Below are positions 1 through 27,320 of a DNA stretch of 27,320 nt, one piece after another. Each line of letters starts with the position of its first letter. Position 1 is the stretch's first letter. Source of the DNA: Hormoscilla sp. (GTDB lineage Bacteria > Cyanobacteriota > Cyanobacteriia > Cyanobacteriales > Desertifilaceae). The translations under genes were made by a program, and so were the position numbers. The notes beneath the pieces are model-generated. The model was not told where the DNA came from. It worked only from the letters and a program-made list of their open reading frames with translations, and ran no database searches. Location of the stretch: positions 1 through 27,320 of the forward strand of contig JBFRWI010000015.1 of assembly GCA_051439505.1 (NCBI GenBank), in the 5' to 3' direction.

Positions 1-1256
1 AACCATTGTCTAGTTCTGACATGAGATTGAACATATATGACGCGATAGTCCCGTTGTTCTTCAATGTATTGCTTCCAACCTCTTTGGGCAAGTCGATCTA
101 GTTGTTCGGCTATAACTGTGCCTGCGACCTGACTAAGTCTCGTGGGAACTGCATTACCAATCTGGGCATACTGTTGAGCAACAGAACCAGCTAATTCCCA
201 ATCATCAGGAAACTCCTGAATTCTAGCATACTCTCGAACGGATAAAGCTCTCGTTTCCGTAGGATGGCAGAGTGAAGTGCTGGCATGGTTAGGCATGGTT
301 ACTAGAGTCGGACAGGGTAAATCAAATGTTAGCCGGCGCCACCAACCGGAACGTCCCCCTTTAGCATACCAGGCTTTACCCATTGATTCTTTCTGGATTT
401 CAACAGGTAGACTCCGCCAGTTTGACCCTTCTGGAACCAGGCTGAGGTAGTATTTTTTTCGAGGGCTAAAGTCCATTACAACTGGGTTCTCTTCTCTCAG
501 GTCACCTATGACGTCCCTCAAGGTCGCCCAAGGTTTTTTGTCAGACTCATTACCAAAAAGAGAGAGTTGCATTTCCTTTTCTTCCGATGGCCCGTGTGTT
601 GGGTCGGGAAAGTCAACTACTGCATTGTAGCGATTTCCGATGAAGAGTGCTCTCTCCCGGATCTGCGGCGCACCGTAGTTAACGGCATTGACTTCAAAAC
701 AGTCCATGTGGTAAGAAGCCCCGGGAATATTTTGTAAGTCACTGGCAAAAAGCTTAACCACAGAACCGGGCTCTTCGTCAGGTTCTAATGCTAAACCGCC
801 CTTGTTGGGACGTTTGGCGATCGGGCGGTGGCGAAGGGCTGCGGAGAGGAGCCCGCGCACGTTCTCCATGAGAAAGAATTTCGGCTTGATAACTTCAATA
901 AAGTTCAGGTATTGCCAAAGTAAAGTCCCCCGTGGGTCTTGCACTGTTCGACGCTTTCCTGCTGTACTGAATGACTGACAGGGTGGCCCACCCACTATCA
1001 GGTCTAGTTCCTCGGGTTGAAGACCAATTGCATCTAATACTTCTGATGGGCTAATATCACAAATATCTCTCTGGAAGACTTTCATATTGCGATCTAGTTT
1101 GCCCGCTTGCTGATTGCGACGAATCGTTTCTGTACAGGCATTATCTTTTTCAATACATGCTAAGATTCTAAACCGTCCTGTAGATTTCAGTCCGAGGTCG
1201 AGACCCATACCACCAGAAAATATGGATACAGCTGTATACTGGCTACTATCTGTCAT
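1..1256 (-). CDS. DNA (cytosine-5)-methyltransferase, 3' end beyond the window edge
   Basis: Hand translation from ATG at 1256: MTDSSQYTAVSIFSGGMGLDLG (motif I), LIVGGPPCQSFS (catalytic PC), FLMENVRG (motif VI), YGAPQIRER (motif VIII), RALSVREYARIQEFP and QIGNAVP (motifs IX/X). The frame stays open to position 1. Confidence 0.95.
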   Translation of the reverse strand, partial: MTDSSQYTAVSIFSGGMGLDLGLKSTGRFRILACIEKDNACTETIRRNQQAGKLDRNMKVFQRDICDISPSEVLDAIGLQPEELDLIVGGPPCQSFSTAGKRRTVQDPRGTLLWQYLNFIEVIKPKFFLMENVRGLLSAALRHRPIAKRPNKGGLALEPDEEPGSVVKLFASDLQNIPGASYHMDCFEVNAVNYGAPQIRERALFIGNRYNAVVDFPDPTHGPSEEKEMQLSLFGNESDKKPWATLRDVIGDLREENPVVMDFSPRKKYYLSLVPEGSNWRSLPVEIQKESMGKAWYAKGGRSGWWRRLTFDLPCPTLVTMPNHASTSLCHPTETRALSVREYARIQEFPDDWELAGSVAQQYAQIGNAVPTRLSQVAGTVIAEQLDRLAQRGWKQYIEEQRDYRVIYVQSHVRTRQW

Positions 1257-1389
1257 TTTGGCGATGCTCTCAATTGTCTAGTATTATCATAGTATACATC
1301 TTTTTACGTAGGCAGGGGGAATATTTTCCCGGGCAACTATTCTGTTGCCGATGTGAGAAGATGGATGAAGCTGTAAATGTTGTGGCAAT

Positions 1390-3315
1390 ATGACTGAAGC
1401 GCAAGTGGCACCCTATGGTGCTTGGAAATCTCCTATCTCCTCAGACCTGATTGTGGCAGGGGTTGTGGGACTGGCCGAACCTACCCTGGATGGAGATGAT
1501 GTCTATTGGATTGAAGGACGACCGGCTGAAGGGGGACGCTATGCGATCGCCCGCTACTCCCGTGATGGACAAGTCTCTGATGTGACGCCATCTCCTTTTA
1601 ATGTCCGTACCCGCGTTCACGAGTATGGCGGCGGTGCCTATCTTGTCAGTGAGGGTGTGGTTTATTTCTCGAATTTCAAAGATCAACGTCTTTACCGCCA
1701 GACTGTCGGCGAAGAACCGCAACCGATAACGCCAGAGGCACCCCTACGTTATGCTAATGCTGTCATTGATAAGCTGCGAAATCGTCTGATTTGCGTGCAG
1801 GAAGACCATTCCGGAGAGGGGGAAGCGGTTAATGCGATCGCCAGCATTAATCTGGAAACAGGAGAGAGTAACCTGCTGGTTTCGGGAAATGATTTTTATT
1901 CTTCGCCTCGCCTGAGTCCGGATGGTTCTCAATTGTGTTGGTTAACCTGGAATCATCCTAATATGCCCTGGGATGGTACGGAACTATGGACTGCCCAGAT
2001 CCAAGCAGATGGCAGTTTGGCAGCAGGAACCCTGGTTGCTGGGGGTAAGGATGAATCAGTGTTTCAACCGGAATGGTCTCCAAAGGGCATTTTGCATTTT
2101 GTGTCCGATCGCAGTAACTGGTGGAACCTCTACCGCTACCAAGATGGCCGAGTGGAATCATTGTGCGAAAAGGCGGCAGAGTTTGGACTTCCCCACTGGG
2201 TGTTTGGCATGTCTACCTACGCTTTTGCCTCGGAAAATCAGATTATCTGCACCTACACCGAAGCGGGTAACTGGTACTTGGCAAGTCTGGACACGCAGAC
2301 CAAGCAGCTAGAGTTAATTGAGACTCCCTATACGAGTATCTCTTTTCCTAATGTGGTAGGGGGAAAGGTGGTTTTCCTGGGAGGTTCGGCCACTCAACCG
2401 ACTGAGATTGTCCAGTTAGATTTGTCTAGTAAGCAGATCCAGGTATTGCGTCAGTCAACTCAATTGGAAATTGACAAAGGATATCTGTCAGTGCCAGAAT
2501 CAATTGAGTTTCCTACGGAGAAGGAACTGACTGCTTTTGCTTTCTTTTATCCGCCTCAAAATCAGGATTACACTGCCGCTGCTGGGGAAAAACCACCCTT
2601 GCTAGTTAAAAGTCACGGGGGACCGACAGGATCTACTTCTAGTGCTTTGAGTTTGAAGATTCAATATTGGACGAGTCGCGGCTTTGCGGTGCTGGATGTT
2701 AATTATGGTGGTAGCACTGGCTATGGTCGGGAATATCGTCAGCGGCTACAGGACAACTGGGGTATTGTGGATGTGGATGATTGCGTGAATGGGGCGAAGT
2801 ATCTGGTCGAGAAGGGTTTGGTCGATGCTAACAAACTGGCGATCGCGGGTGGCAGTGCGGGGGGTTATACTACTCTAGCAGCCCTGACCTTCCGCGATAC
2901 CTTTAAGGCGGGGGCGAGTCGCTACGGGGTTAGCGACCTAGAGGTCTTGGCCAGGGATACTCATAAGTTTGAGTCCCGCTATCTGGATGGGTTGATCGGC
3001 CCTTATCCGGAAGGTCAGGATTTATATGTTGCCCGATCGCCCATTCACTTCACGAACCAGCTTTCCTGTCCGGTCATTTTCTTGCAAGGACTCGAAGATA
3101 AAATTGTCCCACCCAACCAAGCAGAAATGATGGTTGACGCCCTGAAAGCTAAGGGTTTACCTGTGGCCTATGTTGCCTTTGAGGGGGAACAGCATGGTTT
3201 CCGCAAAGCAGAGAATATCAAGCGTTCTCTGGATGGGGAGTTTTACTTCTACTCGCGGGTTTTCGGTTTTACTCCTGCTGACGATATAGAACCCGTCAAG
3301 ATTGAGAATCTTTAG
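1390..3315 (+). CDS. S9 family (prolyl oligopeptidase/acylaminoacyl) peptidase
   Basis: N-terminal beta-propeller-like region, HGGP, nucleophile elbow [15 protein letters not shown] (Asp), GEQHGF (His). Confidence 0.93.
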
Positions 3316-3318
3316 CCC

Positions 3319-3351
3319 AGAAACCAGGTTTGTTGTCAAAACCTGGTTTCT
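3319..3351. terminator. Inverted repeat AGAAACCAGGTTT..AAACCTGGTTTCT after the peptidase stop (REP-like, possible terminator)
   Basis: Perfect 13-bp stem between convergent genes; a related half-motif AAACCGGGTTTCT follows ycf29 at about 13473-13486. Confidence 0.55.
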
Positions 3352-3386
3352 TAATTCCTGCTGTAATTCTCAATTGAGATGAGCCC

Positions 3387-3416
3387 GGTTGGGTTTCCGC
3401 ACGAAACCCAACCTAC
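3387..3416. repeat. REP-like palindrome GGTTGGGTTTC..GAAACCCAACCTAC
   Basis: Hairpin ending in CTAC; the same family occurs at about 8118-8145 and 8162-8190. Confidence 0.75.
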
Positions 3417-3462
3417 GATATTAATCTATTGTCCGGATGTTATATTACAGCATCTCCCGAAG

Positions 3463-4419
3463 TTAGACAACAGTATCGGATACGGGTTCTATAGTAGCTT
3501 GCAATTCAAAAGATCCCGATCCTAGGGTAACCTCATCTATCCCCAAGGACTCTAGCAAACTCATTCCTCCTGACAGGATAGGTGGCATCTCTATTCCCAG
3601 TATATCAAGAGATGAATCAATTTCACTCAAGTCCAGACTGACCGTTACTTCTCCTGATGCTGTCACGATCGCCCCCGTATCGATGGCATCGGATAGCACA
3701 TCTGGATCGGCCACATTCAGTTCCAGGGAATTAGTCTGGTTGTCGAAGCTGAAGTCAAATCCTGTAATGTCCGTTTCCGCCGTGACGGTGCCATTTCCCC
3801 CTGTTAACTCGATATCGAATAAATTTCCTAATGCTTCGGCGGCATCCTCTAGAGTGATATCCCCTACATCGGGAATCTCTACTCCATCTAAGATGCCCGC
3901 GATCGGCCCTTCGGAGGGAAAAGTAATGCTCAACTCCCCGTCTGGCGCTGGTGCGATCGCGATTAAAGTATCTCCCGTTGGCGTTGTTACATCTAATTCG
4001 ATTTCCGCGACCGACTCCGCGATCAAACTTGACAAATCTGCCAGAGTATCTTGAGGACTCAACCCCAGGATACTGCTGACCAAGGGGACATCGACAACGA
4101 CATTTTCATCTACAGCTTCTTCCAGTGCCTCCGTGACAACCGTCACTTCACCTGTGGCACTGGCGTCAAAGCTAACTTCTGTCGGTAATCCCACCATCAT
4201 GGCCATCAGGGGGTTACCGGCTTGGACATCCCCGGAAATCGCCACCTCTATATTGTAGGCTGTGGTATCTGCTGCTGGTTCGGCTGCGAGAACTTGCGCT
4301 ACTGAGGTCGTTTCATTATCTATCTCCCTTGACGCTACAGCATCGTTTTCTTCAGAAAGAAGACGTTTGTGACGGCGGCGTGCGAATCGATTTCTTTTTC
4401 TTTTGATTTCCTCAGGCAT
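3463..4419 (-). CDS. Hypothetical extremely acidic protein with a basic N-terminus
   Basis: 318-aa ORF with GGAG upstream of the ATG; D/E/T/S/V/G-rich; no recognisable family. Confidence 0.75.
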   Translation of the reverse strand: MPEEIKRKRNRFARRRHKRLLSEENDAVASREIDNETTSVAQVLAAEPAADTTAYNIEVAISGDVQAGNPLMAMMVGLPTEVSFDASATGEVTVVTEALEEAVDENVVVDVPLVSSILGLSPQDTLADLSSLIAESVAEIELDVTTPTGDTLIAIAPAPDGELSITFPSEGPIAGILDGVEIPDVGDITLEDAAEALGNLFDIELTGGNGTVTAETDITGFDFSFDNQTNSLELNVADPDVLSDAIDTGAIVTASGEVTVSLDLSEIDSSLDILGIEMPPILSGGMSLLESLGIDEVTLGSGSFELQATIEPVSDTVV

Positions 4420-4543
4420 AGTCCATCTCCATTCTGGGAATATCTGAGTTCCATTCTAGTTTATCACATTCGAGGGTCGGGTGGGCAGTGTCCGCCGAGG
4501 GAGTTGCGATCGGTCCCATCCCAAATGTGTACTTACACAAGCG

Positions 4544-4647
4544 ATGGTGGTGGGCGGTGCCCACCCTACGTCTCTTCACCAGTACCCTAGTCGGTTTTAA
4601 CCGATGATTTCGTTTACCCTCGACAACAGCCGATCGGCCAACTCGAA
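4544..4647. repeat. Direct-repeat copy of 5251-5421 (REP plus 3' end of the DUF1822 gene), with an internal deletion
   Basis: TGGGCGGTGCCCACCCTAC.TCTCTTCACCAGTA..TAGTCGGTTTT and TTAACCGATGATTTCGTTTACC..CAACAGCCGATCGGCCAACTCGAA are present in both places. Confidence 0.85.
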
Positions 4648-4664
4648 CTCCCGCCCCATAATTT

Positions 4665-5194
4665 TTAACTGGTAACGGCTAACTGGTAACTGTTGACTAA
4701 AACGATCGGAGTGATTGTCGCCCAATTAGGAGTATAAGCAGAAACTTGCAAGAAATCACAGACCGGTTTTTGGCCCAAGATATCAAAGACCAACTCGGGT
4801 GTGGTCAAAAGTAGTTGGAGAGGATCCCCCCCAAACCCCCCCTTCCAAAAGGGGGGGCCTTCCTTAAGCCCCCCTTTTCAAGGGGGGTTTGGGGGGATCC
4901 GGCGACTGGGAGGGCCGTCCGAACGATCAACGGGTTTTGACCACACCCGACCAACTCTTGCAGTTCCCGTGACAAATCAGACAAACCAGTTAAGGGAAAA
5001 CTGCGCCTGCCCATCTCCGTATTTTGCGATAAAATCGAGTAATCTAACAAAATCAGACTTATCGCCTTACCTGCTTGTCTATCAATACGTAAGAGGATAT
5101 GGTCTGTCAGTTCTATTCCCGTCCCGATCGCGCCCCGTTCAAAATTCACCCTTAGGGTATCGCTAACTTCATCATACTTAATCAGAGTGCTCAT
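4665..5194 (-). pseudogene. DUF2283-family (putative antitoxin-type) gene interrupted by a MITE
   Basis: N-terminus IKYDEVSDTLRVNF..GIELTDHILLRID is DUF2283-like. Removing 4797-4948 plus one TSD restores ..LQELV-FDILGQKPVCDFLQVSAYTPNW..AVTS-stop at 4665. Confidence 0.8.
4797..4948. mobile_element. 152-bp MITE with 14-bp TIR and 9-bp target-site duplication
   Basis: TIR GGGTGTGGTCAAAA (4797-4810) / TTTTGACCACACCC (4935-4948); TSD GACCAACTC at 4788-4796 and 4949-4957; internal CCCCCTT-n-AAGGGGG hairpins; second copy at 27195. Confidence 0.93.
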
Positions 5195-5295
5195 CTCATT
5201 AACCTATCACCTTACCATAACGGCAGTATACTCTTAGACCGGGTGAGGTAATGGTTGTGGGCGGTGCCCACCCTACATCTCTTCACCAGTATTAT

Positions 5296-5349
5296 AGTCG
5301 GTTTTCAACCGACTTTAGCTATTAGCCGTGGGTTTGCAACCCACGGCGG
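5296..5349. repeat. Double-hairpin REP-like element (AGTCGGTTTTCAACCGACT..CCGTGGGTTTGCAACCCACGG)
   Basis: Same family as 7310-7361 and 7949-8000 (shared AGCTATTAGCCGTGGGTT linker). Confidence 0.75.
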
Positions 5350-5370
5350 GCCAGGAGACAACTCGACGCT

Positions 5371-6147
5371 TTAACCGATGATTTCGTTTACCTTCTCCAA
5401 CAGCCGATCGGCCAACTCGAATATATCTTCTTCATCGAGACTCTCGCCCAAGACATTATCTTCCTTGGTGAGTAGTTCCCGGTCTCCAGATGCTACCGGT
5501 TCTTTGACGGACATATACTTCACAATTTCCCTGAGTTGCTTTCCCTCATTGGGGATCTTGACGATCTGTTCTAATTGTGCCGCAAAGTCTGAGGTAGACC
5601 GAGTTCCCAGGAATTCTCGGAACTCCATGGCTGCGGGGTCGGGACTTTCCAACAATTCTCCCACAGATTCAAACCAACTGATGTAGTCCAGCAGGTCTTC
5701 TAAGGAACCCATTTCTGATAATAGTACCTCTGAGGTCTCTGGTTCTAGGTCTATTGTCTTGACAAATCCCCATAGTTGGGCTTCACTCAAAGATTGGTCT
5801 AGACCCACGGCTACGTAGCCCCGACAGTTGGTCGCCCGATCGGGGGACAATTGCATTATCTCCTCTCCTGGACGTACAGCACGACATTCGATCTTTCCCA
5901 TCTGGGGAATGACCAGATCCGCTACGTCGAAGAGCGATCGCATACTTGGGTGCCAACTATCGCCCGTGAGTTCGGAGTCAATTTGCAGCCATTGCAGGTA
6001 GCTGCGCACGGCATACACGGCGAGGGTATTCAGGTAAACTTGTTCTGCTTTGGCCCCATTGGTTTGTTCGGCGGCAAACCTGCGGGCCAGGTGATGTGCC
6101 TCCCCAATTAGGGGGACTTTGATGGGGGTAAAATCTATCTTGTTCAT
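5371..6147 (-). CDS. DUF1822 family protein (N-terminal domain only, acidic helical tail)
   Basis: AEQVYLNTLAVYAVRSYLQWLQI..DSWHP..DVADLVIPQMGKIECRAV..GYVAV..AQLWGF is the DUF1822 signature. Start moved to ATG 6147 (MNKIDF), just after the upstream stop. Confidence 0.85.
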   Translation of the reverse strand: MNKIDFTPIKVPLIGEAHHLARRFAAEQTNGAKAEQVYLNTLAVYAVRSYLQWLQIDSELTGDSWHPSMRSLFDVADLVIPQMGKIECRAVRPGEEIMQLSPDRATNCRGYVAVGLDQSLSEAQLWGFVKTIDLEPETSEVLLSEMGSLEDLLDYISWFESVGELLESPDPAAMEFREFLGTRSTSDFAAQLEQIVKIPNEGKQLREIVKYMSVKEPVASGDRELLTKEDNVLGESLDEEDIFELADRLLEKVNEIIG

Positions 6148-6152
6148 GGCGT

Positions 6153-6956
6153 TTAGTCCTGGTAATATTGGGCAGCAATTTCTTTCAGCATGGGGAAGAC
6201 TCGGCGAGTCCAAAATGCTCTGACTGTTCCTATGGGTTGGCCAAAATCAGCAGCCAGACTGTCTAAGGTTTGTTTCCCCAGTTTGTGCTTGATAATTACT
6301 ACCTGGGCATTACATGCGGGACATTTCTTGAGATGGCAGTTTCGCAATTTTTTCCCGGGATCTGCTTCCACCTGGTCGCGGATCTGCTGCAATATCTCGG
6401 CGGCGGTCTTGGTTTCCTGTTGGATTAATTTATCCCAGGGCAGCATTGGTTGGGTCCAGGTTTCAGGGGGTTTAGCAGTTTCGCTATCTGCTAGAGTTTG
6501 TCCGGACTCTCCCACAGGACGGTCTAGGGAATCTGGTTTTTTGGGATCTTGCCTGTAGAGTTCGATTTTCCGATACTTCAACTGGCCGATGTTATTCAGA
6601 AAGACTGCCAAGTTAGCTTGAATTGACCGGCCCTCGAACAGCTTCAATTCCCTTAGCCGCGTGGACATGACGCCGAGGATATAATTCTTGGCTTCGGCGA
6701 ATTCTGGATGACTGGAATTCGCCAAATTTTCCAGGGATTGAAGTTCCCGGATCAGTTGATTCTGCGCCCGCCGCCATTCCCGTGTCTCCTTGAGGTTGGG
6801 AGGCGGGTTCGACTGAGAATACTTGCTGACGGTGAGGATCAGGTCGATGATTTCCTCGTCCCCAGGGGCTTTGTGGGGATGGTTCCTCAACATGGCCTCG
6901 AATTCTTCGTAGTTCATCGGTCCCTTGGGTTGAGTTAGCTGGTTACTCATGTTCAT
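6153..6956 (-). CDS. Divergent sigma-70-like / C-terminal HTH regulator
   Basis: SLDRPV linker, then EADPGKKLRNCHLKKCPACNAQVV..TLDSLAADFGQPIGTVRAFWTRRVFPML (region-4-like HTH), paralogous to the C-terminus of 16512-17135; GGAGG RBS. Confidence 0.75.
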   Translation of the reverse strand: MNMSNQLTQPKGPMNYEEFEAMLRNHPHKAPGDEEIIDLILTVSKYSQSNPPPNLKETREWRRAQNQLIRELQSLENLANSSHPEFAEAKNYILGVMSTRLRELKLFEGRSIQANLAVFLNNIGQLKYRKIELYRQDPKKPDSLDRPVGESGQTLADSETAKPPETWTQPMLPWDKLIQQETKTAAEILQQIRDQVEADPGKKLRNCHLKKCPACNAQVVIIKHKLGKQTLDSLAADFGQPIGTVRAFWTRRVFPMLKEIAAQYYQD

Positions 6957-7060
6957 GCCGCAGTCCTCCGACTTTGTTGCATGGCTTTTTCTCCTTTATT
7001 ACATCTGTGGGGCGGATATCCCCTTCAGCACTGGTTCCGATGGTCGGCCTGGATTACCGG

Positions 7061-7229
7061 GCGGGTACCACCGGTTGCTACAGGGGGGATCGTCTATCTA
7101 GTCTTCGACTCGGGCGAGGAAGTTTATGCAATTTTTGGCGATCGAAGGCAGGTACCACCGGTTGCTACAGGGGGTATCCCCTATCTGGTCTTCGACTCGG
7201 GCCAGGAGGTTTATGCAATTTTTGGTGAT
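7061..7229. repeat. Two-copy tandem repeat, 87-bp period, upstream of the sigma-like gene
   Basis: GGTACCACCGGTTGCTACAGGGGG..GTCTTCGACTCGGGC.AGGA.GTTTATGCAATTTTTGG.GAT starts at 7064 and 7151. Confidence 0.9.
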
Positions 7230-7309
7230 GGGTGAAATGTGATGAGGCTGGAAACGATCGCCTCTAAACCGGCGTTACCAGTCAATTAGTCAATTAGTCT
7301 CCTGGCCCG

Positions 7310-8000
7310 CCGTGGGTTTAAACCCACGGTTAATAGCTTAAGTGGGTTAAAACCCACTCTCTTGCCTTATCAGATGCGCGTTTTACCCTCGTGTCTAGGC
7401 TCCGCTTATCCCTGGGAGGCGATCGCAGTGGCCACTTTTGGTCACGCCCATGGTGGATGCTGACCTTGGTGGTAAAACGGGAGTACACCATCCCAACGCT
7501 GGCTTTGTGGAATAACAGCACTAGGGTTTGCGGAATGACAGCACTAGGGTTTGCGAAATAACAGCATTAGGTTTTTTCGAGTAACAGCACTAGGTTTTTC
7601 CGAATGACAGCATTAGGTTAGGCAGCTAATGTACAGGTTAGGCAGCCAATGCAGCCTGCCAGTTTCACCAAAAACTGCCCCCAAACTCCAAATGGACAAT
7701 GTAGCAACTGGCGATCGCCTGTGGGGAGATCGCTTCATTGACGGGGGCAAGACCACACCCGTGGCAACCGGCTGGCACCGGTGTAGACGCTGCCACGCCC
7801 GAACCCTAAAGGGTCCGGCTACAGATCCCTTCGCCCGCCTGCGCGGGCTTAATTATAAAATTCCTCGTTTGACTCGTTCCCTGGCGGAGCCTGGGAAAGC
7901 ACACCCGAGGCTCTAAAAATCGGCGAGCATCATTTTAGCGACAATGTTGAGAGTGGGTTTTAACCCACTTAAGCTATTAGCCGTGGGTTAAAACCCGAGG
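7310..8000. repeat. Segment bounded by ~52-bp inverted REP-like ends (7310-7361 and 7949-8000)
   Basis: CCGTGGGTTTAAACCCACGGTTAATAGCTTAAGTGGGTTAAAACCCACTCTC is the near-perfect reverse complement of 7949-8000. Confidence 0.8.
7509..7623. repeat. Five 23-bp tandem repeats (nnARTRACAGCAYTAGGKTTnnn), followed by two 20-bp AGGTTAGGCAGCYAATG repeats
   Basis: Units start at 7509, 7532, 7555, 7578 and 7601. Confidence 0.9.
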
Positions 8001-8117
8001 TATCTCGTGGGTAGTGCGAATAGCGCTCCCACGAGATACCGAAGGCGGGCCAGGAGACTTATCGAGAATGGTCCAAGATGTCAAGAGAGTGTCTTGCGTT
8101 ACAAAGAGTGTTGGGTG

Positions 8118-8235
8118 TTGGGTTTCGTGCGGAAACCCAACCTACAGTTACTCAAGTGGGTGTTGGGTTTCGTGTCTCAACCCAACCTACAGGAAAACGC
8201 ACAGTTGCGGGGATGGTGGGCGGTGCCCACCCTAC
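8118..8235. repeat. Cluster of three GTAG-type REP palindromes
   Basis: Two GTTGGGTTTCG..CCCAACCTAC copies and one TGGTGGGCGGTGCCCACCCTAC; the latter family also occurs at about 4548, 5257 and 20094. Confidence 0.8.
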
Positions 8236-11200
8236 GGTAAGCCTTGGCAGATGAAGGCCCCCCAGTATTGGGGCGAGGCAAAGGGTTTTTCTCCAAACTC
8301 TTTCAGCTTCTCTTGCCTCTGGCTGATTTTCTCGGCTACTATCAATAGCTTACGCCATTCTTCTCTGCTGGTTTTTTTGACTTCATCCGCCCTTTGTTCG
8401 ACGGCGCGTTCGGCTTCCGAGATCATCTCTTGCACTTCGGACTGGGTCAGGATACGCAGTTGCTGTTGCGCTTTTTGCAAGGCTTCCGGACGACTCAGGG
8501 GTGGGGAGGTGGCAGAACCTTTGCGATATTGGTGGTAGTAGATGGAAAATATCGCTGTGGCTAAGTCGTCTACTGCCCACAAGGTACTAATGACGCTTCT
8601 GACTCCCGCACATAAAAATCCAATTCCTATGGTCAGAATGTCATCAGTTATATTCCCTAATCCGAGATTGGTTTCGCAGCAGGAGAGAAAGACTTCCTCC
8701 AGGTGGGGAACTCGCCATCCGGGGGTGAGCATTTGCCCCAGGGTGATTTTCCCATCTGCTAAGGTGAGGGCTGATTCCAGGGGGTTGTCGATGCGAGATT
8801 GGGCGTGGTGGGTAGAGAGGAGACTGCTAACCTGCTGCAATAGCTTCTGGTATTCGCTGACTTTGGCTTTTTCGCCTTTGAGTCGCCGCGCGTCTGGGAT
8901 GTCATACAGTTGCGCCACGGTTTGGGCTTCCCAGTTGGTCAAGGGGAGGTCGTTTTTGGTATCTTCTACGATGCCCATTGTCAGGGATCCCCCTAAATCC
9001 CCCTTGGAAAGGGGGACTTGAGTTTGAGATCCCCCTAAATCCCCCTTAGAAAGGGGGACTTGACCGGTCCCCCCCTTTCTAAGGGGGGCTAGGGGGGATC
9101 TCTTTTGGTGGCAAAAGTCGAGGATTTGGCAACTGGGAAGGGTGCGGATGAGAAATTTATCGCCCAGGTATTCGTCCTCGCCGAGGGGTAAGGCGGCAAA
9201 GGGAATCTGATGCAGATAAATGTGAGGGATAAGGATGAGTTCGCTGATGCCTTCCAGGTGCTGGGCGATTAAGTCGTTGAGATGCAACCGCTGGGATAGT
9301 TCCCTGAGGATGCTAGTTATCTGCTGTTTCCAGGTTTCCTTCTCATGGCAATAAGGTATTAACCAGTTCTGCCATAGCCACTTTTGCAGGGTTCCCCATC
9401 CTTGTTTGGTGCAGGTGTGGCAGGTAATCTGGTTCTGACGCAGGATGAAGATGTGGGTGTGGTCATTCGTGGTGTAGAAACTGAGAATAGCGGTGGTAGG
9501 TTGGTGGATGAGGCTTCGCAGTTGGGTAAAGTTGAGATGCAGTCCTGCTATGGCGGGGTCGAGTTTGTAGAGTTGTTGCCGCAGTTGCAGTTTCTCGGCT
9601 TCTAAGGCGGCAATCTCTTCATTGCGGGCTGCTAAAGCCGCCCTGTTGCGCTTGGTGCCTCTGGTTCCTACGAGTTCTTTGTCCCCTTGAGGAGTTTCCT
9701 CTGACCGCATTCCGTCTATTTGTTGTTGCCGTTGGTTAATCGCGTCGATAATCTCCTGGATTTCTGGGGGTATCTCTCCTTTAGCATACAGGTCGTTGTG
9801 GGCGATGAGGTCGGCGAGGCGCTGGGAACGGGAACGTTCGACATATTCTAAGGCAATGTCAAGCTGTCCAGTGTTGACGCAAGCTTGTACCATGTTCTCG
9901 AAAACCCCGATTGATTCTTTTAATATTTCCTGGCGGCGTTCTTCTGTGGTCGCCCAAGCGCGACTCTTTTCTACCGCTTCGATGGCTTGGGCGTATCCTG
10001 CAATGGCTGTTTCCCAGAAGCCTGCTGTAAAAGCTATGTTGCCTAAGTTGCGTCCCGTTTGGAGACAGCCTAAGGGAAAGGCTGTGGGAGTTCGGACTGT
10101 CAGGGCATCATGGTAACATTTAATCGCCTTTTCGAGATTCTCGCTGCGCTCTCCTGCTATCCGGTCGCTGTAAGCATTACCCAGATTATTCTGAGTCATA
10201 GCCCAATCAACTGGCAAAGCTGATGGGGTGTAGACTTTCTGGGCATCATGGTAACAAAATATCGCCCTTTCTCGATTCTCGCTGCGCTCTCCTGCTATCC
10301 GGTCAGAGTAAGCATTCCCCAGATTATTCTGAGTAGCTGCCCAATCAACTGGAAATGCTTCAGATGTTCTGACTTTCAGGGCATCATGGTAACAGGCGAT
10401 CGCCTTTTCGAGATTCTCGCTGCGCTCTCCTGCTATACGTTCATAGTAAGCAGTACCCAGATTATTCTGAGTCATAGCCCAATCAACTGGCAAGGCTGAT
10501 GGGGGGGTGTAGACTTTCAGGGCTTCCTGGTAACATTTAATCGCCCTTTCGAGATTCTCGCTGCCCTCTCCTGCTATCCGGTAGCTGTAAGCAATACCCA
10601 GATTATTCTGAGTCATAGCCCAATCAACTGGCAAGGCTGATGGGGTATAGACTTTCAGGGCATCATGGTAACAGGCGATCGCCCTTTCTATATTCTCGCT
10701 GCGCTCTCCTGCTATCCGGTATAGGTAAGCATTCCCCAGATTATTCTGAGTACCTGCCCATTGGACTGGAAAGGCTTCAGATGTGCTGACTTTCAGGGCT
10801 TCATGGTAACATTTAATCGCCCTTTCGAGATTCTCGCTGCGCTCTCCTGCTATGCGGTCTTTGTAAGCAATACCCAGATTATTCTGAGTCGTTGCCCATT
10901 CTTGGGGAAATTCTTCTGGAGGGAAAACAGTAAGGCAAATTTCATAACCACCTATGGCAATCTCTAGATTCATCGCCCGATCGCCCAAGGGAAACTGACA
11001 CATCAGGTTACTGAAATTAACAATATCTGCTGCAATGCCTCGTGCTGTTTCCGGTTCCCTCTGTTGTAGGGTTTCTCCGAAGTATTGCAATACCCGCCAC
11101 AAGTTAGTATCCAGTTTATCCAAGTTTTGTTGCAGCAGAGGGAACACCGCCTCTGGCGTGGGGTTTTGTCTTACCGCCTGCAACACCTCCATCAAGAAAT

Positions 11201-11435
11201 TCCAATAGTCTTCCCAGGTAGGTGAAGCTGCTAGTCGTGTGGCAAATTCGCGTAACCAACTAGCATTGGGATCTCTCTCCTCCGCCATCTGTGCCGCTAC
11301 CTGTTCCATCACCTGCACCAACCCCGAATCTACCAAGTCTGGGCGTGCTTGCAATATCTCTATTCGTTGCTCTGGGGGGCATTGGAGCAGGGCGTCAATT
11401 AGATTTCGATAGGCATCAATGCGTTGTTCGTCCAT
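8232..11435 (-). CDS. TPR-repeat + CHAT domain protein (caspase/HetF-like protease)
   Basis: Six near-identical 46-aa repeats WAxTQNNLGxAY..AIxCY..AL; CHAT motifs ELILIPH..LHQIPFAAL, STHHA (His), VFLSCCET (Cys), VISTLWAVDD, PFASPQYWGAF. Probable start MDEQRIDAY at 11435; the ORF track extends to 11624. Confidence 0.92.
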   Translation of the reverse strand: MDEQRIDAYRNLIDALLQCPPEQRIEILQARPDLVDSGLVQVMEQVAAQMAEERDPNASWLREFATRLAASPTWEDYWNFLMEVLQAVRQNPTPEAVFPLLQQNLDKLDTNLWRVLQYFGETLQQREPETARGIAADIVNFSNLMCQFPLGDRAMNLEIAIGGYEICLTVFPPEEFPQEWATTQNNLGIAYKDRIAGERSENLERAIKCYHEALKVSTSEAFPVQWAGTQNNLGNAYLYRIAGERSENIERAIACYHDALKVYTPSALPVDWAMTQNNLGIAYSYRIAGEGSENLERAIKCYQEALKVYTPPSALPVDWAMTQNNLGTAYYERIAGERSENLEKAIACYHDALKVRTSEAFPVDWAATQNNLGNAYSDRIAGERSENRERAIFCYHDAQKVYTPSALPVDWAMTQNNLGNAYSDRIAGERSENLEKAIKCYHDALTVRTPTAFPLGCLQTGRNLGNIAFTAGFWETAIAGYAQAIEAVEKSRAWATTEERRQEILKESIGVFENMVQACVNTGQLDIALEYVERSRSQRLADLIAHNDLYAKGEIPPEIQEIIDAINQRQQQIDGMRSEETPQGDKELVGTRGTKRNRAALAARNEEIAALEAEKLQLRQQLYKLDPAIAGLHLNFTQLRSLIHQPTTAILSFYTTNDHTHIFILRQNQITCHTCTKQGWGTLQKWLWQNWLIPYCHEKETWKQQITSILRELSQRLHLNDLIAQHLEGISELILIPHIYLHQIPFAALPLGEDEYLGDKFLIRTLPSCQILDFCHQKRSPLAPLRKGGTGQVPLSKGDLGGSQTQVPLSKGDLGGSLTMGIVEDTKNDLPLTNWEAQTVAQLYDIPDARRLKGEKAKVSEYQKLLQQVSSLLSTHHAQSRIDNPLESALTLADGKITLGQMLTPGWRVPHLEEVFLSCCETNLGLGNITDDILTIGIGFLCAGVRSVISTLWAVDDLATAIFSIYYHQYRKGSATSPPLSRPEALQKAQQQLRILTQSEVQEMISEAERAVEQRADEVKKTSREEWRKLLIVAEKISQRQEKLKEFGEKPFASPQYWGAFICQGLP
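8986..9100. repeat. GATC-bounded CCCCCTT/AAGGGGG hairpin repeat embedded in frame in the CHAT gene
   Basis: 42-bp direct repeat at 8986 and 9028 plus an inverted third hairpin; encodes RSPLAPLRKGGTGQVPLSKGDLGGSQTQVPLSKGDLGGS. Confidence 0.88.
10070..10900 (-). repeat. Intragenic TPR tandem array, 138-bp period, six copies
   Basis: CCAGATTATTCTGAGT recurs at 10181, 10319, 10457, 10598, 10736 and 10874. Confidence 0.92.
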
Positions 11436-11715
11436 ATGTGAGTACCGTGGTTTTGCTCTTATCCTGTATTCGAGCTTGCCAAAGGCATTTATGCACTTCT
11501 CCCACCAAGATATCTTATCGCCCTCGGCCTGCATGGGTTTGGAGAGCCTCCGTTCATCCCCCAGTTTACTGGTGGGGCCGGGCCTGCGGACATCACGCGA
11601 GTAGCCACCAGCAACCACCGTCACGGGCGATTATCTGCTTGACATTTCAGAGGATATGAGGAAGAATATCAGACAGGAGGGGGCGCATCCAAGCTTTGGG
11701 GGAGCAGCTCGCAGG

Positions 11716-11783
11716 GAGATTGCTTCGGGGGGTCTCCTCAATTTCCCATAAATTAATCGCTACGTACCCCCCCTCGCAATGAC
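11716..11783. repeat. REP-like element GAGATTGCTTCG..CCTCGCAATGAC
   Basis: The ends resemble a common intergenic palindromic repeat family as recalled; single copy in this window. Confidence 0.45.
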
Positions 11784-11852
11784 AAACTATATCCAAAACT
11801 TTGAAGTATTGCTTCTCCCCCAACAAGAGGATACCACAGGAGGTAAAAAAAC

Positions 11853-12149
11853 ATGCAAACTACAGAATCACCGATGCAAGTTGAATTCAGCATTCCCGTA
11901 ACAGGCATACCAGAAGCGCATCTGTTGGAGGCATATCGCAAAGCCAAAGAAGCCTTAATTATGTCGCTGTTAGAACAAGGGGATATCAGTAGCGGACGAG
12001 CAGCAAAATTGCTCTCCCTTTCCCGCTTACAGGTCTTGGACTTAATGAGCAAGTATGACATTTCACCGTTTGATGATAGCATGACATTGGCAGAATTCCA
12101 GGCCGAAGTAGCCCAAGCTGCTCGCAAGCTGGAGCAAAATAAGCAGTGA
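11853..12149 (+). CDS. UPF0175 family protein (predicted HTH antitoxin)
   Basis: LLEQGDISSGRAAKLLSLSRLQVLDLMSKYDI motif; AGGAGG RBS; 4-bp overlap with the PIN gene. Confidence 0.88.
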   Translation: MQTTESPMQVEFSIPVTGIPEAHLLEAYRKAKEALIMSLLEQGDISSGRAAKLLSLSRLQVLDLMSKYDISPFDDSMTLAEFQAEVAQAARKLEQNKQ

Positions 12150-12628
12150 TTGTTGTTTCCAATACGACGCCGTTGAGCGAACTGGCTAAAGTTGGACAGA
12201 TGAATTTGTTAGGGGATGTATTTGGAGCGGTCATTATTCCCCAAGAAGTATATGATGAGTTAACAACAGGCATGCACCCGGCAGCGACAGCAGTTAGATC
12301 GGCAAGCTGGATTTCTGTATACTCTGTCAGTGATGATGAAAAAATATCTCAGCTCCAAGCTGATACAGGTCTTGACTTGGGTGAATGTGCAGCGATTATT
12401 TTAGCTGAAGAGTTAGGGGCAGATCATCTGTTAATGGATGAACGTGCAGGACGGCGGGTAGCGACATTGAGAAACTTATCTGTCATCGGTATGGTGGGAA
12501 CCCTGCTACTGGCAAAACAGCAAGGACTAATTCCTAATGTCAAAGATATACTGGATGAGTTGATTGTACGGGGAACGCGCATTAGTCTGCGACTTTACCA
12601 ATACGCTCTCACAACGGCACAGGAGTAA
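12146..12628 (+). CDS. DUF3368 / PIN-domain protein (predicted toxin)
   Basis: MIVVSNTTPL, IPQEVYDEL, LDLGECAAI, LLMDERAGR, GMVGTLLLAK motifs. Confidence 0.9.
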   Translation: MIVVSNTTPLSELAKVGQMNLLGDVFGAVIIPQEVYDELTTGMHPAATAVRSASWISVYSVSDDEKISQLQADTGLDLGECAAIILAEELGADHLLMDERAGRRVATLRNLSVIGMVGTLLLAKQQGLIPNVKDILDELIVRGTRISLRLYQYALTTAQE

Positions 12629-12801
12629 ATTGCGATCGCCCGTTGTTCCCCGACCCGATGGCATGCGATCGCCTACCGGTACACCGACCCCATGCTCGCG
12701 CCTGCTGCTGTTACCGGTGCCTCGGTCCCAGGGTCGGTGCGGGCGGGAGTGAGGCTCGGGTTAAATTAAAAGAAAAGTCAGTAGTGGAAAGGAGAGGATA
12801 G

Positions 12802-13473
12802 ATGTCAACACAAGTATTACTGGTAGATGACGAACCGGGCGTGCGCGAGTCAGTACAAGCCTATCTAGAAGAGAGTGGTTTTACCGTTGAAGTTGCCAGC
12901 AACGCTATTGAAGGCTGGGAAAAGCTACAAAAGCTGGTACCGGAGGTAGTGATTACAGACATTATGATGCCCGAAGTAGATGGCTATCAGTTTTTGCAGC
13001 AAATGCGGGAAGACCCTCGGTTTAAGGGCTTGCCAGTGTTGTTTTTAACTGCTAAAGGCATGACCACAGACCGCATCCAAGGCTATGATGCCGGTTGTGA
13101 TGCCTACTTGCCCAAACCCTTCGATCCCGACGAGTTGGAGTCAATAGTCAAAAATCTGGTGTCACGTCGCGCCCAGATGGGTGGCACCGAACTTGATGAT
13201 ATTAAAACTCAGCTCAATCAAATTCAGGGTCTGCTTCAAAATGGAGGCGCGATCGGGCATAAGACCCCACCGATGAAATTAGACTTCACTCCCAGAGAAC
13301 AGAGCGTCTTGAACCTGGTAGTAGAGGGACTGATGAACAAGGAAATTGCCCGCCGCCTGGAAACCTCTGTACGGAATGTGGAGAAATATGTCAGCCGCTT
13401 GTTTGCCAAAACCGAGACCAACAGTCGCACAGAGTTAGTGCGCTTCGCCCTGGAACATGGGTTGACTACATAA
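12802..13473 (+). CDS. ycf29: NarL/LuxR-family response regulator Ycf29/Rre1
   Basis: Receiver domain (LLVDD, DIMMP, YLPKPF) plus LuxR HTH FTPRE..GLMNKEIARRLETSVRNVEKYVSRLF..NSRTELVRFALEHGL. Confidence 0.88.
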   Translation: MSTQVLLVDDEPGVRESVQAYLEESGFTVEVASNAIEGWEKLQKLVPEVVITDIMMPEVDGYQFLQQMREDPRFKGLPVLFLTAKGMTTDRIQGYDAGCDAYLPKPFDPDELESIVKNLVSRRAQMGGTELDDIKTQLNQIQGLLQNGGAIGHKTPPMKLDFTPREQSVLNLVVEGLMNKEIARRLETSVRNVEKYVSRLFAKTETNSRTELVRFALEHGLTT

Positions 13474-13516
13474 AACCGGGTTTCTTAATTTAAGCATCGA
13501 TCGGGTTCCTTCCCAA

Positions 13517-13726
13517 TTACTGGGAGCGATCGCCTGCCAGAATTTCTTTAATCACCCAAGCTGGCCAGGCGATCGTCATCCGCAGGTTAACTAATTTTAC
13601 ATCCTTAGGGGGTAAAGGACTAGATTCACATTCAGGCTCTTCTGGTATCTGTGAAACCAGGTTGCAAACAACGCCAGAGAACAAGTAAGCGGTTGCGGAA
13701 AATGCAAATACTACTGGGACTATCAT
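13517..13726 (-). CDS. Small hypothetical membrane protein
   Basis: 69 aa with a hydrophobic N-terminal helix and an IAWP motif; AGGAG RBS upstream of the ATG. Confidence 0.6.
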   Translation of the reverse strand: MIVPVVFAFSATAYLFSGVVCNLVSQIPEEPECESSPLPPKDVKLVNLRMTIAWPAWVIKEILAGDRSQ

Positions 13727-13888
13727 AATTAACTCCTATTCTTTGTGCTCGTGATAGCTATGACTACAATTTAGGCGATCGCACTTCCTGAATCAGCGGA
13801 TCTGGGTAAGATCCCAACACATTAAAAAAATATTAAATACTACGGAGTGCAGCGTCCCCGAAATTCTTGAGACAGTGACAAACATGGG

Positions 13889-14536
13889 TTAGCAAGCCCC
13901 CAACTGAGTAAAAACAACATTGATAGTTTTGAGAATAAGTAAGATATCATACCAGGGACTCCAATGTTTTTGGTAGTCCAGGTCTAATTCCACAACCGCT
14001 TCAAAGTCTGCGATCGCAGAACGACCGCTAACCTGCCATTTCCCCGTCAGTCCCGGTTTGACATTTAACCTTTGCCAATGACCTGTACTGTAGTGGATCA
14101 CTTCATCGGCGCTGGGGGGACGAGTGCCCACTAAACTCATTTCTCCTACCAGTACATTCCAAAACTGAGGAAATTCATCTAAGCTAGTTCGGCGCAGGAA
14201 CCGCCCCACGCGAGTCACCCGAGGGTCTTGTTTATTCTTGAAAATTGCACCGGTTGCCTGGTTGGGAATCTGCGCTTTTAGGGCCTCAGCGTTGGCCACC
14301 ATCGAGCGGAATTTACGAATTGTAAAGGGCTGTCCGTAGAGTCCGTAGCGCTGTTGGCTGAAGAAAATCGGACCCGGACTGTCCAGCTTAATGGCGATCG
14401 CCACCGGCAGAAACAGCACTGCTAGGATACTCAACCCGACTATACTACCCGCGATGTCAAGCAGGCGCTTCCAAGTGGAATCAATCGAGGGATGTCGATC
14501 CTGCTCTGTTAAAGATAATGCACTCAAATAACTCAT
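13889..14536 (-). CDS. Bacterial sugar transferase (priming phosphoglycosyltransferase)
   Basis: KRLLDI, IKLDSPGPIFF, KFRSM, DPRVTRVGRFLRRTSLDEFPQ, MSLVGTRP, KPGLTGKWQVSGRS motifs. Confidence 0.95.
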   Translation of the reverse strand: MSYLSALSLTEQDRHPSIDSTWKRLLDIAGSIVGLSILAVLFLPVAIAIKLDSPGPIFFSQQRYGLYGQPFTIRKFRSMVANAEALKAQIPNQATGAIFKNKQDPRVTRVGRFLRRTSLDEFPQFWNVLVGEMSLVGTRPPSADEVIHYSTGHWQRLNVKPGLTGKWQVSGRSAIADFEAVVELDLDYQKHWSPWYDILLILKTINVVFTQLGAC

Positions 14537-14537
14537 A

Positions 14538-15029
14538 CTACTTTCCTGCCAGGACTGACTGTCGATCGCCTAATTTTTGGCTGTCAGGTGGGTTAGACCC
14601 ACCGCTCTTTTGCCACTCTTTTGGCCGTACCGCTTGTTCCACCACTTTCACCACATTCTGCCAGGATATATCAGAGCGTCCCAGCAATTCTTTCAGTTCT
14701 TGCAAAGCTGCTTCCGCTTCACTCTGTTGCTGCAACGGAGTCGAGAAAGCCTTATTTTTTCGTTGCGCCGCCCTGATGCCCCTGCTGGCCGCTTGAGCCA
14801 GCAGATCCGCAGACTTTTCTCTCATCCGGTTTTGTTGCCAATGCCATCCTTCTTCCGTGGTCGAATACAGACTAGGCAAGCGATTCAGCGCGTATGCGAT
14901 CGCATCGGCCTTATTAATTAACTTGACCACATCCCCTGGCATCCTCTCTAGCTGCCGGTCAATTTCTTCTGCTGCTAGGGGTTCCATTGCATTGCGATAG
15001 TTCGCTCCTACTGATTTTTTTTTCATCAT
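14538..15029 (-). CDS. Late competence development ComFB family protein
   Basis: YRNAMEPLAAEEIDRQL..ADAIAYALNRLPSLYSTTEEGW ComFB signature; C-terminal LKELL..ISWQNV motif. Confidence 0.82.
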   Translation of the reverse strand: MMKKKSVGANYRNAMEPLAAEEIDRQLERMPGDVVKLINKADAIAYALNRLPSLYSTTEEGWHWQQNRMREKSADLLAQAASRGIRAAQRKNKAFSTPLQQQSEAEAALQELKELLGRSDISWQNVVKVVEQAVRPKEWQKSGGSNPPDSQKLGDRQSVLAGK

Positions 15030-15130
15030 CCCTTTTTTCCATTCAAAATGCCAACATTTAAGATTTATTTAACAATCTCTACTCGACCCAATCTATGCTA
15101 CCTGGTAACTGTCAAGAGTGAAGAGAGTTG

Positions 15131-15361
15131 TTAGGGAAGTGTCAGCGCGTTTAATTTATCCTTCGCGAGCCACTGACGGCCTAATTCGAGAGATTCTTGC
15201 TTGACTTTACCATCCATCACCGCCCACTGCAATTCCATAAAAGCCTGGAAGTCTTCCAAGCCATATTTACCGTCCAAAAGCCGTTGCAGTTGATATTCTG
15301 TTTCTCGGGAAATATAACCGGCTTTGAGGGTATTTTTGACAATTTCGCTAATTTTATCCAT
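15131..15361 (-). CDS. Conserved small cyanobacterial hypothetical protein
   Basis: 76 aa; ISEIV..LKAGYIS..E.QL..LQ.AVM.GKVKQES resembles small proteins recalled as neighbours of ComFB genes. Confidence 0.7.
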   Translation of the reverse strand: MDKISEIVKNTLKAGYISRETEYQLQRLLDGKYGLEDFQAFMELQWAVMDGKVKQESLELGRQWLAKDKLNALTLP

Positions 15362-15420
15362 TTTGGCGGTAGTGGTAACTTCGAGGGTATGAAGGGCGAT
15401 CGGGGTCTGAGAATGCCTTC

Positions 15421-16285
15421 TTCTATTTATTACTCTTGCCCTACCCTCCCTTTTGTTACAAAAAACAGCTAATCTTTACAAAACTTGACAATAAGCTGGG
15501 CTGGGTTGAGAGGCCAACCCCTTTAAGAACTGGCGAATCGTGAACTTTTCGCCAATACTTTCGCGATCTAGTTGTCACAGAAGATCGGCATCGGTTATGA
15601 CCGGCTCAAGTCGGGCAACGGTCCTTCCCGGCGCGACTTCTATTTCTTAACTCTTGCCAACCCCTCCCTTTTGTTACGAGAAACAGCTAATCGTTACAAA
15701 ACTTCACAATTAGCCCGTCGCCCATAACCGGCGATTACCCTCACCCACGGGGAGATGATCTATGAGAAAAGGCATTGCGAACATGAGGAACTGGCGCTAA
15801 CCAGCAGGCATTTCGCCTTTAGTCAGTTATCTCCCGTTCATGCAACCTTTTCGCCTCTCGATCATTTTTCTTTCCTTTGTTGCCAGCAATAGGCTTTCTT
15901 CGATCTGAAGAAGGGCGTGGCAGACCTGAAGGGTTCCGTAGATCTGCTACACGCTTCGGAAGGAAGTGCGATCGCGTTCCAATTGCTTGGCACGTGACCT
16001 ATTCCTTACTCAAGCCAAACCCCCTCTTCCGTTACCAGAAACAGATTATTGTGACAAAACTTTACAATCAGACCGGTGGTAAGCGCTTTGCCTTGACTAC
16101 AAACGGGGATGGCCTGCTGAAGAAAAAGGCGTCGCCCCAGAACGGTTCTGTCCCACGGCCACGCCACTATTCGCAAGTGAGCGATCGCGTCCAGACTTGG
16201 TTCGATCGCTGCCTCCTATTTCTTACTCTTGTCCTACCTCGCCTTTTGTTACCAGAAACCGAAAATTGTCACAAAATAATTCCCG
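15421..16285 (-). promoter_or_regulatory. Four co-oriented copies of a ~72-bp motif (15421-15492, 15638-15710, 15997-16068, 16214-16285)
   Basis: Plus-strand consensus CTATTtcTTACTCttGcc-pyrimidine run-TTttGTTACcAGAAACaG..AATnGTnACAAAAcTTnACAAT; regulatory role inferred. Confidence 0.8.
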
Positions 16286-16511
16286 CCGCCACCGGGTTTC
16301 TGGGTTACAGGCGATCGGCGATACAACAATGCACCCAGTAGTAACCGGCGTCGGAGCGGATGTACTAGCAAGCAGAGCCCTCAGCGCCATCCGTAATTTC
16401 CCAGTAATTTTCCCCAAGGTGATATGGAAATCCACGGAAACGGGTATTATTTATTTAACGCCAGGAATAGCACCGAATTATCCAGAATCTGTTTTTGATG
16501 GAGTAGGGAAA

Positions 16512-17135
16512 ATGTACTTATCCCAAGAAGATTTATTCAATCAGCGACTGCGACACCTAGTCAAAGAAGCCCAGAGTCATAAACCCATGACTAAAAGAAG
16601 GCAGCTGGCTTTAGAAAGGCTAATTCGCGAAGTTCAGAAATCTCCCCAGTTCTACCGCCCCCCGAGCAGAGGACTTTCTCCTGCTGCCGCTCGCGAGATA
16701 TATCAAGAAGCCTCACAAGAACTTTGGTTTCAAATTTGTCGCGGAATAGATAATTACCAGTCCCAAAAAGGCGAGGTAATAGCATGGATTAATGAGCATT
16801 TTCGTTGGCGATTCAAGGATGCAGTTACTGCATGGAAAAAGAAAAAATATGTAGATCTAGATCCGGAAACAGTGATGCAAACTACAGAGACGCCAAGCTT
16901 AATGGATCGATTGAGAGATCTGATTGCAGAAGACCCGGATGGCATTTTTCGGCAGACACATATAACAGACCATCCCGAGGCCAACTTTCAAGCCTTGGCA
17001 CTCCGATGGCTTGAGGGCCAATCATGGGAACAAATGACCGCTGAATTGGGTATTAAGAGCGTAACCCTGAGACAATTTTACCGTCGTCAATTAAAGAAAT
17101 TAGTCCAAAAATTAAGAGAAGATTTGCAAGCATAA
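16512..17135 (+). CDS. Sigma-70-like (ECF-sized) regulator
   Basis: IYQEASQELWFQICRGIDNY..VIAWIN..RWRFKD (region-2-like); EDPDGIFRQTHITDHPEANFQ..GQSWEQMTAELGIKSVTLRQFYRR (region-4 HTH). Probable start ATG 16512 with GGAG upstream. Confidence 0.82.
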   Translation: MYLSQEDLFNQRLRHLVKEAQSHKPMTKRRQLALERLIREVQKSPQFYRPPSRGLSPAAAREIYQEASQELWFQICRGIDNYQSQKGEVIAWINEHFRWRFKDAVTAWKKKKYVDLDPETVMQTTETPSLMDRLRDLIAEDPDGIFRQTHITDHPEANFQALALRWLEGQSWEQMTAELGIKSVTLRQFYRRQLKKLVQKLREDLQA

Positions 17136-17326
17136 AAATTCGGAAGTATTGAGAATTGTTAATCACCTCTGCCCTCAATACTTCTCGGTTAGCAACCTGT
17201 CCGGAGCGATAATACGCGCCGCGTGGGGGACTCCTAGCGCCAGTCACCGGTCGCGGCCAGACCGGGGAACAGCAACAGCTCTGCCGAGCGGAAGAAATTT
17301 CGCTAGCTGCAAAGCCCTATAGGGTA

Positions 17327-17398
17327 ATTGTCAAGTTTTGTAACAATTGTCGGTTTCTGGTAACAAACAGCAGCATGCGCCTTGTGTAAAAAATAGAA
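17327..17398 (+). promoter_or_regulatory. Fifth, inverted copy of the 72-bp motif, pointing at the DUF1822 gene
   Basis: ATTGTCAAGTTTTGTAACAATTGTCGGTTTCTGGTAACAAA..GTAAAAAATAGAA is the reverse complement of the consensus above. Confidence 0.8.
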
Positions 17399-17494
17399 TG
17401 CTGCGAAAAGAGGAACTAATAAAGATATATGCCGATCGGGATAATTTCGCAGCCGTTCGCCAGAAAACCATCAAAATATAAGTAGGGACCGCCG

Positions 17495-18511
17495 ATGTTT
17501 ACAACTACGCAATGCCCAATAAAATTAATGAGCGACTACATAAAAACAGATCCGACAATATTCGCAGTGCCACTGACAAAAGCAGATCGTAGCATCGCCC
17601 AAAAGTTTAGCAAAGGGCAAGGTCTATCTCAACAAGCCGAACGGGTTTATCGCAATACCTTAGCGGTGTTAGCCGTGCGATACTACTTGCAGTGCCTGGA
17701 AATAGAGACAGACTCGGAGGCCAGCGATAGTTGGGATCCGGTGATGCAAACCATGGCGGATGTGGCCGATCTGGATGTTAAACATTGGGGTAAATTAGAA
17801 TGTCGTCCAGTTTCCCCCTCAGAAGAGTCAGTCTACATTCCCCCAGAAGTTTGGGATGATAGCATTGGCTGCGTTGCTGTCGCGATCGACCCTTCGGATC
17901 CAAAAGCAATAAGGGAAGCGAAATTGCTGGGGTTTGTGCCGCGCCCCCAACAGGCGATCGAGGATATCCCAGAAGAGTTGCCCATCTCAGATTTCCAACC
18001 CCTGGATGCTCTGATTAAGGCATACCACAAACAGAAAGTTACTCCCATTCAACCACGGCCTACTCCCCTATTGGTAAACCTGAAGCAGTGGTTTTCCGGA
18101 CTCTGCGACCAGGAGTGGCAACCGGTGGAATTGGTCCTCGCTGTCAACACTCGCAGCGCTGCTGTTGCCACCAAGCCAAAAGTTGACTCATCGAGTATCA
18201 GTCGCGCCAAGGTGATCGACTTGGGGATGCAACTGGCCGATCGCGCAGTAGCACTGGTGGTACGGCTGACACCCACCCCGACAGCAGAAATAGATGTCCG
18301 GTTGCGGCTGTACCCAGCAGGTAACGCCATTCATCTGCCACGGGGTCTGAAACTGATTGTAGAGGATGATACTGGAAATGCTTGTATGGAAACGGAGGCC
18401 CGAAATGCCGACAACTGGATCCAACTGGAGTTTGGCGCCCTCCCAGGGGAAAAGTTTGCTGTCAAAGTGGCTTTGTCCGATGCGGAGATAGTCGAGCACT
18501 TTACGATCTGA
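17495..18511 (+). CDS. DUF1822 family protein (full length)
   Basis: AERVYRNTLAVLAVRYYL..SDSWDP..DVADL..GKLECRPV; VNLKQW..WQPVE; C-terminal AKVIDLG..RLYP..LPRGLKL..DNWIQLEF..GEKF. The start may be at 17528. Confidence 0.9.
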   Translation: MFTTTQCPIKLMSDYIKTDPTIFAVPLTKADRSIAQKFSKGQGLSQQAERVYRNTLAVLAVRYYLQCLEIETDSEASDSWDPVMQTMADVADLDVKHWGKLECRPVSPSEESVYIPPEVWDDSIGCVAVAIDPSDPKAIREAKLLGFVPRPQQAIEDIPEELPISDFQPLDALIKAYHKQKVTPIQPRPTPLLVNLKQWFSGLCDQEWQPVELVLAVNTRSAAVATKPKVDSSSISRAKVIDLGMQLADRAVALVVRLTPTPTAEIDVRLRLYPAGNAIHLPRGLKLIVEDDTGNACMETEARNADNWIQLEFGALPGEKFAVKVALSDAEIVEHFTI

Positions 18512-18645
18512 GCCAGTTCGATCGCTTTGCCAACAAGGGTAGCACTCTCCCGATGGAAATGTCATCGGGAAGAGCCTGAAAATTTTCTCCCAAGATGAAA
18601 AAACCGATCCCGATCGGGTAAACTCTATATAGTCACATCAATCTC

Positions 18646-18674
18646 TCAATTGTCAATTGTCAATTGTCAATTGT
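18646..18674. repeat. Heptamer tandem repeat (CAATTGT)x4, STRR-like
   Basis: Read directly; other heptamer runs at about 4667-4694, 20308-20333, 21147-21167 and 26088-26125. Confidence 0.8.
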
Positions 18675-18731
18675 CCCCGATGGTGGAGTGCGATCGGCTG
18701 AGGAGGAGAAAAAACTGGAGAGAAAAAAGCA

Positions 18732-20087
18732 ATGGAAAGGCTAGTGAGACTCCATTTGATCGAGGAAAGGTCATCGGAGGGGTTCCAGGCGATCCTGAGA
18801 ATAAAAGAAGATGGCACTCAGACTAATGGGCACAATACCCTATTTAACACGGTAGGTTATTTGCCCCCATTACCACCCGATCTAAAAGCAGCAAATGCTG
18901 CTTGGCGGCAAACCTATTATGAGTTAACGGATGTACGCGGGTGCATTGCCCCCGAACCGGGGGTACGCATTAGCCCGAAACCGGGAGTGACGAACTATTC
19001 TAACTCAGACAAGAGCGAAGAGTTGGTAAAACAACTGAATTTATGGCTGAATGAAGCGGGCGATCGCCAGTGGATGAGCATCCAAAAGATGTTAACAGCG
19101 AACGGTTCTAATAATCCGCATGACGAGATTAGAGTAGTCCTGGAAACAGAATCCAGCGAGTTGCGACGCCTGCCCTGGTTAGAGTGGGATCTGTTCAAAG
19201 AGTACTACCAACATGCAGAAATTGCCCTGAGTGCTCCAGTTACAGAAATACTGAGAATCAACAGCTTGGGCTCTTCGGTGAGAATATTAGTGGCCGTGGG
19301 TAGAAGCGATGGCATTAATACCGAGTCAGACCTAGAAGTAATCGAGAGTTTAAGGGCAAAAGGGGCAGATGTCACCTGTCTAATCCAGCCGGAACCGAAG
19401 GAATTGTACGATGCGCTGAGGTCAGATATTGGTTACGACATCTTTATTTTCACGGGTCACAGTGGCAGCGGGCAGGATGGTAAAATAGGTTGGATTGAGG
19501 TCAGCGAGACCAGTAGCTTAAAAATTGTTGACTTTAGACAGGCCCTGGGACGGGCGATCTACAAAGGATTGCAGTTAGCGATTTTTAATTCCTGCGATGG
19601 CTTAGGATTAGCGGAACAAGTAGCTAAGTTGAAGCTGCCTCAGAGTATTGTCATGCGGGAACCAGTGCCAGACAAGGTGGCGGTGGATTTCTTGAAAGAA
19701 TTTTTTGAGGAGTTTACTGCGGGAAAATCGTTTTTTGGCTCAGTCAGAGAAGCAAGAGAACGTCTGGAACATTGGAATTTAGTCTATCGGGGGGCTCAAT
19801 GGTTGCCTAGCATTTGCATTAGTCCGTCAGTGACGCCGCCCACTTGGGAAAGTCTGGGTGGAGGATCTTGCCTTTCCGACGATCGCACTCCCACGGAACC
19901 GCCGCCAATGATTTCCACTGCGTCTATTCATCAGCAAAGCCCGATCGCATTAACGTTAATAGCAGTTCTGGTAGGTTTAGTTGCCGGTTGTGCCATCACC
20001 ATATCGGCGATCTTCTTGTTCAACAAATCTATCAATAGTCCAGAACCAGAACCGGTCCCCGACCAGCGATCGTCCCAATCATACTAA
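18732..20087 (+). CDS. CHAT domain protein with a C-terminal transmembrane helix
   Basis: LRRLPWLEWDLF, RILVAVG..GIN, FIFTGHS (His), AIFNSCDGLGLA (Cys), IVMREPVPD, WLP; hydrophobic IALTLIAVLVGLVAGCAITISAIFLF near the C-terminus. Confidence 0.9.
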   Translation: MERLVRLHLIEERSSEGFQAILRIKEDGTQTNGHNTLFNTVGYLPPLPPDLKAANAAWRQTYYELTDVRGCIAPEPGVRISPKPGVTNYSNSDKSEELVKQLNLWLNEAGDRQWMSIQKMLTANGSNNPHDEIRVVLETESSELRRLPWLEWDLFKEYYQHAEIALSAPVTEILRINSLGSSVRILVAVGRSDGINTESDLEVIESLRAKGADVTCLIQPEPKELYDALRSDIGYDIFIFTGHSGSGQDGKIGWIEVSETSSLKIVDFRQALGRAIYKGLQLAIFNSCDGLGLAEQVAKLKLPQSIVMREPVPDKVAVDFLKEFFEEFTAGKSFFGSVREARERLEHWNLVYRGAQWLPSICISPSVTPPTWESLGGGSCLSDDRTPTEPPPMISTASIHQQSPIALTLIAVLVGLVAGCAITISAIFLFNKSINSPEPEPVPDQRSSQSY

Positions 20088-20187
20088 AAAGTCGGGTGGG
20101 CATCGCCCAGCAAAAGGCGACAAATTAATAATTAACAATTTCCGAAAAAAAGCGATCGCTTCTAGCGGGTGCATCTCAATGCAAGCA

Positions 20188-20304
20188 CGGGCGAAGCATT
20201 TGGGTAGAAAATTTGTCTATCTCTGACTGATATTGTCGCCCAAATGCTAGCTGCTGGGCCGCTGCTGCGCAGTGGGCGCAGTGCGCGTAGCGCTACGCCC
20301 CTAC
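20188..20304. repeat. REP-like element GGGCGAAGCATTTGGG..CCCAAATGCT..GCCCCTAC between convergent genes
   Basis: Stem AGCATTTGGG/CCCAAATGCT; the right arm is interrupted by a GC-rich insert; ends in CTAC. Confidence 0.55.
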
Positions 20305-20336
20305 AGATAACCACTAACAACTAACCACTAACTTTT

Positions 20337-21053
20337 CTACATGCGCATCAGCAAATTTTTCCCATGAGTATCAGTGCCGCAGGTATGCAACAGACCGCCG
20401 TAGCGTTCTGCTAATTGTCGAACCTGCTCGGTTTGCTTGGGACTGGGTTTCCAAGGATTAGGGTTATTGTAGGCGTAGTAGGTTTCCACGCCATCAATGC
20501 CCCATCGCGCTGCTTCTGGAATCAACTGGGCAGCTGAACGACGACGATAGCGTTCCGGATGAGCGAGCACGGCTAAACCACCCGCCTGATGAATTGCCGC
20601 AATGACATTCGGCGCTTGATAATCGCTGTTAGTGGGAGCCTTACCCTGTGTATAGGGTTGCAGGCGCGGGTGTTCGGGGTCGAAGCCATAGCCGAGAATG
20701 TGAACCTCTGTTTTCAGCAAGTTAGCATTAATTTCTATCCCACTCCAGAGTTCCGGTGCCCGACCCAAGGGACGATCTGCTTTCCAGTTTAAGAGCCAAC
20801 GGAGAGCAACTTTATAGCCGCCCAAGCTGTGGTGATCCGTAATAGCTAGTCCTTGCAGACCGATCGAGATCGCCTGAGACATCACATCTTCTGGTTTCAG
20901 CTTTCCATCTGAGAAAATCGTGTGCATGTGAAAGTTGAAATTCTGGGGACAACTGTCTTCATCAATACTCTCAAACACTTCCCTTAATCTTCTTGCCGAC
21001 TCATTTTCCCCTGCTAGCTTGGGTGAACTCCGAACTTCAACTACATTAACCAT
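20337..21053 (-). CDS. PHP domain metal-dependent phosphoesterase
   Basis: FHMHTIFSDG, AITDHH, GIEIN, VHILGY, LAHP, GTDTHG motifs. Confidence 0.93.
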   Translation of the reverse strand: MVNVVEVRSSPKLAGENESARRLREVFESIDEDSCPQNFNFHMHTIFSDGKLKPEDVMSQAISIGLQGLAITDHHSLGGYKVALRWLLNWKADRPLGRAPELWSGIEINANLLKTEVHILGYGFDPEHPRLQPYTQGKAPTNSDYQAPNVIAAIHQAGGLAVLAHPERYRRRSAAQLIPEAARWGIDGVETYYAYNNPNPWKPSPKQTEQVRQLAERYGGLLHTCGTDTHGKNLLMRM

Positions 21054-21367
21054 CTCACCTTACCGCTTCTAATTACTGACTCTACTATAGCCAACTTTTT
21101 ATTTTGTTACCTTGCATACACAAGCAATAGGAGCGATCGCTTCGGAGTCAGTTGTCAGTTGTCAGTTGCTGTCGGGGGCCTTGGCTAGTTTTTGGGGATG
21201 TTCCACTATCTGATAATTACTAATTGACATAATCGATCATATATGACTTTTTATGACTATTAAAATCAATTGCAAAAATCAACAAGTTTTGGGAAAGATT
21301 TGATTCCATCAAGCCCGCGCAGGCGGGCGAAAGTGATTGTAGCCGCACCCTTAAGGGTGCGGCTAAT

Positions 21368-22816
21368 TTATCGCTGAGATTGCAAATACTGATTAATATC
21401 AGCGGCACATCCAGTAGCCCTGAGCACGCAGTCTGGCAAAGCGACACCATCAATATAGTTACTACACAGATAGATCCCAGGCAGCTGCTGAATATTTGCA
21501 GTTATCTGCTGCCAACGCTGTTCGTGACCGAGGGTATACTGAGGAATTGCCCTTTGCCACAGATGCACTGCTAGAACTTTTGGCCGTGCATCTGGCTGGA
21601 GCAGAATTTTACACAAGTCCTGATGGACCGTTTGAGCAATTTGCTCGCTGTCTAAATCAGCAATTTCTGGATCTGTGGCACCACCGATAAAGCTAATTAG
21701 CAGTTGCCATCCTTGGGGTGCCCGGCCTGGAAACAGACTGGAAGCCCAGATCGTGCCCAAAGTTCTAATTCCCTGACTTCTGGGAATCAGATTACCAAAG
21801 CCCCGCAGAGGATACTTGAAAGCCGATGTGGGATAGGCTAAGACAACGCTAGCTACGGGTGGGTAGTAGAATTTCCGTAAGGCTTGACTAGCTTGGGATG
21901 CTATGGGTTGCAACAACTCTGCTGCCACATAAGCTGGTGATGTGATAACTACTGTCCGAGCTTCTATCTGCTGAACGTCTTCGGCTGTGGCAAATCGAGC
22001 CATGTAGGTTTGCTGCTGGGTAGGATGCAAGCTAGTGAGACGCCACTTCAGTTTTACAGCATCGCCTAGTTGGGAGGCGATCGCCTCCGGTAAGGCTTGC
22101 AACCCCTGCTTCAAGGATCCCAACTCTCCTGGTTTAGTTTTCGGCAAGTTTGGGTTCGGCGTCACCGGTTTCCGGTTTTTCCGGGACATTATTGCCCCGG
22201 CTAACAGTCCGCCACCGACTGATTCCAACTGTACCACCCGCCGAAAAGCCGCTGCCGCACTCAACTGATTGACATCACCAGCATAAACCCCAGAGACAAA
22301 AGGCGTCACCAGGCGTTCCATCACCTCTGCACCCAGATGACGCCTGAAGAATTGGGCTATCGTCTCCTCGCCACCCTGTTGAGACAATTGGGAGCCCATT
22401 GCTGGTGGTACAAACCCCAAAGCACCGATCAGGGCCCGGAGTTTTCCCGGCCCACTCAGTAACTGGGAGCTGATAGCCGCTGGTGGACTCATGGGCACTG
22501 GATGCAGTTTACCCTGCCAGTAGACAAAACGGGGTAAGCGGCGGTCAGCTAGAATCAACTCCTGTTCTAGTCCCACATCCACAATCAGCTGCAACATCTC
22601 TGGTTTGGGTTGAAAACTATTGGGGCCTTCTTCCCAACAGAATTCTCCTGAGCTTGTGGTAGTGATGCTTCCCCCGACTCGTCCGGTGCTTTCAGCGACG
22701 TATATCTGCCTGTCATGCTGCTTCTGCAAGCTGTAGGCCAGAGTCAAGCCGCTAATACCTGCACCGACAATCAGGGTATCGAGGACCTTGGCGGAAGGAG
22801 TGACTGAATCGGTCAT
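21368..22816 (-). CDS. hemY: Protoporphyrinogen oxidase (HemY type)
   Basis: IVGAGISGL FAD motif, WEEGPNSF, PFVSGVYAGD, LGTIWASSLFPGRAP, AIPQY. Confidence 0.92.
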   Translation of the reverse strand: MTDSVTPSAKVLDTLIVGAGISGLTLAYSLQKQHDRQIYVAESTGRVGGSITTTSSGEFCWEEGPNSFQPKPEMLQLIVDVGLEQELILADRRLPRFVYWQGKLHPVPMSPPAAISSQLLSGPGKLRALIGALGFVPPAMGSQLSQQGGEETIAQFFRRHLGAEVMERLVTPFVSGVYAGDVNQLSAAAAFRRVVQLESVGGGLLAGAIMSRKNRKPVTPNPNLPKTKPGELGSLKQGLQALPEAIASQLGDAVKLKWRLTSLHPTQQQTYMARFATAEDVQQIEARTVVITSPAYVAAELLQPIASQASQALRKFYYPPVASVVLAYPTSAFKYPLRGFGNLIPRSQGIRTLGTIWASSLFPGRAPQGWQLLISFIGGATDPEIADLDSEQIAQTVHQDLCKILLQPDARPKVLAVHLWQRAIPQYTLGHEQRWQQITANIQQLPGIYLCSNYIDGVALPDCVLRATGCAADINQYLQSQR

Positions 22817-23046
22817 AGGGCATAGGGAGAGTAATTGAACAAAGCGTCTAGATAGATCCGGGCAGCTCTACGATAACTGTATTGAGCCTCTGGAGTTTTA
22901 CCATTTCCATTTTGCAACAAAAACAGAGACAGAGCTGCAGAAAATACCCGGTCTTGGTCCCAGTCCGGATGGCTATCTAAGTAGGTTCTGACCGATTCAT
23001 GCAGATCTTCGGGGATTTCTGCCAGGATACTCACATTGGTACGCAT
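22813..23046 (-). CDS. DUF2811 domain protein
   Basis: VSILAEIPEDLHES..YLDSHPDWDQDRVFSAALSLFLLQNG; start moved to MRTNVS (ATG 23046) after GGAGG; overlaps the hemY start by 4 bp. Confidence 0.88.
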   Translation of the reverse strand: MRTNVSILAEIPEDLHESVRTYLDSHPDWDQDRVFSAALSLFLLQNGNGKTPEAQYSYRRAARIYLDALFNYSPYAL

Positions 23047-23323
23047 GTCTAGCCTCCATGATGTAACGAGCGCGAGCGCGACTAGCGCTATATATGACGC
23101 TGACTCGGTCGGTGGCTTTATTGTGCGCTCACAGACCATGGGATTGTCAATGTTGCGAAATGTTGCAACTGGCCTCACCGAGAAATTTTTTTGACGAAAT
23201 CATCAGCCTTTCAGGGGGATTTTCTTTACATTCCTTTACAAACAGGGGCAGTTCGGGGTCTCAAGGGGCGAGACTGAGAAATCCCCAATCAAATTTAACA
23301 GACCCGCTCGTACCGTGCCTCCT

Positions 23324-23395
23324 TGTGGAAAACCTGCGGTTTTATTGTGGAAAACTGCCCTATGCTTGTGGAAACAATGTGGAACCTGTGGGGAT
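23324..23395. promoter_or_regulatory. Cluster of DnaA-box-like nonamers
   Basis: TGTGGAAAA (reverse complement TTTTCCACA) at 23324 and 23346; TGTGGAAAC at 23367, TGTGGAACC at 23378, TGTGGGGAT at 23387. Confidence 0.65.
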
Positions 23396-23549
23396 TTTTC
23401 TGGCGAATGATAAGAATCACAAACTCTATGACAAATTATGTCAAGAATTGTTAATTGTTAATGGCTGATTGCTAATTGAACATATCCGCTTCCAGATATT
23501 GACAAATGCCATAATCTATGTTAAGGACTCATTTTTCCTCCGGAAGTGC

Positions 23550-25205
23550 TCAACTGTGACCGATAACTTGATAAACTTGGCGTTGTTCAAACAGATCGAG
23601 TAAGTCACTGTTGATTTTGTTGGCGGCAGCTTCTTTGCGCATGATTTCCAGCACCATTTCCACGGGGAAGGCGTCCTTGTAGGGGCGATCGGGCGCTGCC
23701 AGAGCGTCGTAAATATCAGCAATAGTGATAATCTGAGTTTGAATGGGAATATCTGGCTGCTTGAGAGCTCGGGGGTAGCCGCTGCCATCTAGCTTTTCGT
23801 GATGGCCATAGGCAATAATGGGAATATCTTGAAGATGGGGAGTCCAGGGAATGCGTTTGAGAAACTCGTAGGAGTGAGTGACATGAGCTTCGACTGCCAA
23901 CCGTTCTGCTGGCGTGAGAGTTCCCTTAGTAATCATCAGTTGAGCCATTTCTTCTGGGGATATCAGTGGTTTGAGCTGACCATCAACATCCAGATAACGG
24001 TATTCAGAAATTGCCCTCAATTGCTCTTCTACCTCTGGAATTAAAATTTCTGAGGAGTGATTTTCCCAAGATTCCGGTTCATTAACTTTTAGCAGTATAT
24101 CCCAGTAATAATTCAACTGCTCAATCTTCTGGGTCACTTGGGTATCCAGTTTCTCTAGCTGATGGCAATTCTGACATTCCCGATCGCCCCCGTGGGTAGG
24201 ATGCTCTAGTATATGCTTGAACTTAGCTCGATCGCATTCCATTTCCAGAGTCCGTTTTGCCAGGGCAAACCTGTGACGAATCACTTCTAGCTGTTCGGGG
24301 TAGAGTTTTTTTCGCTTTTGCAAAATCGCTTCGGGAATCCCGAGTTTGCCAAAGTCATGTAACAGGGAAGCGTAGCGAATTTGCTGAATTTGGTGCTCGC
24401 TCAACTGAATAGCTTTCATCGATCCAGTTGTCACGTCATTAACTTCTTGACTGAGCCTGACTGCGAGTTTTGCTACTCGTCCCGAATGACCAAAGGTAAT
24501 TGGGTCTCTCGCTTCTATCAACTGAATTGACGCCTTCACAAAACTTTCAAACAGGTTTTCTACACTTTCTTGCAGGTGATTTCGTTCAATAGAAATTGCT
24601 GCCATCGACGCGAGACTACGGACTATGCGCTCTTCTGATTGAGAATAAGGCTGAGTCACGAGCAGGGCATTTTTATCTGTGACGATCTCCTCTGGCCTCA
24701 CTTTGCGATTTAGCAGTTGCAGCACGCCTATGATCTGGCCATTCTGGTTTTGCATGGGCAGCACCAACACCGAGCAAGTGCGGTAAGAAAAGTCGCGGTC
24801 AAAATTGCGATCCAGTTGATAGGGAACTTCTGGTGGTAAATTATAGGCATCGGGCAAATTTAAGCTTTCACCGGTGATTGCCACATACCCGGCCAAGCTT
24901 TTTAAGGAGATCGGCATGGCAAACTCCCGAAAGGATGCCGCAGGCAGAGAATCGTTTTGCGCTGCCTTAAATAGCAACATATGAGTTTCGTCGCTGCCAT
25001 CGATCAGGTATACACTCCCAGCGTCACTACAAGTAATTTCCCGACTCTTCTGTAAAATTAAATTTAGTAATTCTCCCAAGTTATAGCTGCCCGAAAGCGC
25101 CGTTCCTACGCCCAGCAGTTGCTCAATCAGTTCCGCCCTACGTTCTGATTCGATCCAGTGCCAGTCATCTTGGTTAAATACAGTCCCCAGATGCAATCCA
25201 TCCAT
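23550..25205 (-). CDS. GAF + HD-GYP domain phosphodiesterase
   Basis: GAF (SDAGSVYL, SLAGYVA, SVLVLPM, GVLQL); GHSGRVA, LLHDFGK, HHEKLDGSGYP, IADIYDAL..DRPYK. Probable start ATG 25205 after AGGAGG. Confidence 0.92.
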   Translation of the reverse strand: MDGLHLGTVFNQDDWHWIESERRAELIEQLLGVGTALSGSYNLGELLNLILQKSREITCSDAGSVYLIDGSDETHMLLFKAAQNDSLPAASFREFAMPISLKSLAGYVAITGESLNLPDAYNLPPEVPYQLDRNFDRDFSYRTCSVLVLPMQNQNGQIIGVLQLLNRKVRPEEIVTDKNALLVTQPYSQSEERIVRSLASMAAISIERNHLQESVENLFESFVKASIQLIEARDPITFGHSGRVAKLAVRLSQEVNDVTTGSMKAIQLSEHQIQQIRYASLLHDFGKLGIPEAILQKRKKLYPEQLEVIRHRFALAKRTLEMECDRAKFKHILEHPTHGGDRECQNCHQLEKLDTQVTQKIEQLNYYWDILLKVNEPESWENHSSEILIPEVEEQLRAISEYRYLDVDGQLKPLISPEEMAQLMITKGTLTPAERLAVEAHVTHSYEFLKRIPWTPHLQDIPIIAYGHHEKLDGSGYPRALKQPDIPIQTQIITIADIYDALAAPDRPYKDAFPVEMVLEIMRKEAAANKINSDLLDLFEQRQVYQVIGHS

Positions 25206-25885
25206 TTTTTTCCTCCCTCCTCTTGGTAGAGCGCAGTTCGGCTCCCTAACTGGCTCATGCCCGATCGGTCGCCTACGGAATGCTTTGTGACCATTATCCC
25301 TCATAGCCAAGGGTTAGGCATGGCAGTCAGCGGCTTGCCGCGATTCAAATCAGAGTGGTTCCAGTGGCATCTTGCCTTTGGGAGGTCGGCGATGCAAGTC
25401 GATCCACCGGCTCGGACTAGACCCTCAAAACTTTCCATGGCTGACCAAATTAGCACCAGTTTTTGCCGGTGGTATGGGCACGGGATGCGATCGCGATCGC
25501 CCTCACTAGACTGCTGTCGGTACCCTTCCCGCAGTAGCCAAAGCTACTTTTTGGTAAAGTACCAATACATTTTTTTGACGCTGACGGGCAAAATTTTGTA
25601 GTCTAGGTTACAGAAACCTAGGATATTTGAGGTATATGCGGCCAGTCGAAACTGCGACGTCTGCCAAAAAAGCAGAAGGAAAGATGAAACTAGATTTGCA
25701 GCAGCGGAAATTAGGGACGCAGTCTCGCTATAACTGGTCGTCCGAGAGCAACCGGTCCCAGACGGAACTGGCACCGAATCAGTGGGTGCAATTTTGCCTG
25801 TGAAAAGTCGATTTGGCAATTACCGGTGTAAATAGATCCCGATCGGCTGGTGCTAGAATAGAAAAGTCGAGCGGGATAGACCCAG

Positions 25886-26092
25886 ATGAATCGACTTGAG
25901 TTGAGAGTAGAATACAGCTTTGATGTCGAAAGTGGAGCAGTGATTGCCACTGTGCCAGATCTCAATTATGTTTCTTCCTTTGGCAAGGACTTTGCTTCCG
26001 CTAAGAAAAACGTGACCGAAGCAGTGCAGGTATATTTGGAAGCTAGCTTCGCTTCCAGATCCGATAGGCGATCGCAAATTGGGAATGGTTAA
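25886..26092 (+). CDS. HicB-like (UPF0150) antitoxin, orphan
   Basis: IATVPDLNYVSSFGKDFASAKKNVTEAVQVYLE matches the HicB N-terminal pattern. Confidence 0.7.
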   Translation: MNRLELRVEYSFDVESGAVIATVPDLNYVSSFGKDFASAKKNVTEAVQVYLEASFASRSDRRSQIGNG

Positions 26093-26125
26093 TTGTCAAT
26101 TGATAATTAGCCATTGACAATTAAC
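26088..26125. terminator. AT-rich hairpin between convergent genes
   Basis: GTTAATTGTCAAT..ATTGACAATTAAC perfect 13-bp stem. Confidence 0.55.
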
Positions 26126-26145
26126 AAGACCGAATTTGCCATCTT

Positions 26146-27105
26146 TTAGGCGGGCAAGCTTGCTACCACGAGGCCGAAAATATCCAGACTCCGATACTGC
26201 TCGCAGATTATCTGCGCGTATTTTTTGGAGTAAAATGGTCCGCTATTATATGCTGCTAGACCGTTAGCTACGGGATAGGGCGATAGTTCTGGGAATCTTG
26301 TCGCGATCGCTTCTGACTCGCGATCGCTAGACGGGACGACGACTACGTGATAGAGTTCTAAATCATCATGTTGACCCAGATACAGGGAAAACATACCGTT
26401 CAATTCCCCTAAGATTAACTGCTCCTCTTCGCAAAAATCATCATCAATGTTTACGAGGGCAGTGATAACATCTTTTAATTCACACACCTGCTTTGACGGC
26501 GGGTAAGTGGCTAGATAGTCAGCTAAGTCTTGGCGCAACTTGGCATAGTTTACATTCTTACCACCTTTTCTCTTACTTATTAACTCGTACCAGTCAAAAT
26601 CGATGTCCCAATTGTCGGCAAAAGACTGGATAAACTCTTGTTCTCGCGGATCGAGAACATCATCAATCATAGCAATCTGACAGAGAATATTGATGACTGT
26701 TTTTGCCCCATTTGGTTTCAGGAATGACTTGGCCAAATTGCCGGCTTCTTGTTTTTCCTGCTGGAATGCTTCTATGAATAGTCTCAAGAATCCTTTTTTT
26801 CTCTCCCCTTTCACCCATAATTTTATCCCGATCAGGATGTAGAATACTCCCAAACTAATATATAATAATGAGGATATCATCCCCTGCCACTGTCGCTCTA
26901 ATATAAAGTTCAATACCAATATGCTTTCTGGCACCAAACCGAGAATTTCTGCCGTGACCGAGATACTTTCAGCAACTGATTTTTCGTGTTTTCGCATCCA
27001 GAGTTTATTCGACTTTAGGTATAACCTTGTCACTGTTATGCCTAGTGATGCAAAGGCTAAGACATAGACTACCCTTTGGAAAATTTCCATCATATCCATC
27101 ATCAC
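26146..27105 (-). CDS. Membrane protein with a TerB-like domain
   Basis: Three N-terminal hydrophobic helices; QIAMIDDVLDPREQEFI and ALVNIDDDFCEEEQLIL are paired TerB-type acidic motifs. Confidence 0.7.
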   Translation of the reverse strand: MMMDMMEIFQRVVYVLAFASLGITVTRLYLKSNKLWMRKHEKSVAESISVTAEILGLVPESILVLNFILERQWQGMISSLLYISLGVFYILIGIKLWVKGERKKGFLRLFIEAFQQEKQEAGNLAKSFLKPNGAKTVINILCQIAMIDDVLDPREQEFIQSFADNWDIDFDWYELISKRKGGKNVNYAKLRQDLADYLATYPPSKQVCELKDVITALVNIDDDFCEEEQLILGELNGMFSLYLGQHDDLELYHVVVVPSSDRESEAIATRFPELSPYPVANGLAAYNSGPFYSKKYAQIICEQYRSLDIFGLVVASLPA

Positions 27106-27194
27106 TTAACTCCCATCTTAATGATTATTTAACATTCCCCGTTGCTTAGGGTTGGATCCAAGTCACTTTCTCTAACAGGAGTAAAGGGCGGCGC

Positions 27195-27320
27195 GGGTGT
27201 GGTCAAAACCCGTTGATCGTTCGGGCGGCCCTCCCAGTCGCCGGATCCCCCCAAACCCCCCTTAGAAAGGGGGGCTTCCGGAACCCCCCCCTTTTGGAAG
27301 GGGGGGTTTGGGGGGGATCC
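27195..27320. mobile_element. Second, inverted copy of the 152-bp MITE, cut by the window edge
   Basis: GGGTGTGGTCAAAACCCGTTGATCGTTCGG.CGGCCCTCCCAGTCGCCGGATCCCCCC.. is the reverse complement of 4948 back to about 4822. Confidence 0.92.

Follow-up and report, generated by a model that had tools for sequence, protein, structure and literature searches.

A candidate protease-gated sigma switch encoded by sigma-like, DUF1822 and EACC2-CHAT genes in the cyanobacterium Hormoscilla

Three co-oriented genes in a 27,320-nucleotide stretch of the Hormoscilla sp. genome (the window) probably make up a protease-gated transcription switch, a reading to which we give a probability of roughly 0.6. The nuclease-fold N-terminal domain of a DUF1822 protein would hold a sigma-like protein inactive, a membrane-anchored EACC2-CHAT protease would dock on the Ig-like C-terminal half of DUF1822 and cut after Arg220, and the sigma factor released in this way would activate promoters. 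The genes, the His/Cys dyad of the protease, the recurrence of the cassette, the arginine-bearing loop and the associations between partners were computed, and the two DUF1822 folds were predicted; from these we infer the steps of sigma binding, inhibition, R220 cleavage, degradation of the N-terminal fragment and promoter activation. The cassette itself was already catalogued in 2021 (Kaur et al., 2021; PMC8195603), and what we add are the predicted DUF1822 folds, the partners of each domain, the arginine loop and a lead towards PatU.

Genes of the cassette

As a preliminary description of this DNA had claimed, three plus-strand open reading frames lie between positions 16512 and 20087. The first (16512..17135, plus strand) encodes a protein of 207 aa; its ATG at 16512 is preceded by GGAG, the reading frame is open from 16197, and the close relatives P0123 and P0125 start at or near the same methionine. 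No Pfam sigma family matched this protein, and TIGR02937 matched it below the curated cut-off (E 4e-5; 23 bits, cut-off 42.9); 24 of 49 family members match TIGR02937 at E<=0.01. In the PDB, a profile of the family matched RpoE (2q1z, E 2.4e-4) and SigK (4nqw, E 4e-3) over regions 2 and 4, and what had been noticed earlier as an ECF-sized, sigma-like gene can be described, from matches below curated cut-offs, as a divergent ECF-type sigma-70-like gene.

Sigma genes found beside DUF1822 N-terminal domains belong to several distinct types. Besides this 210-aa class, they include a 390-aa class that passes TIGR02937, a class of 450-500 aa homologous to the latter (HHalign 99%) and, in a distant lineage, a 189-aa class whose neighboring N-terminal domain heads a TM/TonB-C protein. 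The 207-aa family is very divergent, with a weak profile match to the 390-aa class (HHalign 12%) and none to HetZ (HHalign 2%), which would be compatible with DUF1822 acting as an activator or chaperone of the sigma-like protein, or with the "sigma" being an RNAP-independent DNA-binding regulator, such that cleavage would switch the output off. We regard this as very improbable, given that regions 2 and 4 match RpoE and SigK, that other partner sigma classes do pass TIGR02937, and that PatU3, Csx30 and CalpT are all inhibitory.

The third gene (18732..20087, plus strand) encodes the 451-aa EACC2-CHAT, or caspase-like, protease (CHAT E 8e-7). His243 (FTGHS; codon 19458-19460) and Cys288 (FNSCD; codon 19593-19595), earlier described as intact, are invariant in 45/45 aligned relatives, all of which also share a conserved 1-170 region joined to CHAT. 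We identified this region as the EACC2 domain through its context, not by the profile of Kaur et al. (2021), and a PDB search with the EACC2-CHAT profile returned no match. The C-terminal transmembrane (TM) helix was borne out as a single hydrophobic segment (about 19926-20021, peaking at residues 399-417), after which only about 20 polar residues follow. Among 120 complete CHAT relatives the tail at this place is a sensor with a median length of 425 aa (CHASE2 and WD40 were seen), while nine have short tails and none of these nine has a TM helix. The Hormoscilla copy has no sensor domain; a frameshifted sensor tail was sought downstream of the stop codon and not found, and the region around the stop was unchanged in DNA sequencing runs. 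With a TM anchor only, the trigger would have to come from the membrane, from dimerisation or from a partner.

With these features, the Hormoscilla copy could also be a decoupled remnant that has no sensor and is either constitutive or silent, in a family that otherwise works as proposed, its DUF1822 being served by another of the six paralogous proteases. Close relatives (>60% identity) are few, and a promoter-like element of about 75 nt, with an HLR1/RpaB-type direct repeat and GTAAC and ATAGA blocks, has been duplicated: four tandem copies face away from the sigma gene on the minus strand (15419-15500, 15637-15717, 15994-16075 and 16210-16290), and a fifth faces the DUF1822 gene (17321..17402, plus strand); Rfam gave no match over 14900-18800. 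We find such decay improbable, as all three frames and the dyad are intact, no sensor remnant follows CHAT, and a strain about 90% identical retains DUF1822 and the 5' part of CHAT, one contig being in an RNA library, which is not proof of transcription.

The proposed switch draws support from a gene order conserved beyond chance. In the best 80 of 575 GTDB matches, 74 of the 79 loci that could be evaluated have a CHAT gene directly downstream of DUF1822, and 54 of 74 have a sigma-like gene directly upstream, the remaining 20 lacking an adjacent sigma gene; the neighborhood statistics proposed as a check in the preliminary description thus show enrichment, with the proviso that kin are not independent in these or in any of the census and loop counts below. 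The Hormoscilla genome has six EACC2-CHAT genes, 6/6 with a DUF1822-C protein encoded upstream, and a TRADD-N variant of the cassette is found on its contig C67. DUF1822 matches numbered 1 to 9 per genome in 19 of 21 same-class genomes sampled, and multicellular cyanobacteria carry several such cassettes, joined to varied sensors. Among the longer proteins searched, no natural sigma-DUF1822 or DUF1822-CHAT fusion was found and a single DUF1822-DUF1822 tandem was, which is weak evidence of absence.

DUF1822 domains and their partners

The middle gene (17495..18511, plus strand; 338 aa from the ATG at 17495 or 327 aa from the ATG at 17528) encodes the proposed cleavable anti-sigma. It is full-length, as stated previously, its match to PF08852 running from position 1 to 369 of the 370-position profile (E 9e-70). 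An AlphaFold2 model (mean pLDDT 87) predicts a restriction-endonuclease-fold N-terminal domain (17561..18040, plus strand), the proposed sigma-binding part, and a C-terminal half ending in an Ig-like beta-sandwich (18197..18505, plus strand), the proposed protease-docking domain by virtue of the model, its co-occurrence with EACC2-CHAT and its likeness to PatU. The description of DUF1822 as a TPR protein does not fit this alpha/beta N-terminal domain and beta-sandwich; some members carry a HEAT insert. A search of PDB sequences with the DUF1822 profile gave nothing significant, and an ESM Atlas search with the N-terminal domain gave no usable match.

At the position that we take to be the lysine of the PD-(D/E)xK motif, 150 aligned N-terminal domains have Arg and 9 have Lys; in the Hormoscilla subfamily Arg replaces it, and the fold is predicted to be without its catalytic lysine. 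Asp92 and Glu102 (D81 and E91 in the model) are invariant in its own subfamily, which leaves room for a catalytic role. DUF1822 might accordingly be a nuclease zymogen in defense or cell death: cleavage would set an active PD-(D/E)xK domain free, and the role of the sigma factor would be confined to driving the operon. This is distinctly unlikely, considering the replaced lysine, the loss of the Asp/Glu pair in whole sigma-linked subfamilies, the absence of PADLOC matches for the sigma-like, DUF1822 and CHAT proteins, and the 13 of 16 N-only DUF1822 proteins that still adjoin sigma genes.

That last count comes from a census of 97 DUF1822 proteins, drawn from Pfam-found loci and the Hormoscilla genome, which bears on the division of labor assumed for the switch. 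Proteins with both halves (n = 60) adjoin a sigma gene in 54/60 cases and EACC2-CHAT in 46/59, the other 13 of 59 lacking an adjacent co-oriented EACC2-CHAT gene; true N-only proteins (n = 16) have EACC2-CHAT beside them in 0/15; and C-only proteins (n = 8) have it directly downstream in 7/8, the remaining one being 2.1 kb off. The N-terminal domain therefore travels with sigma genes and the C-terminal half with protease genes. Across 32 loci, distances were correlated in the same crossed manner, for the N-terminal domain with sigma (rho 0.70, partial 0.58; partial with CHAT 0.11) and for the C-terminal half with EACC2 (0.71, partial 0.62; partial with sigma 0.07), with bootstrap intervals that touch zero (0.00 to 0.58; -0.03 to 0.28). 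Gene order alone could explain this pattern, N being next to sigma and C next to CHAT, with recombination in the linker.

The window holds a second module on the minus strand, in which a 280-aa DUF1822 protein consisting of the N-terminal domain without an Ig-like half (5371..6213; PF08852 positions 2-217) accompanies a 267-aa sigma-like protein of the same family as the 207-aa one (6153..6956; family HMM E 6.7e-21). Upstream of this module lies a gene for a TPR-CHAT protein without the EACC2 domain (8232..11624, minus strand). A MazF-like identity was also considered for an alternative N-terminal domain (the C175/L177/L245/L246 class), and neither Pfam nor PADLOC nor a PDB search with a profile of 5 sequences supported it.

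A conserved arginine in an exposed loop

Two linker sites had been put forward for cleavage, and one of them is conserved. The QKVTPIQPRPTP region (18038..18067, plus strand) is a disordered, variable inter-domain linker (pLDDT<50), lengthened in frame by an insertion of 12 nt in a related strain, and as an unconserved segment it was ruled out. The second, VNTRSAA, belongs to the C-terminal half, where it lies in an exposed loop (18143..18196, plus strand) of low pLDDT at model residues 210-213, and holds Arg220 (codon 18152-18154), which is near-invariant in A1. Arginine is present in 192 of 198 non-redundant DUF1822 loops, with the consensus A-F-x-F-R|S, and a hydrophobic-R-small pattern occurs in 126 of the 198 (shuffled mean 32, maximum 52), in a loop that is otherwise variable and 11-44 residues long; among aligned divergent DUF1822s, 10/10 retain the arginine. 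Judged from this sequence pattern, the bond after R220 is likely the cut site of the protease. Cleavage there, predicted to depend on Cys288 and Arg220, would split the 36.2-kDa protein into predicted fragments of 23.5 and 12.7 kDa. General proteases would then degrade the 23.5-kDa N-terminal fragment, a fate reported for PatU3 and CalpT.

The arginine could instead be structural, since the proteins without an adjacent co-oriented EACC2-CHAT gene, 13 of the 59 with both halves and 13/13 with a divergent C-terminal half, have mostly kept it. The same observation would suit the published proposal of autoproteolysis (Kaur et al., 2021; PMC8195603), by which the EACC2-caspase would cut itself on receiving a signal while DUF1822 served as an uncut adaptor to sigma, and domain co-occurrence is equally compatible with such an adaptor. 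We nevertheless think autoproteolysis unlikely, because a single conserved hydrophobic-Arg-Ser in an otherwise variable exposed DUF1822 loop matches the mapped HetF site, and because the sister protease HetF acts in trans on an unlinked substrate, with hetF on contig C93 and hetZ-patU on C58 of this genome. The earlier idea of DUF1822 as a cleavable anti-sigma is partly supported, by domain co-occurrence, the P1-like arginine and the HetZ-PatU3-HetF precedent, which is now stronger than in the preliminary description; its first candidate site is dropped.

Comparison with known systems

Neighborhoods of an EACC2-caspase, an ECF sigma factor and DUF1822 were described by computation in eLife (Kaur et al., 2021; PMC8195603), with kinase and STAND domains among the interchangeable tails. 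The Hormoscilla cassette shares with these the three genes, the constant N-terminal domain and caspase with a variable C-terminus, and the TRADD-N variant, whereas its own CHAT copy is without a variable C-terminal sensor or effector domain. The accessible text of that study terms DUF1822 a TPR protein, does not propose it as an anti-sigma or as a substrate, and names no cut site; our literature searches, which mostly did not cover subscription journals, likewise retrieved no paper giving it such a role and no experiment on these cassettes.

What is apparently the same logic, a protease acting on the inhibitor of a sigma factor, is proven for the sister, heterocyst-controlling HetZ-PatU3-HetF circuit of Anabaena PCC 7120. 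Work from 2026 established HetZ, called an HTH regulator in the preliminary description, as an ECF sigma factor that PatU3 inhibits (PMC13342950), and HetF cuts PatU3 between R117 and S118 (Y-R117|S), that arginine being required (PMC9457339); it is present in 29 of 30 PatU sequences. In both systems the gene of a cyanobacterial ECF sigma factor is followed directly by that of its inhibitor, both roles being putative here. Both also have a CHAT protease anchored in the membrane and an R|S that is cleaved there and is a sequence pattern here, set in a conserved loop followed by a predicted C-terminal beta-sandwich. They are not orthologues, as Hormoscilla has separate hetZ-patU (C58) and hetF (C93) loci. 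NF037963/NF037964 (HetZ family) recognize three loci elsewhere in the genome and none in the window, and NF045509 (HetF) gives the CHAT protein 17 bits against a cut-off of 1200, although its family is homologous to the HetF-like protein on C93 (HHalign 98.9%). The 207-aa sigma lacks the insertions of HetZ, PatU has a helical N-terminal part in place of the nuclease fold and an extra helix after the arginine, and hetF is unlinked to its substrate gene.

Homology between PatU and the C-terminal half of DUF1822 is suggestive only. The top two non-DUF1822 matches of this half in the ESM Atlas were PatU clusters (0.78), a weak lead, and both models end in beta-sandwiches with several top-50 matches in common. 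HHalign of the Ig parts scored 24.8 (E 5e-4), above 30 shuffles; the whole C-terminal half scored 23.2, against a shuffle maximum of 21.3 and 22.6 for an unrelated alignment. A global HHalign sets the R-S of DUF1822 on that of PatU with a score that is not significant, an HMM search from the Ig domain did not reach PatU, and full DUF1822 against a single PatU sequence gave nothing. We tentatively entertain, at less than even odds, that the two are distant homologues and HetZ-PatU-HetF one specialized branch of a large family of caspase-gated sigma switches, with the arginine loop and Ig-like domain as a portable "cut-me" tag and the dead PD-(D/E)xK domain as a new anti-sigma class; such a tag might have been grafted onto cargoes as different as TRADD-N, PIN, the dead-nuclease anti-sigma domain and another anti-sigma domain. 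If the switch proposed for the cassette is real, DUF1822 would gain a function, the bacterial caspase-like proteases, a large family, would have a named substrate and exact bond, a one-step protease-to-sigma signaling route would be added, and an origin of the heterocyst circuit would be suggested.

Two further systems pair a protease with an anti-sigma. In type III-E Csx29/Csx30/CASP-sigma, a CHAT protease acts on the two-domain anti-sigma Csx30, whose N-terminal domain binds sigma and whose C-terminal domain docks on the protease and contains the loop that is cut (PMC10028731). No cas gene, including Cas7-11, was found among 15 window ORFs scanned by profile, and no Csx30 match to DUF1822 was listed in sequence or fold searches. 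Csx29 is a TPR-CHAT protein triggered by RNA, and the Hormoscilla protease is neither; Csx30 needs no specific P1 residue, in contrast to the conserved arginine of DUF1822. In CalpL/CalpT/CalpS (bioRxiv 10.1101/2024.05.08.593097), the anti-sigma likewise joins a toxin-like N-terminal domain (MazF-like in CalpT) to a small C-terminal domain and is cut by a neighboring protease, release requiring further degradation. CalpL differs in being a Lon-type protease gated by cyclic oligoadenylate, with an Ala-rich cut motif and a substrate of another N-terminal fold.

The cassette and its surroundings

The window is one complete contig of 27.3 kb (G000:C15) from a cyanobacterial genome that also carries hetZ, patU and hetF-like genes. 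The preliminary description of three plus-strand genes, encoding a sigma-like protein (16512-17135), a DUF1822 protein (17495-18511) and a CHAT protein (18732-20087), was upheld, as all three are present as stated. Taken alone, the 207-aa sigma-like protein shows weak sigma likeness (TIGR02937, E 4e-5, under the cut-off); its family profile matches the ECF factors RpoE and SigK, and 24/49 family members match TIGR02937. The DUF1822 gene is complete, and the CHAT protein retains His243 and Cys288, both invariant in 45/45 relatives. Its C-terminus consists of a TM helix and about 20 further residues, and the sensor tail (median 425 residues in relatives) is absent. The absence of the sensor is a real feature: the stop region of the CHAT gene is unaltered in DNA runs from a single study, which may derive from the source sample. 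That this copy is a sensor-less remnant is distinctly improbable.

In the available portion of Kaur et al. 2021 (PMC8195603), genes for EACC2-caspases (here EACC2-CHAT) are adjoined by ECF sigma and DUF1822 genes, DUF1822 is labelled a TPR protein, and activation is proposed to occur by autopeptidase action of the EACC2-caspase. The window genes are thus a genuine member of a cassette that was already on record. What this analysis adds is a sequence-based, putative assignment of DUF1822's role by domain, a nuclease fold predicted by modelling for its N-domain, one specific predicted scissile bond, and a possible kinship with PatU.

A second related module on the minus strand (5371-11624) comprises a TPR-CHAT gene, a sigma-like gene and an N-domain-only DUF1822 gene. 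Short N-only DUF1822 proteins (253-280 aa) have a TPR-CHAT gene nearby in 6/8 cases, and a D-R-E motif is frequent in their C-tails. Between TPR-CHAT and the second sigma-like gene, the intergenic gap contains a tandem duplication of ~80 nt as well as a short tandem repeat array (6974-7235 and 7510-7625). Elsewhere, an acidic 318-aa protein with a basic N-terminus (3463-4419, minus strand) matches neither Pfam nor NCBIfam.

Around the sigma gene, a promoter-like element of ~75 nt is present five times: four copies in tandem (15419-16290) face leftwards, away from this gene, across ORF-poor spacers, and one (17321-17402) faces the DUF1822 gene. Elsewhere in the genome, nothing but a single partial copy matches it clearly. 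Using the HLR1/RpaB direct repeat in the accessible part of PMC6525291 as reference, the first block of the element was found to fit this repeat, with one mismatch in four copies. The block occurs on the coding strand ≤350 nt upstream of 16/74 related sigma genes (reverse strand, 6; shuffled mean, 0.07), followed in 11 of those 16 by a CGTAAAA-like sequence at ECF-like spacing, and is also found at unrelated genes of the same genome. These matches would fit an RpaB-type site, a promoter belonging to the sigma itself, or a sequence serving in both roles. Small RNAs are possible at the four leftward copies; Rfam returned no match in their spacer region. A minus-strand 76-aa ORF (15131-15361) directly follows copy 1 and precedes a ComFB-domain gene (14538-15029); it has no Pfam match, and a contig from a related strain, present in an RNA library, spans it.

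Partners of the two DUF1822 halves

The association of DUF1822 with CHAT and sigma-like genes, which the preliminary description had proposed to check by gene neighbourhood, was borne out: among the best 80 of 575 GTDB matches, whose loci were fetched, EACC2-CHAT is directly downstream in 74/79 evaluable loci and a sigma-like gene directly upstream in 54/74. A wider census, meant as less biased, covered 97 proteins with PF08852 matches from 61 sampled genomes and the window's own (all same-class matches, 2 from another sampled genome, G025, and 6/16 from a distant small-genome family). Here, two-half proteins (n = 60) adjoin a sigma gene in 54/60 cases and EACC2-CHAT in 46/59. Of 29 proteins first scored as N-only, 13 turned out to have a divergent C-half; these have a sigma gene in 13/13 cases and an adjacent co-oriented EACC2-CHAT in 0/13, and the true N-only proteins (n = 16) have them in 13/16 and 0/15, respectively. 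C-only proteins (n = 8) have EACC2-CHAT directly downstream in seven cases and 2.1 kb distant in the eighth. Our own HMMs found no sigma gene beside these eight; a canonical ECF gene with a different N-domain occurs at 2/8, and likewise at two further loci, while other C-only-type proteins bear TRADD-N or PIN domains.

Across 32 de-duplicated loci, N-domain distances follow sigma distances (rho 0.70, partial 0.58), C-half distances follow EACC2 distances (rho 0.71, partial 0.62) and the cross terms are about zero; for the contrasts, the bootstrap intervals extend to zero, and gene order with recombination could also generate this crossed pattern. That DUF1822 activates the sigma-like protein seems very unlikely.

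The sigma partners of DUF1822 fall into several classes. In a distant family of the phylum with small genomes (L194-L199), the N-domain forms the start of long TM/TonB-C proteins of ~1000 aa; an adjoining ECF sigma gene comes next, and a gene for a zinc-ribbon AAA-TPR protein as well. A variant cassette (L236:663-2973, L177, L245-L247) combines a canonical ECF sigma, a protein in which the DUF1822 C-half is joined to an unnamed N-domain, and a pentapeptide-repeat EACC2-CHAT gene downstream. In one clade (L129-L132, L136, L018), DUF1822 is directly preceded by a TPR-CHAT gene, which in L130 and L136 separates it from the sigma gene; DUF928 is downstream of the CHAT-CHASE2 gene. The window's own genome also encodes a 1012-aa protein (G000:C157:11915-14953, minus strand) with a P-loop NTPase motif and a C-terminal sigma-like domain of the window family, without a DUF1822 neighbour, and a partial copy of that domain behind a membrane domain (contig C1:16318-16977).

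A candidate cut site in the C-half loop

Of the two cut regions proposed in the preliminary description, the first falls in an unconserved linker; the second, the loop VNTR220|SAA of the window DUF1822, carries a conserved Arg. With 20/371 proteins omitted for lack of the anchoring element, loop length ranges between 11 and 44 residues, the consensus is A-F/L-A/S/N-F-R|S, and an Arg is present in 192/198 non-redundant sequences; hydrophobic-Arg-small occurs in 126/198 loops versus 32 (maximum 52) when shuffled. According to the accessible text of PMC9457339, HetF cuts PatU3 at T-N-Y-R117|S, and substituting the Arg abolishes cleavage. This column holds Arg in 29/30 PatU sequences, 141 residues before the end in one Nostocaceae-type PatU as in PatU3. 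The PatU of the window's own genome is the sole exception (L200:2623-3714), with Glu in this column and Arg-Gly four residues further on.

We put at roughly 0.6 the probability of the following mechanism, each step of which we infer beyond the conservation of genes and motifs. The N-domain would sequester the sigma-like protein and the Ig-like C-half would dock on EACC2-CHAT; upon activation, the protease would cleave DUF1822 after R220, and subsequent degradation of the N-fragment would free the sigma. Autoproteolysis of the protease, with DUF1822 an adaptor left uncut, would agree with the published autopeptidase proposal; we consider it unlikely. That DUF1822 is a nuclease zymogen we hold to be quite improbable.

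Relation to known circuits

By analogy, the cassette most likely works like HetZ-PatU-HetF. A 2026 paper (PMC13342950), in its available portion, shows HetZ to be an ECF sigma factor inhibited by PatU3, which it terms a potential anti-sigma; together with HetF, these constitute a proven cyanobacterial circuit of sigma factor, inhibitor and CHAT protease. The window genes are not orthologues of that circuit, although the protease families of HetF and the window CHAT are homologous (HHalign, 98.9%) and PatU, like DUF1822, is modelled as ending in a beta-sandwich behind an Arg loop. In the ESM Atlas, PatU clusters take the first two places among the non-DUF1822 matches of the C-half (0.78), which is no more than a lead. 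In profile comparisons, the Ig parts of PatU and DUF1822 match weakly (E 5e-4, exceeding 30 shuffles) and the whole C-half barely exceeds controls; homology of PatU and the C-half is a plausible conjecture. As far as the consulted portions of the sources describe them, Csx30 and CalpT share the two-part logic proposed for DUF1822.
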